From NCBI GenBank assembly GCA_036229005.1, contig JAZAMN010000064.1, positions 43,309-107,308 of the forward strand: a stretch of 64,000 nucleotides of DNA, in the 5' to 3' direction. Both the position numbers and the translations under genes were made by a program. The notes under the pieces were generated by a model. That model saw only the letters and a program-made list of their open reading frames with translations, was not told the DNA's origin and made no database searches. Positions 1 to 64,000 of the stretch are shown here, piece by piece. The DNA comes from Myxococcota bacterium. Lineage in GTDB: Bacteria; Myxococcota_A; UBA796; CAJQPC01. How positions within the stretch are numbered: the stretch's first letter is position 1; the number at the start of each line of letters is the position of its first letter.

Positions 1-434
1 AGCCACCCCGGGGGCGGTTCGCGACCAATCCACGTATCGGGCGCGACCGACGCGACGCCCCGCCCGATGGGCTCCAGCAGCGCGAGATCCCAGCACGCCC
101 GAGCCTGCGCCCGAGTCAGCGCTTCGGCATCCTCCCAGGTCTGCAGGTCCTGCAGGGCCCGCTCCAGCAGCGCCTCACAAGCCCGCGCCTGCTCACGACT
201 CCGCTGAGCGAGGGGGGCCCGCTCGGCAATCAGCGGCCCGCTCTCGCAGCGCTCCGGCCACAGGACCTCAAAGCCCGCCCGCATCGCGTAGTCGAACGCG
301 GTCCCCATCAGCGCCGGACTGCCCCCGCAGGAAGGCACGCGCAGCGGCTCGCCGGGCCGACACTCGGGCTTCCGCATCCACTGCTTGAACACAGCCCGGC
401 CGCTGGGACTGTCTGCTCGGCTGGTGAGGCTCAT
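1..434 (-). CDS. Partial hypothetical protein (3' end runs off the window); possible PD-(D/E)XK-like family
   Basis: Not in the ORF track. Manual translation from ATG at 434 (GGGGAG RBS upstream) stays open to the window edge: MSLTSRADSPSGRAVFKQW...LMGTAFDYAMR...CWDLALLEPIGR. The MSLTS...GTAFDY pattern recalls a conserved hypothetical family whose nuclease-like motif lies further C-terminal, outside the window. Confidence 0.6.
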   Translation of the reverse strand, partial: MSLTSRADSPSGRAVFKQWMRKPECRPGEPLRVPSCGGSPALMGTAFDYAMRAGFEVLWPERCESGPLIAERAPLAQRSREQARACEALLERALQDLQTWEDAEALTRAQARACWDLALLEPIGRGVASVAPDTWIGREPPPGW

Positions 435-560
435 GGGCTCCCCGTCCTTGGGCGCAATGCGCGTTCACCCCTGCGCCCGCAATGCGCAGAAGAAGGCGTG
501 CATGCTACCCTCTGCGGCCCCAAGCAGGCCATCCGCCAAAGACCCCGGGGGGAAGCACCC

Positions 561-935
561 TTGCGCAGCCTACGAGACCAGATCCTCCACCTCCGGCAGC
601 AGCCTCTGCTTCACATAGACGCAATCCGGGCCCGCATCGACCAACACCTCCAAACCGCCCAAACCGCCGCCCAGACCTCCCCCTTCGTCGACCTCCCCAC
701 GGCCGCCACGATCCACGCCGCCTGCACCGAGCTCCTCAACGACTGGGACCAGCTCACCGACGATGCGCGCCTCTGGGCCCAGGTCGCCTGCCTCTACTTC
801 GCCGACCCCGATGACTCCGCCGGCGAGCCCGACTTCGACTCCATCGTGGGCTTCGACGACGACCTCGACGCCCTCAACCACTGCCTCGAGCGCATCGGCC
901 GCCCGCCGGTCCCGCACCCCATGGACGCCCCATGA
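561..935 (+). CDS. DUF1232/YkvA-like small protein
   Basis: Motif LYFADPDD...PDFDSIVGFDDD resembles DUF1232 (YxxxPxDxxPDxxxxxGxxDD). Likely TTG start at 561 after GGGGAAG (ORF track starts at 498). The stop overlaps the next ATG (ATGA). Confidence 0.6.
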   Translation: MRSLRDQILHLRQQPLLHIDAIRARIDQHLQTAQTAAQTSPFVDLPTAATIHAACTELLNDWDQLTDDARLWAQVACLYFADPDDSAGEPDFDSIVGFDDDLDALNHCLERIGRPPVPHPMDAP

Positions 936-3799
936 GCACCCTGAACACCTACCCCCCAGGCCAGCGCGTCGAGATCCGGGACGAGGAGTGGCTGGTCCGC
1001 CGCACACTCCCGGCCCAACAAGGCACGGCTGTCCAGGTCATCGGCCTCTCTGAGCTGGTGCGCGGCCACGAGGCCACCTTCCTGGACACCCTGGACCCCG
1101 TCACCGTCCTGCGGCCCGAAGACACCGAGCTCGTCCCGGACCCCAGCCCCGGCCACCGCCGCAGCCGCCTCTACCTGGAGGCCCTGCTCCGGCGCAGCCC
1201 GCCCACCGACCCCCGGCTGGTCATCGGCCACCGCGCCGCCATCCGCGAGAGCCCCTACCAGTGGGCCCCCGCCGCCCAGGCCCTCCGCCAGCCCCGCCCC
1301 CGCATCCTCATGGCCGACGGCGTGGGCCTCGGAAAGACCATCGAGGTCGGCGTCCTGCTCTCCGAGCTCATCCAGCGGGGCAGGGGACAGCGCATCCTGG
1401 TCGTCGCCCTCAAGTCCATCCTGGCCCAGTTCCAGGAGGAGCTCTGGGCCCGCTTCACCATCCCCCTGGTCCGCCTGGACTCCGTGGGCATCCAGCGCGT
1501 CCAGGGCCGCATCCCGGCCAACCAGAACCCCTTCCATTACTTCGACCGCGTCATCGTCTCCATCGACACCCTCAAGAAGGATGCGCGCTACCGCGGCTAC
1601 CTGGAGAACGCCCACTGGGACGCCGTCGTCATCGACGAGTGCCAGAACGTCGCCGAGCGCGGCACCAAGGCCTCCCAGCGCGCCCGCCTGGCCCAGCTCC
1701 TCGCCCGCACCGCCGACGCCCTCATCCTGACCTCCGCCACCCCCCACGACGGCCGCCCCGAGTCCTTCGCCAGCCTCATGCACCTGCTGGAGCCCACGGC
1801 CATCGCCGACCCCAGCCAGTACACCAAGGACGAGGTCCAGGGCCTCTTCATCCGCCGCTTCCAGAAGGACGTCCGCGCCGGCGCCTCCGGCAGCTTCCAC
1901 GAGCGCCAGCTCGGCACCCTGGCCCCCCGCTGCACCGACCCCGAAGAGGCCGCCCTGCTCGCCGTCCGCGGCGCCCGCTTCCACACCATCGGCCGCTCCC
2001 GCAAGACCGACGCCCTCTTCCGCGTCCTGCTCCTCAAGGCCCTGCTCTCCAGCCCCGCCGCCTGCCTCCAGACCCTCGCCGAGCGCCGCCGCAAGCTGGA
2101 GAAGCGCGAGCAGACCGACGACGTGGTCCACGACCTGCAGGTCATCGACGACCTCACACAGACCGTCTCCGCCATCTCCACCGCCCAGCAGTCCAAGCTC
2201 CAGGCCCTCTTCCAGTTCCTGGACGACCTGGGCTACCGCAAGGGCACCCCCGGCAAGCGCGTCGTCATCTTCTCCGAGCGCCGCGCCACCCTGGACATGC
2301 TGCAAGAGCAGCTCGCCGCCCGCTACGGCCTCAAGACCACCGCCGCCCGCAAGGGCGAGCTCCACAAGTGGCGCAAGGGCCAGATCGCCACCTTCCACGG
2401 CTCCCTCCCCGACCAGGAGCAGTACGCCTTGGTCCAGGACTTCTCCAACGAAAAGGGCAGCCTCCGCCTGCTCCTGGGCTCCGACGCCGCCGCCGAAGGC
2501 CTGAACCTCCACCACACCTGCCACCACCTGGTCCACTTCGACATCCCCTGGTCGCTGATCACCCTGGAGCAGCGCAACGGCCGCATCGACCGCTTCGGCC
2601 AGAGCGAGCCCCCCATCATCCGCTACCTGCTCTCCGACCCCGGCCACCCCGATCTGCAGGGCGACATGCGCATCCTCAAGCGCCTGATCGACAAGGAGGG
2701 CGAAGCCGCCGCCAACCTGGGCGACGTGGCCTGGCTCATGAAGCTCCACGACGCCGTCCAGGAAGAGCGCCGCATCGCTCAGGCCATCGAGTCCGGCGAG
2801 TCCCCCGAGTCCGTGCTCCCCGACGCCGACGACCAGCCCCAGGACGACGACGACTGGCTCCAGGCCCTGCTCGAGGAAGAGGAGGAGGAGGAGCCGGAGA
2901 CCACCCGCCCATTCCGCCTCCTACCCTCTGACCTGGAGTATGCCCGCCTGGGCTTTGGAGAGCTGCTGGCCGACGGCGAGGACAGGCTGGTCCAGTGGGA
3001 GCCCGAGCTCTCCGGCTTCGTCCTGCAGATGCCCCCGGACCTGGCCACCCGCTACCGCTACCTGCCCCCCCAGCTCCAGCGCGGAAAGGACGGCCGCCTC
3101 AAGCTCAGCACCGACCGCAAGCGCGTCATGGACGCCTACGCCCAGGCCCGCAACACCGAAGACGGCTGGCCCGAGTGGGAGCTCTTCTGGGAGCAGCACC
3201 CCGTGGCCGAGTGGCTCAACGACCGCGTCCTGGCCACCTTCCGCCGCCACGAGGCTCCCGTGCTCCCGGTGCACGCCCACCTGCAGCCTGGCCAGGCCGC
3301 CTACATCTTCCAGGGCGTGCTCGCCAACCAGCGCTCCGTCCCCGTTCGGGTGGAGTGGGGGGCCGTCGTCCTGCGCGGCCCCGGCGACCTGCAGCTCCAG
3401 CCCTTCGAGAGCCTCGCTGCCGCCGTCGGCCTGGACCAGCCTCTGCCCAACACCGGCCAGTCCCTGGACACCGCCCCCCTCAGCGCGAACCTCCCCGCCG
3501 CCGTCCGCGCCTTTGGCGACCACATGCGCCGCGTCTCCCTGGAGTACCAGCGGGACGCCGTCGCCCAGCTCCGCCCCGCCGTCCGCAAGCTCCGCGGCTG
3601 GCACGGCCGCAGCCTGGAGCAGCTCCAGGCTCAGCAGCAGCGCCTCATCGGCGCCCAGAGCGTCAAAGAGCGCCAGCTCCAGCAGCAGCGCCAGGAGCTC
3701 GACCGCGTCTACAAGAGCCGCCACGACTGGATCCAGAACTCCGTCAAGCCCGGCCCCCCCACCACGCGACTGGCCGCTGTGCTGGTCCGCCCCGCCTGA
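932..3799 (+). CDS. SNF2-family helicase, DrmD-like (DISARM/ARMADA type)
   Basis: N-terminal GQRVEIRDEEWLV; motif I ADGVGLGKT; motif II DECQ; motif III SATP; motif V AEGLNL; motif VI QRNGRIDR. Confidence 0.9.
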   Translation: MSTLNTYPPGQRVEIRDEEWLVRRTLPAQQGTAVQVIGLSELVRGHEATFLDTLDPVTVLRPEDTELVPDPSPGHRRSRLYLEALLRRSPPTDPRLVIGHRAAIRESPYQWAPAAQALRQPRPRILMADGVGLGKTIEVGVLLSELIQRGRGQRILVVALKSILAQFQEELWARFTIPLVRLDSVGIQRVQGRIPANQNPFHYFDRVIVSIDTLKKDARYRGYLENAHWDAVVIDECQNVAERGTKASQRARLAQLLARTADALILTSATPHDGRPESFASLMHLLEPTAIADPSQYTKDEVQGLFIRRFQKDVRAGASGSFHERQLGTLAPRCTDPEEAALLAVRGARFHTIGRSRKTDALFRVLLLKALLSSPAACLQTLAERRRKLEKREQTDDVVHDLQVIDDLTQTVSAISTAQQSKLQALFQFLDDLGYRKGTPGKRVVIFSERRATLDMLQEQLAARYGLKTTAARKGELHKWRKGQIATFHGSLPDQEQYALVQDFSNEKGSLRLLLGSDAAAEGLNLHHTCHHLVHFDIPWSLITLEQRNGRIDRFGQSEPPIIRYLLSDPGHPDLQGDMRILKRLIDKEGEAAANLGDVAWLMKLHDAVQEERRIAQAIESGESPESVLPDADDQPQDDDDWLQALLEEEEEEEPETTRPFRLLPSDLEYARLGFGELLADGEDRLVQWEPELSGFVLQMPPDLATRYRYLPPQLQRGKDGRLKLSTDRKRVMDAYAQARNTEDGWPEWELFWEQHPVAEWLNDRVLATFRRHEAPVLPVHAHLQPGQAAYIFQGVLANQRSVPVRVEWGAVVLRGPGDLQLQPFESLAAAVGLDQPLPNTGQSLDTAPLSANLPAAVRAFGDHMRRVSLEYQRDAVAQLRPAVRKLRGWHGRSLEQLQAQQQRLIGAQSVKERQLQQQRQELDRVYKSRHDWIQNSVKPGPPTTRLAAVLVRPA

Positions 3800-3808
3800 G
3801 AGCGCCCC

Positions 3809-6800
3809 ATGGCCCTGGACCTCACCGGCATCGAGAACCGCGGGGAGTTCTACTCCCACCACTACCTGGACGCCCTGCTCGAGAGCGACCTCAAGCCTCT
3901 GCTCCAGCAGTGGGCCGACGCCGAGAGCGCCACCCCGCCCGTGCGCGCCCCCTACAAGCGCCTGGGGGGGCTGGCCGGCCGCTACTTCGACGCCCGCGCC
4001 CAGGCCGCTGAGCTTGGCCCCCAGGCCCTCAGCGAGCGCTGGCAGCTCGCCCACGCCTTCCACGCCCACCTGCTGGACGCCCTGGGCTACACCCGCAGCC
4101 CCCAGACCGTCGAGCTCCCCGGCGGCACCCAGCTCCCCTTGCTGCACGAAGAGCGCCGCGGCGGCCAGGCCGCCCTGTGGGTGATCGAAGCCCCCGCCCC
4201 CCAGCCCGACCAGGACCCCCTGGACGCCCAGCCCCTGCGCGACCAGTACCCCCAGCTGGGCCCCGACACCAAGACCCCCGAGCTCACCTGGCGCGAGCTC
4301 CTGGACCGCGAGCTCTTCCGCCACGACGACGCCCCCACCTGGGTGCTCTTCCTGGGCGGCTCCGAGATCGTGCTGACCCACCGCCACAAGTGGGGCCGCG
4401 GCCAGGCCCTGGCCTTTGACCTGGACGCCCTCTACGCCCGCCGCCAGTCCGCCGCCTTCCGCGCCATGGCCGCCCTGCTCCACCAGCAGGCCCTGGTCCC
4501 CAGCGACGGCGTCTCCCTGCACGAGCACCTGGACGAGTCCAGCCACAAGCACGCCTTCTCCGTCTCCGGCGACCTGCGACGCGGCGCCGAGCAGGCCATC
4601 GAGATCCTGGGCAATGAAACCGCCTGGTACCTGCGCACCGTGCGCCGCCGCGGCGTCTTCGGCAGCAGCGAGTCCGCCGAGTCCGTCGACCCCACCCAGC
4701 TCACCCGCGAGCTGCTGGTCTATCTGTATCGCCTCATCTTCCTGTTCTACGTCGAGTCCCGCAGCGACGCCCTGGGCGTCGTCCCCATGCGCTCCGAGTC
4801 CTACCGCCGCGGCTACAGCCTGGAGTCCCTGCGCGATCTGGAGCAGGTCCCCCTGAGCACCCCCCAGGCCCAGGAAGGCTACTTCCTGCACCACAGCCTC
4901 CAGCAGCTCTTCAAGCTGGTCAACCAGGGCCACGGCGTCGCCGCCCAGCAGTCCCTGAACGCGGCGGGCATGGACGCCGCCGGCTTCCGCATCCGCGGCC
5001 TGCACAGCCGCCTCTTTGACGACACCCAGCTCTCCATCCTGGCCCGGGTCCGCTTCCGCAACGCCGCCCTCCAGCGCGTCATCCAGCTCCTCTCCTTGTC
5101 AGAGGAGGGCAAGCACCGCCAGCGCGGCCGCATCTCCTACGCCAGCCTGGGCATCAACCAGCTCGGCGCCGTCTACGAGGGCCTGCTCTCCTACACCGGC
5201 TTCTTCGCCAAGGTCGATCTGATCGAGGTCGCCAACCCAGAGAAGAAGGGCAAGCCCGACGCTCGCAGCTTCTTCGTGCCCGAGTCCCACATCGACCGCT
5301 ACGACGACGCGGAGGTCGTGCGCGATCCCAAGACCGGCGCCCGCAAGCGCTACCCTCGGGGCAGCTATCTGTATCGCCTGGCCGGCCGCGACCGCGAGAA
5401 GTCCGCCAGCTTCTACACCCCCGAGGTCCTCACCCGCGCCCTGGTCCGCTACACCCTGCAGGAGCGCATCGGCAAGGACGGCGCCCCCGACGCACTGCCC
5501 GCCGACGCGCTGCTCACCCTGAGCATCTGCGAGCCCGCCATGGGCAGCGGCGCCTTCTTGAACGAGGTCATCGAGCAGCTCGCCCACGCCTACCTGGACC
5601 GCAAGTCCGCCGAGCTGGGCCAGCAGATCCCGGCCGCCGACTACCCCCGCGAGCTCCAGCGGGTCAAGGCCCACATGGCCGCCACCCAGTGCTACGGCGT
5701 GGACCAGAACCCCCTCGCCACCGAGCTGGGCAAGGTCTCCCTGTGGCTGAACACCCTGCGCCCGGGCGCCCCCGCACCCTTCTTCGACCCGCGCATCGTC
5801 ACCGGCAACTCCCTGGTGGGCGCCCGCCTGGCCGTCTACACCCCCAAGCACCTGCACAAGGCCGGCAAGAACAAGCCCCCCAACTGGACCGAGGCCGCCC
5901 CCGAGCCCCTGCAGGGCCCCCGCGCTCCCCAGGCCATCTACCACTTCCTGCTGCCCACCACCGGCATGGCCCCCTTCGACGGCGACAAGGTCGTCAAGGC
6001 CCTGCTCCCCGAGCGCGTGGCCGAGCTCAAGGCCTGGCACAAGACCCTCAAGGCCGCCTGGAGCCCCGCACACCGGGCCCGCCTCCAGAAGCTGTCGGAG
6101 CAGGTGGACAGTCTGTGGGAGGAGGTAGCGGCGCATCGGCGCAAGACACTGGCCGCCTGCACCCCCCCAAGCCCCGTCTGGCCGGAACCTGACAACACCG
6201 ACCCCGCAGACGAGGACACCCTGGCCGCGACCTGGCGCCAGGCCCAGGACGACGACTCCGCCGGCAAGCGCCTGCGGGCCGTCATGGACTACTGGTGCGC
6301 CCTGTGGTTCTGGCCCCTGCAGCGCGCCGCCGAGCTGCCCAGCCGAGAGCAGTGGCTGGCCGATCTGGAGCTCTTGTTGGCGGGCCGCCGCCGGGATGCG
6401 GGCAGCGACAGCCCCACCGCCCGGCGCCTGGACCTGGCCGCCGAGCTCGCACAGACCCACCGCTTTGTGCACTGGCCCCTGGAGTTCCCGGAGGTGTTGG
6501 CGAATGGTGGCTTTGACGTGGTGGTGGGAAATCCGCCGTGGATCAAGCTGCAGTGGAACGAGGGCGGCATCCTGTCGGATCTGGACCCCCGCCTGGTCAT
6601 CCGGCGCATGTCCGCCAAGAAGATGGCCGATCAGCGCGCACAGACTCTGGAGCAGCCGGAGGCCCTTGCCGCGTATCTGGGGGAGTTTGAGGGGCTGGAG
6701 GGGCAGAAGGCCTTTTTGAATGGGGTGGGGAACTATCCACTGTTGAAGGGGGTGCAGACGAATCTGTACAAGGCCTTCTTGAGCCTGGGCTGGCGTGTGC

Positions 6801-8383
6801 TGGACCGCGCTGGCATCGGCGGCATGTTCCACCAGGCAGGCATCTTTGATGACCCCAAGGGCGGGGCCCTGCGCAGCCACGCTTTCCCCCGGATGCGGCT
6901 GGTTGGTCTCGCCAAGAACCAGCTCAGTCTCTTTGAGGGTGTCACGCACCAGCGGCCCTACTGCTTCACAGTCTGGGGAGGCCGAGAGGACGTCTCGGTA
7001 GACTTCCGCTGTGTGTCCAACCTCTTCCACCCCCGCACCCTCGACGCCTCGCTGGAACACGACGGCCTCGGCGAGGTCCCCGGAATCAAAGACGACGAGG
7101 GCAACTGGGACCTGCGCGGCCACTGCTCCCGCATCGTCCACGTGGACCAGGCCACCCTGGGCCTCTTCGCCAAGCTCTACGACCCCCCTGGCACGCCGGC
7201 CCTGCAGGCCCGGCTGCCGGTGGTCCACAGCCAGGAGATCCTGAGCGTGCTGCGCAAGCTGGCCCAGGCGCCGCGCACCCTGGCGGATCTGGAGGGGCAG
7301 TTCTTCGCCACGGTGTGCTTCGATGAGACCGGAGCGCAGCGCAACGGGACCATCAAGCGGGACGTCCGCTTCCCTGCCGACCCCAGCGAGTGGGTGGTCT
7401 CCGGCCCCCACTTCTACGTGGGCACCCCCTTCAACAAGACCCCCAACGAAGGCTGCCGCCACAACCAGGACTACAGCGTGGTGGACTGGATGGACATGCC
7501 GGCGGACTACCTGCCCCGCACGAACTACGTGCCGGCCTGTGATGCGGAGACCTACCGGGAGCGCACGCCGCACTGGCAGGGGCGGCCGGTGACGGAGTCG
7601 TTTAGGCACGTCCATCGCCGAATGGCTCCGCCTACTGGAGAGCGCACGCTGGCGCTGGCGATTTTGCCCCCCGGGGCTGCCCACACTCACACTGTGATCT
7701 CGTTTACGTATTCGTCACCGAAGGAGTTGGTCGCCAGCGCGGGGTTCTTCTCCTCCATTCCGTATGACTTCTTCGCCAAGTCCACGGGGAAGAGCGACAT
7801 CTATGAGCAGACGATTGCTGCATTCGCTAGGCCAGAGGCACCCACGCAGTTGATTTCGCGCGCCCTCCGCCTGAACTGCCTCACCGCCCACTACGCCGAC
7901 CTCTGGTCGGAGCTCTACCAGCCTGACTTCGCCGGCGACACCCACACAAAGACCGACCCCCGGCTGCCCGACTGGTCCCACTTGGTGGACCACTGGACCT
8001 GGGACACCCCCCTCCGCTCTCCCTTCTCCCGCCGGCAGGCGCTGGTGGAGCTAGACGCGCTGGCCGCCATCGCCCTGGGCCTCACAGCGGAAGAGCTCTG
8101 CCTGATCTACCGCGTACAGTTCCCGGTGCTGCGCGGCTACGAGAGCGACACCTGGTACGACCAGCGCGGGCGCATCGTGTTCACCAACAACCGCGGCCTG
8201 AACGGCGTGGGGCTCTCCCGAAAGGAGTGGAACGAGATCCGCGACGCCCAGCCCGGCGACCCCCTGCCGGAGTGGGCCCGCGACAACCTGGGTTGCTACC
8301 AGCCGCCCTTTGACCGCTGCGACCGGGAGGCCGACATGACCCAGGCCTACAACGCCTTTGTGGCCCGGGGGGTGACCCAGTGA
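3809..8383 (+). CDS. Large N6-adenine DNA methyltransferase (Eco57I/type IIG-like, DrmMI-like)
   Basis: 1524 aa. INQLGAVYEGLL; SFYTP; SAM-binding CEPAMGSGAF; catalytic GNPPW; C-terminal target-recognition region. Confidence 0.9.
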   Translation: MALDLTGIENRGEFYSHHYLDALLESDLKPLLQQWADAESATPPVRAPYKRLGGLAGRYFDARAQAAELGPQALSERWQLAHAFHAHLLDALGYTRSPQTVELPGGTQLPLLHEERRGGQAALWVIEAPAPQPDQDPLDAQPLRDQYPQLGPDTKTPELTWRELLDRELFRHDDAPTWVLFLGGSEIVLTHRHKWGRGQALAFDLDALYARRQSAAFRAMAALLHQQALVPSDGVSLHEHLDESSHKHAFSVSGDLRRGAEQAIEILGNETAWYLRTVRRRGVFGSSESAESVDPTQLTRELLVYLYRLIFLFYVESRSDALGVVPMRSESYRRGYSLESLRDLEQVPLSTPQAQEGYFLHHSLQQLFKLVNQGHGVAAQQSLNAAGMDAAGFRIRGLHSRLFDDTQLSILARVRFRNAALQRVIQLLSLSEEGKHRQRGRISYASLGINQLGAVYEGLLSYTGFFAKVDLIEVANPEKKGKPDARSFFVPESHIDRYDDAEVVRDPKTGARKRYPRGSYLYRLAGRDREKSASFYTPEVLTRALVRYTLQERIGKDGAPDALPADALLTLSICEPAMGSGAFLNEVIEQLAHAYLDRKSAELGQQIPAADYPRELQRVKAHMAATQCYGVDQNPLATELGKVSLWLNTLRPGAPAPFFDPRIVTGNSLVGARLAVYTPKHLHKAGKNKPPNWTEAAPEPLQGPRAPQAIYHFLLPTTGMAPFDGDKVVKALLPERVAELKAWHKTLKAAWSPAHRARLQKLSEQVDSLWEEVAAHRRKTLAACTPPSPVWPEPDNTDPADEDTLAATWRQAQDDDSAGKRLRAVMDYWCALWFWPLQRAAELPSREQWLADLELLLAGRRRDAGSDSPTARRLDLAAELAQTHRFVHWPLEFPEVLANGGFDVVVGNPPWIKLQWNEGGILSDLDPRLVIRRMSAKKMADQRAQTLEQPEALAAYLGEFEGLEGQKAFLNGVGNYPLLKGVQTNLYKAFLSLGWRVLDRAGIGGMFHQAGIFDDPKGGALRSHAFPRMRLVGLAKNQLSLFEGVTHQRPYCFTVWGGREDVSVDFRCVSNLFHPRTLDASLEHDGLGEVPGIKDDEGNWDLRGHCSRIVHVDQATLGLFAKLYDPPGTPALQARLPVVHSQEILSVLRKLAQAPRTLADLEGQFFATVCFDETGAQRNGTIKRDVRFPADPSEWVVSGPHFYVGTPFNKTPNEGCRHNQDYSVVDWMDMPADYLPRTNYVPACDAETYRERTPHWQGRPVTESFRHVHRRMAPPTGERTLALAILPPGAAHTHTVISFTYSSPKELVASAGFFSSIPYDFFAKSTGKSDIYEQTIAAFARPEAPTQLISRALRLNCLTAHYADLWSELYQPDFAGDTHTKTDPRLPDWSHLVDHWTWDTPLRSPFSRRQALVELDALAAIALGLTAEELCLIYRVQFPVLRGYESDTWYDQRGRIVFTNNRGLNGVGLSRKEWNEIRDAQPGDPLPEWARDNLGCYQPPFDRCDREADMTQAYNAFVARGVTQ

Positions 8384-11300
8384 TCCCCAGCGTCGTCGCC
8401 CGCCAGCTCCAGGACAACCTGCTGGACTACGTGGGGGCCACCCTGGCCCTCTCCGACGCCGCGGTGGACGACGCCCTGCAGGCGCACCTGGCCGGGAAAA
8501 ACGGCCTCTTCGCCGGGCCCTACCTGCGCCTGGGCCTGCCCTTTGCCAGCGCGCCCGCGGACGCGCCTCCGGTGCTGGACGTCGGGCCGCCCTTTGTGCC
8601 CTACGCCCACCAGCGGCAGGCCTTCGAGCAGCTCTCCAGCGACCAGGCCCAGCCGCGCAACACGCTGATCACCACGGGCACCGGCTCGGGCAAGACCGAG
8701 TGCTTTTTGTACCCCATCCTGGACCACTGCCAGCGGCACCGGGACACGCCGGGGGTGCAGGCCATCCTGATCTACCCCATGAACGCCCTGGCCACCGACC
8801 AGGCCCGGCGCTTCGCCCAGGCCATCCACGAAGATCCGCGCCTGCACGGCCTGCGCGTGGGTCTGTATGTGGGCGGCAAGGGGGGCACCCGCAAGATGGG
8901 CCCCGAGCAGGTGATCGAAGACAAGGACGTGCTGCGCAAGCACCCCCCACAGATCCTGCTCACCAACTACAAGATGCTGGACTTCATGCTGCTGCGCCCC
9001 GACGAGCGCAAGCTGTGGTCCCACAACGGCCCCCAGACCCTGCGCTACCTGGTGATCGACGAGCTGCACACCTTCGACGGCGCCCAGGGCTCGGACGTGG
9101 CCTGCCTGATCCGGCGCCTCAAGGCCCGCCTGGGCACGCCCCCGGGGCACCTGATCTGCGCGGGGACCTCGGCGACCATCGGCGGCAGCGCGGACGGCGA
9201 CTCAGTGGCCCGGCTCTCGGAGTTCGCCGGCCTGGTCTTTGACGCGGACTTCCACCCCAGCGCCGTGGTGGGGGAGCAGCGCGTGCCCCGCCGGGAGTTT
9301 CTGCGACAGGCCACCGGCCCCACGCCGCTGCCTGACCGCGCCCAGCTCGCCGCCCTGCACCCCGGACCGGACGCGGAGGCCTGGCTGAGCCAGCAGCAGC
9401 AGCTCTGGCTGGGCCAGGTCTTCGACGACCCGGTGGCCCTGGGCGACGCCCTGCGCGCGCACCCCCTGCTGGACCACCTGCTGGCGCTCTGCGCCGCGCA
9501 CCCTCGGCCCCTGCCCAAGCTGGCCCAGCGCCTGCACGAGCGCATGCCGGAGCTGCGCGCCTACCGCGACGACGCCCTGGGCGCGCTGCTCGACTCCTTC
9601 TTGGGCTTGCTGGCCCACGCCCGCCGCAAGCAGGGCTCCAAGACCCTGCCGCTGGTCACCCTGCAGATGCAGCTCTGGAGCCGGGAGCTCACCCGCCTGC
9701 TGCGCGTGCTCCCCAACCGCCAGCGCCCCGAGCAGCAGCCCGAGATCGGTGAGTCCCCGGGCATCGACGGGCTGGTCCCGCGCTTTGTGTGGTGGACCGA
9801 GCAGCCCAACCCCGACCGCTCCAAGCCCCTGGCCGGTGTGCAGGCCCACTGCCGCGAGTGCGGCGCCGTGGGCTTGGCCTGCGCGGAGACGGAAGCCGAC
9901 CAGCAGAAGGGCCAGCTCACCTGGGACCCCGGCGCGGTGGGCCAGCACTGGATGGAGAGCAGCCGGGCGGCGCGCTTTCTGTGGCTGCGCCCCCTGGACC
10001 ACGAGCAGCGGGTGGGGGAGCTGATCCACTGGCTGGATCCCAGCGGCGGCGTGGTCATGGGCGTGGAGCCCGTGGACGACCAGGGGCAGGGGACCGGCGT
10101 GCCCGTCATCGTGGAGAAGCGCCTGGGCAACGGGGGGCGCTTTCTGGCCCAGTGCCCCTGCTGCGAGAGCGAAGACGCCCTGCGCATCCTGGGCGCCCGC
10201 GCCGCCAGCCTGAGCAGCGTGGTCATCTCCCAGCTCTTCCAGTCGGACTACCACCACGACCCCAAGCTGCTGGCCTTCACCGACTCGGTGCAGGACGCCA
10301 GCCACCGGGCCGGGTTCTTTGGCGCCCGCAGCTTCCGCATTCACCTGCGCGTGGCCATGCAGGCCGTCCTGCGCGCCGCCCAGGACCGGGGGGAGACCCT
10401 GACCCTGGAGAGCGCCCCCAAGGCCTTCCTGGAGCACTGGAAGGCCGAGCAGGGCGCGGCCTGGACCATGGCCGCCTTCTTCCCGCCCGACCTGCGGGAA
10501 CTGCCCGAGTTCACGACCTACGTGGAGAAGAAGGGCAAGGGCCGCCACCAGCGCCTGTGGAACATCCTGCGCGCCCGCATGGGCTGGGAGTTCACCCGGG
10601 AGTTCGGCCTGATGGCCAGCCTGGGGCGCAGCCTGGAGCGCACGGGGGCCAGCACCCTGGCCATCGATCCCCAGCGCCTGGAGCAGGCGCAGCAGCGCTT
10701 TGAGCAGTGGCTGGCCCAGGACGGGCTGGCCGGCCCCAAGGCCCTGCCCCGCGCCTTCGTGCTGGGCCTGCTCCACCGCATGCGACACCAGGGCGGCATC
10801 CACCACCCCTACCTGGAGAGCTACCGGCGCAGCCTGGGCAACGCCTTCCTGCTCAACCGCCGCAAGAACCCCCACATCAGCTACTTCGGCCGCCGCACGC
10901 GGCGCCCCCGCTATGTGAGCTCCTACGCCAAGGGAAAACGTTTTGCCTCGCCCTTCTCCCGCCGCTCGGCGGCGGGCTGGTACGGCGACTGGATGAACCG
11001 CTGCCTGGACTGGGGCAGCCCCGGTCCCGACGACGTGGCCCGCGTCTACCGCCAGCTCCTGGCCCACCTGGTGGAGGCCGGCATCCTGGAGCAGCGGGAC
11101 GCCGAGGGCGGCGCCGAGACCTGGGGCCTGCGCCCCGACGCCCTGCACCTGAGCCTGGAGCTGGGCCGCCTGCGGGACGGGCACCGCCACCAGCACCTGC
11201 ACGCCGCGGAGACCCAGGTCATCGCCGGCGGCCCGGTCTGGCGCTTCCGGGCCCCGGAGCGCTTTGTGTCTCAGAAGCCCCAGCCCGGCTTCTACGCCCA

Positions 11301-14300
11301 GGTCTACGCCCGTGAGCAGAGCAGCCGCGTGCTCTCCGCCGAGCACACCGGCCTGCTGGAGCGCGAGCCCCGCACCCTGCTCGAGCAGCGCTTCCTGGCC
11401 TCGCCCGACCCCCAGGACCCTCTGGCGCCCAACCTGCTGGTGTGTACGCCCACGCTGGAGATGGGCGTGGACATCGGTGACCTCTCCGCCACCCTGCTGT
11501 GCTCCGTGCCCCCCACGCCGGCCAACTACCTGCAGAGGGTGGGCCGCGCAGGTCGAAAGACGGGCAACGCCCTCATCTTCACCCTGGCGACCTTCAAGAA
11601 CCACGACCTGTACTTCTTCGCCGAGCCCGAGCGCATGCTGGACGGTCAGGTCGCCACCCCCGGTGTGTTCCTGGGGGCGACCGCGATGCTCCAGCGCCAG
11701 CTCTCGGCCTGGTGCATGGACCGCTGGGCCCAAGACGACCCCGGCGCCGAAGCCATCCCCGCCAAGGCCAGCCTGGTGCTCAGCGAGCAGGGCGCGCAGG
11801 TCTTTCCGGGGCGCTTTCTGGACTACTTCAAGGAGCACCGGGAGCGCCTGCTGGCGGGCTTCCTGGAGCGCTTCTCCCAGACCGGCCTGCGCCCCCAGAC
11901 CCAAGCGCTGCTGACGGCCTGGGTGCAGGATCAGGCCCACGGGCTGGAGCAGGCGATCCCCGGGGCGTTTGCGGAGCTGCAGGCGCAGATCAAGCAGTAC
12001 GCCTACGAGCGCCAGAAGGCCAACGAGCGCATCAAGCAGATCGAGGCCGACCCCACCCTGGTGGGGGACGCCGCGCTGGAGATCAAGGAGCTCAACCGCC
12101 ACCGGCTGGTGCTCTCCCAGCTCATCGGCGAGCTGCGCCGCACCTACCCCCTCAACGTGCTCGCCAACCGCTCCCTGCTTCCCAACTACGCTTTCCCAGA
12201 GGCTGGCGTGGAGCTGCACTCGCTGCTGGCCGAGAACCGTCAGGGGCCCGGCGACCAGACCGAGCGGCACTACGACAAGCGGAGCTACCAGCGGCCGGCC
12301 GCCCGCGCCCTGCGGGAGCTGGCGCCCTTCAACACCTTCTACGCCGACGGCCACAAGGTCCGCGTCACCGAGCTGGAGCTGGGCCCCAAGGCCAAGCTGG
12401 TGCGCTACCACCGCATCTGCCCCACCTGCCACCACCACAGCATCCAGCCGGTCAACCCCCAGGAGCCCTGCAAAGACCCGGGCTGCCCCAGGTGCGGAGA
12501 CCCGCAGTGGGGGGACAAGGGCCAGGTGCGCGCGCTGCTCTCCCTGAGCACCGTGCGCTCGGTGGCCGACCGCGTGCTCAGCACCACGGTGGACGACAGC
12601 GAAGAGCGGGAGCGCCAGTCCTACCACCTGATGGGTCTGTATCAGGTGCTGGAGACCGAAGGGCAGGCCCTGGTCCACCCGGAGCTGGGCTTTGGCTTCG
12701 AGTACGTGCGGGAGCTGCGCTACACCGAGCTCAACACCGGGCCGCGCACCGCCGTGGACGGGGGGCCCAAGCTGCGCTTGGCCGGCGAGGAGGTCTCGGC
12801 CCAGGGCTTCATGGTCTGCGCCGACTGCGGGGGCGTGCAGGAGCCCAGCAGCGGTGGGCGGGACCCCAAGCTGCGACACAACTTCCGCTGCCCGCAGCGG
12901 AACAAGGACAACAAGGCGCTGCTGCCCCTGTACCTGTCGCGGGAGCTGCGCTCGGAGGCCGTTCGCTTCCTGATGCCCTTCTCCCAGGTGCAGGTGGAGC
13001 AGAAGCAGCGCAGCTTCCAGGCCGCCCTGAACTTTGCCCTGCGCCGCCGCTTCCAGGGGCGCCCCATCCACCTGGGGGTGGGCACCATGTCCGAGCCCGT
13101 GCCGGGCAAGAAGGACCAGCGAAAGCACTTCTTGGTGCTGCTGGACACCGTGCCTGGGGGCACCGGCTACCTGCGCGAGTATCAGGACCGGGAGCAGGTC
13201 TTTGGGCTGCTCCAGCTCGCGCTGGACGGCCTGCGGGGCTGCGGCTGCCAGCAGCAGGGGCGGGACGGTTGCTACCTGTGCCTGTTCGCGCACCAGGCCC
13301 AGCGGCACCTGCCCCTGCTCTCCAGCAAGGTCGCCCAGGACATGCTGCAGGAGATCCTGGACAGCAAGCACGAGTTCGACGGCGCCAGCGGGGGCCTGAG
13401 CGGCACCAACGTGTCCTCGGTCTTGGAGTCCGAGCTCGAAGAGCGCTTCGTGAGCTGGCTCCAGGCCCAGAGCGGTGTGGAGCTCACCCCCCAGGGCCAG
13501 GACTTCCGCCTCCAAATCGGGGAGTGTGTGTGGGTGATGAAGCCCCAGGTGGACCTGCACGCCGAGGCCGGTCAGCCCATGCGCGCGGACTTTGTGCTCT
13601 ATGGGGCCCAGGGGCCCGCGCTGAATCAGGTGGTCGTGATCGAGTGCGACGGCTTCGAGTACCACGCCATGCCCGGCAAGCCCGACTGCAGGCTGGAGGG
13701 GGACGTGGAGAAGCGACAGTCCCTGGTCCAACGCCCGGGCTGGCAGGTGTTCTCCCTGACCTGGCAGGACCTCGTCGGCGAGGACACCCCGGCCTTTGCT
13801 CCGGAGGCGTTCATCGGGCGGCCCACCAAGACCCGGGAGAAGATGTTGGACCGGGTCGCGCCCAAGCTCCCGCACCTGAGCGTGGAGACCTTGCGCAAGC
13901 TCCCGGGGCTGGATGCAGGGGGGCTCCTGCTGGCGTGGCTGCGACAGCCCGTCCCGGACTGGTCGGGTGCGGTGAGCGGTCTGTGTCACGCTGCGCTGAT
14001 CGGGGCGCTCAAGGGGCAGGGGAGCCTGGACGCCTTCTCGCTGGGCAAGCTGCAGGACCACCTGGAGGGGCAGCGGACACTGTCGCCGCTGCCGCCCCTG
14101 GGACACAACCGGAAGCCCAAGAACACCGAGCCGCTGGGGGTGTCCAGCGCGGATGCCTACTGTGCGGGGCTGGTCTGGCTCCCGGAGATGGCGCAGGCGG
14201 TGCAGCTCGGGGTCAGCAACTTGCGGCTGATCCTGCGGCTGGAGGACAGCCACCACGCCCGCCAACAGGCTGACTACCGGGAGAGCTGGCGGCGCTTCCT

Positions 14301-14763
14301 GATGGGCATGAACCTGCTTCAGTTCTTGCCTCAGACACAGGTGCTCCTGAGCTCCCAAATCGAGGAGCTCTCGGAGGACTCCATCGACATCCTGGCCGCC
14401 CTGGGCCTGGACGACGACGACGTGGTCGGCATGGCGGCCAGCGCGGAGGACCCGGGGTATCAAGCCGATCCTGCGGCGGTCTATGCGGACGCGCTGCTGC
14501 TCGAGGAGCCGGAGCAGGTTCTGATCCGCAAGCTCGCGGAGCTGGGCGTGACGCTGCCCGCGCTGGAGCCGCCGGACCTGCCCGAGGGCCTGCCCGCGGA
14601 CTTGGTGTGGCCGGAGCACAAGCTGGCGCTGTGTCAGCCGGACGACCTGGAGCCCGGCGACCTGGACACGCTGCGCGCCGCAGGCTGGCAGCCATTGCTG
14701 CTGCCCCAGAGCCCTGAGACCATCAAGCGCGCCCTGGAGCGCGCCCGGAAGGAGTCGCAATGA
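8380..14763 (+). CDS. YprA-like DEAD/DEAH helicase with DUF1998 and C-terminal Vsr/DUF559-like nuclease (DrmA+DrmB-like fusion)
   Basis: 2127 aa. TGTGSGKT, YPMNALATDQ, DELH, TSAT, TPTLEMGVDIG, QRVGRAGR. Several CxxC pairs. DUF1998 GGTGY...CGC...GCYLC. Then ESELEERF...ADF...IECDGFEYH...W nuclease-like motif. Confidence 0.9.
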   Translation: MIPSVVARQLQDNLLDYVGATLALSDAAVDDALQAHLAGKNGLFAGPYLRLGLPFASAPADAPPVLDVGPPFVPYAHQRQAFEQLSSDQAQPRNTLITTGTGSGKTECFLYPILDHCQRHRDTPGVQAILIYPMNALATDQARRFAQAIHEDPRLHGLRVGLYVGGKGGTRKMGPEQVIEDKDVLRKHPPQILLTNYKMLDFMLLRPDERKLWSHNGPQTLRYLVIDELHTFDGAQGSDVACLIRRLKARLGTPPGHLICAGTSATIGGSADGDSVARLSEFAGLVFDADFHPSAVVGEQRVPRREFLRQATGPTPLPDRAQLAALHPGPDAEAWLSQQQQLWLGQVFDDPVALGDALRAHPLLDHLLALCAAHPRPLPKLAQRLHERMPELRAYRDDALGALLDSFLGLLAHARRKQGSKTLPLVTLQMQLWSRELTRLLRVLPNRQRPEQQPEIGESPGIDGLVPRFVWWTEQPNPDRSKPLAGVQAHCRECGAVGLACAETEADQQKGQLTWDPGAVGQHWMESSRAARFLWLRPLDHEQRVGELIHWLDPSGGVVMGVEPVDDQGQGTGVPVIVEKRLGNGGRFLAQCPCCESEDALRILGARAASLSSVVISQLFQSDYHHDPKLLAFTDSVQDASHRAGFFGARSFRIHLRVAMQAVLRAAQDRGETLTLESAPKAFLEHWKAEQGAAWTMAAFFPPDLRELPEFTTYVEKKGKGRHQRLWNILRARMGWEFTREFGLMASLGRSLERTGASTLAIDPQRLEQAQQRFEQWLAQDGLAGPKALPRAFVLGLLHRMRHQGGIHHPYLESYRRSLGNAFLLNRRKNPHISYFGRRTRRPRYVSSYAKGKRFASPFSRRSAAGWYGDWMNRCLDWGSPGPDDVARVYRQLLAHLVEAGILEQRDAEGGAETWGLRPDALHLSLELGRLRDGHRHQHLHAAETQVIAGGPVWRFRAPERFVSQKPQPGFYAQVYAREQSSRVLSAEHTGLLEREPRTLLEQRFLASPDPQDPLAPNLLVCTPTLEMGVDIGDLSATLLCSVPPTPANYLQRVGRAGRKTGNALIFTLATFKNHDLYFFAEPERMLDGQVATPGVFLGATAMLQRQLSAWCMDRWAQDDPGAEAIPAKASLVLSEQGAQVFPGRFLDYFKEHRERLLAGFLERFSQTGLRPQTQALLTAWVQDQAHGLEQAIPGAFAELQAQIKQYAYERQKANERIKQIEADPTLVGDAALEIKELNRHRLVLSQLIGELRRTYPLNVLANRSLLPNYAFPEAGVELHSLLAENRQGPGDQTERHYDKRSYQRPAARALRELAPFNTFYADGHKVRVTELELGPKAKLVRYHRICPTCHHHSIQPVNPQEPCKDPGCPRCGDPQWGDKGQVRALLSLSTVRSVADRVLSTTVDDSEERERQSYHLMGLYQVLETEGQALVHPELGFGFEYVRELRYTELNTGPRTAVDGGPKLRLAGEEVSAQGFMVCADCGGVQEPSSGGRDPKLRHNFRCPQRNKDNKALLPLYLSRELRSEAVRFLMPFSQVQVEQKQRSFQAALNFALRRRFQGRPIHLGVGTMSEPVPGKKDQRKHFLVLLDTVPGGTGYLREYQDREQVFGLLQLALDGLRGCGCQQQGRDGCYLCLFAHQAQRHLPLLSSKVAQDMLQEILDSKHEFDGASGGLSGTNVSSVLESELEERFVSWLQAQSGVELTPQGQDFRLQIGECVWVMKPQVDLHAEAGQPMRADFVLYGAQGPALNQVVVIECDGFEYHAMPGKPDCRLEGDVEKRQSLVQRPGWQVFSLTWQDLVGEDTPAFAPEAFIGRPTKTREKMLDRVAPKLPHLSVETLRKLPGLDAGGLLLAWLRQPVPDWSGAVSGLCHAALIGALKGQGSLDAFSLGKLQDHLEGQRTLSPLPPLGHNRKPKNTEPLGVSSADAYCAGLVWLPEMAQAVQLGVSNLRLILRLEDSHHARQQADYRESWRRFLMGMNLLQFLPQTQVLLSSQIEELSEDSIDILAALGLDDDDVVGMAASAEDPGYQADPAAVYADALLLEEPEQVLIRKLAELGVTLPALEPPDLPEGLPADLVWPEHKLALCQPDDLEPGDLDTLRAAGWQPLLLPQSPETIKRALERARKESQ

Positions 14764-17387
14764 GCGACAGCAACTTTGCCCCCTTGGACCGCCCCGCGCA
14801 GGAGCTCGCCGAGCTCGGCCGCTTGGCAGAGCGAGCCTTCGCCCAGGACCCCCGCGCGGCCATGTCGCACCTGCGCCTCTTTGGGGAGCGCATGGCGCTG
14901 GCCCTGCTGGATGTGTATCGCCTGCCCATCTACGCCGAGTCGCAGGTGGACCGGCTGCGGCGGCTGCGTCAGCAGACCAGCATGGGGCCGCGGGTGCTGG
15001 ACCAGCTCCACACCCTGCGTCAGGAGGGCAACAAGGCGGTGCACGCCTACGGTCGGGTGTCGCATTCTGAGGCCATGCGCATGCTGCGCGCGGCGCACGC
15101 GCTGACCCGCTGGTACTGGAAGGAGCACACCGCCAAGCAGCCGCCCAAGCCGGGGGAGTTCATCAAGCCCACGGCCAGCGGGGACCGCCGCCAGGCGGCC
15201 ATCCTCAAGGCCCAGCTGGACGCTGAGCGCGTCCAGCGCAAGCGGCAGCATGAGCAGGTGCAGGACCTGCTGCGCATGCTGGACATGCCCCAGGTGGCCT
15301 TCTTCGCGGGGGTGCGGGACTGCTTTCAGGGCCTGGACGAGGACACCCAGGCCCAGATGGAGGTCTTCCTCAAGCTCTTCCGGGAGGAGCCCCTGCACGA
15401 GGACTGGCCCCTGGAGACGCCCCAGGGCATGGCGGACCCCAAGGTGCGCTTTGTGCGACAGCACGGGCTGGTGGTCACCGTGGTGGAGTCGCCCCGCGGG
15501 GAGCTGCTGGTGGTCGCCCACTTGGGCACCCAGGAGCAGGCCACCGAGTGGGCCAACGGCCGGCGCTTTCAGGTGCACCCCATCACCGGCACGCTGCAGG
15601 TCTTTGACGTGCAGGAGGCTGAGCAGGCTGCCCCGCAGAGCGCCAAGGGCTCGCTGCTGCAGAGCTTTGACGACACCAGCCTGACCTCGCTTGGGCTACC
15701 GGCAGCGCTGCTGCCGGCCGTTCGCAGCCTGGACACGGTCGCAGAGCTGGATGGGTTGGCCCCCCACCTTCCGCCAGAGGCATCCGACGCGCTCTACCTG
15801 CTGGCCGCTGGATACACCTTGGAGGAGACCCGCGCGGAGCTGCAGGGCGCGCCGCCTGAGGCCGAGACCGCCGAGCCCGTCGAGATCGACGAGCAGGACT
15901 TCGCCGCGGCGGTGCATCACCCGGACTCCCAGCGCAGCTTCAAGCTGCCCGAGGACAGCGGCGATCTGGAGGCGGTGCTCAGTGGGAGCGTGGAGGCCTG
16001 GCGCCTGTACCTGCACCCCGATCAGCAGAAGCTGGTGCGCATGAACGCCAACGGCCCCGTCCGGGTGCTGGGTGGCGCGGGCACCGGCAAGACCGTGGCG
16101 CTGATGCATCGGACCAAGGTGCTGCTGGAGGAGCGCTTTGTGCGACAGGAGCGCGTGCTGGTGACCACCTACACGCGGAACCTGGCCAGCGATCTGGAGC
16201 ACCACCTGCGACAGCTGCTGGAGCCTGCGGACCTGGCGCGCCTGGAGGTCGTCAACTTCCACGCGCTGAGCGCGCGGCTCTGGGCCGAGCACGGCAACGG
16301 CAAGTCCATCGCGCGGCAGCGGCACCAGGACCAGGCCTGGGAGACGGCCATGACCCACGAGAGCTTGGGGCTGCCCATCAGCTTCTATCAGGACGAGTTC
16401 GCACAGATCCTGCTGGGTCAGGACATCACCCAGGAGCGCGCGTACCTCAAGGCGCGGCGCACAGGACGGGGAGTCCCCCTGGGGAGGGCGCAGCGGCGAC
16501 AGGCCTGGACTGTGTTTGAAGCCTACCGGCGCGACCTGGACGACCACGCACAGATCGAGCACGGAGACGCCCTGCGCATCCTGCGCGAGCGCTACGAATC
16601 GGGTGAGATCCAGGGCCCCTTCGCGGCCGCCCTCGCGGACGAGGTGCAGGACTTCGGGGCGCCGGAGCTGCGCTTTCTGCGGGCCTTCATCCCGGCGGGG
16701 CCGGACGATGTGTTCCTGGTCGGGGACGCGCACCAGCGCATCTACGGGAGCCCGGTGCGCATGGGCAAGTGTGGCATCGAGATCCGGGGCCGCTCGCGCC
16801 GGCTCAAGGTCAACTACCGCACCACCGCGCAGGTCAAGGACTGGGCCGTCGCCGCGCTCGAGGGCCTGGAGGTGGACGACATGGACGGCGGCCAGGACAC
16901 CCTGCGGGGCTACCACTCGCTGCGCACCGGGCCGGCTCCGCGGGTCCTGATGCACGGCAACCGGGAGCAGGAGCTGGCCGCCATCCGGGATCAGGTGCGC
17001 CGCTGGATTCAGCAGGACGCCCCTGAGCACGTCTGTGTCGCCGCGCGCACCAACAAGCTGGCCAAGGACATCGCGGAGGATCTGGTGGCCTCCGAGATCC
17101 CCTGTGTGGTGCTGGAGACCGACGCCAGCGCGTCGGGGGAGGGGGTGCGCATCGCGACCTTCCACCGGCTCAAGGGGCTGGAGTTCCCGCGGGTCCTGCT
17201 GGCTGGCGTCGAGAGCGGGCTGATGCCCCTCCGCATCCGAGGCTTCTCGACGATGGACCAAGACAGCAAGACCCGCTGGGACCAGCGGGAGCGCTGCCTG
17301 CTCTACGTGGCCGCTACGCGCGCTCGGGACGAGCTGGTGGTGACCGGCAGCGGCGCGACCTCCGAGTTCCTGGGGGAGGGGAGCTGA
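14760..17387 (+). CDS. UvrD-like SF1 helicase with N-terminal DUF4145 and RelE-like domains
   Basis: GGAGTGKT, DEVQD, GDAHQRIY, NYRT, KGLEF, LYVAATRAR. The N-terminus SNF...DP...LRLFGE...LRQEGNKAVH resembles the HsdR N-terminal DUF4145. Confidence 0.85.
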   Translation: MSDSNFAPLDRPAQELAELGRLAERAFAQDPRAAMSHLRLFGERMALALLDVYRLPIYAESQVDRLRRLRQQTSMGPRVLDQLHTLRQEGNKAVHAYGRVSHSEAMRMLRAAHALTRWYWKEHTAKQPPKPGEFIKPTASGDRRQAAILKAQLDAERVQRKRQHEQVQDLLRMLDMPQVAFFAGVRDCFQGLDEDTQAQMEVFLKLFREEPLHEDWPLETPQGMADPKVRFVRQHGLVVTVVESPRGELLVVAHLGTQEQATEWANGRRFQVHPITGTLQVFDVQEAEQAAPQSAKGSLLQSFDDTSLTSLGLPAALLPAVRSLDTVAELDGLAPHLPPEASDALYLLAAGYTLEETRAELQGAPPEAETAEPVEIDEQDFAAAVHHPDSQRSFKLPEDSGDLEAVLSGSVEAWRLYLHPDQQKLVRMNANGPVRVLGGAGTGKTVALMHRTKVLLEERFVRQERVLVTTYTRNLASDLEHHLRQLLEPADLARLEVVNFHALSARLWAEHGNGKSIARQRHQDQAWETAMTHESLGLPISFYQDEFAQILLGQDITQERAYLKARRTGRGVPLGRAQRRQAWTVFEAYRRDLDDHAQIEHGDALRILRERYESGEIQGPFAAALADEVQDFGAPELRFLRAFIPAGPDDVFLVGDAHQRIYGSPVRMGKCGIEIRGRSRRLKVNYRTTAQVKDWAVAALEGLEVDDMDGGQDTLRGYHSLRTGPAPRVLMHGNREQELAAIRDQVRRWIQQDAPEHVCVAARTNKLAKDIAEDLVASEIPCVVLETDASASGEGVRIATFHRLKGLEFPRVLLAGVESGLMPLRIRGFSTMDQDSKTRWDQRERCLLYVAATRARDELVVTGSGATSEFLGEGS

Positions 17388-18013
17388 TGTGGGGACCGCT
17401 GCAGGCGCTGTCTCGGCGTCGGTCTGTGTTTCATTCCGAGGCGGACTTCCAGTTCGAGCTGGCCACCGAGCTGCGGGAGCTAGGGTGGACCGAGATCCGC
17501 CTGGAGCGCCCCGCGCCCGGGCAGTCGGGTCGCATCTACGTGGACATCGTTGCGCGGGACCCGGATGGCGTGCGCTGGGCCATCGAGCTCAAGTACTGGA
17601 CCCGCAAGCTGGAGCTCACCCTGGGCGACGACGTATTCGAGCTGCGGGACCAGTCCGCTCATGACCTGAACCGGTACGCGTTCTGCAAGGACCTGGCGCG
17701 GGTTCAGCGCTTGGTGGCAGAGGGTGTCGCGCAGCGGGGGCGGGTCATCGCGCTGACCAACGACTCGGCCTACTGGAAGCCCGGGCGCTCGGAGCAGTGC
17801 TTGGATGCGGCGTTCCGCATTCACGAGGGCCGCGAGCTGTCCGGTGTGCTGGACTGGACCCGTGAGAGCGGGACCACCAAGGGAAAGGGGCCCTTGGCGC
17901 TGTCGAGCCCGGTCGCGCTGGCTTGGGAGGACTTCTGTGAGCTGGATGGGAAGCGGGGGCGCTTCCGCTTGTTGGACGTGCGCATTCCAGAGAGTGCGCA
18001 CCCGCCGGGGTGA
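17387..18013 (+). CDS. Putative PD-(D/E)XK nuclease
   Basis: FHSEADFQ...VDI...IELKY gives E...D...ExK spacing. TGATG overlap with the upstream helicase gene. Confidence 0.65.
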   Translation: MWGPLQALSRRRSVFHSEADFQFELATELRELGWTEIRLERPAPGQSGRIYVDIVARDPDGVRWAIELKYWTRKLELTLGDDVFELRDQSAHDLNRYAFCKDLARVQRLVAEGVAQRGRVIALTNDSAYWKPGRSEQCLDAAFRIHEGRELSGVLDWTRESGTTKGKGPLALSSPVALAWEDFCELDGKRGRFRLLDVRIPESAHPPG

Positions 18014-18018
18014 GCGGC

Positions 18019-18024
18019 TACAAT
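18019..18024 (+). promoter_or_regulatory. -10 box TACAAT of a probable leaderless transcript
   Basis: TACAAT-tccgcc-ATG(18031): 6-nt spacer, no Shine-Dalgarno. Confidence 0.55.
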
Positions 18025-18030
18025 TCCGCC

Positions 18031-19098
18031 ATGCTCCTCCCCCTGCTTTTCGCCTGCACCGCCCCCACCGAAGACACCGCCGCCAGCGAGCACTACGACG
18101 CGCCGGACAGCGCGGGGAGCTTCACGGCGGTGAGCTATCAGTCCACCGTGACGGCGCGTGGCGGGGAGACGCTGCCGGTGCAGGTCTGGTACCCCTCGCG
18201 GGAGGGTGACCTCGGGGATGTGGTCGAGTACGACGGGATCTGGACGGACCAGGCGCGCTCGCAGGGTGAGGCCGCCTGTGGGGTCCCCCGGCCGGTCATC
18301 CTCTTCTCCCACGGGAACGGGGGCGTGCGCTGGCAGTCGACCTTCTTCACGGAGATGGCGGCGGCCCACGGGTACATCGTGGTGGCGCCCGACCACGTGG
18401 GGAACACGCTGACGGACATCGGCGATGTGGACCGCGACACGGTGGCGCTGCGGCGGCCCCACGACATCCAGGACGCCTATGAGTGGCTGCTCAGTGAGTC
18501 CTCGACGGTGGGATCGCGGCTGTATGGGTGTGCGCAGGAGTCCGATGGCTATGCGGTGGTGGGACACAGCTTTGGGGGCTTCACCAGCCTCTTCCTCTCC
18601 GGAGCTCAGATCGACACGGCGGCCCTGAGCAGCGCGTGCGAGACGGACGGCGGCGGCTGGCTCTGCGGGATCCCGGAGATCGCCCAGGAGGCGGTGGTCT
18701 CCCGCAAGGACGAGCGCATCTGGGCGGCGGTGCCGATGACGCCGGTGGGGGCGCAGACCTTCGGGGCGCAGCTCAGCGCGCAGGACACGCCGATCCTGGT
18801 GCTGGGTGGGGAGCTGGACGACCTGACGACGATGGCCCAGCAGGTCACGCCGATCTACGAGGGGGTGGGGGGCAGCCCGGCCTACCTGGCGACGCTGGAG
18901 GGCGCGGGCCACTACTCCTTCTCGGTGATGTGCTCGCTGGTGCCGAGCTTCAACGGCTGCGGCGAGGGCTTCCTGGACCACGAGACGACGATCCGGGTGA
19001 CCAACGAGCTGACCCTGGGCTTCTTGGGCGAGCAGCGGGGCTACGAGGCCTCGGCGTTCCTGCCCACCGAGGGCCCCGTGGAGTGGACCGCGCGCTGA
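18031..19098 (+). CDS. Alpha/beta hydrolase lipoprotein (PAF-AH/dienelactone hydrolase-like)
   Basis: Lipobox LFAC; FSHG oxyanion motif; GHSFGG nucleophile elbow; GELDD acid; AGHYSF His. Confidence 0.85.
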   Translation: MLLPLLFACTAPTEDTAASEHYDAPDSAGSFTAVSYQSTVTARGGETLPVQVWYPSREGDLGDVVEYDGIWTDQARSQGEAACGVPRPVILFSHGNGGVRWQSTFFTEMAAAHGYIVVAPDHVGNTLTDIGDVDRDTVALRRPHDIQDAYEWLLSESSTVGSRLYGCAQESDGYAVVGHSFGGFTSLFLSGAQIDTAALSSACETDGGGWLCGIPEIAQEAVVSRKDERIWAAVPMTPVGAQTFGAQLSAQDTPILVLGGELDDLTTMAQQVTPIYEGVGGSPAYLATLEGAGHYSFSVMCSLVPSFNGCGEGFLDHETTIRVTNELTLGFLGEQRGYEASAFLPTEGPVEWTAR

Positions 19099-19125
19099 AC
19101 GCACGCGGAGCCTGGGGGGCGCCCG

Positions 19126-19932
19126 TCAGTACATGAGCTTGCGCTGCTTCTGGACCTCGTTGGAGAACCAGGGGCCGGAGCTGACGGGGGCGAAGTCCTG
19201 CTGGATGGCCTCTTCGGCGGGCATGTCCTCGATGTAGCCCATGGACCGGAGTCCGTAGTCGACCGCCCAGTCCTGGCGCTCGATGGACTGCAGGACCTCC
19301 AGGGGGACGACGACCTGCTCGGGGCCCATGGACAGGGCGAGGGTCATGGAGTCGTCGGCCAGCGGGCCCTGGAGCACGGTGCCGGAGTCCAGCTCGATGC
19401 GCCAGTCGCCGGTGGGATCGCCGCTGATGGGGGTCATGGACGCGCACTCGGTCAGGAAGGGCGCGAAGGTGCCCAGAGTGCTGTCGATGCGGATGCGGGT
19501 GGTGCGGGGGTCGACCAGGAAGTCGTCGCCGTGGGTGGTCTGGACGCGGACGACCTCGTGCTCGGGCCAGGCCTGGGGGCCCTGGGTCTGCACGCGCATG
19601 AGCTCCTGGGTGGGGAGCTCGACGCCGACGCGCTCACCGCCGACCTCGATGTTCAGGGCGAGCTCGGGGGAGCTCCACTTGCCGCGCAGCTCGCTGCCGT
19701 TGCGCAGCCAGACGGTGACGTGGCCGCTGCTGCCCGCCAGATCCCCGCCCTCTACCGGGGCGATCTCGCCGACGTCCTCCAGGGGGATCCGCAGGGTGCC
19801 CAGGCCGCCCTCCAGCTCCAGGGTGGGGGTCTGGATTGCGCCGACGACGACCTGGCCGTCTTCGAGGGTGGTGCGCAGCGGGAAGGCCTCCTTCTGGGAG
19901 AAGCAGGCGGTCAGGGCGAGCAGTAGGGTCAT
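19126..19932 (-). CDS. Hypothetical lipoprotein
   Basis: Start set at MTLLLALTAC (lipobox, GGAG RBS). Contains repeated beta-rich units (LEDGQVVVG / LRNGSELRG / LDSGTVLQG). Confidence 0.7.
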   Translation of the reverse strand: MTLLLALTACFSQKEAFPLRTTLEDGQVVVGAIQTPTLELEGGLGTLRIPLEDVGEIAPVEGGDLAGSSGHVTVWLRNGSELRGKWSSPELALNIEVGGERVGVELPTQELMRVQTQGPQAWPEHEVVRVQTTHGDDFLVDPRTTRIRIDSTLGTFAPFLTECASMTPISGDPTGDWRIELDSGTVLQGPLADDSMTLALSMGPEQVVVPLEVLQSIERQDWAVDYGLRSMGYIEDMPAEEAIQQDFAPVSSGPWFSNEVQKQRKLMY

Positions 19933-20050
19933 GTTGGCTCCGGAGCTTCGCGGGGGGAACGTCGGAGCGGCGGGGGAGCTTACAGGTTCAACCTTGATAG
20001 AGTTCGAGGGGCAGCGGATGGGCTGCCGGCTCGGGAATGGGGAGCGAACC

Positions 20051-23000
20051 GTGTCGTTGTTGTTGGCCCTGCAGGTGTTCGGAGGCGTCGCTGCCGGACA
20101 GTCCATGATCCAGGATCACTGGACCATGCGGCAGGGGCTCCCGCAGAACTCGGTCACGGACCTGGCGCAGGACGACCAGGGCTACGTCTGGCTCGCCACC
20201 TACGGCGGCGTGGTGCGCTTTGACGGGCGGAGCTTCTCGGCCGTGCAGGTCCCCGGGCTCACCGCGCAGCGCTTTCTGACGCTGTGGGTGGACAGCGAGC
20301 GGGTCTGGCTGGGCTCGGAGGCCGGGGGGCTCTACCTGCTGGCCGATGGGCGGGCGCAGGCCATCGGGCCGGAGGAGGAGACCTGGGCGATCGCCCCGGG
20401 GCTGGACGGCGAGCGCTTGTGGATCGCCAGTCGCTATGAGGTTTTCTCGGTCTCTCGGTGGGGGGAGCCGGAGCTCGGCGAGCGCCTCGACGTCCAGGTG
20501 CGGGCGTTCCACCCCTGGGGCGATGGCCTCGTGGGAATCGGCGGCGCCGGGAGCGCGATCTGTGTCGAGGGGGACTGCGGGGACTTCCCGCAGGGGCCTC
20601 CGCTAGGCGGGGTGCAGCGCTGGGTGGGGGACGGCGAGCGCTTCCCGCTGGTGGCCTCGACGGCGGAGGGGGTCTACCGCTTGGAGCAGGGCCAGTGGGT
20701 GGAGCTGGTGAGCCTGGATGCCCCCAGCCGCTACCTGCCCATCCCTTGCGCCTACTGGGAGCAGGAGCTCTGGTGCTCGATCCAGGGGGCGCCCTTTCGA
20801 CCGGGGGTCGACCCGGTGGAGCGGGAGCGGGTGTTCGCAGCGAGCCTGATGGTGGACCAGGAGCACGGGCTCTGGGTGGGGACCGACGGCGCCGGCGTCT
20901 ACCGCCACCAGAAATCCGGGGTGGACCGACCGGGCCCCCGGGAGCCGGTGCTGGGGGTGGGGCCGGCTGGGGACGACGAGGTCTGGGCCTGGATCGGGCT
21001 CCGGGCGCTCTCGATCTCGCTGCGTGACGGGCAGGTCAGCGGCCAGGCGGAGCTGGACGATCTGGGCAACCTGTGGACCGCCGGCGAGCGCACGCTGGTC
21101 GCCTCGAAGGGCCGAATCGGCGTGCTGGAGCCCAGCGGCCAGGTGCGCTGGCTTCCTGGGGGGCTCAGCGACGAATACATGCAACCGGCGGCGGAGGGGC
21201 CCTGGTTCGGGCAGGGGGCGGAGCTGTTCTGGGTGGGGGAGCGGGAGCTGAAACGCGTGACCTCGCTGGCGGGCGAAGGGGTAGAGGTGGTGGTGCCTCT
21301 GCGCGGCGATGACCAGGGGGTGTGGGTGCAGGGTGACCGTCACCTGCTGCTGCTCCTCGACAGCCAGGGCAAGGTGCTGGAGCGGATCCCGATGGAGGAG
21401 CCGGCCAAGGCGCGCGACGTCCACCCCCGGGCCGCCGGGGGCATCTGGGTGGCGACCTACGGAGGCGGCATCCTGGCGGTGGAGCAGGGCCGGGTGGTCG
21501 GTCGGGTGGGGCTGGCCGAGGGGGGCTGCGATGACATGGTCTCGCACTTCTTCACGCTGCCGGGGGACCCCTCGATCTGGGTCAACACGAACCGTGGGCT
21601 GGGGCGGCTGGACGAGGCCACCCTGGAGGAGGCGCTGGCCGGGAGGGGGCTCGCGAACTGCCACCTGCAGGGCTCACCGGAGGGCAACGGGCCGCGGGGC
21701 TTCGTGAGCGCGCAGGGGCAGATCGTCGCCCCGTCCATCGAGGGGCTGGTGGTGCTGGATCCGGCCCAGGCCAACGAGCAGAGCCCGCCGCGCGTGCTGC
21801 TGGAGTCGCTCTACTACGGGACGCTGCCACTGGAGGAGGGCGACCACGTCCAGGGGCGGGGAAACCTGACGGTGGAGCTCTCAGGCATCTACTTTCGGGA
21901 CCCGCACATCCTGCGCTTCCGCTATCGCTTGCTGGGGCTCGATGATCAGTGGTCGGAGCTCGAGGGCGGCGACCTGCGCGTCACCGGCCTCCCGCCCGGG
22001 GAGTACACCCTCCAGATCCAGGCCCGCGCGGACGGCGCTTGGGGCCCGATGGTCCAGCGCAGCTTTGTGCGGGAGGCGAGCTGGATGGAGCGCCCGGTGT
22101 TCAGCGTCTGGCTGCCGCTGGGGCTGAGCGTCGGGGTCATGTCCGTGCTGGGCTCCGCCTTGGTCCTGGCCCGGCGCCGCACCGGAGAGCTGCAGGCCGA
22201 AGTGCAGCGGCGTGAGCGGGTGCAAGGGGAGCTCGCCGAGCAGCAGCGGGAGAACCAGGAGATCCAGGCCGCCATCGAGGCCGGCCGGCGCATGGACTCC
22301 CTGGGCCGCCTGAGCGCGGGCATGGCCCACGACTTCAACAACCTGTTCACCGTGGTGCGTCTGCACGCCGCCATCCTGGAGGGGCACGAAGACCCCGAGG
22401 TCCAGGAAGAGGCCCGCGGCCTGATCGAGGTGGTCGAGTCCGGCGCCGACGTGGCCAAGGGGCTGCTCACCTTCGGGCGGGGCTCCTCCGACAGCCTCGG
22501 GAGCGCCCCCATCTGCGAGGCCGCTCGCGCGCGCATCCCTCTGCTGCGGCGCCTGATCCGGGCGAACCTCCAGATCATCGACGGCGTCTGCCTGGAGGAC
22601 GATGTCCACGTGGGGATCAGCCGCGGCCAGGTGGACCAGATCCTCACCAACCTGGTCCTCAACGCCCGCGACGCCACCCCTGGCCCCGGGCGCATCTGGG
22701 TCGAGGTCAACGTCCAAGGCGACTCCGCCTGCCTGCAGGTCCGAGACGAGGGACTGGGCATGCAGCCCCACGAGCTGGGCCGCGCCCTGGAGCCCTACTT
22801 CACCACCAAGACCCTGGGCCGGGGCACCGGGCTGGGGCTGTCCACCATCCACGGCATCGTCCGCAGCGTCGGCGGCAGCTTCGAGCTGGAGTCCGAGCCC
22901 GGCAGCGGCACCACCGCCCGGGTCCTGCTGCCCATCGTCGAGCCCGGCGTTCAGGACGCCCCCCAACAGGCCCCCAAGGACATCGACCTGAGCGGTCTGC

Positions 23001-23338
23001 GCCTGCTGGTGGTCGACGACAACCTGGACCTGCTGCGCTCCATCAAGGTCTACCTGGAGGAGGCCGGCGTGCAGGTCATCGCCTTCGACCAGCCCCTCAA
23101 GGTCCTGGATCGCCTCGCCGAGCGCCCCTTGGACCTGGTGCTGCTCGACGTCGTGATGCCCGGCATCTCCGGCCCCGATCTGCGGGACGCCCTGATCCGG
23201 GAGCGCCCCGGCCTCCGCGTGGTCTTCATGAGCGGCTACACCGGCAGGGAAGCCGGCCTGCGACCCAGCGATCGCCTCCTCCAGAAGCCCTTCTCCCCCG
23301 AGCAGCTCAAGGCCGCCCTGGCGCGCGCTATCGCTTGA
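20051..23338 (+). CDS. Hybrid sensor histidine kinase (beta-propeller + Y_Y_Y + HisKA + HATPase + receiver)
   Basis: GLPQNSVTDLAQDDQGYVWLATYGG propeller repeat; FRYRLLG...LPPGEYTL (Y_Y_Y); one TM; AHDFNN; NLVLNARDA; FTTK..GTGLGL; receiver VVDD, LLDVVMP, QKPF. Probable GTG start after GGGGAG. Confidence 0.9.
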   Translation: MSLLLALQVFGGVAAGQSMIQDHWTMRQGLPQNSVTDLAQDDQGYVWLATYGGVVRFDGRSFSAVQVPGLTAQRFLTLWVDSERVWLGSEAGGLYLLADGRAQAIGPEEETWAIAPGLDGERLWIASRYEVFSVSRWGEPELGERLDVQVRAFHPWGDGLVGIGGAGSAICVEGDCGDFPQGPPLGGVQRWVGDGERFPLVASTAEGVYRLEQGQWVELVSLDAPSRYLPIPCAYWEQELWCSIQGAPFRPGVDPVERERVFAASLMVDQEHGLWVGTDGAGVYRHQKSGVDRPGPREPVLGVGPAGDDEVWAWIGLRALSISLRDGQVSGQAELDDLGNLWTAGERTLVASKGRIGVLEPSGQVRWLPGGLSDEYMQPAAEGPWFGQGAELFWVGERELKRVTSLAGEGVEVVVPLRGDDQGVWVQGDRHLLLLLDSQGKVLERIPMEEPAKARDVHPRAAGGIWVATYGGGILAVEQGRVVGRVGLAEGGCDDMVSHFFTLPGDPSIWVNTNRGLGRLDEATLEEALAGRGLANCHLQGSPEGNGPRGFVSAQGQIVAPSIEGLVVLDPAQANEQSPPRVLLESLYYGTLPLEEGDHVQGRGNLTVELSGIYFRDPHILRFRYRLLGLDDQWSELEGGDLRVTGLPPGEYTLQIQARADGAWGPMVQRSFVREASWMERPVFSVWLPLGLSVGVMSVLGSALVLARRRTGELQAEVQRRERVQGELAEQQRENQEIQAAIEAGRRMDSLGRLSAGMAHDFNNLFTVVRLHAAILEGHEDPEVQEEARGLIEVVESGADVAKGLLTFGRGSSDSLGSAPICEAARARIPLLRRLIRANLQIIDGVCLEDDVHVGISRGQVDQILTNLVLNARDATPGPGRIWVEVNVQGDSACLQVRDEGLGMQPHELGRALEPYFTTKTLGRGTGLGLSTIHGIVRSVGGSFELESEPGSGTTARVLLPIVEPGVQDAPQQAPKDIDLSGLRLLVVDDNLDLLRSIKVYLEEAGVQVIAFDQPLKVLDRLAERPLDLVLLDVVMPGISGPDLRDALIRERPGLRVVFMSGYTGREAGLRPSDRLLQKPFSPEQLKAALARAIA

Positions 23339-26114
23339 GCTTGCGGCCTGCCTTGGAGCGGGCCCGGTCCAGCGCGGAGCCCATGCCGTCCTGGGGCCCA
23401 TCGTCGTCGCTGTCGTCTGCGGGGGGAGGTGCGGCGGGTTGGCCCTCGGACACCTTGGCCAACCGCTCGGGCGCTGCCTTGGACGCACGCTTGGCCGGGC
23501 CTCTGCCCATCAGCGAGGTCCCCTCGGCGCGCCCGCCCCGGCCACCCCTGGCGCTTGGGCGTCTGGAGATCCGCCCCCAGAGCAGCAGGCGGCGGCCCGC
23601 GATCTCCAGCAGCAGCAGCACCAGCGCCGCCGCGATCAAGGGCTTGGTCACCACCACCCCGGCGCGTCCGCTGTCGCTGGCCTCCCACAGGGCGTCCACC
23701 TGCCCCAGCGGACCGCCGCCGCTGACCCGCGCCAGAGCGTCCATCGTGTCGCGGCCGGACTCGGGGTCCTCCAGGTGGGCGAACTCGGGGGAGTGGGGGA
23801 GCGCCAGGGGCGGCAGGGTCAGGGCCATGTCGCCGTCGACCTGGACGCTGGCCAGCGCCACCCCCTGGGCGGGGAGCGCCACGCGGGCCTCGTAGCGGGT
23901 GGGGCCGACGCGCTGCAGGCGCACGCTCTGGGTCTGGCCGTCCGGCAGCAGCATCGCGGCGGGCAGGGTGCCGGGCAGCTCGGCGCGGGACTCCGCGACC
24001 TCTACGCGCATCACGCCGTGGCGGCCCTCGCCCAGGATCTCGGCGTACCAGTCCTGGGGCGGGTCCTGCAGCGCGGTCCAGCGGGTCAGGGTCACGAAGA
24101 AGCGGGAGAAGCCGCCCCAGGCCACCACCGGGCGCCCCTGCTGGCCACCCACCTGTCCGGTGTAGGCGGCCGTTCGGCCCAGCCCGGCCTGCTGCCAGGC
24201 CACGACCACCGCCGCGTTCTCGTCCAGGGTCTGCACGCCAGTGGTCGCGCCCGGCTTGGGCCAGACCAGGTTGTAGGCGGGCAGGGTGGGGAAGGACTGC
24301 GTGGGCAGGCCCAGGGTCAGCAGCGAGGGCAGCGGTTCGGCGGCTGTGGGGCTCTCCACCCAGGCGGAGCGGGCGGCCACCAGCGTGTCCAGGGCGAACA
24401 GCCGGGGCAGGTCCGCCGGGGACTGGGTGAACCACGCCTCGCCGCCGCCCTGCTTGGCGGTGCGCAGCAGGAAGGCCGCGTCGATGTCCTGCTTGGTGCC
24501 CAGGGCGATCACGGAGACCGTGACCCCGTCGGCCTCCATGGTCTTGAGCAGCCCCGGCACCCCCTCCTGCTGCTCGGAGTCGGCGGCGTCCGAGAACAGG
24601 ATGACGTGCTTGTTGCGCTGGGGCGCCTTCAAGAGCTGCTCGTGGGCCGCCTCCAGCGCGACGCGGGTGTAGATGCCGCCGCCCATGGACTCGATGCGGG
24701 CCACGTCGGCCGCCATCGCGTCGGGGTCCTCCACCGGGGCCTGGGGGACGATGACGTGGGGCGCGGAGTCCACCGCGATCACCGACACGCTGTCGATGGG
24801 CGAGAGCATGCGGATCGCCGTGGCCGTGCCGTCGTTGGCCAGGTCCATCTTGGTCAGGCCCGGCTGCACCTCGGCGGCCATGGACCCGCTGCGGTCCAGC
24901 ACCACGGACAGAGCCATGCCCACCTTGCGGTGCTCCTGCTTGAGCTCCATGGACACGGGCAGCACCGGCTCCAGGGTGGAGTGGTGGTAGCCGCCGACGC
25001 CGAAGCTGGCGTGCCCGCCGGTCATCAGCAGGCCGCCGCCCTGCAGCTCCACGAAGCTGCGCAGCGCGGACATCCCTTCCAGCCCCAGGCGCTGGGCGTC
25101 CACGTTCTCCAGGACCACGGCGCGGTAGCGGCTCAGGCTCAGGGCGCTCAGGGGGTGGTCTTCTGGCGTGGCGACGTGCACCTCGAGCCCACCCTGCTCC
25201 AGGGCCTGGCTCAGGGTGGAGGCCGCGCCGCTGTCGTTGAGCACCAGGATGCTGCGGCGCCCCTCCGCCAGCACGGCGCCTGTGCCCACGTTGTTCTGGG
25301 GCTGGGGGTCGCCCTGCCCGGCGCTGACCTGGAGCTGGTACACGCCCACCCCGGCCTGGGGCAGGGCGTCGCGGAACACCAGGCGGTTCAGGCCGGGCTC
25401 GAAGACCTGGCGGCCCGAGCTGAGGACGGAGCCGTCGCGGGTGAGCACCCAGTCGGCCTCCTGCTGCGTGTCCGCGCGCACCCAGCCGGAGAACTGGAAG
25501 GGCTCGTCCACGTCCAGAGCGGGGGGCAGGTCCAGGCGGGCCACCGACAGGTCCTCCCGGGCCAGGGGGCGGCCCAGGTGGCGCACGTGGATGGGCACCT
25601 GTCGGGAGGCCGCACGGCGCGCTGCGGGCAGGGGGCTGCCCTCGGTGGCGCGGCCGTCGCTGAGCAGCACGATGCTCCCGGCGCGGGACTCGGGGATCAG
25701 GCTCAGAGCCAGATCCAGGCTGGCCCCGATGTCGCTGCCCTGTTCGCCCTCGCCGGCGGTGAAGCCCTCGAAGCGCCCCTCTTCGGAGAGCGGCCGCTCG
25801 ATGACCGCCTGCTCCCCCACGCGCACCACGGCCACGCGGTCGCCGGGGCCCCGGCTGCCCTCCAGCAGGCCGATGATCTCCTCGGCCCGGGTCTGAGAGG
25901 CGGCGGGCATGCTCGCGCTGCGGTCCACCACCACCACCACATCCCGGCCGGTCGCCGGCCTCTGAACGATGGGCCCGGCCAGCGCGAGGACAACCGCAGC
26001 CAGCAGCAGCGCGCGCACCGCCGCGCCCATGCGCTCGGGGGGGCGGGTCAGCCACCACAGCGCCGCCGCGGGCAGCGCCAATAGCAGCAGCTCGGGGATC
26101 AGCAGGCCGATCAC
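23328..26114 (-). CDS. Membrane-anchored protein with two vWA domains and a GATase-like (DUF1355-type) domain
   Basis: MIDAS motifs DRSASM and DRSGSM; LLSDG; GGGLLMTGGHASFGVGGY; N- and C-terminal TM segments. Confidence 0.85.
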   Translation of the reverse strand: MIGLLIPELLLLALPAAALWWLTRPPERMGAAVRALLLAAVVLALAGPIVQRPATGRDVVVVVDRSASMPAASQTRAEEIIGLLEGSRGPGDRVAVVRVGEQAVIERPLSEEGRFEGFTAGEGEQGSDIGASLDLALSLIPESRAGSIVLLSDGRATEGSPLPAARRAASRQVPIHVRHLGRPLAREDLSVARLDLPPALDVDEPFQFSGWVRADTQQEADWVLTRDGSVLSSGRQVFEPGLNRLVFRDALPQAGVGVYQLQVSAGQGDPQPQNNVGTGAVLAEGRRSILVLNDSGAASTLSQALEQGGLEVHVATPEDHPLSALSLSRYRAVVLENVDAQRLGLEGMSALRSFVELQGGGLLMTGGHASFGVGGYHHSTLEPVLPVSMELKQEHRKVGMALSVVLDRSGSMAAEVQPGLTKMDLANDGTATAIRMLSPIDSVSVIAVDSAPHVIVPQAPVEDPDAMAADVARIESMGGGIYTRVALEAAHEQLLKAPQRNKHVILFSDAADSEQQEGVPGLLKTMEADGVTVSVIALGTKQDIDAAFLLRTAKQGGGEAWFTQSPADLPRLFALDTLVAARSAWVESPTAAEPLPSLLTLGLPTQSFPTLPAYNLVWPKPGATTGVQTLDENAAVVVAWQQAGLGRTAAYTGQVGGQQGRPVVAWGGFSRFFVTLTRWTALQDPPQDWYAEILGEGRHGVMRVEVAESRAELPGTLPAAMLLPDGQTQSVRLQRVGPTRYEARVALPAQGVALASVQVDGDMALTLPPLALPHSPEFAHLEDPESGRDTMDALARVSGGGPLGQVDALWEASDSGRAGVVVTKPLIAAALVLLLLEIAGRRLLLWGRISRRPSARGGRGGRAEGTSLMGRGPAKRASKAAPERLAKVSEGQPAAPPPADDSDDDGPQDGMGSALDRARSKAGRKLKR

Positions 26115-27862
26115 AGGGCCACCCGGGGCAGGACCAGGCGGTCGTCATTGCGCAGGGCCCACCAGTCCAGGGCCAACACCAGCAGGAGCAGGATCAGCAG
26201 GGCGCTGTCCGACAGGGACACGCTGGCCTCGGCGACGGCGCTGCCACCCTCAGCGGCGCGGGCCCCGGCGCTGCGGCCGCGCAGCTCGGACTCCAGAGGG
26301 TCCAGGGCGTTGACCGCGATCTCCGTGGGCGGCTCCTGATCCCGCTGCACGGTCCACACGCCAGGCGTGCTCAGGCCGCCGATGTCCAGGGCCTCCTGGT
26401 GGGGCAGCTTGCGGCTGCGGCCGGCGGGGTCGGTGAGCGTCCACTCGCCCAGGGGAGCGCTGCGCCAGACCAGGCTCTGCCCTACCTGGGTGGTGGTGCG
26501 CGAGAGCCCGGGCAGCGCCGCGCGGCGGGCCTCCGCCAGGTTGAGCAGCAGGATCGGCCAGTCCGGGGAGCGCGCCAGGCTGCTGCGGGCCGGGTCCAGG
26601 TTGAGGCGGTAGTGACCCTGTCCTCGCTGGAGGAGCAGAGCCTCCGAGCCGGCGGTGATCAGGGCCTGGCCAGGCGGTGGGGGCTGCGTGGGGAGCGACC
26701 AGATCACCCCCTCCAGGCTCATCCCCCGGGTGATGGGGTGGTCCTGGGCGACCAGGAATGGGCCCAGCAGCGCGGCCGACTCGCCCGGGGGCGGGAGCTC
26801 GATGCGCCAGGTGTCGGGGGCGTCCACCGCCTCGCCCAGCACGATGTGGGCGCGGTCCGCGGAGACCAGGCGGGCGTCGGGGACCAGGGTGGCCCAGCGT
26901 TCGCCGCTCGCGTCCAGGCCCAGAGCGCGCGCGCGGTCTTCGGAGAGGGCCAGGTGGAGGCCCAGGGTGCGGGGGGGGAGGGGGGCCAGCCAGGCCTCGT
27001 CGTCGAGCGGGAGCGCGTTCCGTTCGCTGGGCAGGACCAGGGCCAGGCGGAGCATCCCAGCGCTGTGGGGGACGCTGATCTGCTCCTCCAGGACCCCATC
27101 GGGAGGCAGCGTGATCGGGCGCTCCGCCAGGCGGGTCTCGCCCTCCCAGAGCTCCAGGGTGCCGGCGGCCGGCTCGTCCGAGAAGGAGCGCAGCATCGCG
27201 AACACCAGGTCGCTGTCGGCGGGCCCCCGGACGCGCTGGGCGTGGGAGAGGCCCAGGTTGTCGGCGGGCTCCCCCAGGGCCACGAGGCCGGCCTCGGGGG
27301 GCCAGTTCTGGGGCTGGAAGTCGTCGGTGATGAAGGTGAGCTCGCCGCCGGCCGAGAGCTGCAGCGCCAGGTCGATCGCCGCCCCGGGGTCATGGGAGGC
27401 AGCGGCGGGGCTCCAGCGGTCCAGGGCCGGGTCCACCTCTTCGCGCAGTGCTCCGGGCCCCACCAGCATGCGCGGGCTGGCCCCAGTGAGGACAACGCTG
27501 ACCCGATCCCGAGCCTTGAGGCCGCGCAGCTCCTTGTCCAGCGCCTGACGGGCCGGGCCCTCCACGGCCTGCATGGAGGCGGAGTCGTCCAGCACGATCA
27601 CCCGGTGCTCCGCGCTGCCACCGCAGCCCCGTACCCCCGCGAGCGCCAGGGCCAGGAGCACGACCGCCAGCAGCTCCAGCCAGAAAGAGGGGGAGCGGTG
27701 CAGAGGCTGACGCTTGCGGCCGCTGCCCCGGGGACTGCCCATCCCCTCCCACAAGAAGAGCGCGGAGACCTTTCGCTGCTTGGCCTGCTGTCGGTACAGG
27801 TGCAGGCCGACCACCGCCGGGACGCCCAACAGGGCGAGCAGTCCCAGGGGAGTCGTGAACAC
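26111..27862 (-). CDS. BatA-N + vWA domain membrane protein
   Basis: FTTPLGLLALLGVP...HL...VSALFLW (BatA N-terminus); DDSASM MIDAS; ITD; C-terminal TM ending LDWW. Confidence 0.85.
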   Translation of the reverse strand: MFTTPLGLLALLGVPAVVGLHLYRQQAKQRKVSALFLWEGMGSPRGSGRKRQPLHRSPSFWLELLAVVLLALALAGVRGCGGSAEHRVIVLDDSASMQAVEGPARQALDKELRGLKARDRVSVVLTGASPRMLVGPGALREEVDPALDRWSPAAASHDPGAAIDLALQLSAGGELTFITDDFQPQNWPPEAGLVALGEPADNLGLSHAQRVRGPADSDLVFAMLRSFSDEPAAGTLELWEGETRLAERPITLPPDGVLEEQISVPHSAGMLRLALVLPSERNALPLDDEAWLAPLPPRTLGLHLALSEDRARALGLDASGERWATLVPDARLVSADRAHIVLGEAVDAPDTWRIELPPPGESAALLGPFLVAQDHPITRGMSLEGVIWSLPTQPPPPGQALITAGSEALLLQRGQGHYRLNLDPARSSLARSPDWPILLLNLAEARRAALPGLSRTTTQVGQSLVWRSAPLGEWTLTDPAGRSRKLPHQEALDIGGLSTPGVWTVQRDQEPPTEIAVNALDPLESELRGRSAGARAAEGGSAVAEASVSLSDSALLILLLLVLALDWWALRNDDRLVLPRVAL

Positions 27863-27924
27863 GGGGCCTCCGGAGCGTGGCTTGGCTACGGGGCAGGGCC
27901 GAGCCCTGTTTCACCCCGCGGCGG

Positions 27925-28842
27925 TCAGTGCTGCTCGATGTCGACCAGGGTCCCGCCGAAGCGGAGCTGGCGGGTGGGCTTGCGGCGCTCCACCAGGTGC
28001 TGGGCGCCGTCGATTCCGCAGGAGGCGAGCTGCTGCCGAGCCCGGAAGATGTAGACGGACAGGGTGCCCTCGCTCACGCGCAGGGCCTTGGCGAGCTCGT
28101 CCACGTAGAGCCACCCCTGCTCGGTCTCATCGGGGTCCTTGTCCTCGGCGCGGGCGCGGGCCAGCTCCATGAGCATCCAGTGGTGGGCGCGGTTTCCCAG
28201 GTCCCAGGAGTCCCCGCCAAAGTCGACCGTGAGCTGCACGTTCTCCTGGTCGCGGGTGACGTCAAAGCGGAAGCGCACGCTGTCCAGGGTGGGGCCCTTG
28301 GCCTCCAGTGCCTCGGTGCCGACGTTGCCGCCGGGCAGGTGCAGGCGCCACTCGCGGCCGGCCGCGTGGACCACCTGCAGGTCCTCGACCAGCACCTCGG
28401 TCCCGTCCACGCCCTCGGCGACCCAGCGGTCCTGGGCGTCCTTGTAGATGTTGAGCTCGGGGCTCTCGGGGGGGGCGGGCAGCACCAACAGGCCCTCCAC
28501 CCCCGCGACGGACTCGGCGTCTGCACCCAGGGGCGCCGCGGTGGGCACGGGTGGCGCCGCGCTGTCCACGATCCAGCGGCAGCCGTCGCTCCCGAAGGTC
28601 AGCACGCTCCCGCTCTTGAGGGGGTGGGCCCCGGCGGGCAGCAGGGCGCCGTCCAGCAGCGTGCCGTTGCGGCTGCCCAGGTCCCGGATCACCCAGGTGT
28701 TCCCGGTCCAACGCAGCGTCGCGTGCTGTGAGGACACCGCCGGGCTGTCCAGGCGCAGATCGCAGCGCCGGGACCTGCCGATCAGGTGCTCCGCGTGGAG
28801 GGTGATCAGTCGTCCGCTGTCCGTTTCTCTGAGTACCGCCAT
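27925..28842 (-). CDS. FHA-domain protein with C-terminal winged-helix (OmpR-C-like) domain
   Basis: IGRS...VSSQHA...DLGSRNGT FHA motifs; C-terminal DELAKAL..SEGTLSVYIFRARQQL helix-turn-helix. Confidence 0.85.
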   Translation of the reverse strand: MAVLRETDSGRLITLHAEHLIGRSRRCDLRLDSPAVSSQHATLRWTGNTWVIRDLGSRNGTLLDGALLPAGAHPLKSGSVLTFGSDGCRWIVDSAAPPVPTAAPLGADAESVAGVEGLLVLPAPPESPELNIYKDAQDRWVAEGVDGTEVLVEDLQVVHAAGREWRLHLPGGNVGTEALEAKGPTLDSVRFRFDVTRDQENVQLTVDFGGDSWDLGNRAHHWMLMELARARAEDKDPDETEQGWLYVDELAKALRVSEGTLSVYIFRARQQLASCGIDGAQHLVERRKPTRQLRFGGTLVDIEQH

Positions 28843-28848
28843 GCTCGG

Positions 28849-28854
28849 AGCCTA
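28849..28854 (-). promoter_or_regulatory. -10 box TAGGCT of a probable leaderless transcript
   Basis: The minus strand reads TAGGCT-ccgagc-ATG(28842). Confidence 0.5.
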
Positions 28855-28891
28855 ACCCGTATTAGGATGCAGGGGGGGCGCTTGAGGCGCT

Positions 28892-31198
28892 GTGTCCGAC
28901 CCTTTCTCCACGCAATACCGCACTTTGGCCACCCAAGACGGGGTGGGCACCCTCACCGGCAGGGGAGCCAACCCCGCCCGGCCAGTGCTCCCGCAGCGCT
29001 TCCGCTTCATCCGATACCTGGGACATGGCGCCCAGGGCGAGGTCTACGAGGTCGAGGATCAACAGCTCCGCCGGCACCTGGCCCTCAAGACCTTGCGGCG
29101 GGAGCGCAGCGATCCCCAAGCGCAAGCCCGCTTCGCCCGCGAGCGCGACCTGGGTGCGGGGTTGTCCCACCCCAACATCGCCACCATCGTCGACGCGGGG
29201 CGGCTCCCAGACGGCAGGTCCTGGTTCACCATGCCGGTCATCACCGGGCAGACGCTCTCCGAGCGCCTGGATGGCATGGACTACGTGCACAGCGCGGGGG
29301 GGTGGGGCACCGGCGAGGACGGGGAGCGCCTGCGCGGGCTGCTCTGGTCCTTCAGCCGGGTGGCCGACGCCGTGGAGTACGCCCACGACAAGGGGGTGAT
29401 CCACCGGGACATCAAGCCCCACAACGTCCTGCTGGGCCACGCCGGCGAGGTCTACCTGGTCGACTGGGGCACCGCCTCCCGCCCCGGTCAGGTCGTCGAG
29501 CGCGCGGGCACGCCGGCCTACATGAGCGCCCAGCAGGGAGAGGGCGAGCCCCCCAGCGTCGGGCAGGACGTCTACAGCCTGGGCTGCACCCTGTTCCACA
29601 TCCTGGCGGGCCACGCCCCCCGTCCCTGGCAGGTGGACCAGCCGCACCCCACCGAGCAGCGCCTGGATGACGTCTGGGCCTTGGCCGACTCCCGCTACGG
29701 TGGCGTCCCCGAGCAGCTCATCCAGGCCTGCGCTGCCGCCCTCCAGCCCCATGAGCGCGACCGCCCGCGCGCGGAGTATCTGGGCCGTCAGGTGCGCCGC
29801 TGGCTGGAGGGCATGCCCGCCCGGAGCGAGGCCGAAGGCCGCTTCAACGAGGCCCGGGACCGCCTCCCCCTGCTCCTGGTCGAGCGCGAGCAGCAGCGGC
29901 AGGAGGAGGAGAGGCTGCGCCAGGTGATCTGGGAGGGGGGCGCCTGCACCGAGCTCCCCGATCGGCTCCAGCGCCTCTCTGAGCTGCAGGCCACCGGCGA
30001 GGACCTCGATCTGCGGATCAGCGAGAGCGCCACCCTGCTGCGCGCCAGCATGCGTCGCTACGAGATCCAGGGCGTCCACGCCCTGCTGGCCGGCCACTAC
30101 CGGGATCGCGCCCGCGAGGCCGAGCTGCGGGGTGACCGGACCGAGCTCCTGCGCCGCCTGGGTGAGCTCGCCGAGCACGATCCCCAGGGCAGCTTCGCGC
30201 CGGTGCTCCAGGGCCAGGCCCGCTACACCCTGGAGTGCGAGCACCCCGCCGTCCTGGAGCTCTACCGCAGCGAGCCCCGGGCCACCGTCCTGGAGTGGGT
30301 GCCCGACCGCGCGATCCGCCCCCCCTTCCGCAGCGAGCCGGTCCCCGCCCGCGAATACCTGCTGCGCCTCCACGCCCCCGACTGCACACCGCTGGATCTG
30401 CCCGTCTGCTTCCGCCGCGGCGAGCACTGGCGCCACGTTGACCCCGGAGCGGTCGAACGGCCCCTGCGGCTGCTGCGCGCGGACGCCCTGGCCCCCGACG
30501 AGCGCCTGGTCCCCGCGGGATTTGCTGTCCTGGGCGGAGACCCCGCCGCCCCCGGCGCCTTCCACCGACCCGCGCGCGCCTGGGTGCCCGACTTCATCGC
30601 CAAGGCCCGTCCCCTCAGCAATGGCGAATACCGGGCCTGGCTGCTCCAGCAGCCGGAGCTCGAGAGCGGGTGGCCGGCGAGCTGGGATCTGCGCCCCGGT
30701 GACCTCGCCGGCATGCCCGAGTCCTGGGCCCAGTGCCCGGTGGGCGGGATCCCGAGCGGTGCACGCGCGCGCTTGCTGGCGGACCTGACCCCTTGGCGCC
30801 TCCCCCACGAGTGGGAGTGGGAGAAGATGGCCCGGGGACCGGCCGGACGGAGCTGGCCCGGGGGCTGGGAGGGCACCGCGCTGGCCTACTGTGGTCGGGA
30901 GCCCGGCGCGCACCCCATCGACCGCTCGGTCTACGGCATCGAGGGGCTCGCCCTGGGCTTGATGTCCCTGTGCAGCAACACCTGGTGCCTGCAGCCGCCT
31001 GGAGAGCGCGTGGACCCCAGCTCCCAGGGGAGGGGAGGGGCCCGGGTGGCTCGAGGTGGTTGGCCCACCGCCAGCATCGAGCAGCGCCGCGCAGCCGCCA
31101 GGCACCGGCTGGGCCCAGGCGAGGACACGCTGGCGCACGTTGGGATCCACCTGGTCCGGGACGTGGACCCCGGACTCTGGGCGCCCGCTACCCGCTGA
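28892..31198 (+). CDS. Ser/Thr protein kinase with C-terminal FGE-sulfatase (SUMF1-like) domain
   Basis: LGHGAQGEVY, ALK, HRDIKPHN, DWG, GTPAYM, DVYSLG; C-terminal RLPHEWEWEKMARG. Confidence 0.9.
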   Translation: MSDPFSTQYRTLATQDGVGTLTGRGANPARPVLPQRFRFIRYLGHGAQGEVYEVEDQQLRRHLALKTLRRERSDPQAQARFARERDLGAGLSHPNIATIVDAGRLPDGRSWFTMPVITGQTLSERLDGMDYVHSAGGWGTGEDGERLRGLLWSFSRVADAVEYAHDKGVIHRDIKPHNVLLGHAGEVYLVDWGTASRPGQVVERAGTPAYMSAQQGEGEPPSVGQDVYSLGCTLFHILAGHAPRPWQVDQPHPTEQRLDDVWALADSRYGGVPEQLIQACAAALQPHERDRPRAEYLGRQVRRWLEGMPARSEAEGRFNEARDRLPLLLVEREQQRQEEERLRQVIWEGGACTELPDRLQRLSELQATGEDLDLRISESATLLRASMRRYEIQGVHALLAGHYRDRAREAELRGDRTELLRRLGELAEHDPQGSFAPVLQGQARYTLECEHPAVLELYRSEPRATVLEWVPDRAIRPPFRSEPVPAREYLLRLHAPDCTPLDLPVCFRRGEHWRHVDPGAVERPLRLLRADALAPDERLVPAGFAVLGGDPAAPGAFHRPARAWVPDFIAKARPLSNGEYRAWLLQQPELESGWPASWDLRPGDLAGMPESWAQCPVGGIPSGARARLLADLTPWRLPHEWEWEKMARGPAGRSWPGGWEGTALAYCGREPGAHPIDRSVYGIEGLALGLMSLCSNTWCLQPPGERVDPSSQGRGGARVARGGWPTASIEQRRAAARHRLGPGEDTLAHVGIHLVRDVDPGLWAPATR

Positions 31199-31201
31199 GG
31201 C

Positions 31202-32101
31202 TCAGAAGGTGCCGGAGTAGCCCATCACGGGGCGGCCCTCGTCGTCCACGAACACCAGCACGCCGGTCCCGGCGGCCAGGCACACGCCGCCGATGGCGAA
31301 CAGGGCCATGCTCTGGGCGCGCGCGGGGGCGATCTGGTCGTTCCACATGGTGTCGGCGCGGCTGGCGTCTTCCGGGCTGCGGATGGTGCCGTCGCCGTTG
31401 GTGTCCAGGCCCGCGTACTCCTGGTAGACGGGCAGGGTGCCCATGCGGATCACGGTGCCGGTGGCCAGCGCGCCTACACCCACGGCCGCGATCCCGGCGC
31501 CCGCGATCTTGGCGCCGCGGCCGGGGGTGGGCTCACGCGGGGTGTCCTGCGCGGGGGGCGCGACCTCCGGAGGCTTGGTCGCCACGGGCTGCTCGACGGG
31601 GGTGGTCTCCACGGGCTCCGGGTCTTCGGCGACGACTGCGGTGGCGGCCTCGGGCTCGAGCTGCAGGTTCAGGCGGTAGGCGCCGCCCATCTCGACCACC
31701 AGGGACTGCTCGAGGGTGGCCATCCCGGGGGCGCTCGCCACGATGCTGTGGGCGCCGCAGGCCAGGGGCAGCATGGCGGGGGCGGGGACCACGGTGTCGT
31801 CCACCTTGAGGGTGGCCTCGGGGTCGCTCACGCGGATCTCGGCGAAGCCGCCCACGGGCTGCAGCTCCAGCTCCAGGGGCAGGGTCTGGCCCGGGGAGAG
31901 CTCCACCTGCTGGCTGGCGGTCAGGCAGTCGCCGTTGACCTGGATGGTGTGCTTGCCGGGCGCCAGAGTCAGCGTGCTGGGGGCGGTCTTGCCGCTGTCC
32001 TGGCCGTCGACCAGGATCTTGCCGCCGCTGGTGTTGGCGCTGACCTGCACGGTCGCGTCCTGGGCGTAGGCGAGGCTGAGGGACAACAAGAGGTGCATCA
32101 T
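31202..32101 (-). CDS. Exported PEGA-domain protein
   Basis: Signal peptide; two PEGA-like repeats (GKILVDGQDSGKTAP...LAPGKHTI); Pro-rich linker; two C-terminal hydrophobic helices. Confidence 0.8.
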   Translation of the reverse strand: MMHLLLSLSLAYAQDATVQVSANTSGGKILVDGQDSGKTAPSTLTLAPGKHTIQVNGDCLTASQQVELSPGQTLPLELELQPVGGFAEIRVSDPEATLKVDDTVVPAPAMLPLACGAHSIVASAPGMATLEQSLVVEMGGAYRLNLQLEPEAATAVVAEDPEPVETTPVEQPVATKPPEVAPPAQDTPREPTPGRGAKIAGAGIAAVGVGALATGTVIRMGTLPVYQEYAGLDTNGDGTIRSPEDASRADTMWNDQIAPARAQSMALFAIGGVCLAAGTGVLVFVDDEGRPVMGYSGTF

Positions 32102-32189
32102 GGCCGCAGTCTCACCCCCGGGAAGGGATTGTGCAAGGTTGATTGCCCCCGTGTGATAGAGCGCTCAGGTCCCCGGCCCTGGAGAGAGC

Positions 32190-32588
32190 ATGACCCCCTT
32201 CAACATCCGCAAGCGCCTCAAGCGCCTGCTGGGCCTCGAGCCCGCCGAGCGCACCCCCGAGCCCACCCCGCCCCCGCGCGAGAAGGTCACCCTGGTGCTG
32301 GTCGACGCCGACGGCAACGAGCAGACCTACCAGGGCCACGAGGGCGACACCCCGCTGTTCATCAGCGGCAACATGGCCAAGCCCATCGGCTCGGGCTGCA
32401 ACGACAGCTCCTGCGCCACCTGCCGGGTCGAGGTCCTGGAGGGCGCCGAGAACCTCAGCCCCCAGGCCGAGCGCGAGCGCCAGACCCTCCAGGAGAACGG
32501 ACACTCCCCCGACCTGCGCCTGGCCTGCCGCACCGAGATCCTGCGCGGCACCGTCAAGGTCCGCGCCTACGAGTTCCTGGAGCTCTGA
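32190..32588 (+). CDS. 2Fe-2S ferredoxin
   Basis: C-x4-C-x2-C (CNDSSCATC) plus RLAC; GGAGAG RBS. Confidence 0.85.
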   Translation: MTPFNIRKRLKRLLGLEPAERTPEPTPPPREKVTLVLVDADGNEQTYQGHEGDTPLFISGNMAKPIGSGCNDSSCATCRVEVLEGAENLSPQAERERQTLQENGHSPDLRLACRTEILRGTVKVRAYEFLEL

Positions 32589-34007
32589 GTGGCCCCGCCC
32601 GCCGGCCTGATCCAGGACCCCGAGATCCTGGAGGGGTACCTCACGGACGCCTCCAACATCCCCGGCCAGGCCAGCGGGCTGCTCCGCCCTGACAGCGCCG
32701 AGCAGGTCGCGGAGATCTTCCGGGCTGCCCAGGCCCAGGGTCAGCCCCTCACCGTCACCGCCCAGCGCACCAGCACCACCGGCGGGCCCGTGCCCCACGG
32801 CGGGTGGCTGCTCTCCACCGAGCGCCTGCGCGGCCTCCGCTGGCTGGACGATCAGCGCATCCGCGTCGGCGCCGCCGAGCTGCTGGCCGAGGTCGAGGCG
32901 CTCGCCCAGGAGAAGGGCCGCTTCTACCCCCCCGATCCGACCTCTTGGCGGGAGTGCTCGGTGGGGGGGACCCTGGCCTGCAACGCCTCCGGGGCCCGCT
33001 CCTACCGCTACGGCGCCACCCGCCCTTGGGTCGAGTCCGCGCAGGTCGTGCTGCCCACCGGCGAGATCGTCGAGGCCGACCGCAGCACCCCCATCCCGGC
33101 CCACTGGCCCGTGCCCGAGTGGACCCCGCCGCAGGTCAAGACCGCCGCCGGCTACCACCCCGCGGACAACCTGTTGGACCTGATCATCGGCAGCGAGGGA
33201 ACGCTGGGCCTGGTCACCGCGGCCACCCTGCGCACCCTGCCGCTGCCGGAGCGGGTGTTCTCCATCCTGGCCTTCTTCCCCAGCATCCAGGCCGGCCTGG
33301 ACTTCGTGGAGGCCGCTCGCCAGGCGCAGGCCGGCCCCCGGCTGCTCGAGTGGTACGACGCCGGCTGCCTTGAGCTCGTGCGCGCGCGCGTCCCCGAGGT
33401 GCCCTCGACTGCGGTCGCTGCCGTCTGGATCGAGGTGGAGACCGATGCTCAGGCGGAGGACCAGGCGCTGATGAACTGGGCCGATCTCCTCTCCCAGACC
33501 GGCGCGCTGGAGGAGCACACCCTCTTCGCCGCCGACGAGAGCGGCATGGAGCGCCTGGGGCGGATCCGGCACGCGATCCCGGCCGGCGTGAACGAGCAGG
33601 TGGTGGCCAACGGCATGCCCAAGGTCGGGACCGACTTCGCCGTCCCGGACGCTGGCCTGGCGCGGATGATGGCCGCCTACGGCGCGGTCGAGCTGGAGAG
33701 CGTTCTCTTCGGCCACATCGGCGACAACCACCTGCACCTGAACCTGCTGCCCAAGACCCCCCAGGAGCTGGAGCAGGCCTGGGCGATCTGGGGCCGGCTC
33801 TATGACCTGGCGCTGTCCCTGGGCGGCACCCTGTCGGCCGAGCACGGCGTGGGCAAGCTCAAGCAGCCCTACCTGCGGCGCATGGTCGGGGATCCCGGAA
33901 TCGCGGCGTTCCAGGCCCTCAAGCGTGCGGCCGATCCCGCCTGGATCCTGGGGCGCGGCAGCCTGCTCGCGGACCCCGTGGCGGCGAGTTCTGCCCGATC
34001 GGTGTAA
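32589..34007 (+). CDS. FAD-binding oxidoreductase (GlcD/D-2-hydroxyacid dehydrogenase-like)
   Basis: YPPDPTS...SVGGTLACNASG...YG; GSEGTLG; FGHIGDNHLH; SAEHGVG. Confidence 0.9.
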   Translation: MAPPAGLIQDPEILEGYLTDASNIPGQASGLLRPDSAEQVAEIFRAAQAQGQPLTVTAQRTSTTGGPVPHGGWLLSTERLRGLRWLDDQRIRVGAAELLAEVEALAQEKGRFYPPDPTSWRECSVGGTLACNASGARSYRYGATRPWVESAQVVLPTGEIVEADRSTPIPAHWPVPEWTPPQVKTAAGYHPADNLLDLIIGSEGTLGLVTAATLRTLPLPERVFSILAFFPSIQAGLDFVEAARQAQAGPRLLEWYDAGCLELVRARVPEVPSTAVAAVWIEVETDAQAEDQALMNWADLLSQTGALEEHTLFAADESGMERLGRIRHAIPAGVNEQVVANGMPKVGTDFAVPDAGLARMMAAYGAVELESVLFGHIGDNHLHLNLLPKTPQELEQAWAIWGRLYDLALSLGGTLSAEHGVGKLKQPYLRRMVGDPGIAAFQALKRAADPAWILGRGSLLADPVAASSARSV

Positions 34008-34012
34008 GTAGG

Positions 34013-34657
34013 GTGCAGTCCCCTCCGTTGTCATCACGGAGGAAAGGCAGGTGCCCCGTCTCAACAACAGCGCAGCTCTCCCGGGAGACCGGACTCGCTC
34101 CCCTGGAGCGGGAGCGGGAAGTTGTGCAGTTGCTCAAGGCGGGGGACCGCGGCGCGCTGGCCCAGCTCTACAACTGGTACGGCGACCGCCTCTTCCGGCA
34201 GATCATCCTGCCGCGCTTGCCCATCACCGACCTGGCCGAGGACGTCCTCCGGGACACCTTCCGCATCTGCATCGAGCGGATCGGCCAGTACACGGTGGTG
34301 GACCGCAGCATCTTCTTCTGGCTCCGGCGCATCGCCATCAACCGAGCCATCGATGTGCACCGCGCCCACCAGCGCCGCGAGCGCCTGCAGGACGCCGTGG
34401 AGCAGGAGCCGGACCGCACGATCGGAGCCCCACCACCCGCCCCAGACCGGGGCCAGGAGGTCGACGAGACCAGACAGTTGGTCGAAGAAGCCCTGGAGCT
34501 GATCAACCCTCGCTACGCCATGGCCCTGAGGCTGCGCCTCATCGAGGACCTGGACCGCGAAGAGTGCGCCGAGCGCATGGGTGTGACCGTGGGCAACTTT
34601 GACGTCATCCTCCACCGGGCCAGCAAGGCCTTTCGCACAAAGTACCCCCCAAGATGA
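34013..34657 (+). CDS. ECF-type RNA polymerase sigma-70 factor (start uncertain)
   Basis: Region 2 LAEDVLRDTF...WLRRIAINRAID; region 4 ECAERMGVTVG...LHRA. Confidence 0.85.
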   Translation: MQSPPLSSRRKGRCPVSTTAQLSRETGLAPLEREREVVQLLKAGDRGALAQLYNWYGDRLFRQIILPRLPITDLAEDVLRDTFRICIERIGQYTVVDRSIFFWLRRIAINRAIDVHRAHQRRERLQDAVEQEPDRTIGAPPPAPDRGQEVDETRQLVEEALELINPRYAMALRLRLIEDLDREECAERMGVTVGNFDVILHRASKAFRTKYPPR

Positions 34658-36036
34658 CCGAAGAACGTCAGGCATCGCTGTTGGCCGAGTGGCTGGAGCG
34701 CCCCGGCACGCCGCCGCCCGAGGGGCTGGATCCCGACGTGATCCAGTCCACGCTGGCGCTGCGTCCGGAGATGGCGCCCGCGCCCTCGGTCTCGCTGGAT
34801 GACATCCTCGCCGGGGTGAGCGAAGGTCCCTTCGCCGGGGGGGCCCAGTCCCGGAGCGCCGAGCTCCCGCTGGATGCAGGTGGAGAGGGAGCGATGGGCA
34901 GGAGCGCGGAGCTCCCGCTGGACACCGCCGCAGATCTGGAGCCCGCCAACACCCCGGAGATCCAGGGCACCAGCGAGGACACCAGCAACGTGATCGACCT
35001 GGCCTCCAGGCGTCGCCGGCGCATCTGGGGTGGCCTGGGGCTGCTCGCGGCCGCTGCCCTGGTGCTGGTCACCGTGGGGCCGAGCCTGGACACCTTCAAC
35101 GCGCCCCCGGCCGAAGAGGCCGGCGTGCAGGCGCTCCCCGGGGCCGCCGACCAGATGGTCACCGAGCGGGGCCTGAGCGAGGACAACCCCCGCGGCGCGG
35201 GCGGGGCCATGGACGACAAGCTGCGGGCCCCCGAGCCCGCCAAGCGCAGCGCTGCGCCTGAGCCCGAGCCCGCCGCACCGAGCGACGCCGAGGCCCTCCC
35301 CAAGCAGGAGCTCGCGCCGGTCAAGCCCGCCGCCGCCTCCCTGCAGAAGAGCCAGGAAGAGGCCAGCTACGGCCCGCCGCCCACCACCGCCACCAGCAAC
35401 GATGTGCTGAGGAGTGCCCCCGCCAGCTCCGCCTCCAGCTCCTGGGGCGGCAGCTACGACACGCTGGACATCGGCAGCCGCAAGGAGGCCACCGCCCAGG
35501 AGGACGCCGACAGCGAGCGCCGCTTCAAGCTGCGCAGCGCCAAGTCCGACGAGGCCGATGCGCCCGCCGTGGCCGACGACTTCGCCTACGAGGTCGAGCA
35601 GGCCCAGGCCGAGCCCGAGGGCCTTCCCAGTGATCTGGACGGCCTGCGCAGCGCCGCGGTCCCCCAGGACTACCGCGGGGGCTGGTACCTCACCGGCCTG
35701 GACGGAGAGGCCTATGATCGCTTCGAGGCCGCGCTGAACCAGGCGCAGGGCCAGTCGGCGTCCGCGCAGGCGGGCATCTACGCTGGGCTCATCGGCGACG
35801 CGGACGCCCGTGTGGGGCAGGACATGGCCTTCCGGGCGGCCAAGGCGGCCTCTCAGGCCGGCGATGACGCCGCAGCTCTGCGCTACCTGCGGCAGGGTCA
35901 GGCACGCAGCTCCCTGAACACGCCGCAGCGGGCGAACCTCTACTTCCTGGAGGGTCAGATCCGGGAGCGGCAGGGTGACCTCGCTGGCGCCCAGGAGGCC
36001 TACCGGGTGGCGGCCAACATGAACCAGGCGCGGTGA
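34654..36036 (+). CDS. Putative membrane anti-sigma factor with C-terminal TPR-like helices
   Basis: ATGA overlap with the sigma gene; NVIDL..RRRR followed by one TM; low-complexity linker; TPR-like GQIRERQGDLAGAQEAYR. Confidence 0.65.
   Translation: MTEERQASLLAEWLERPGTPPPEGLDPDVIQSTLALRPEMAPAPSVSLDDILAGVSEGPFAGGAQSRSAELPLDAGGEGAMGRSAELPLDTAADLEPANTPEIQGTSEDTSNVIDLASRRRRRIWGGLGLLAAAALVLVTVGPSLDTFNAPPAEEAGVQALPGAADQMVTERGLSEDNPRGAGGAMDDKLRAPEPAKRSAAPEPEPAAPSDAEALPKQELAPVKPAAASLQKSQEEASYGPPPTTATSNDVLRSAPASSASSSWGGSYDTLDIGSRKEATAQEDADSERRFKLRSAKSDEADAPAVADDFAYEVEQAQAEPEGLPSDLDGLRSAAVPQDYRGGWYLTGLDGEAYDRFEAALNQAQGQSASAQAGIYAGLIGDADARVGQDMAFRAAKAASQAGDDAAALRYLRQGQARSSLNTPQRANLYFLEGQIRERQGDLAGAQEAYRVAANMNQAR
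34853..34922 (+). repeat. 22-nt in-frame direct repeat (RSAELPLD twice)
   Basis: ggagcgc(c/g)gagctcccgctgga at 34853 and 34901, one mismatch, 48-nt period. Confidence 0.8.
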
Positions 36037-36057
36037 CCCCCGAGCTTGGACAAGGGC

Positions 36058-36063
36058 TATAGT
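36058..36063 (+). promoter_or_regulatory. -10 box TATAGT of a probable leaderless transcript
   Basis: TATAGT-cccgcc-ATG(36070). Confidence 0.55.
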
Positions 36064-36069
36064 CCCGCC

Positions 36070-36915
36070 ATGCCAATGCCCCCCCTGCTGGCCCGCGCCC
36101 TGATGGCCGCGACGCTGAACGACGAAGATCAGGAGATGCTGCTCCGCGTCCGCATGAACGACGCGGGGCACGGCTACGACGCCTTCGGCATGCACAAGGA
36201 CTTCGTGGGCCTGGGCATGGCGATGGCCAAGCCGCTCTACGCCAAGTACTTCCGGGTCAAGAGCTTCGGCGCGGAGAAGATCCCAGACACCGGGCCGGCC
36301 ATCCTGGCGGCCAACCACTCCGGCACCATCCCCGTGGACGGGATGATGCTGTGGGCGGACGTGATCAAGCACACCGGGCGGATCCCGCGGGCGATCGCGG
36401 ACCACTTCGTGCCCACGCTGCCGATCGTGGGGACCTTCTTCTCCCGCGGCGGCATGGTGGGCGGCTCCCGGGGGAACGCGCGCTCGCTGCTGAACGCCGG
36501 GGAGATCCTGATGATCTTCCCGGAGGGCACCGCGGGCGTCGGCAAGCACTTCTCCCAGCGCTACCAGCTTCAGCCCTGGCGAGTGGGGCACGCGGAGCTC
36601 GCCATCCGCCACCGCGCGCCGGTGGTCCCCGTGGCCTTCATCGGCCCGGAGGAGCAGATGCCGCAGGTGCTGGCCATCAAGTCCCTGGGCAAGCTCTTTG
36701 GGCTGCCCTACCTGCCGGTCCCGGCGACCCCGGTGCCGCTCCCCGTGCGCTACCGCATCCACTACGGAGACCCCGTGGACCTGCCCAGCCTCTACAAGGC
36801 CACGGACGCCGACGACCCCGAGGCCGTCAAGGAGGCGGCCGCCAAGGTCGAGGTCAAGGTCAAGGAGCTCATCGCCCACGGCCTCCGTGAGCGCGGCGGG
36901 AGGCTGTTCACCTGA
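36070..36915 (+). CDS. Lysophospholipid acyltransferase family protein (PlsC-like)
   Basis: NHSGTIPVD and FPEGT motifs; APVVPVAFIG. Confidence 0.9.
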   Translation: MPMPPLLARALMAATLNDEDQEMLLRVRMNDAGHGYDAFGMHKDFVGLGMAMAKPLYAKYFRVKSFGAEKIPDTGPAILAANHSGTIPVDGMMLWADVIKHTGRIPRAIADHFVPTLPIVGTFFSRGGMVGGSRGNARSLLNAGEILMIFPEGTAGVGKHFSQRYQLQPWRVGHAELAIRHRAPVVPVAFIGPEEQMPQVLAIKSLGKLFGLPYLPVPATPVPLPVRYRIHYGDPVDLPSLYKATDADDPEAVKEAAAKVEVKVKELIAHGLRERGGRLFT

Positions 36916-37904
36916 TGCCTGTGCCCAGCGTCCCCATCAAGGGTGTGCTCGTCACTGGAGCCACCACCCCCATCGGCGAGCGCCTGATCCGCTCCCTGCT
37001 GGCAGACCCCGAGATCGAGGCCATCCTTGCGGTGGGCCAGGAGCCCGAAGACCAGGCGCTGCCCTTCTCCCACGGCGAGCGGCTGGTGTACCGGTCGGTG
37101 GATCTGGGGCGCTCCCGGCGCGTGCGCAACCTGCTCTTCGGGCCCGCCCGCGAGATGGGCATCGAGGTGGTGATCCACACCGCGATGCACCGCGACGCCA
37201 AGGACTCCGGTGGCCGCGTCCGGCGCTCCAACGTGGACGCGCTGCGCTCGCTGCTGGATCTCTCCGACCGCCACCCCACCATCCGGCGCTTTGTGTTCAA
37301 GAGCTACGCCGAGGTCTACCAGGTGCAGCACGACCTGCCGATCCTGGTGACCGAAGACCACCCCCTGAACATGAGCCCGGGCTCGCCCCAGTGGGTGCGC
37401 GACCGGGTGGAGGCCGACCTGACCGCCTGCACGCGGATGGGCCTGACCAACCTGGAGATCGCGGTCCTGCGCTGCGCGGAGATCCTGGCCCCGGGCACGG
37501 GCTCCCAGCTCTTTGACTACCTGGACGCCAAGGTCTGCCTGCGCCCGGTGGGCTTCGACCCCATGATGAACCTGCTGTCGATCTCCGACGCGGTGCGCTC
37601 CATGGAGCTTGCGGCCAGGGCCTTTGGGGTCCAGGGTGTGTTCAACGTGCCCGGCCTGGACACCCTGCCGCTGTCGGCCTGCATCCGGCGCTGGGGCTGC
37701 CTGGGGCTGCCGCTGCCGCAGCCTGCGATCACGCCCTGGTACCGGCTGCGCCGGCGGATCCGGGGCCACGACTTCTCCTACGGGATGAACCGCAGGCGCT
37801 TCCACTACTGCTCGGTGCTGGACGGCACGCGCGCGCGGGAGACCCTGGGCTTTGAGCCCGAGAACGCCATCGACTGGCCCGCGCCGGTGGATCCGGCTGG
37901 CTGA
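36915..37904 (+). CDS. Atypical SDR / NAD-dependent epimerase-dehydratase family protein
   Basis: VLVTGATTPIG Rossmann start; VIHTA; NV; GVFNV. No clear YxxxK. Confidence 0.75.
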   Translation: MPVPSVPIKGVLVTGATTPIGERLIRSLLADPEIEAILAVGQEPEDQALPFSHGERLVYRSVDLGRSRRVRNLLFGPAREMGIEVVIHTAMHRDAKDSGGRVRRSNVDALRSLLDLSDRHPTIRRFVFKSYAEVYQVQHDLPILVTEDHPLNMSPGSPQWVRDRVEADLTACTRMGLTNLEIAVLRCAEILAPGTGSQLFDYLDAKVCLRPVGFDPMMNLLSISDAVRSMELAARAFGVQGVFNVPGLDTLPLSACIRRWGCLGLPLPQPAITPWYRLRRRIRGHDFSYGMNRRRFHYCSVLDGTRARETLGFEPENAIDWPAPVDPAG

Positions 37905-37946
37905 GTCCCCAGCGGGTTACACTGCGGGGGATCTGGAGGGTGCCCC

Positions 37947-38642
37947 ATGTCGCTGTTGTTGATCTCGTCGCTGGCATTGCTCGGTTGCAGCAAGGGCGAC
38001 GCCGTGGACACCTCCCCGGTGGAGGACACCGGCCCGGGGGTCCACCCCAACGTGCCCGAAGGCTACGAGCTCTTCTGGGACACGGACGGCTGCGGCGCCT
38101 CCGGCAACGAGACCCAGGCCTACGTCCTGGGCGAGGGCAGCATCTCGGAGGACGGTGAGACCCTCACCATGACCGAGACCTGGTACTGGTTCTTCGGCGG
38201 GGACCGCTCGGAGGACTGCATCGACACCTTCGAGTTCACCACCGCGACCAATGGGCGGCTCAGCGCGGCCGACCTGTCGAGTCTCAACGCCTCGGAGGCG
38301 GAGGCCGGGTACTACGGCGTCTACACCAAGACCGAGAACAACTGCCCGGGCATGAACTACTACGCGACCTGGTCGCACCCCGGCGAGGACGGCTTCGAGT
38401 ACGGCGACGACATCCAGGCCAGGATGGTCCTGATCTTCGACTACGCCAACCCCAACGGCAACCTGAACTACGAGAACAAGATGCTCGTGTTCGCCTACAT
38501 CGGCGACGAGAGCGGGTTGACCTGGGGCGACACCAACTACGACTCCGCGGGCGTGTTCACCCCCACCGGGGACGACGCCGCGGGCCCCCCGGCCACTGTG
38601 ACCTGGGAGCCCAGCTTCTGCTTCGACGGCGGGGAGGGATAG
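37947..38642 (+). CDS. Hypothetical acidic lipoprotein
   Basis: Lipobox LLGC; GGAGGG RBS; rich in D/E/G/Y. Confidence 0.75.
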   Translation: MSLLLISSLALLGCSKGDAVDTSPVEDTGPGVHPNVPEGYELFWDTDGCGASGNETQAYVLGEGSISEDGETLTMTETWYWFFGGDRSEDCIDTFEFTTATNGRLSAADLSSLNASEAEAGYYGVYTKTENNCPGMNYYATWSHPGEDGFEYGDDIQARMVLIFDYANPNGNLNYENKMLVFAYIGDESGLTWGDTNYDSAGVFTPTGDDAAGPPATVTWEPSFCFDGGEG

Positions 38643-38661
38643 GGCCCCGCGGGCCCGCTTC

Positions 38662-39930
38662 ATGACCACCACGCTCGCTGTTCTGATCGCCGCCGCGGTC
38701 GCCTGGATCATCGCCCACTTTGTGGCCGACTGGATCCAGGAGCGCTTCTTCGTGACCACCGGCAGCGAGTACATGCTGCTCGGCGTCCTGCTCGGGCCTG
38801 TGCCCGTGTTCGCGACGCTGATCGGCACGGACAACAGCTTCATCCTGATCAGCCAGGACACGCTGCGCCAGCTCGACCCGCTGATGTCACTGGCGGTGGG
38901 CTGGGTGGGGCTGACCTACGGCGCGAGCCTGAGCCCCACGCGCCTGGTCGCCCGGGGGCGGGGGGCGCTGACGCTGTCGCTGGTGGCCACCGTGGTCACC
39001 GGCCTGGTGGTGTTCGGCGCCAGCTATTTCCTCTTTGGGCTGGCCTGGCACGGCGAGCTCTCCCAGGCCGAGCGGCTGGGCGGGGCCTCCGGTCTGGGCA
39101 TGGCCGCGGCCGTCTCGTCGCCGACCGTGCTGCGCGCCATCAAGGTCAAGTTCGAGGCGCAGGGGCCCACCACCAAGCTGCTGGGGCAGACCGGCCGCCT
39201 GGAGGAGTTCATCGGGATCCTGGGCTTCGGCGTGATCTTCTGTGTGTTCCACGAAGACAGCTCCTCGCTCGGACGCGAGATCACACCCTTTGAGTGGTTC
39301 GGGATCTCCGTCGGTCTGGGCCTGGTGCTCGGCGCCCTGTTCCGCTTCTTCCTCAAGGACGAGGACGACCGCGACAAGCAGTTCCTGTCCCTGGTCGGCA
39401 TCATCGTGTTCGCGTCCGGGGCCGCCCACTTCCTGGACCTCTCGCCGCTGCTGGTCAACGCGGTGATGGGGACGGCGATGATGGCGGGCGTCAACGACGA
39501 CGCCTCCGAGCGCATCCTGGCCATCCTGGAGCGCTCGCGGCGCCCCATGTACATGGTCATGCTCATCTTCGCGGGGGCCATGTGGCTCCCCATCCCGGCG
39601 ATGGGCTGGGCCTTTGTGGCCGCCTACATCGTGGTCCGGCTGGCGGCGAGGATGCTGAGCGGCTGGGTCTCCTCGGTGTTCCTCCCGGGAGAGATCCGCC
39701 GGGACGTGGGTAGGGGACTGCTGCCCCAAGGCGAGGTCGCTGTGGCCATGGCCCTGAACCTCACGCTGGTCTTTGGCGGCCGCCCGGTCATGCCCTGGGT
39801 GTTCTCGGCCATCCTGGTCAGCGTGCTGTTGAATGAGTTCTGGTCGGCGCGGCTGCTGCGCGGCCTTCTGATCGACGCGGGGGACATCCGTCACAGCGCC
39901 CTGCAAGAGCCCGAGCTGGAGGAGAGCTGA
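38662..39930 (+). CDS. Cation:proton antiporter (CPA2-like)
   Basis: About 12-13 hydrophobic segments; YMLLGVLLGP, SSP, SPLL, FAGA, GLLPQGEVA. Confidence 0.8.
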   Translation: MTTTLAVLIAAAVAWIIAHFVADWIQERFFVTTGSEYMLLGVLLGPVPVFATLIGTDNSFILISQDTLRQLDPLMSLAVGWVGLTYGASLSPTRLVARGRGALTLSLVATVVTGLVVFGASYFLFGLAWHGELSQAERLGGASGLGMAAAVSSPTVLRAIKVKFEAQGPTTKLLGQTGRLEEFIGILGFGVIFCVFHEDSSSLGREITPFEWFGISVGLGLVLGALFRFFLKDEDDRDKQFLSLVGIIVFASGAAHFLDLSPLLVNAVMGTAMMAGVNDDASERILAILERSRRPMYMVMLIFAGAMWLPIPAMGWAFVAAYIVVRLAARMLSGWVSSVFLPGEIRRDVGRGLLPQGEVAVAMALNLTLVFGGRPVMPWVFSAILVSVLLNEFWSARLLRGLLIDAGDIRHSALQEPELEES

Positions 39931-41273
39931 TGTACGTGGTCGTCATTGGCATGGGCCGAGTGGGCCAGCACGTGGTCCGGGAGCTGGAGCTGGACCAACA
40001 CGACGTCGTGGCCATCGACGCGGATCCCCAGATGGTGGCCGCCGTCGAGGACAGCCAGGACGTGGGCACCATGGTCGGCTACGGCAGCTCGCCCAAGGTC
40101 CTCAAGGAGGCAGGCGCGGCCAAGGCCGATCTGGTCGTCGCGGTCACCAACGACGACGAGGTCAACCTGGTCGCGGCGCTGGCGGCGCTGCGGCAGGGGG
40201 CCAAGCGGGCGGTGGCCCGGGTCCAGGGCGACCAGTACTCGGGCTCCGACGAGGGCATCCAGTACGGCCTGCTGGGAATCGACGTCGTGATCAATCCCCG
40301 CATCCTGGTGGCCCAGGAGATGGCCAAGATCGCGCGCTCCCGTGGCGCCCTCGAGGTCCTCGGGTTGGCCGGGAACCGCGTGGAGATGGTGCAGGTCGAG
40401 ATGCCGGCGTCCAGCCGGATGTTGCACAAGGCCCTGGCGAACCTGAACCTGCCCGCTCAGACCCTGGTGGCGGCGATTGTCCGCGACGGGGAGCTCTTCG
40501 TCCCTGGGGGCAGCGAGGTCCTGCTGCCTGGAGACCGCGCCTACCTCATCGGGCACGCCGGCAAGATGGACGAGATCGAGGATCTCTTCGGTGCCGGCAA
40601 GGACATCACGCGGGTCTGCATCGTCGGAGGTGGTGTGGTGGGCTCCGCCCTCGCGCGCCTGTTGGTGCAGTCCGACGTCGAGGTCATGCTGCTGGAGCGG
40701 GATCGGGACCGCGCCGAGGAGCTGGCCATCGACCTGCCAGACGTCACGGTGCTCCACGGGGACGGCACGGACAGCCACCTGCTCGAAGAGGAGCAGGTGG
40801 GCAGCTTCGACCTCTTCGCGGCGGTCACCAAGGACGACGAGGTCAACCTGATGGCCGGGCTGCTCGCCAAGCGCTCTGGTGTGGACCGGGCCGTCAGCCT
40901 CGCGCAGCGGCCGGACTACGCGGACATCTACCGGCAGCTCGGCATCGACATCGTGCTCTCGCCGCGCACCCTGGCCAGCGAGAACATCCTCCGCTACGTC
41001 CGCCAGTCCGAGGTCCAGAGCCTCACCCTGCTGGAGCACGGCCAGGCCGAGGTGCTGGAGCTGCTCGCCCGCGAAGGGAGCCGCATCCTGGGGACCCCCA
41101 TCAAGCGCCTCAACATGCCGCGCGGCGCGCTGATCGCCGTGCTGGTCAGCCAGGGCCGCGTGACCATCCCCCACGGCGGCGACCAGGTCCGCGCGGGCGA
41201 CACCGTCGTGCTCATCACCACCGCCTCCGCCCGTCCGGCCGTCGAGCGCCTCTTCAAGCGGCGGTCCCGTTGA
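39930..41273 (+). CDS. trkA: Trk K+ uptake gating subunit
   Basis: Two RCK_N/RCK_C pairs (GMGRVG, GGGVVG; AVTxDDEVN twice). Confidence 0.95.
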   Translation: MYVVVIGMGRVGQHVVRELELDQHDVVAIDADPQMVAAVEDSQDVGTMVGYGSSPKVLKEAGAAKADLVVAVTNDDEVNLVAALAALRQGAKRAVARVQGDQYSGSDEGIQYGLLGIDVVINPRILVAQEMAKIARSRGALEVLGLAGNRVEMVQVEMPASSRMLHKALANLNLPAQTLVAAIVRDGELFVPGGSEVLLPGDRAYLIGHAGKMDEIEDLFGAGKDITRVCIVGGGVVGSALARLLVQSDVEVMLLERDRDRAEELAIDLPDVTVLHGDGTDSHLLEEEQVGSFDLFAAVTKDDEVNLMAGLLAKRSGVDRAVSLAQRPDYADIYRQLGIDIVLSPRTLASENILRYVRQSEVQSLTLLEHGQAEVLELLAREGSRILGTPIKRLNMPRGALIAVLVSQGRVTIPHGGDQVRAGDTVVLITTASARPAVERLFKRRSR

Positions 41274-42826
41274 GGAGCGTCTCCCGCCGGAATCTCCGCA
41301 GCCAGAAGAAGGCCCGGGAGACCCACTGGCAGCGCGTTGTGGGCATGATCCCGCCCGTCGCGCGCGCTGTCGGCGGCCTGATGGTGATGGTCGCCTTGAC
41401 CATGCTGGGGACCGGCGTCGTGGGCCTGCTCATGTCCTCGGTCAAGGGCGCGCTGCACATGGCGGTCTCCGCCTTCATCGTGTTGCTCTTTGCGGGCGCG
41501 AACCTGCTGCTGGGGCGCAACGCCGCCTTCACCTCCATCGACCGCCGCGAGGCCTTTGTGGTGGTCACCGTGAGCTGGATCGCCCTGTGCGTGGCCGGCG
41601 GCCTGCCCTTCATGGTGGGCGCGGACTTCACCTTCTCGGAGGCGCTGTTCGAGTCCACCTCGGGCTTCACCACCACCGGCGCCACCATCCTGCCGGAGAT
41701 CCGGGACCGCCTGAACCCCGCCCTGCACTTCTGGCGTTGCCTGAGCCATTGGCTGGGCGGCATGGGCATCGTCGTGCTCTTCGTGGCGGTCTTCCCCGCG
41801 CTGGGGGTGGGCGGCAAGCACCTCTTCCGCTCCGAGGTCCCGGGCCCCAAGTCCAAGGGCCTCTCGCCCCGCGTGCGCGAGACCTCGTCGGTGCTCTGGA
41901 AGGTCTACGTCTTCATCACCTTGATCCAGGTGGGGCTGCTGATCCCGGCGATGCGGCGGGCGCTGCCGGACTCGGACTGGCGCCAGATCATCTTCGAGTC
42001 CTTCTGCCACGCGTTCAGCACCATGGGCACCGGCGGCTTCTCCACCTTCAACGGCTCGGTGGGGGAGCTGGACTCCGCGCTGGTGGACTTCATCATCCTG
42101 GTCTTCATGATCGTGGCCGGCATGAACTTCGGCCTCTTCTACGAGGCCACCCGGCGCGGCATCTCCGTGTTCTGGAAGGACACCCAGACCCGCGTCTACA
42201 TCGGCATCCTGGCCATCGTGTCGGTGGTGATCGCCGCCAGCATCCTGCCCCAGGTCGACGGCGGGCCCCTCTACGCGCTGCGCCTGTCCAGCTTCCAGGC
42301 CGCCGCCATCATGTCCACCACCGGCTTCGGCACAGCGGACTTCGAGCAGTGGCCCTCGGTCACCCGCATGCTCCTGCTCGCGCTCTACTTCACGGGCGGC
42401 TGCTCCGGGTCCACCGCCGGTGGCATGAAGCTCCAGCGCATCATCGTGCTCTTCAAGGCCGTGCTGGTGGAGCTGCGCAAGTCCTTCCGGCCCCACCTCA
42501 TCATGCCGGTGCGCGTGGACCGCAAGGCCGTCGACAACCAGTCGCTGGTCGCCCTGATGGCCTTCATGGCCCTCTACGTCACCTCGGTCGGCGTGGGCGC
42601 CATCTGGGTCGCGCTCGTGGACCGCACCGACGGCACCACCGCGCTCATGGCCTCGCTGGCCTGCGTCGCGAACGTCGGTCCCGGCTTCGGCGCCGTGGGG
42701 CCCACGGACAACTTCGGCTTCCTCTCCGGCATCACCCAGACCTTCCTCTCCGGCCTGATGATCCTCGGCCGCCTGGAGTTCCTCACCGTGCTGGCCCTGT
42801 TCACCCCTGGCTTCTGGAGGCGTTGA
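41270..42826 (+). CDS. trkH: Trk K+ uptake membrane subunit
   Basis: Pore motifs FESTSGFTTTGA, STMGTGGF, STTGF, ANVGPG; WLGGMG; GSTAGGMK; GRLE. Confidence 0.95.
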   Translation: MRSVSRRNLRSQKKARETHWQRVVGMIPPVARAVGGLMVMVALTMLGTGVVGLLMSSVKGALHMAVSAFIVLLFAGANLLLGRNAAFTSIDRREAFVVVTVSWIALCVAGGLPFMVGADFTFSEALFESTSGFTTTGATILPEIRDRLNPALHFWRCLSHWLGGMGIVVLFVAVFPALGVGGKHLFRSEVPGPKSKGLSPRVRETSSVLWKVYVFITLIQVGLLIPAMRRALPDSDWRQIIFESFCHAFSTMGTGGFSTFNGSVGELDSALVDFIILVFMIVAGMNFGLFYEATRRGISVFWKDTQTRVYIGILAIVSVVIAASILPQVDGGPLYALRLSSFQAAAIMSTTGFGTADFEQWPSVTRMLLLALYFTGGCSGSTAGGMKLQRIIVLFKAVLVELRKSFRPHLIMPVRVDRKAVDNQSLVALMAFMALYVTSVGVGAIWVALVDRTDGTTALMASLACVANVGPGFGAVGPTDNFGFLSGITQTFLSGLMILGRLEFLTVLALFTPGFWRR

Positions 42827-42827
42827 G

Positions 42828-45800
42828 ATGAGCGGCGGACACAAGCTCAGCCCCCTGGAGGGGTTGACCAAGACCCTCATCGTGGCCCTGCTCTTTGGGT
42901 TGATGCTCTTCCTGCCGGCGATCCACACGCCCATCGGGACCATCAACCCCGAGTCCATGGTCACCCTGGGCTTCATCATCCTGGCCGCGTACACCGCCGG
43001 CGAGGTCCTGGGCACCATCTCCCTCCCGCACATCACCGCCTACCTGCTCATCGGCATGATCTGCGGCCCGGAGGCCCCCCACGTCCTGCACGTCCCCGAG
43101 GCCTTCAACGTCCTCAGCCACGAGGTCATCCTCGACCTCAAGCTCTTCGACAACCTCGCCGTCGCGCTCATCGCCCTGTCCGCGGGCGGGGCCCTCTCCC
43201 TGGGCGGCCTCAAGAAGAACGCCCGCCTGCTGGGCTCCGTGCTCACCACCCAGTACCTGGCCCTGCTGGGTATCCTGGCCGGGCTGGTCTTCCTGCTCTC
43301 CGGTGTGATCCCGGGCTTCAGCCTGCCCTTCTTGGAGGGAGAGAGCACCAGGGTCGTCGCCGGCGCCGCCGTCCTGCTCGCCATCATCGGGGCGGCCCAG
43401 TCCCCCGCGGCCTCCATCGCCATCATCAACGAGACGCGGGCCAAGGGGCCAGTGACGGACGCAGTGCTCGGGGTGTCTGTCCTCAACAACGTCGTCGTCG
43501 TGGTGCTCTTCGGCGTCGGCTCCGCCGTCGCCTTCGGCCTGCTCGGGGTCGAGTCCGGCGGCGAGGTCGGGCTGGCCGCTTCCCTCGGTATCGAGATGGG
43601 CCTGTCCCTGCTCCTGGGCGCCCTGGTCGCCGGCGGCCTGGCCGCCTGGATCCGCTTCGTCGGGCGCGAGCAGCTCCTCCTCATCTTGGTCGGGCTGTGC
43701 TTCGCGGTGGTGTGGGGCGCGGGTGCGTTGGGTGAGGAGCTGATCGGGAAGGCCATCGACCCCCTCCTCGCCTTCCTGTTCGCGGGCTTCCTGGTGCGCA
43801 ACGTGTTCTCGGAGCAGGCCCACTCGGCGCTCTCGGCCACGGTCAGCACCCTGTCCATGCCGGTCTACGTGGTGTTCTTCTTCCTGGCCGGCGCCAACCT
43901 GCACCTGCACGCCCTGCAGGAGATGGCCGCCTTCGCCGGCGTGTTGTTCGCCGGACGCATGTTCGCCCTCTGGGCCGGCACGGCCTCAGGTGCCGTCCTG
44001 GGAAAGGGCCCCGAAGCCCTCAAGAAGAGTGGCTTTCTCGGCTTCGGCGCTCAGGCCGGCATCGCCCTGGCCATGGCCGGCAGCGTGTCCGCCGGCGCAG
44101 GGGAGATCGGGGAGTCCATCGGCACCATCGCGGTGGCTGGCATCGCCCTGAACGAGATGTTCGGCCCCGTGCTGCTCAAGGCTTCGCTGGGCTGGGCCAA
44201 GGAGCTCCCGGACGAGGAGGCCGACGGCCTGCCGCCCGAAGAGCCCACCCGCGCCGAGGACGCCACCGCCGAGCTGGACCGGCGCATGCCCGAGTTCCTG
44301 CCGGAGCCGGGGCATACCAACTTCGACCCCTGGGGGCCGCCGCCTGCGGTGAGCTGGAAGCGCCTGCTGGAGCTCTCCCGCCAGATCAAGGCCGAGCTCC
44401 AGGGCCAGGTCCGGGACCTGCGCAGCAGCACCATCGCCCCCCGTCGCCGCGACGCGTTGGGCTGGCTGGGTGGCCTGCGGCGCGAGTTCCTGCGCATGCA
44501 CCGCCGCATCACCGTGCGCGCCAACGACCCCGAGCTGGACCCCGAGGCCTTCCGGGAGGAGCTGCGCTCCCACCTCAAGGCGCTGGCCCGCGAGTGGGAG
44601 GACCAGATCCTGGACCGCGCCGCCAGCGTGGACTTCCGCAAGGAGCGGCGCGCCCTGGACCAGCTCCTGCTGGACGTCGATGAGCTGGTGGCTCAGCAGC
44701 CCCAGGCCATGGAGCTCCCCCGTGAGACCGAGCTGCTGGCCGCCAGGGAAGGGGACGCGTTCCCTCTGCGCATGCAGCTCGCCATGGCCCGCCTGGGCAA
44801 CAGCCCGCGGGTGATCCAGCCCCGGGTGCTCGCCCGCTTCACCCTGGGCGGCGAGGTCCCCGACCACCTCCCGGAGCTCGCCGGCCTGATGGCGCTGTCC
44901 GAGCGGCACCTGCTGGCGCGCGCCCGGAACATCTTCGAGGCCCTGCGCCAGAACCTGGACGAGGTCGCCTCCCAGAAGGACCTCAAGGCCGAGGACTACG
45001 GCCCCCTGCTCCAGCAGGTGCGCGAGGAGATGGAGGAGGAGTTCGAGCTCGCCCGCCGCGAGGTCGACCGCCTGGCCGACGAGACCGTGCGCGTGACCCA
45101 GGCCACCCTGGGGCGCCCCTACCGGCACCTGAACGAGCTGCTCCTGATCGCCGGCACCCCCCGACTCACCGATCGGGACGTGCGCTACTCCAAGGTCTTC
45201 GCGCGCCGCGAGCAGGCCGTCGCCCAGGTTCAGGACGGGCTGGAGCACAGCTTCGAGCTCACCCGCGGCGTCGCCAACGGCCTGGCCATGGAGCTCCAGC
45301 TCCTGCGGCTGCGACTCAGCGTCCGGGAGACCGTGGACACCCACGGACGGGCCCTGGAGCGGGACCTGCGTGGCCGCGTGCTGCTGCAGCTTGACCGGAT
45401 CACCACCAACCTGACCGAGAGCCTGGATCGCCTCGCGGAGGCCATCCTCCAAGGGGACATGCCCGCGGACCAGCTCGCCGGCATCATCCAGGAGACCTGC
45501 AACCCCCTGGAGCACCTCATCGAGGACGCCCTGGGTGTCTGCGAGACCATGCGCTCTGGCCTCAAGACCGAGGCCGCCATCGAGCCCATGCGCGAGGGCC
45601 TGGCCCAAGGCGTCGACGCGCTCACCGACCGCTTCCAGGTGGTCGAGCGGGCCCCTGGTCTGACGGGGCGCCGCCTGCCGGAGCCCCCCACCATCCGCGA
45701 GGTGCCCTTCCGCGAGCTGGCCACCCAGTACCTGGACGCCGAGGTCGGCCGCGACCTCTCCCTGGTGCTGGAGGAGCTGCTCTCCCAGGTCGAAGAGGCC

Positions 45801-47327
45801 GTGCGCGCCGTCGAGGAGATGCAGCGCGGCCTGCAGTTCAACGTGGAGCTGGCGGCCTCCGAGCTGTCGGTGCTGGGGAGCGAGCCCGCGTCCGCCGAGG
45901 TGCGGCGGGTGGTCGAGGAGACGCTGCTCTCCACGGCCTCGCGCATGGGCAACCGCCTGGAGACCATCCGCGAGGGGATGGAGGGCCTGGACGTCGAGGG
46001 CCGGCGTAAGGTCCAGGAGGTCGTCCTCGGCCACATCGACGCCTTCCACGACCTGCTCGTTGGCGGGCGCTGGGACGAGGTCCGCCGCCGCCTGGCGCTC
46101 GGCCAGCTCGAGCGTCGCCGCCAGCTCATCACGGGGGGAGCCTCCAACCTGGGGGACCTGGGGCGCCACCTGGAGTCCAACCTGGAGCGCGCCCTCGGCC
46201 AGCGCGCCTACCGCCAGGCCCGTCGTCGCCTGGGGCTCCCCGACCGCCGCCGCCTCAGCACGGATCTGGGCCCGGCCCGCTTCGCGCCGATGCGCGCCAG
46301 GGCCGAACTCCCCGTGGTCTTCTCCCGCCTGTTCACCGACCCCGCGCTGGAGGCCGCGGACCTGCTCGCCGGCCAGGAGATCGAGGTCGCGGAGCTGCGC
46401 TCGCTGCTGCTGGGCCGAGGCCCGGGTCTCCGCCGGGGCGTCGCCGTGGTCGGGCACGGAGAGGGCCGGGCCGCCGCCGTCAACGCCCTGCTCCGCGGTC
46501 TGAACGAGCGCCTGCGCATCAAGCGCCACACCCTCACCCAGCCCGTCACGGACGTCGCCGAGGTCCAGCGCATCCTGGACTCCGCCCAGGGCCACGGCTG
46601 CGTGGTCATCGAGGGCCTGCACTGGCTCTTCCAGGCCGAGCCCGGGGGCTACGGTCCGCTGCGCGCCCTGGTCGAAGGGATCCTGGAGGACGAAGGCGAG
46701 AACGCCTGGGTGCTCTCCGCCGAGCCCCACGTCTGGGAGTACGCCTGCGGGGTCGTGCCCCTCACCGACCTCTTCCCGGGCACCCTGGAGCTGCGCCCCT
46801 TGAGCCCCGAGGAGCTGCGCGAGGTCCTGGTCAACCGCCACGCCATGAGCGGCTACCGCCTGCGCATCGCCCCCACCCTGGGCAACCTGGGCCAGCTCGT
46901 CCGGGACGCCTTCCGAGGCCGCGGGGGCCGCAAGGACCGCGACGAGGAGGTCTACTTCGAGCGCCTGCACGAGGCCACGGGGGGCGTGCTCCGGGACGCC
47001 CTCTTCCTCTGGATGGCGTCCGTCACCGAGGTCGATCCCGCCTCGGATCTCATCACCATCGGTGAGTTCCCGGACAGCCCGCTGCACGCTCTGCGCGAGC
47101 TCTCGGACACCGACCTGCTCAGCCTCCGTCAGCTCTGCCGCCAGGGCCGCCTCGACGCCGACAACCACGCCGCCTCCATGCACATGGACCCCCAGAACTC
47201 CGCCGGTGAGCTCGCCCGCCTGCAGCACTGGGGCATCCTCGAGCGCGGTCGCCACGGCTTCGTGGTGCGTGATCACCTGCTCGGCCCTCTGCGCCGGGTC
47301 CTGGTGGAGAAGGGGCTGGACCGATGA
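42828..47327 (+). CDS. CPA2-like antiporter fused to a large helical region and a degenerate P-loop NTPase/wHTH module
   Basis: About 460 N-terminal aa are polytopic (LPHITAYLLIG..GP, SP, FFFLAGANL, AQAGIAL, NEMFGP). About 700 aa of E/L/R-rich helices follow, then VVGHGEGRAA and VVIEGLH. Confidence 0.75.
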   Translation: MSGGHKLSPLEGLTKTLIVALLFGLMLFLPAIHTPIGTINPESMVTLGFIILAAYTAGEVLGTISLPHITAYLLIGMICGPEAPHVLHVPEAFNVLSHEVILDLKLFDNLAVALIALSAGGALSLGGLKKNARLLGSVLTTQYLALLGILAGLVFLLSGVIPGFSLPFLEGESTRVVAGAAVLLAIIGAAQSPAASIAIINETRAKGPVTDAVLGVSVLNNVVVVVLFGVGSAVAFGLLGVESGGEVGLAASLGIEMGLSLLLGALVAGGLAAWIRFVGREQLLLILVGLCFAVVWGAGALGEELIGKAIDPLLAFLFAGFLVRNVFSEQAHSALSATVSTLSMPVYVVFFFLAGANLHLHALQEMAAFAGVLFAGRMFALWAGTASGAVLGKGPEALKKSGFLGFGAQAGIALAMAGSVSAGAGEIGESIGTIAVAGIALNEMFGPVLLKASLGWAKELPDEEADGLPPEEPTRAEDATAELDRRMPEFLPEPGHTNFDPWGPPPAVSWKRLLELSRQIKAELQGQVRDLRSSTIAPRRRDALGWLGGLRREFLRMHRRITVRANDPELDPEAFREELRSHLKALAREWEDQILDRAASVDFRKERRALDQLLLDVDELVAQQPQAMELPRETELLAAREGDAFPLRMQLAMARLGNSPRVIQPRVLARFTLGGEVPDHLPELAGLMALSERHLLARARNIFEALRQNLDEVASQKDLKAEDYGPLLQQVREEMEEEFELARREVDRLADETVRVTQATLGRPYRHLNELLLIAGTPRLTDRDVRYSKVFARREQAVAQVQDGLEHSFELTRGVANGLAMELQLLRLRLSVRETVDTHGRALERDLRGRVLLQLDRITTNLTESLDRLAEAILQGDMPADQLAGIIQETCNPLEHLIEDALGVCETMRSGLKTEAAIEPMREGLAQGVDALTDRFQVVERAPGLTGRRLPEPPTIREVPFRELATQYLDAEVGRDLSLVLEELLSQVEEAVRAVEEMQRGLQFNVELAASELSVLGSEPASAEVRRVVEETLLSTASRMGNRLETIREGMEGLDVEGRRKVQEVVLGHIDAFHDLLVGGRWDEVRRRLALGQLERRRQLITGGASNLGDLGRHLESNLERALGQRAYRQARRRLGLPDRRRLSTDLGPARFAPMRARAELPVVFSRLFTDPALEAADLLAGQEIEVAELRSLLLGRGPGLRRGVAVVGHGEGRAAAVNALLRGLNERLRIKRHTLTQPVTDVAEVQRILDSAQGHGCVVIEGLHWLFQAEPGGYGPLRALVEGILEDEGENAWVLSAEPHVWEYACGVVPLTDLFPGTLELRPLSPEELREVLVNRHAMSGYRLRIAPTLGNLGQLVRDAFRGRGGRKDRDEEVYFERLHEATGGVLRDALFLWMASVTEVDPASDLITIGEFPDSPLHALRELSDTDLLSLRQLCRQGRLDADNHAASMHMDPQNSAGELARLQHWGILERGRHGFVVRDHLLGPLRRVLVEKGLDR

Positions 47328-48643
47328 GCTGGTTGCTGCTGTTCACCACCTTGTCCACCGCTCAGGAGCCCGTGGCCCCCCCGCCGCAGGCGGAGCCCGC
47401 GACGGACGCTCCCGCGGAGCGGGATCCCTCCACCAGCGAGGACACCCTCCCGCCGACCAACCCCCTGCTGGAGCAGACCCTGGACCTGCTCGACCTCCAG
47501 CGGGCGGAGGAGCTCCAGCGCATCCCTGGCGTCGCCCGGCCCTGGACCCCACCCGAACAGGAGTGGCGCAGCCAGCAGCTCGGCCCCTGGCCCGACGGGT
47601 ACACCCCCACCGGTGAGCGCATGGTCATGCTGCCCACCCTGGACCCCATCACCGGTCGCATCCTGGACGCCGGCATCCCCATGGAGGGCGAGTGGCAGGG
47701 CCCGGAGGTCCCCCCGGCGCTCCCAGGGATGCAGTCTGGGGAGGTCGCGGATCCGAGCACCTCGCTGGCGCCAGAGGGTGTCGGGGGGGCGAAGGACCTT
47801 GGGGAGTCCGACGCGGTGGACCCAGCCGCTCCGAGCGACCCAGATCCCGCTCCCACCCCGGTCGTGCAGCCCCCGGACATCCAGGTGCAGGCCCCTGGTG
47901 GCGCGTGGCCCTTCACCCCGGTGCGGGGCGGGCAGGACTTCGGTGACGCGTTCGCCTGGTTCATGCTCTCGGTGTTCTCGGTCCTTGTGGTCCGGGGCAT
48001 CGACAAGCTCAAGCGCAAGCTGACCAAGCGCGGGCTGATCCCCGTCTCGCTGCGCACCATCGCCATCGTCCTGCGGCTGCTGGCCTTGATCGGCGTGCTC
48101 TTTGGCGCGGCCCACCTGGTCCCGGATGAGTACGGGCAGTACTTCCCGGTGGTGCTGGTGACCTCTGCGGCCGCGCTGGGGTGGAGCGCGCGGGACCTGC
48201 TCCACGACCTGTTCGCCGGCGTGCTCCTGGTGGTCGAGAACCGCGTCGTCACCGACATGCGCGTCGAGGCCGACGGCCGCGTGGGCACCGTGCTCTCCGT
48301 GGGCTTCCGCTCGGTGAGCATGGAGTCCGATGACGGGCAGATCATCCGCATCCCCAACCGGGACTTCCTGAGCACCGACACCCGCACCGACATGGATCCC
48401 TACGCGCCCGTCGAGGTCGTGGTGGAGGCCCCTCCTGGGGCCCGACGTCGCCTGGAGGAGGTCGTCCTGGCCAGCCCGCTGGTCGCGCCCGGACACGCCC
48501 CCGAGGTCTTCCGCGATCCCGAGCACCCGGGCCGCTGGGTCGTGCGGGCGCGCCTGGTGCATCCGCGCTGGACCCTGGCCTTCCGAGGCTCGGTGTTGGA
48601 CCGGCTGGATCCCCGGGTCTGCGGCGATCCCGAGCAGGCCTGA
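47324..48643 (+). CDS. MscS-family mechanosensitive channel with Pro-rich N-terminal extension
   Basis: ALGWSARDLLHDLFAGVLL...GTVLSVGFRSV....DGQIIRIPN MscS core; N-terminal signal peptide. Confidence 0.85.
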   Translation: MSWLLLFTTLSTAQEPVAPPPQAEPATDAPAERDPSTSEDTLPPTNPLLEQTLDLLDLQRAEELQRIPGVARPWTPPEQEWRSQQLGPWPDGYTPTGERMVMLPTLDPITGRILDAGIPMEGEWQGPEVPPALPGMQSGEVADPSTSLAPEGVGGAKDLGESDAVDPAAPSDPDPAPTPVVQPPDIQVQAPGGAWPFTPVRGGQDFGDAFAWFMLSVFSVLVVRGIDKLKRKLTKRGLIPVSLRTIAIVLRLLALIGVLFGAAHLVPDEYGQYFPVVLVTSAAALGWSARDLLHDLFAGVLLVVENRVVTDMRVEADGRVGTVLSVGFRSVSMESDDGQIIRIPNRDFLSTDTRTDMDPYAPVEVVVEAPPGARRRLEEVVLASPLVAPGHAPEVFRDPEHPGRWVVRARLVHPRWTLAFRGSVLDRLDPRVCGDPEQA

Positions 48644-48665
48644 AAGTTTCTGGCGGCTCCATCGT

Positions 48666-48671
48666 TATGCT
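48666..48671 (+). promoter_or_regulatory. -10 box TATGCT of a probable leaderless transcript
   Basis: TATGCT-gacgcg-ATG(48678). Confidence 0.55.
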
Positions 48672-48677
48672 GACGCG

Positions 48678-50177
48678 ATGACAGCCACCCGTACACATGT
48701 GGAGCGCGCCCGGCAGCGGGTCGTCCTGGGCGCCGCGACCGCCACCTGGCTGCGTCACGCGGCGCTGGCGCTGGGCGTGGCGGGGGCGGGCTGCCTGCTG
48801 ATCCGCCTCGGGGGAGGGGAGATGCCGTGGACCCTGGCCCCCCTGGGTTTCGTCGCGATCACCCCTCTGAGCGTCGCACTCGCGCTGCGCGGCAAGCTGC
48901 CCACCCTGGACACCATGGCCGCCTGGGTGGACCGGGAGCAGGGCGGAGCGGGCAAGGTCGTGACCGCCCTGGAGCTGGGCGGGGATACGGAGATCTTCGC
49001 GGAGCTGCCTCGGGTTCGTCTGTGGCCGTCTGCGCGGCATGCGCTGGCCGGAGCGGCATTCCTGGCGCTGGCGCTGCTGCTCCCGGTGCGCCCCATCCTG
49101 GCCGAGCCGGCCCTGGTGGATGGCCCCGGGGTGGAGCAGCTCGAGGCCCAGCGGGAGGCCCTTGAAGAGGCGCTGGCCCTCCAGGAGGACGAGCAGGAGG
49201 CGCTGGAGGAGTCCATCGACGCGCTGCGCAGCGAGCAGGCCCGCGCGAACCCGGAGGCCGCTCTGGAGGCGATGGACGCTCTGGAGAGCCGCATGGAGGA
49301 GCTCGCTCGCTCGGCTCAGCAGGCCGCACAGAGCGCGCAGGAGGCCATGGAGCAGGCGGAGCAGTCCGCCCAGGAGGCCCAGCAGGCGGCTGAGGAGGCC
49401 GCGAGCGCTCAGGCCTCGGAGCAGGCCCGGAGGCAGGCAGAGGAGGCCAGGAAGGCGGCCCAGGAGGCTCAGCAGTCCACCGCTCAGGCTGCCGCGGAGG
49501 CTCTGGCCCAGTCGGGGCTCAAGCTCCCCGGCGAGGCCACCGAGGCGCTGAACGGCGCGGGCCTGAGCGCGGAGCAGATCCAGTCCGGCCAGATGGACAG
49601 CCAGCAGCTCGCGGACGCCATGGCCAAGATGAGCGCGGAGCAGCTCCAGGCGATGCAGAAGGGCCTCCAACAGGGGCTGGCCCAGCAGATGGCGCAGCTC
49701 GCCCAGGCCGGTCTGGGCGAAGGACTCCCCAGCGCGGGCCAGGGGCAGGGCGAGGGTCAAGGCCAGGGTGAGGGCCAAGGCCAGGGGCAAGGCCAGGGGC
49801 AAGGCGAAGGCCAGGGCCAGGGCGAAGGTCAGGGCCAGGGTCAGGGCGAAGGTCGGGGCCAGGGCCAAGGTCAGGGGGGCCAGGCGGGTCAGGGGGGCGT
49901 GGCGCGGGGACCCGGCACCGCGGAGATCACCTTCGGAGAGGAGCGGCCCGACCAGAGCGAGCGCTTCACCCCCACGCGCCTGAGCCCCGGTGAGCTCGAC
50001 CTGGCCTCGTCGGCGCTGATCGGAGAGGGCTTCACGGACGCCGAGGTGCAGGTGGTGCGCGGCGCGGATGGGGCCGTGCAGGTAGTGTCCTCGTCGGGAG
50101 AGGACACCCACCGTCGGCGCCTGGCGCCCAGTCACCAGCAGGCCGTGTCCACCTGGTTTGCTGTGGAAGAGGAGTAG
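48678..50177 (+). CDS. Membrane-anchored coiled-coil protein with GQ-rich tract (MoxR-operon associated)
   Basis: Three TM segments; A/E/Q coiled coil; (GQ/GE)n tract; GGVARGPG motif. Confidence 0.75.
   Translation: MTATRTHVERARQRVVLGAATATWLRHAALALGVAGAGCLLIRLGGGEMPWTLAPLGFVAITPLSVALALRGKLPTLDTMAAWVDREQGGAGKVVTALELGGDTEIFAELPRVRLWPSARHALAGAAFLALALLLPVRPILAEPALVDGPGVEQLEAQREALEEALALQEDEQEALEESIDALRSEQARANPEAALEAMDALESRMEELARSAQQAAQSAQEAMEQAEQSAQEAQQAAEEAASAQASEQARRQAEEARKAAQEAQQSTAQAAAEALAQSGLKLPGEATEALNGAGLSAEQIQSGQMDSQQLADAMAKMSAEQLQAMQKGLQQGLAQQMAQLAQAGLGEGLPSAGQGQGEGQGQGEGQGQGQGQGQGEGQGQGEGQGQGQGEGRGQGQGQGGQAGQGGVARGPGTAEITFGEERPDQSERFTPTRLSPGELDLASSALIGEGFTDAEVQVVRGADGAVQVVSSSGEDTHRRRLAPSHQQAVSTWFAVEEE
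49737..49895 (+). repeat. Degenerate coding hexamer repeat encoding (GQ/GE)n
   Basis: Tandem ggccag/ggcgaa/ggtcag units within the CDS. Confidence 0.85.
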
Positions 50178-50179
50178 CT

Positions 50180-51196
50180 GTGTCGGAGCTGATGGAAGCG
50201 CAGACCCTGAGCCGGGCGCAGGCCCTGGGTCAGTCCCTGATCGACGGGCTCAACGCCCGCCTGCTCGGACAGGAGCAGCTCGTGCACATGGTGGCCGTGG
50301 CCTGCCTGGCGCGGGGGCACGTGCTGCTGGAGGGCCTGCCCGGGCTGGGCAAGACCGAGCTGGTCAAGGGCGTGGCCGGCTTCTTGGGCCTGGACTTCCG
50401 GCGGGTGCAGTTCACCCCGGACCTGCTCCCGGGCGACGTCACTGGAGGCCCCGTGCTGGAGGAGAAGGACGGCGCGCGCCGCTTCGTCTTCCACCCAGGC
50501 CCCATCTTCGGGAACGTGGTGCTCGCGGACGAGATCAACCGCGCCAGCCCGCGCACCCAGTCTGCGATGCTGGAGGCGATGCAGGAGCGCCGGGTGACCG
50601 TGCTGGGGGAGACCCACCCTCTGCCGGACCCCTTCTGGGTCCTGGCCACCCAGAACCCCATCGAGCTGGAGGGCACCTTCCCCCTGCCCGAGGCCCAGTT
50701 GGACCGCTTCTTGTTCAAGCTCGACGTCCGCCGCGTGGGGGCCGACACCCTGACCACGCTGCTCACCGAGCGCCGCCGGGGGCGCCCCCCGGAGCCGGTC
50801 GCGGTCTCCGACAAGGCCGGCCTGGACGCGCTCTTTGACGCCGTGGACCAGGTCTTCCTGCCCAAGGCGGTGGCCGCGTACATCGCCCGGCTGGTCAACG
50901 CGACCCACCCCGAGGAGCCCAGCGCCCCCGAGCAGGTCAAGCGCTACGCGCGCTACGGCGCCTCACCCCGCGCTGCCATCGCCATCGCTGAGTCCGCGCG
51001 GGCCCACGCGCTCCTCGCTGGCAAGCCCAATGCCGGCTTCGATGATGTGCGGGCCGTGGCGCCCCATGCGTTGGGCCACCGGGTGGTGGTCGACTACAAA
51101 GCCCGCCTCGACGGCATCAGCGGCAGGGATCTGGCCGAGTTTGTGCTGGAGCAGGTCGACGAGCTTGGCAGCGCGCTCCCTGCGGAGCTGTCGTGA
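50180..51196 (+). CDS. moxR: MoxR-family AAA+ ATPase
   Basis: HVLLEGLPGLGKT, RVQFTPDLLPGD, LADEINRASPRTQSAMLEAM, ATQNPIE.EGTFPLPEAQLDRF, GASPR. Confidence 0.95.
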   Translation: MSELMEAQTLSRAQALGQSLIDGLNARLLGQEQLVHMVAVACLARGHVLLEGLPGLGKTELVKGVAGFLGLDFRRVQFTPDLLPGDVTGGPVLEEKDGARRFVFHPGPIFGNVVLADEINRASPRTQSAMLEAMQERRVTVLGETHPLPDPFWVLATQNPIELEGTFPLPEAQLDRFLFKLDVRRVGADTLTTLLTERRRGRPPEPVAVSDKAGLDALFDAVDQVFLPKAVAAYIARLVNATHPEEPSAPEQVKRYARYGASPRAAIAIAESARAHALLAGKPNAGFDDVRAVAPHALGHRVVVDYKARLDGISGRDLAEFVLEQVDELGSALPAELS

Positions 51197-52887
51197 TCGC
51201 GCTCTTGATGGGCCTGGTGGGCGCAGCCCAGGCCGAAGAGGGGCTGTGTCTGGGCGACGAGGTCCGGGTGGTGGCGGACTACGCGTGGCCCGCTGCGGTG
51301 GGGCAGGGGTACTTCCCGATGGCCCTGCAGGTGGAGAACCTGGCGGACCGGGATCTGGAGCTGGAGCTGAGCTTCCAGTCCACCAACAACAACGGCATCG
51401 AGGTGGAGCGCAGCCTCAGCCTGCCCCGGGGGCGAACCGAGTCCTTTGAGCAGGCGCTCCCGGCCTTCAGCCAGCACGGCGCCGCCTACTCCCTGAACGT
51501 GCGCGCCGAAGGGGAGAGCCTCTGCTACATGTCGCCTCTGGGCAGCTACCAGGGCGTGTCGGGGGATAGCTGGCTGATCTTCCGGGACGCGCCGCAGACG
51601 CCGGGGGAGCAGCAGGTCCTGGAGTCCGGGCTGGGGCTGGCGGACGACCACATGGCCATCGCCTCGCCCCAGGATCTGGCGAAGAGCTGGGTGGCCTACA
51701 CCAGCGTCGACGTGGTGATGCTCGCGCTGGACGGGGAGCCGCCCAGTGAGGCCCAGCTCGATCCGCTGCTGCAGTGGGTGCGCATGGGGGGCTTCCTCAA
51801 CATCCGGGGGGAGGGGGCCACGGCGCTGTCCCAGCAGAACCCCGAGCTCTCGCGCTGGGTGCAGCCGCGCCACGCGCTCCGGGCCAGCGTGGAGCGGGGC
51901 TACGTGCGGGGGCTGGACGGCTACAGCCTGGGCCTGGGGGTGGTCGTCGTGCAGGAGGAGCCCTTCACGGGCCCGGACAAGCTCCTGGACTCGGCGCGCC
52001 TGGTCTCGGACACCGTCCCCCTGCGGCGCTGGGTGAACCCGCCCAACTACGGACCGCCGCCCGCCTACCCGCAGATCCCCGGGGTGGGGAGCATCCCCGG
52101 CGGCGCCTTCGCGCTGCTGCTCTTTGGCGTCGGCATGCTGCTGGGGCCGGTCAACCGGCTGATCCTGCGCAAGCGCCGGCCGGCGATGCGGCTGCTGTCC
52201 ACGCCCCTGCTGGCTGGCCTCTCCTCGCTCGGGTTGGTGGGCTACGGGATCGCGTCCACGGGGCTGGGCGCGCAGAGCGCCAGCTACAGCGTCTCTCTGC
52301 TGGACCAGGAGGCGGCCCGGGTCTCGGTGCTGGAGGCCCGGCAGATCTACCTGGGCACCGCGATCGCGGGCGGCCTGCGCCCCGGGGCGGACACCTGGGA
52401 CTTCCCGCTGGAGATGGACTGGGACAGCCGCTTCAAGGTGGAGCTGGATGCCGAGGGCCGGCTGGTCTCCGGTGACCTGCTCTCCAGCCGCGTGGCGACC
52501 ACCTCTCTGCACCTGGGGGAGCGCAGCTCGCGCCTGGGGCTGGCCTGGGATGGGCAGCGGGTCCAGAACAACCTGGACGCCGAGCTGACCGGCCTCGTGC
52601 TCATGGACCACCAGGGCAGGACCTGGGTCCTGGACGGCGTGCTCGCCCCTGGGCAAGGCGCCGAGCTGACCCTGGTCGAGGACACCGAGCGCGTCCTGCA
52701 GCGGGTGTGGAAGAGCAGCATGGTGCGCTCCTCCAGCGTCGTGGCCTACCCCCGGCTGGACCAGGACATGGCTCCAGGTAGCTACGTCGCGCGGCTGGAC
52801 AGCAGCCCCTTCCTGGACGCCGAGGGCCTGCGCATGCAGGAGCGGGCGGGAGAGCACCACGTCGTCGGCGTGCTGGAGGCACCATGA
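51193..52887 (+). CDS. Exported/membrane hypothetical protein (MoxR-ABC operon associated)
   Basis: Signal peptide; GATase-like LLQWVRMGG segment; TM hairpin with GPVN motif. Confidence 0.7.
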   Translation: MIALLMGLVGAAQAEEGLCLGDEVRVVADYAWPAAVGQGYFPMALQVENLADRDLELELSFQSTNNNGIEVERSLSLPRGRTESFEQALPAFSQHGAAYSLNVRAEGESLCYMSPLGSYQGVSGDSWLIFRDAPQTPGEQQVLESGLGLADDHMAIASPQDLAKSWVAYTSVDVVMLALDGEPPSEAQLDPLLQWVRMGGFLNIRGEGATALSQQNPELSRWVQPRHALRASVERGYVRGLDGYSLGLGVVVVQEEPFTGPDKLLDSARLVSDTVPLRRWVNPPNYGPPPAYPQIPGVGSIPGGAFALLLFGVGMLLGPVNRLILRKRRPAMRLLSTPLLAGLSSLGLVGYGIASTGLGAQSASYSVSLLDQEAARVSVLEARQIYLGTAIAGGLRPGADTWDFPLEMDWDSRFKVELDAEGRLVSGDLLSSRVATTSLHLGERSSRLGLAWDGQRVQNNLDAELTGLVLMDHQGRTWVLDGVLAPGQGAELTLVEDTERVLQRVWKSSMVRSSSVVAYPRLDQDMAPGSYVARLDSSPFLDAEGLRMQERAGEHHVVGVLEAP

Positions 52888-53816
52888 CAGTCCTCGAGGT
52901 CAGGGACATCCACCGGGACTTCGGCTCGGTCAAGGCCGTGGATGGGGTGAGCTTCACCGTCCGGGCGGGTGAGATCTGCGGCTTCATCGGACCCAACGGC
53001 GCCGGGAAGACCACCACCATGCGCATCTGCGCGACCCTGGAGCTGCCCGACGACGGGGACGTGTTCGTCTCCGGTGTGAGCGTGCTGGAGGACCCCCGCG
53101 GAGCCCGGCGGCGCATCGGCTTCATGCCGGACCACTACGCCAGCGAGCCAAACATGCCAGTCCGGGACTACCTGGACTTCTACTCGCGGGCCCAGGGCCT
53201 GCGGGGAGAGGAGCGGCAGAAGTCCATCGACAGCGTGGTGGACTTCACCGGGCTCGGGCCCCTGCTGGACAAGGAGGTCCTCAGCCTCTCCAAGGGCATG
53301 CGCCAGCGGGCGGGACTCGCGGTGACCCTGCTGCACGACCCCAGCCTGCTCATCCTGGACGAGCCCGCGGCGGGCCTGGATCCCCGGGCCCGGGTGGAGC
53401 TCCGGGAGCTGCTCTCGGTGCTGGCCGAGATGGGCAAGGCTGTGCTGATCTCCTCCCACATCCTCACCGAGCTCTCGGAGATCTGCGACGTCGTGACGGT
53501 CATCGAGGCCGGCCGTATCAAGGCCGCCGGGCGCGTCTCCGACATCCAGCGCCAGCTCGCCCCCGACCCCCTGCACTTCCTGCGGGGCCTGGCCGGGCAG
53601 GAGGCCGTTCACCGCTTCCTGGTGGAGCAGCCGGCCGTCAGCCAGATCCGCCCCGAGGCCGAAGGCTGCGTGTTCTCCCTGGCCGGCGGCGACGAGGCCC
53701 TGGCCGAGCTGCTGGGGCGGGCGGTGGCCCAGGGGATCCAGCCCATCGAGCTGCGCCCCCTGGCCGCCGACCTGGAGGAGGTCTTCCTCTCCCTCACCGA
53801 GGGGGTGGTCCAGTGA
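52884..53816 (+). CDS. ABC transporter ATP-binding protein
   Basis: GPNGAGKT, LSKGMRQR, LILDEP, ISSHIL. Confidence 0.95.
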   Translation: MTVLEVRDIHRDFGSVKAVDGVSFTVRAGEICGFIGPNGAGKTTTMRICATLELPDDGDVFVSGVSVLEDPRGARRRIGFMPDHYASEPNMPVRDYLDFYSRAQGLRGEERQKSIDSVVDFTGLGPLLDKEVLSLSKGMRQRAGLAVTLLHDPSLLILDEPAAGLDPRARVELRELLSVLAEMGKAVLISSHILTELSEICDVVTVIEAGRIKAAGRVSDIQRQLAPDPLHFLRGLAGQEAVHRFLVEQPAVSQIRPEAEGCVFSLAGGDEALAELLGRAVAQGIQPIELRPLAADLEEVFLSLTEGVVQ

Positions 53817-55366
53817 TGCGCCTGCTCGAGTCCTGGACGGAGCGCCTGAACCCCATCCTGGTCAAGGAGGTCCGGCAGGCCCTGCGTGGCCGCTACTTCC
53901 GGGTCACCTACGGCCTGACCCTGCTCGCCGCGACCGTGGTGGGCATCCTGACCCTGATGAGCGTCGACGACCCCGACCGGGTCGGCCAGGTCTACTTCAC
54001 CGGCATCTACTTCTGCATGGCCGGCGCCATGCTCGGCCTGGTGCCCTTCCAGGCCTTCGTGGCCGCCGGCGGGGGAGGCCGCGGATCCCGGGCCGAGCTC
54101 CTGCAGCTCACCGCGCTCAGGCCGCGCCAGATCGTCGCGGGCCGCCTGATGTCCTCGCTGGCCCAGTCAGGCCTCGTGCTCGCCGCGCTGCTGCCCTACC
54201 TGGCGTTGGGCTTCCTGCTCCCGGGGGTGGACCTCTTTGCGCTCTTCTTCATCGTCGTCTACACCCTCATCTGGTCCCTGGCGATCTCCTCGGTGACCAT
54301 CGCGGCCAGCTTCCTGACCAACAACCGCCTGGTGCGGGTGCTGCTGATGGTGGTGCTGGGCGCCTTCCAGTTCGGGTTCACCTCCAGCGCCGTGGGGCTG
54401 GCCGCCGAGCTGCTGGACCGCTCGGAGAACCTGCGGGACAGCGAGTTCCTGGCCGTCTCCGGGCTCTTCGCCGCCATGGGCCTGTCCATCGGCCTGTTCG
54501 CCTTCATCGGCGGCACCCTGCGCATCGCCCACCCGGAGGAGAACCGCTCCACGCCTCTGCGCGTGTTCATGCTGCTCTTTGCGTTCATCGGCGCGCTGCT
54601 CAGCTACCTGCTGACCTGGTTCGTGCGCCACCCGGAGCCCGAGTTCCCCCTGGTCGGCTACCTGATGCTGGGCTTCTTCATGCTCATTCCCGGGGGCATC
54701 TTCGCCTCGGAGCCCGAGCGGCTGGGGCGTCGGGTACAGGTCACCGCACCTCGCAACCGCACGATCGCGCTGCTGGCGGCCCCCCTGATGCCCGGCGGTG
54801 GGAACGGCGCGCTCTTCAACACCCTGGTCCTCGCCTTCTTCGGCCTGCTGCCTGCGCTCTTCCCGGCAATGGACCCCGACGAGGGTGACGCCTGGGGCAG
54901 CCTCTTCCTCTTCGCGGGGCTCTGGGGCTTCGCGGCCTTCAACCTGCCCACCGCCATCCTCCAGCGCTGGGTCGAGAACACCTGGGTGCGGGTGGTCGCG
55001 GTGTTCTCGCCCATCCTCTTCTTCATCGTGACCGGGCTGCTCCCGGCCATGGTCGGCTTTGTCATCGGGGACCGCGACCTGCAGGACTTCGAGCACCCGC
55101 TCTTCTTCCCCTGGGCCTTCGAGCGCCTGACCCGAAGCAGCCAGACCTACTGGGAGGCCATCTGGGCGGTCGCCATCGCGCTCTTCGTCATCACTCTGGC
55201 GGTGAACCTGCCCCGCATGAAGCGGGGCGTGCAGGCCGTCCTCTTGGTCTCCAAGCGCCGTCGGGAGCTGGAGGCTGCGCGCACCGACACCAAGGTCCAA
55301 GCGCCCGAGCTGCCCAGCGAGTCCCCCATCGGGGAGGCCGTGGTCAAGGAGGACTCCGGTGCCTGA
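53813..55366 (+). CDS. ABC-2-type permease-like membrane protein
   Basis: NPILVKEVRQALR; ELLQLTALRPRQIVAG; many TM segments. Confidence 0.8.
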   Translation: MMRLLESWTERLNPILVKEVRQALRGRYFRVTYGLTLLAATVVGILTLMSVDDPDRVGQVYFTGIYFCMAGAMLGLVPFQAFVAAGGGGRGSRAELLQLTALRPRQIVAGRLMSSLAQSGLVLAALLPYLALGFLLPGVDLFALFFIVVYTLIWSLAISSVTIAASFLTNNRLVRVLLMVVLGAFQFGFTSSAVGLAAELLDRSENLRDSEFLAVSGLFAAMGLSIGLFAFIGGTLRIAHPEENRSTPLRVFMLLFAFIGALLSYLLTWFVRHPEPEFPLVGYLMLGFFMLIPGGIFASEPERLGRRVQVTAPRNRTIALLAAPLMPGGGNGALFNTLVLAFFGLLPALFPAMDPDEGDAWGSLFLFAGLWGFAAFNLPTAILQRWVENTWVRVVAVFSPILFFIVTGLLPAMVGFVIGDRDLQDFEHPLFFPWAFERLTRSSQTYWEAIWAVAIALFVITLAVNLPRMKRGVQAVLLVSKRRRELEAARTDTKVQAPELPSESPIGEAVVKEDSGA

Positions 55367-56204
55367 GCCCGGAGACGACTCCCTGCGCCTGTCGGAGGTC
55401 TGGCACCTGGGCCTCGCGCTCCCGCGGGTGGGTGAAGACGGCGGCCCGGTCATGGGGAGAGGGGCTGGGTCCAGTACGGAGTTCCAGGACCACCGCAACT
55501 ACACCCCCGGGGACGACGTACGGAAGCTGGACTGGCGGGCCTATGCGAGGACAGACCAGCTCATGCTCAAGCGCTTCCGCGAGGAGGTGCGGCCCCAGGT
55601 CGAGCTGATCGTGGACGCTTCGCTCTCCATGGACAGCGAGCCAGGGAAGGCGCAGCGCGCGGTCGACCTGGCGGCCATGCTGGCGCGCTCCATTCAGCGC
55701 ATGGGGTGGCGCGTGCGCGTGTGGCGGGTGGGGGAGCAGGTGCTGCCGCTGCCTGTTCCGGCGCTGTTGGCCCAGGGCCTGTCTCCGGACGCGCGCAGGC
55801 CGCTGATGGACTCGCTCCGGCACCTGGCTCCCAGGGTGGGCGTGGGCAGCATGGTGGTGCTGATCTCGGACTTCCTGAGCCCTCTGGATCCCGCCGCGCT
55901 CGTCGCGCTCCTGGGCCAGCGGGCCGGCGCTCTGGGGCTGCTTCAGGTCCTGGGGGAGTGGGAGTCAGACCCGCCCGTGGGCGGCAGCGTCGAGATGGTG
56001 GACAGCGAGCTGGGCGAGCGCATGCAGGTCACCCTGGAGCCCGGCGTGGTGGCCCGCTACCGCGAGCGGCTGGAGCGCCTGTCCGAGGCGCTGGATCAGG
56101 AGTGTAGGCGCGCGGGCGGGGCCTTTTCGGCGGTCGTTGCCAGCCAGGGGCTGGAGCAGAGCTGCCTGCAGCTTGGGGAGCGCGGCTGGCTCGTGACAGG
56201 CTGA
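55359..56204 (+). CDS. DUF58 domain protein
   Basis: GSSTEFQDHRNYTPGDDVRKLDWRAYART; DASLSM; ISDFL. Confidence 0.95.
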   Translation: MPEPGDDSLRLSEVWHLGLALPRVGEDGGPVMGRGAGSSTEFQDHRNYTPGDDVRKLDWRAYARTDQLMLKRFREEVRPQVELIVDASLSMDSEPGKAQRAVDLAAMLARSIQRMGWRVRVWRVGEQVLPLPVPALLAQGLSPDARRPLMDSLRHLAPRVGVGSMVVLISDFLSPLDPAALVALLGQRAGALGLLQVLGEWESDPPVGGSVEMVDSELGERMQVTLEPGVVARYRERLERLSEALDQECRRAGGAFSAVVASQGLEQSCLQLGERGWLVTG

Positions 56205-56237
56205 GCGGGCGCCGGGGTTGAGTGCATCTGGGTGGGC

Positions 56238-56696
56238 TCAGGAGAGCCACATCCCGACGCTGAGGGCGGCGGCTCCAGCCAGCGCCAGGGTGGCCAGCAG
56301 CAGGCTGATGTTGCCCGTGCGGCTCATTCCGCGGCGCGCGCGGGGCAGTTCCTGGACGGGGCGGTAGGCTGGCGCCTGATCGGCCTGCAGGTCCACCAGC
56401 TCCTGGATGGGCAGGCCCAGCGGCAGCAGCCACAGGTCGGTCTGCCCAGCCTCATGGATGCGCAGGGGAGGCTGGGTCATCACCCCCAGGCTGCGGCCGG
56501 TGGGGCTGGTGATGCGGAGCTGCACGCCCGCTCGCTCGTCCAGGGCCTGGTTGGTCTCGACGACCAGCGCGCCGTCGACGATGCAGACCTCGGTCCAGGT
56601 GCCCACCTGGTCGCCCTGCCGGAAGCTGGCGTGGCTGAGCGGGAACTCGTGGGGAACGGCAGGGGGAACGGCGGACATGCGGACCTCGCTGGACAC
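56238..56696 (-). CDS. Hypothetical protein with C-terminal TM (weakly PilZ-like beta domain)
   Basis: ORF fills the gap between genes; beta-rich core; hydrophobic C-terminus. Confidence 0.55.
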   Translation of the reverse strand: MSSEVRMSAVPPAVPHEFPLSHASFRQGDQVGTWTEVCIVDGALVVETNQALDERAGVQLRITSPTGRSLGVMTQPPLRIHEAGQTDLWLLPLGLPIQELVDLQADQAPAYRPVQELPRARRGMSRTGNISLLLATLALAGAAALSVGMWLS

Positions 56697-56792
56697 GAGG
56701 AGCAGTTAGCGTCGCGGCCTGACAGCGCCTATGACATCGCCGTTTCTCAGGACAACCCCGTACTGGGTCAAGTTCTTGAATTTGTTCGTAAA

Positions 56793-57329
56793 TTACTCGG
56801 AATTACCCGAGGTTTCAGAGCCTTGCGCGCTTACATCCTGCTCTCGGATCGCCTCGTCGACGAAGTCCCCCAGGCAGTGCATCTGCCGGGCCCCCATGGT
56901 CTGCCCGATCTGCGAGGCCAGGTAGACCCCCACCGCCAACACCGCGCAGGCCGGCAGCCCCCAGAAGCCCCAGGCCTGCCCCTGCAGCATCCACTGCGCC
57001 GTCCCGCCCACCAGCGACACCACGGCCGCGAAGGCCAGGAAGGCGTAGAGGAACATGAAGAAGGTCCACAGGTTCGGCGCCGGGTGGTAGTTCCCGTGGA
57101 TCACCGCGCCGTCTTCGGTGGGCTCGATCTCCAGGGTCAGCACCGGCGAGTAGATCTTCCGGTTCTGCTTGGCGACCGAGAGGTCCACGTGCCGCTTGGC
57201 GATGCGCGCGCCGACGCCGCACTCACCGCCGTCCACGCGAGAAGCCAGGAGCTCCCGGACTTGTTCGGGGGCCAGTTGGATGCGGCGCTCAAAGCGCGGG
57301 CGCATCCGGTCAAGGTGATCCATGCTCAT
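56793..57329 (-). CDS. Hypothetical membrane protein (2 TM)
   Basis: Start set at MSMDHLDRMRPRF; YSPVL and PAPNLWTFFMFLY segments; two TM helices. Confidence 0.75.
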   Translation of the reverse strand: MSMDHLDRMRPRFERRIQLAPEQVRELLASRVDGGECGVGARIAKRHVDLSVAKQNRKIYSPVLTLEIEPTEDGAVIHGNYHPAPNLWTFFMFLYAFLAFAAVVSLVGGTAQWMLQGQAWGFWGLPACAVLAVGVYLASQIGQTMGARQMHCLGDFVDEAIREQDVSAQGSETSGNSE

Positions 57330-57335
57330 GGCCGC

Positions 57336-57341
57336 ATTGTG
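57336..57341 (-). promoter_or_regulatory. -10-like box CACAAT of a probable leaderless transcript
   Basis: The minus strand reads CACAAT-gcggcc-ATG(57329). Confidence 0.45.
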
Positions 57342-57397
57342 CCAAAAGCGAAACCAGGTCTGGCAGGATTCTGCTGGCCTGCCAGGCGGGCCCCCAG

Positions 57398-57435
57398 TGG
57401 ACCCCATCCATGGGCCCACCCATGGACCCCATCCA
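57398..57435. repeat. Intergenic triple tandem repeat of 12-13 nt
   Basis: TGGACCCCATCCA / TGGGCCCACCCA / TGGACCCCATCCA. Confidence 0.75.
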
Positions 57436-57459
57436 GGACCGTGGGGCGGGCCCCGGGGC

Positions 57460-57930
57460 TCAGGCCCCGGAGTCTGCGCAGGCGTCGGCGTCGTCGGCGC
57501 CCTCGACCTCGTCGATCAGGAAGATCCAGGCCTCGGTCCACTGCAGATCACAGCCGGGGTCCTCGGTGTACTCGCCGGGCACCACGCGGGTGTCTCCGTC
57601 TCGCACGAAGGGATCCAGCCAGGTGTACTCGCGCTCTTCGCAGCCGTCGTAGCGGTTGAGCCAGAGCAGCAGATCCTTGCCCTCCCAGTCCGCGTCCGGG
57701 ATGGGGTCCTCGCGACCGTGTACGTCCAGGAAGGTCAGCCAGAGGCTCTGGCTGGTGTGCGTCTGATCGCTGGGCTCCCCAACCTCGTACAGGGACCGGC
57801 CCTCCTGCCAGTCGATGGCTTCGACCGCAAACGAGGTCCCCGGGTGGTCGACCAAGCGGCCGCACTCGGTCCCCGAGCCGGAGTCCGAGACGTCCTTGTT
57901 GCAGGCCAACAGGGCCAAGAGGGCAGTCAT
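57460..57930 (-). CDS. Hypothetical lipoprotein
   Basis: MTALLALLAC lipobox; ATG directly follows the upstream gene's stop (TGAATG). Confidence 0.7.
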   Translation of the reverse strand: MTALLALLACNKDVSDSGSGTECGRLVDHPGTSFAVEAIDWQEGRSLYEVGEPSDQTHTSQSLWLTFLDVHGREDPIPDADWEGKDLLLWLNRYDGCEEREYTWLDPFVRDGDTRVVPGEYTEDPGCDLQWTEAWIFLIDEVEGADDADACADSGA

Positions 57931-58905
57931 TCAGAGCCTGGCCTCGACGGCGCTCACGACTGCATCGCAGCCATCAGCACCACCGCAGTCGACGGTGGTG
58001 AGCCCATCTGCGAGGGCGCCGTGCACGGCGTCCCGGATGCGACCCGCGGCCCGCTCCTCTCCCAGGTCCTCCAGCAGAGGCAGGGCGATCATCAGGTTGG
58101 GGATGGGGTTCGCGCGGCCGGTTCCGACCAGCGACTCCGCCTTGCCGTGGGGGTTCTCGAAGAGCTTGATGCCGTCGCCCAGGTTCACCGAGCCGCCGAC
58201 AGAGATGCCGCCGGCCAGACCGGTCGCCAGGTCGCCCACGATGTCGCCGAAGAGGTTGCCCGCCACCAGCACGTCGAAGTCGCTGGGGCGCTTGACCAGG
58301 CGCATGCACAGGGCGTCGACGATGACGTCCTCGGAGTCCAGGGTGGGGTACTCGGCGATCACGTCGCGGGCGGTGCGCAGGAAGAGGCCGTCCGACTTCT
58401 TCATGATGTTGGACTTGTGGACGATGCTGATCTTCTTGCGGCCCTTGGACAGGGCGAGCTCGCAGGCAAAGCGCGCGATGCGCTCACAGGCGGGCTGGGT
58501 GGTCAGCTTGACGGACTCGTAGACCCCGGGGGTGGTCTCGTGCTCGAAGCCCTTGTAGATGTCCTCGCTGGTCTCGCGGACGACCAGCAGGTCGACGTCG
58601 TTGAAGCGGGCGTTCAGGCCGGGGATGTTCTTGACCTCACGCACCTGGGCCCAGATGCCCAGCTCCTTGCGCAGGTGCACGCCGGCGGGGAGCTTGCCGG
58701 CGACCCGGGGGGCCTTGGTGCGGTTCTTGAGGATCCGGCCGGTGCTGCGGGCGCTCTCCAGGAGCTGCTCGGAGACCAGACCATCGACGATGGGGTGCTC
58801 CTCCCAGTGGATGTCGACGCCGGCGGAGGCGATGATGCGTTGGACGGCGCGGGCGGTCTCGGGTCCGACCCAGTCGCCGGGAACGAGAGTGACTCGGTGG
58901 CTCAT
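57931..58905 (-). CDS. Isocitrate/isopropylmalate dehydrogenase family protein, divergent paralog B
   Basis: GDWVGPE, RETSEDIY, VHKSNIMKKSDG, NLFGDIVGD; altered cofactor loop ENPHGKAESLVG; AGGAGA RBS. Confidence 0.9.
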   Translation of the reverse strand: MSHRVTLVPGDWVGPETARAVQRIIASAGVDIHWEEHPIVDGLVSEQLLESARSTGRILKNRTKAPRVAGKLPAGVHLRKELGIWAQVREVKNIPGLNARFNDVDLLVVRETSEDIYKGFEHETTPGVYESVKLTTQPACERIARFACELALSKGRKKISIVHKSNIMKKSDGLFLRTARDVIAEYPTLDSEDVIVDALCMRLVKRPSDFDVLVAGNLFGDIVGDLATGLAGGISVGGSVNLGDGIKLFENPHGKAESLVGTGRANPIPNLMIALPLLEDLGEERAAGRIRDAVHGALADGLTTVDCGGADGCDAVVSAVEARL

Positions 58906-58914
58906 TGGGGTCTC

Positions 58915-59913
58915 CTAGAGGGCGTCGATCAGCGCGTCGGTGAAGGTCTTGGTGTCGGCGCTGCCGCCCAGGTCGCCGGTCAGGGTCTCGCCCTTGCCCA
59001 GCACGTCCCAGATGGCGCGGTTGATGCGGTCCGCGATGGCGCGCTCGCCGATGTGCTCCAGCAGCATCACGCCGCTCATGAGCACGGCAAGGGGGTTGGC
59101 GATGCCCTTGCCGGCGATGTCGGGGGCGGTGCCGTGGACGGCCTCGAACACCGCGATGCGGTCACCCACGTTGGCGCCGGGGACGACGCCCAGGCCGCCG
59201 ACCAGGCCAGCGCAGAGGTCGGAGAGGATGTCGCCGTAGAGGTTCTGGAGCAGCAGCACGTCGAAGTTGCTGGGGTCCATGGCCAGGGCCATCGAGACGT
59301 TGTCGATGGGCATGGTGTTCTGGGCGATGTAGGGGTAGTCGTCGCCGATCTTCTTGAAGGCGTCCACGAAGGCGCCGTCGGAGAGCGGGTTGACGCTGGG
59401 CTTGGCGCAGCAGCTGATGAGGCGGCGGCCCCGGTAGCGCATGTACTCGAAGGCCCACTTGGAGATGCGCTCGCCAGCGGCCTTGGTGCTCACCTTGAGG
59501 GAGATGACCTGGCCGGGCTGGATCTCGTGCTCGATGCCGGCGTAGAGGTCCTCGGTGTTCTCGCGGAGCACCACCAGATCGACGTCCTTGTAGGGCGTGA
59601 TGATGCCGGGCAGGCTCTTGACCGGGCGCAGGCCCGTGTAGAGCTCCAGCTCCTGGCGGATGGTCACGTTCGCCGAGCGGAAGCCGCGGCCCTTGGGGGT
59701 CTCCAGCGGCCCCTTGAGGCCGATGCGGTTGCGCTTGAGCGAGGTGATCACCGCGTCGGGGACGGGGATCCCGGTCTCTTCGAAGGCCTTGCGACCCGCG
59801 TGCACGGTCTCCCACTCGATGGGGGCCCCTGCCGCGGCGAGGACGCGAACGGTCGCGCCGGTGACCTCGGGCCCGATTCCGTCGCCCGGAATCAGGGTTG
59901 CCTTGTACGCCAT
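58915..59913 (-). CDS. NAD-type isocitrate dehydrogenase-like protein, paralog A
   Basis: Start [16 protein letters not shown] after [52 protein letters not shown] (Asp-Ile, NAD type). Confidence 0.9.
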
Positions 59914-60024
59914 CCAACTCTCCTGGTGTAGGGGTTTGCCTAACACAGCCAGCGCACCCTGCCTGACACCGATCACGGCCCCCGCGACCCCCGCCCGACG
60001 CCGGCCCGGTTAGAGGCCCGGCCC

Positions 60025-60732
60025 ATGAGATCCCGCACCCCAACAGAGCGCAACGCGCGCTTCGTCTTCGGCAGCCTCCCGATGCTCATGGCGGCCTTCA
60101 TGGTGGCCAGCGTGATCGGCCTCTTCGTCCTGACCCGGATCGGGGGGAAGGCGGCTGGAGCCCGCGTTCAGATGACGTGGTCCACCACCTGCCCCACCGA
60201 GTGGGGCGAACTCTTGACCGCCCGCGGCACCGACATGGGGCTGGGTGACCTCGAGGTCACCCCTGGCGCCGACGAGGTCATCGTCACCGCGACCCTCCCC
60301 GGGCTGGACGGCGATCAGGACAAGACCCCCGCGCTGCTCGGCGCCCGCGGTCTGCTGGAGATCCAGGCGGTCGAGAGCCGGGACTCGGCCCCCGGCGGGC
60401 AGGTGCTCGCCACCAACGAGGACGTCCTGAACGCCTGGTACCAGCTCAACTACCAGGGGCACCCCGCCGTGGAGCTGGAGCTGCAGCCCCAGGCCCTGCT
60501 GCGCCTGCAGGAGCGGGACACCCCGGCGCTGATCTACGTGCTGGACGGCCAGGTCGTGGATGCCTGGGACTTCGAAGAGGGCCCCGAGGAGGACGACGTC
60601 CGCCTCACGCCCGAGCTGGAGCGCACCGAGGATGAGGTGCGGCAGACCGCCGACTGGCTGATCCTGCTCAGCCACCCGCCCGCGCCCTGCGACGCCACCC
60701 TCCAGTCCGTGCTCCCCCTGGACCCGGGGTAG
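60025..60732 (+). CDS. Stand-alone SecD/SecDF P1 periplasmic-domain-like protein with one TM
   Basis: R...MG...V..G...VTATLPG...LLGARGLLEI...GHPAVELEL...LIYVLDGQVV matches the SecD P1 base/head pattern. Confidence 0.55.
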   Translation: MRSRTPTERNARFVFGSLPMLMAAFMVASVIGLFVLTRIGGKAAGARVQMTWSTTCPTEWGELLTARGTDMGLGDLEVTPGADEVIVTATLPGLDGDQDKTPALLGARGLLEIQAVESRDSAPGGQVLATNEDVLNAWYQLNYQGHPAVELELQPQALLRLQERDTPALIYVLDGQVVDAWDFEEGPEEDDVRLTPELERTEDEVRQTADWLILLSHPPAPCDATLQSVLPLDPG

Positions 60733-60735
60733 GCC

Positions 60736-62208
60736 CTATTGGCCGATGGTCCCGGGCCCCAGCAGGCGGGCCCGGTGCAGGGCCGATTCGGCGCGCTGCA
60801 GCAGCGCGGGGCCGCCCAGGGTGTCCGCCACACCGCCGGTGAAGCGCAGGTCCTCGAGTTCGACGTCGGCGCCCTCGGGGATCAGCCCCTCCTGGATCCC
60901 GCCCAGGCGCTGCATGGCCTGCCTCGCATCGCAGCCGACCAGCAGGATGCCCAGGGTCCATGGGCCCACGCGGCCGATGACGTCGGTCTCTCGGATGGCG
61001 CTCTGCAGGCTGTGGGCGAGGCTGCGCAGCACCTGGTCGGCGCCGCCATTTCCTCGCTGTTCCACCAAGCGCTCCCAGCCGTGGAGCTCAAGCAGAGCCG
61101 CGGCGGTGGGCTCCCCGCTGCGAAGGCTCAGTCCCACCTCGCGATCCGCAGAGGACAGGAAGGCGTTCCGCGACATCACGGCGGTGTCGGGGTCGAAGAG
61201 AGAGGCCGCGGCTGCGCGCTGGCGGCGCTTGATGCGCCCCTGGATCTGCTGGACCAGCACGGCGTCAGAGAGCTCCGAGAGCAGCAGGTCTGCCTGGGGG
61301 ACCTGGGGGAGGGGGGCCTTGCCGTAGACCGCCATGGAGAGCTGGTGCCAGCGGTCGTGCCCCCGGAGCGCGGGCAGGAGCGGGGCGGCGTCCGTGTCGT
61401 CCAGCACCACCAGATCGGGACCGACCTGGTCCAGCAGATCCAGCAGCTTGCCGCTGTCGCCAGTGGCCACGACGTTGACCTTGAGCTCAGGGGCCAGGGC
61501 GGAGATCCGCGCCGCGGAGCGGGGGCCGCAGACCACCATGCTGGGGCTGTGCAGGTCCCCGCTGCGGATGTGCTGGCGGATCCGCCAGAGCATCGCCGGG
61601 ATCTCCAGGGGGACGCGCACCCAGCCGTCCGCCCCGATCCGAGCGGCCTCGGCGCGCTTTTGCAGGCCCTGCTCCTGTTCGGAGAAGGCGTAGATGGGGA
61701 GGGTGGCCAGGCGGTCGATGGCGCGCAGGCCCGCGGCGACCTCGGCAAGCGACTCGTAGGGGACCACGGCCGCGAAGGGCTCCTGCCCCTGGGCGCTCTC
61801 CAGCAGCGCCTGGACGTCCTCCACGAAATCCACCTGGACGGCGCAGGAGCGGGCGCGCACGCGCAAGCGCATGGCGGACTTGCTGTCGGGCTCCAGCACC
61901 AGCAGGGGGCGGAACACGGGGCGCCGGCCGTCCAGGGAGCGGCACACGCTCAGCAGGGACTGCATCTCGTCCTGGAGGCCGCCCTCCTGGGTGGCGGCGC
62001 GGGCGCGGGCGGCGGCGTGGGACAGCTCCACCAGATCCAGGGCGGCGGCGGTCTCCTCGAGGCGCTCCAGGTCGGCGGCGAGGGGCTCCAGCAGCGCCGG
62101 ATCGCTCTGGGCCTCGCGCGCCAGCCACGCCAGGGCGGCGACCTGCTCATCGAGCACGGCAGAGAAGTTGTTCCGCAGGCGACCAAGCCCGGAGCGGTGG
62201 ACCGCCAT
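60736..62208 (-). CDS. Degenerate GGDEF protein with HPt-like and two receiver-like domains
   Basis: Start MAVHRSG after GGAGG; DPDTAVMSR...G...ADQVLR...RETDVIGRVGPWTL...FTGGVA...AESALHRAR. Confidence 0.8.
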   Translation of the reverse strand: MAVHRSGLGRLRNNFSAVLDEQVAALAWLAREAQSDPALLEPLAADLERLEETAAALDLVELSHAAARARAATQEGGLQDEMQSLLSVCRSLDGRRPVFRPLLVLEPDSKSAMRLRVRARSCAVQVDFVEDVQALLESAQGQEPFAAVVPYESLAEVAAGLRAIDRLATLPIYAFSEQEQGLQKRAEAARIGADGWVRVPLEIPAMLWRIRQHIRSGDLHSPSMVVCGPRSAARISALAPELKVNVVATGDSGKLLDLLDQVGPDLVVLDDTDAAPLLPALRGHDRWHQLSMAVYGKAPLPQVPQADLLLSELSDAVLVQQIQGRIKRRQRAAAASLFDPDTAVMSRNAFLSSADREVGLSLRSGEPTAAALLELHGWERLVEQRGNGGADQVLRSLAHSLQSAIRETDVIGRVGPWTLGILLVGCDARQAMQRLGGIQEGLIPEGADVELEDLRFTGGVADTLGGPALLQRAESALHRARLLGPGTIGQ

Positions 62209-62275
62209 GCAGCCTCCGTGGGTTCCTCCGCCACGTAGCGGGGTTGGACGTGCACAAGCAACCGGGTCAGACTGC

Positions 62276-63262
62276 ATGAAACCGGTCCGGGAGCCCCCAT
62301 TGCGGCAGGCACGACAGCTCGCTGGCTTCTTTGTGCTGCTCATCGGGCTGCTGTGCTCGGGTGGCCTCGCCGGGCTCTGTCCCGAAGATGTGCTGTGGCT
62401 CTCCGCGCTCCGGGCGGTGCTCCTGAGCCTGCCGCGCCCCATGATGTTCCTCTTCGTCCTGTGGGGGATCTGGTTCTGGAGGCGGACCCGCAGCCGCGGG
62501 GGGCTGGTGGTCGCGGGCGTCGCGCTGCTGCTGGCGGGCATCCCACCGCTCTGGCCCGCCCCGCGAGAGGGCCTGCTGTTGGTGTCCGCGAACGTGCAGG
62601 CCTACGCCGACGAGAGCGAGGCGCTGGAGCAGTCCCTGGGCGCGCTGGGCGCCGACATCGTGCTCACCCACGAGCAGCGCGGGGAGCGGATCCCAGGCAT
62701 GTCCCGCGTCGCCGACAACTACGACCGGGGCCTGCCCAAGCCCAGCCACGGGGAGGCGGTCTACTGCGCCCGGCACCTCTTCTGCGACGCCGAGATCACC
62801 GAGGAGTACGGCGCCCCCGGCTGCGGAATGCCGGTCGCCCTGGCGCGGGTCGAGGCCAGCCTCTGCGTGATCGGCATCCACGCCCCGCCGCCCATCCCCA
62901 TCTGCTCCAGCGGTATGGGGCCCTACCTGGAGACCGTCGGCAGCCACATCGAGGGCGGACGCATGGCGAGCGACTGGGGGCCCTGCAAGGCTGACGACCC
63001 GGTCGTCGTGGCCGGGGACCTCAACTACGTCCCGGGTAGCCGCGCCTGGCGGGGGCTGGTGGACCGCGGCCTGGAGGACCCCGTGGCCTGGCAGGGGGTC
63101 TGGGCGAATAGCTGGCCCGCGGGTGGGGGGTGGCCGATGGCGCCGTTCTTCAGACTGGATCACCTGCTGGCCGGAGACGTGCGGGTGCGGGGCGTTCGCT
63201 ACCTTCGGCTCCCGGGGGCGGATCACCGGGCCATCCGGGCGCGCATCCAGATGGAGGATTGA
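62276..63262 (+). CDS. Membrane-anchored endonuclease/exonuclease/phosphatase (EEP) family protein
   Basis: Three N-terminal TMs; SANV, DIVLTHE, AGDLN, RLDHLL, GADH. Confidence 0.85.
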   Translation: MKPVREPPLRQARQLAGFFVLLIGLLCSGGLAGLCPEDVLWLSALRAVLLSLPRPMMFLFVLWGIWFWRRTRSRGGLVVAGVALLLAGIPPLWPAPREGLLLVSANVQAYADESEALEQSLGALGADIVLTHEQRGERIPGMSRVADNYDRGLPKPSHGEAVYCARHLFCDAEITEEYGAPGCGMPVALARVEASLCVIGIHAPPPIPICSSGMGPYLETVGSHIEGGRMASDWGPCKADDPVVVAGDLNYVPGSRAWRGLVDRGLEDPVAWQGVWANSWPAGGGWPMAPFFRLDHLLAGDVRVRGVRYLRLPGADHRAIRARIQMED

Positions 63263-63353
63263 AGAGGGTTTTCATCTGAACGCTGCTCAAGGCCCCCAAC
63301 GCGGGATCCGTTCTGCCTGATTGTCAACCCAAGTCATCCCCGAAGGCGGTCCG

Positions 63354-63866
63354 ATGAAGATTCCCGAGCTGCTCAGGCAGTCCATCCCCGAGGTCACCTC
63401 CGCGCTCCTGGAGGACCACGAGATCGTCCTGCAGAAGGCCGGCCCCCAGCCCACGCGCCGCGCCGCTGTGATTGGCTTCTCGGGTGATCTGGTCAAGGGC
63501 TCGCTGGGGCTCGCGGTGGAGCCGGAGCTGCTGGAGTTCGCGCACGCCCGCTTGATGGGGAGGTCCCCGAACGCGCGGGAGTCTGACGACTTCCTCTCCG
63601 AGCTCTCCAACCAGCTCCTGGGCCGCATCAAGACGGTGTTTCTGCGCTACGGCGTCGAGATCTACCTGAGCACCCCGATGGTGCTGCGCGGCATCAACAT
63701 CTCGGTGTCCCCGGGGCCCCACAGCAACCTGGTGCCCGCCCATTTCTCCACCTTCGTGGGGCCGGTCAGCGTCTGGATCGACGCCCAGCACGCCCCGGAG
63801 CTGGACGTCCACGAGGTCGAGCAGGCCGAGGACGTGATGGTCGAAGGCGAGCTGATGTTCTTCTGA
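63354..63866 (+). CDS. CheX-like chemotaxis phosphatase
   Basis: AVIGFSG..KGSL; ExxN motif SELSNQLLG; LSTPMVLRG. Confidence 0.8.
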   Translation: MKIPELLRQSIPEVTSALLEDHEIVLQKAGPQPTRRAAVIGFSGDLVKGSLGLAVEPELLEFAHARLMGRSPNARESDDFLSELSNQLLGRIKTVFLRYGVEIYLSTPMVLRGINISVSPGPHSNLVPAHFSTFVGPVSVWIDAQHAPELDVHEVEQAEDVMVEGELMFF

Positions 63867-64000
63867 GATACCGGCTGGTCCAGTCAACCGGTTTCTGATC
63901 TCACGACGAAACCATGACCCTGGTTCGCGACTGCGTAGACGACGGTGAGCAGCTTCCGCATGGAGGCCACCAAGGCGACCTTGGGTGGCTTGCCCCGCTC
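63866..64000 (-). mobile_element. Right end of an IS110-family insertion sequence
   Basis: At the transposase stop the minus strand reads TTGACT-ggaccagc-CGGTATCT, i.e. a -35-like box followed by a terminal CT core. Confidence 0.7.
63884..64000 (-). CDS. IS110-family transposase/recombinase, C-terminal 38 aa (partial)
   Basis: Not in the ORF track. Manual translation ERGKPPKVALVASMRKLLTVVYAVANQGHGFVVRSETG* matches the IS110 C-terminal GKxxKVALVAxMRKL motif. Confidence 0.85.
   Translation of the reverse strand, partial: ERGKPPKVALVASMRKLLTVVYAVANQGHGFVVRSETG

Follow-up and report, generated by a model that had tools for sequence, protein, structure and literature searches.

The stretch of Myxococcota DNA analysed here (64,000 nucleotides; hereafter the window) carries two adjacent paralogues, A and B, with complementary active-site losses, which together probably make up an independently evolved heteromeric isocitrate dehydrogenase of the NAD-dependent kind (NAD-IDH), in which each A/B dimer would hold a single catalytic site for isocitrate and NAD. 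An A/B heterodimer is likely because the losses are complementary within a shared active site and the two genes are inherited jointly. The paired feature is real and conserved, and it is apparently undescribed in print.

Results

The A/B locus

Genes A and B (Table 1) are separated by a spacer of 9 nt, and their products are 38% identical. The ribosome-binding site at 59920..59926 backs the start of A at 59913. The AGGAG of B overlaps the TAG stop of A, as reported by the first-pass annotation of this DNA, and translational coupling of the two genes is likely from this overlap. That annotation had also described tandem paralogues with complementary active-site decay, and both open reading frames were recovered where it had placed them. 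All motifs that it quoted were found, among them HGTAPDIAG in A and GDWVG, KNRTKAP, LPAGVHLR, VHKSNIMKKSDG, IVD and HGKAESLVG in B. A search across 57300-60200 turned up neither a sigma-70 promoter nor an intrinsic terminator. In two metatranscriptome runs the shares were small (0.14 and 0.12), and the A/B junction of a close relative was spanned by one 294-nt contig from an RNA run, which is not equivalent to a single transcript and may include DNA.

In profile scans, TIGR00175 (mitochondrial-type NAD-IDH) was the best model for both A (363.9 bits) and B (277.9 bits), in each case below its cut-off of 432.4, and neither protein reached the cut-off of a curated IDH family. Models for IPMDH, homoisocitrate DH and tartrate DH scored lower than the IDH models and below cut-off for both proteins. 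Among solved structures, A and B came closest to 6lky, a bacterial NAD-IDH, and to the alpha subunit of human IDH3.

Table 1. Features of the A/B locus and its flanks, in window coordinates.
Feature	Position	Strand	Remarks
Gene A	59913-58915	minus	332 aa ORF; predicted catalytic subunit, NAD-isocitrate dehydrogenase
Gene B	58905-57931	minus	324 aa ORF; predicted partner subunit
TAG stop of A and overlapping AGGAG ribosome-binding site of B	58906..58917	minus	sequence
AGGAG ribosome-binding site, 5' of the ATG of A	59920..59926	minus	sequence
Flanking gene, 156 aa	57460-57930		begins right after the stop of B; no Pfam or NCBIfam match
Flanking gene, 235 aa, divergent	60025-60732		no Pfam or NCBIfam match
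GGDEF-domain protein (minus), endonuclease/exonuclease/phosphatase-family gene, CheX-like gene	60739-63866		just upstream of A/B; not conserved there

Active-site residues of A and B

Residue numbers in A were mapped from human alpha by pairwise alignment. Identical sequences were left out of all residue counts. So were loci with truncations or frameshifts (L057, L062, L067, L122; in L029 the A gene) and, as other family members, L073, L075, L209-L214 and L217-L219. In human alpha, according to the available text of PMC5241874, isocitrate is contacted by Thr74, Ser82, Arg88, Arg98, Arg119, Tyr126 and Asp230 together with a Lys and an Asp of the partner subunit; the NADH contacts are listed in the available text of PMC5816668, where Asp268 is the determinant of NAD use. 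A matches the catalytic-subunit set of IDH3 (Thr74, Ser82, Arg88, Arg98, Arg119, Tyr126, Asp230 and Asp234), its own cis set being T72, S80, N82, R86, R96, R117, Y124, D228 and D232, and it matches the NAD-specificity Asp of alpha and the NAD contacts through a loop that contains D265. All isocitrate and NADH contacts of human alpha are present in A, each position being kept in 101-102 of the 102 distinct A sequences. D265 is found in all 102, and K67, E257, H260, G261, T/S262 and N273 in 101-102 of them.

Of the residues that act in trans, A has K171 and D204, both in 102/102 distinct sequences, and has lost the Asn (S173 in the window). This Asn survives in 7/102 A sequences, compared with 155/155 for B and 15/15 for single-copy enzymes. 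The first-pass annotation was right that the trans motif of A is eroded, with the Asn lost and the Lys kept; its account of the loss fell short, as the trans Asp is also kept throughout. Erosion in A is confined to the trans Asn, the surrounding loop and helix alpha-6.

B retains HKSN, the trans Asp, three Arg, the Tyr and both metal Asp, and has lost GDGIG, KGP-T, the Ser/Asn pair and the HG(S/T)APD NAD loop. The donated Lys, Asn and Asp occur in all 155 B sequences, and the three Arg, the Tyr and both metal Asp in 154-155 each; the NAD Asp occurs in 21/155 and the loop Thr/Ser in 6/155. With each metal Asp present in 154/155, the Asn/Thr exchange of IDH3 regulatory subunits is not matched. 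Within the taxonomic order to which the window belongs, B has the Thr in 0/56, the Ser in 1/56 and the Asn in 0/56 sequences, and A has the Asn in 4/52, while other lineages retain part of this set. A full cis set combined with a full HKAN in one chain (the PRK08997 / 6lky type) is not the pattern of A or B, A being without the Asn in 95/102 sequences and B without the NAD loop. B evolves faster than A, and within B conservation is poor in the nucleotide loop and in the large domain (41-49%).

Two further patterns were seen. In the taxonomic order of the window, A retains the Lys-Asp-Tyr relay through which human IDH3 transmits allostery, while B has it interrupted (Tyr to Phe in 55/56); Gemmataceae-type loci show the reverse, with the relay intact on B and interrupted on A. 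In addition, the NAD-IDH-like proteins P0050, P0092, P0094, P0104 and P0105 have an intact HKAN with Asn in place of the NAD-determining Asp, and are possibly another degenerate or cofactor-shifted group.

Reciprocal erosion and selection

Regional identity was measured against 24 single-copy enzymes. For the taxonomic order of the window, identities in A/B were 39/72 for the HKxN loop and 36/59 for the trans-Asp helix, and conversely 67/29 for the substrate loop and 80/43 for the NAD loop. Within A, conservation is lowest in the loop and helix that it donates, whereas the equivalent parts of B are among its best conserved. Further families of the phylum show the same direction with a smaller gap for the donated parts (HKxN loop 69/73, trans-Asp helix 40/55), and Gemmataceae-type loci again the same direction, more weakly (55/67 and 41/54).

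In the human alpha-gamma dimer, according to the available text of PMC5241874, gamma Thr81, Ser91 and Asn93 hold one citrate carboxyl across the interface together with alpha Asn175. The residues lost by B (Thr, Ser, Asn) and by A (Asn) are the counterparts of exactly these four. Decay of a single subsite over two chains would be the expectation from fixed A/B pairing. An IDH3-type citrate site, built of the regulatory Thr/Ser/Asn and Asn175 of the catalytic chain, is absent from A/B in the taxonomic order of the window, and the residues speak against activation by citrate and AMP/ADP through the same site. The first-pass description of the second site as possibly allosteric finds no backing here: of the set that binds the citrate carboxyl in the human allosteric site, B has lost the Thr/Ser/Asn and A the Asn.

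Six within-genus comparisons gave dN/dS values of 0.05-0.09 for A and 0.07-0.28 for B, indicating purifying selection on both genes. The pattern recurs in 28/40 relatives, and with selection of this kind on both genes it is due neither to chance nor to decay in a single genome.

Co-occurrence, linkage and fusion

In each of those 28 relatives B comes after A, and the remaining 12 show neither gene; the reciprocal pattern, which the first-pass annotation proposed to look for in other genomes, is conserved in them. In a class sample of 136 genomes, each at least 85% complete and, being related, not independent samples, 79 genomes carry A and the identical 79 carry B, with the two adjacent in the order A then B in 77. 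The other two carriers have A and B on different contigs, and A is truncated there. These counts include the B of G010, taken from the separate relatives search (under threshold), and the A of G030, present as two frameshifted pieces. No genome with A only was found among the 79 carriers, and independent occurrence of A and B orthologues, a possibility raised in the first-pass annotation, was not seen in this sample. The gap between A and B, measured between match ends, is 0-72 nt in 76/77 adjacent pairs. One locus (L029, G030:C170:2748-3753) has an intact B and an A split by a frameshift, a possible assembly error.

Among 38 B-type loci in the genome collection, A lies directly upstream in 37; the 38th locus starts 246 nt before B. 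Tandem pairs were also found in further families of a phylum sample of 251 genomes. In the pairs fetched from those families A has HKA(S/T/D), and B often has the Thr and Ser and is without the NAD loop, which would represent the same signature at an earlier stage. B-type proteins also occur under the source names Gemmataceae or Planctomycetaceae. Of 80 Gemmataceae-type metagenome loci, 47 have all or part of A directly upstream; where the upstream DNA reaches 4 kb (26 loci), an adjacent A is present in 18 and absent in 8, as far as the locus itself extends. As judged from these sequences, the A/B pattern is ancient.

Among 10 long matches, two are full-length A-linker-B fusions, P0123 (712 aa) and P0124 (709 aa, on a 267-kb contig). 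A second 712-aa record, P0135, is 99.6% identical to P0123. The halves of P0123 and P0124 sit in different tree lineages, so fusion likely took place twice. The other eight long matches were excluded from the count, P0125 and P0128 among them, each of which has one IDH domain and an unrelated tail. P0003 (531 aa) and P0005 (395 aa) were not counted as fusions either, being A/B chimeras that have deletions inside them and may be assembly artefacts. In plasmid records, every match among the best 15 of 618 was a single ordinary gene.

Phylogeny

We built a 151-sequence FastTree, a 48-sequence IQ-TREE and a 32-sequence mixture-model tree, in which eukaryotic rows were labelled by motif and two of them checked against the PDB. 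All three trees show separate clades for A, for B and for the eukaryotic chains, catalytic and regulatory together, with IQ-TREE supports of 99/98, 100/100 and 100/99, respectively. AU tests rejected the grouping of A with the eukaryotic catalytic chains (p 0.005) and, marginally, that of B with the eukaryotic regulatory chains (p 0.037). Neither trees nor AU tests thus agree with descent of A and B from the eukaryotic catalytic/regulatory duplication, and an origin separate from that of IDH3 is likely, which upholds the independent origin suggested in the first-pass annotation. A and B as sister clades were not recovered in the best tree and not rejected (p-AU 0.22), so that the source of the pair may be either one duplication or two older single genes.

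Metabolic setting and neighbouring genes

The source genome (G000) has three PF00180 genes only: A, B and a third of IPMDH type, which exceeds the PRK03437 cut-off. It also encodes a monomeric IDH, dapB and lysA. With a separate IPMDH-type gene and dapB/lysA present, leucine and lysine synthesis are independent of A/B. Isocitrate lyase and AceK were not found in this genome, which is 94% complete, and a role of A/B in control of the glyoxylate branch is therefore unsupported. A monomeric IDH is found in 49/79 A/B carriers. Five of the other 30 carriers were checked and each has extra family members, of which 3/4 scanned were NADP-IDHs. The argument that isocitrate must be the substrate of the only IDH in the genome fails accordingly, as carriers often have a monomeric IDH or NADP-IDHs. 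A/B would instead be an NAD-linked isoenzyme alongside an NADP enzyme.

When the neighbours at 113 loci were clustered, no metabolic gene that would name the substrate turned out to be conserved; the clusters were lineage-specific, whether named (YidC, a ferredoxin, an SDR, an MqnC-like radical SAM protein) or not. In Gemmataceae-type loci (L149, L153, L205 and others) yidC often follows B, with or without an adjacent A, and the ORF that often lies after B in these loci is presumably metallophosphoesterase-like. Elsewhere in the window, positions 48678-56204 hold what we take, by eye from the translations, to be a cluster of MoxR-type AAA ATPase, ABC-transporter and DUF58-like genes. On another contig of the source genome, the IPMDH-type gene that passes PRK03437 stands in a row with a thiolase gene and a homocitrate/isopropylmalate-synthase-like gene (L219, G000:C62:112876-116546). 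The synthase-like gene is under all cut-offs, and the row is possibly an odd cluster rather than one for leucine synthesis.

Discussion

Comparison with known NAD-IDHs

By their best NCBIfam model and top PDB matches, A and B belong to the same subfamily as eukaryotic IDH3, and the design is alike, with a full-contact catalytic chain, a paralogous donor of Lys and Asp, and a second pocket that is without an NAD loop. The pair differs in coming from a separate duplication, as the trees suggest, and in consisting of tandem bacterial genes that are at times fused. Eukaryotic regulatory chains have exchanged the two metal Asp for Asn/Thr (both cis metal Asp are replaced in the regulatory subunits of human IDH3 according to the available text of PMC5241874), whereas B keeps both as well as the three Arg. 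Conversely, human gamma keeps the Thr/Ser/Asn for citrate and human alpha keeps Asn175, while B is without the former and A without a counterpart of the latter. The A/B pair is thus like IDH3 in design and stands outside it by ancestry and by the signature of its regulatory chain.

Yeast IDH1/IDH2 (PDB 3blw), described in the available part of bioRxiv 2020.06.25.170399 as a heterodimer unit of two paralogous subunits, likewise combines a catalytic with a non-catalytic paralogue, and a heterodimer is what we predict for A/B. Yeast IDH1, however, has Ala, Phe, Thr and Asn where B has Arg, Tyr, Asp and Asp, as the first-pass annotation had correctly remarked, and it keeps the Thr/Ser/Asn that B has lost. 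To judge by these residues, the A/B and the eukaryotic designs broke the second site in opposite ways. The bacterial homotetrameric NAD-IDHs (6lky; 6ltf/6m3s; PRK08997), which include the closest solved structure to A (6lky), share with it the length and the NAD-type loop; they are encoded by one gene that is complete in cis and in trans, whereas A and B each are without a part, and they likely represent the ancestral state. We take the source organisms of 6lky, 6ltf and 6m3s to be Methylococcus and Xanthomonas. As far as the available texts of PMC8287583 and PMC4360740 go, hetero-oligomeric NAD-IDH is listed for eukaryotic mitochondria only, and PMC7480870, in the part available, takes IDH as an illustration of how an enzyme that is homomeric in bacteria turned heteromeric in eukaryotes only, with yeast as the instance. 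We found no description of a bacterial heteromeric IDH in a literature search from which subscription journals were mostly absent.

Proposed mechanism and alternatives

We infer the physical pairing of A and B, their substrate and cofactor, and the role of the second site from the evidence given above. The working site would combine the substrate and NAD residues of A with the Lys, Asn and Asp donated by B, and would oxidise isocitrate with NAD. The mirror pocket would be made of B's own residues and the Lys and Asp donated by A. Without an NAD loop and without the subsite formed by Thr/Ser/Asn and the partner Asn, it is predicted to carry out no hydride transfer; its near-invariant Arg-Arg-Arg-Tyr-Asp-Asp and Lys-Asp make it likely that it has remained able to bind a metal together with a hydroxy- or keto-acid. 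That the composite site consists of A in cis and B in trans, as the first-pass annotation had put forward, is supported by the 79/79 co-occurrence, the fusions and the reciprocal regional erosion.

The same annotation called the heterodimer obligate, which goes too far, as A keeps the trans Lys and Asp that are the partner's catalytic contribution in the available text of PMC5241874. With both residues in 102/102 sequences, an A homodimer could hold a complete catalytic set, and A might then be an ordinary homo-oligomeric NAD-IDH for which B would be optional, a pseudoenzyme partner tuning or inhibiting it through the exchange of subunits. The faster evolution of B would fit such an arrangement, and K171 and D204 are the two partner residues named for isocitrate binding in that source. 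We nevertheless hold it improbable: the donated loop and helix are least conserved in A and belong to the best conserved regions in B, none of the 79 carriers has A only, and human alpha, with the same residues, has by itself no detectable activity according to the available text of PMC5282582. It is still less probable that B is a separate homodimeric enzyme co-transcribed with A, for example an NAD-independent beta-keto-acid decarboxylase. On its own, B does combine three Arg, the Tyr and two Asp with the Lys and the trans Asp (no fewer than 154/155 sequences for any of these), and 8/26 Gemmataceae-type loci with long flanks have no adjacent A. This reading, however, leaves unexplained why A lost the donated Asn and the conservation of its helix only in B-carrying lineages, and it sits badly with the poor conservation of the nucleotide loop and large domain within B and with the two fusions of B to A. 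As a separate dehydrogenase, the alternative named in the first-pass annotation, B is unlikely because it is without a conserved nucleotide loop.

A genuine A/B heteromer might also act on another beta-hydroxy acid, such as homoisocitrate or a malate derivative. A and B score under all curated cut-offs, another IDH is usual in carriers, and the source genome has the homocitrate/isopropylmalate-synthase-like gene. That gene, however, adjoins a different dehydrogenase, the IPMDH-type one on contig C62; the Thr/Ser/Asn of A are as in human alpha and in the NAD-IDH 6lky, IDH models outscore the HICDH, IPMDH and TDH models, and dapB and lysA are present, all of which makes another substrate distinctly improbable.

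For the second site of the proposed A/B enzyme, a regulatory ligand site has not far from an even chance in our estimation, and a purely structural pseudo-site, in the manner of the pseudo-allosteric site of human beta in the available text of PMC6827300, is a serious possibility too; NAD-independent chemistry there is unlikely. With its three Arg, Tyr and both metal Asp retained, unlike in eukaryotic regulatory subunits, the pocket of B would not be a citrate/ADP site of the known type. We tentatively suggest that it senses a C4/C5 acid (malate, oxaloacetate or 2-oxoglutarate) together with a metal, which would make A/B a regulated bacterial NAD-IDH that was reached by the opposite route from that of mitochondria: the partner would have kept the metal and the Arg/Tyr cage and dropped the distal-carboxylate subsite and the NAD loop.

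Implications

The two-subunit architecture of NAD-IDH is already known from eukaryotes, and the bacterial A/B pair is likely a new case of it. In databases, B-type proteins are labelled 'isocitrate dehydrogenase (NAD+)', though B is predicted to be inactive alone. If the proposed reading is true, the pair is an independent bacterial case, and so a natural replicate of the transition from homomer to heteromer, with residue losses unlike the eukaryotic ones. The living lineages form a graded series from barely to strongly diverged partners, with fusions in addition, which would make the transition directly testable, and the single-chain fusions should express easily. A/B would thereby test whether heteromers arise because complementary losses accumulate neutrally or because regulation is selected for.
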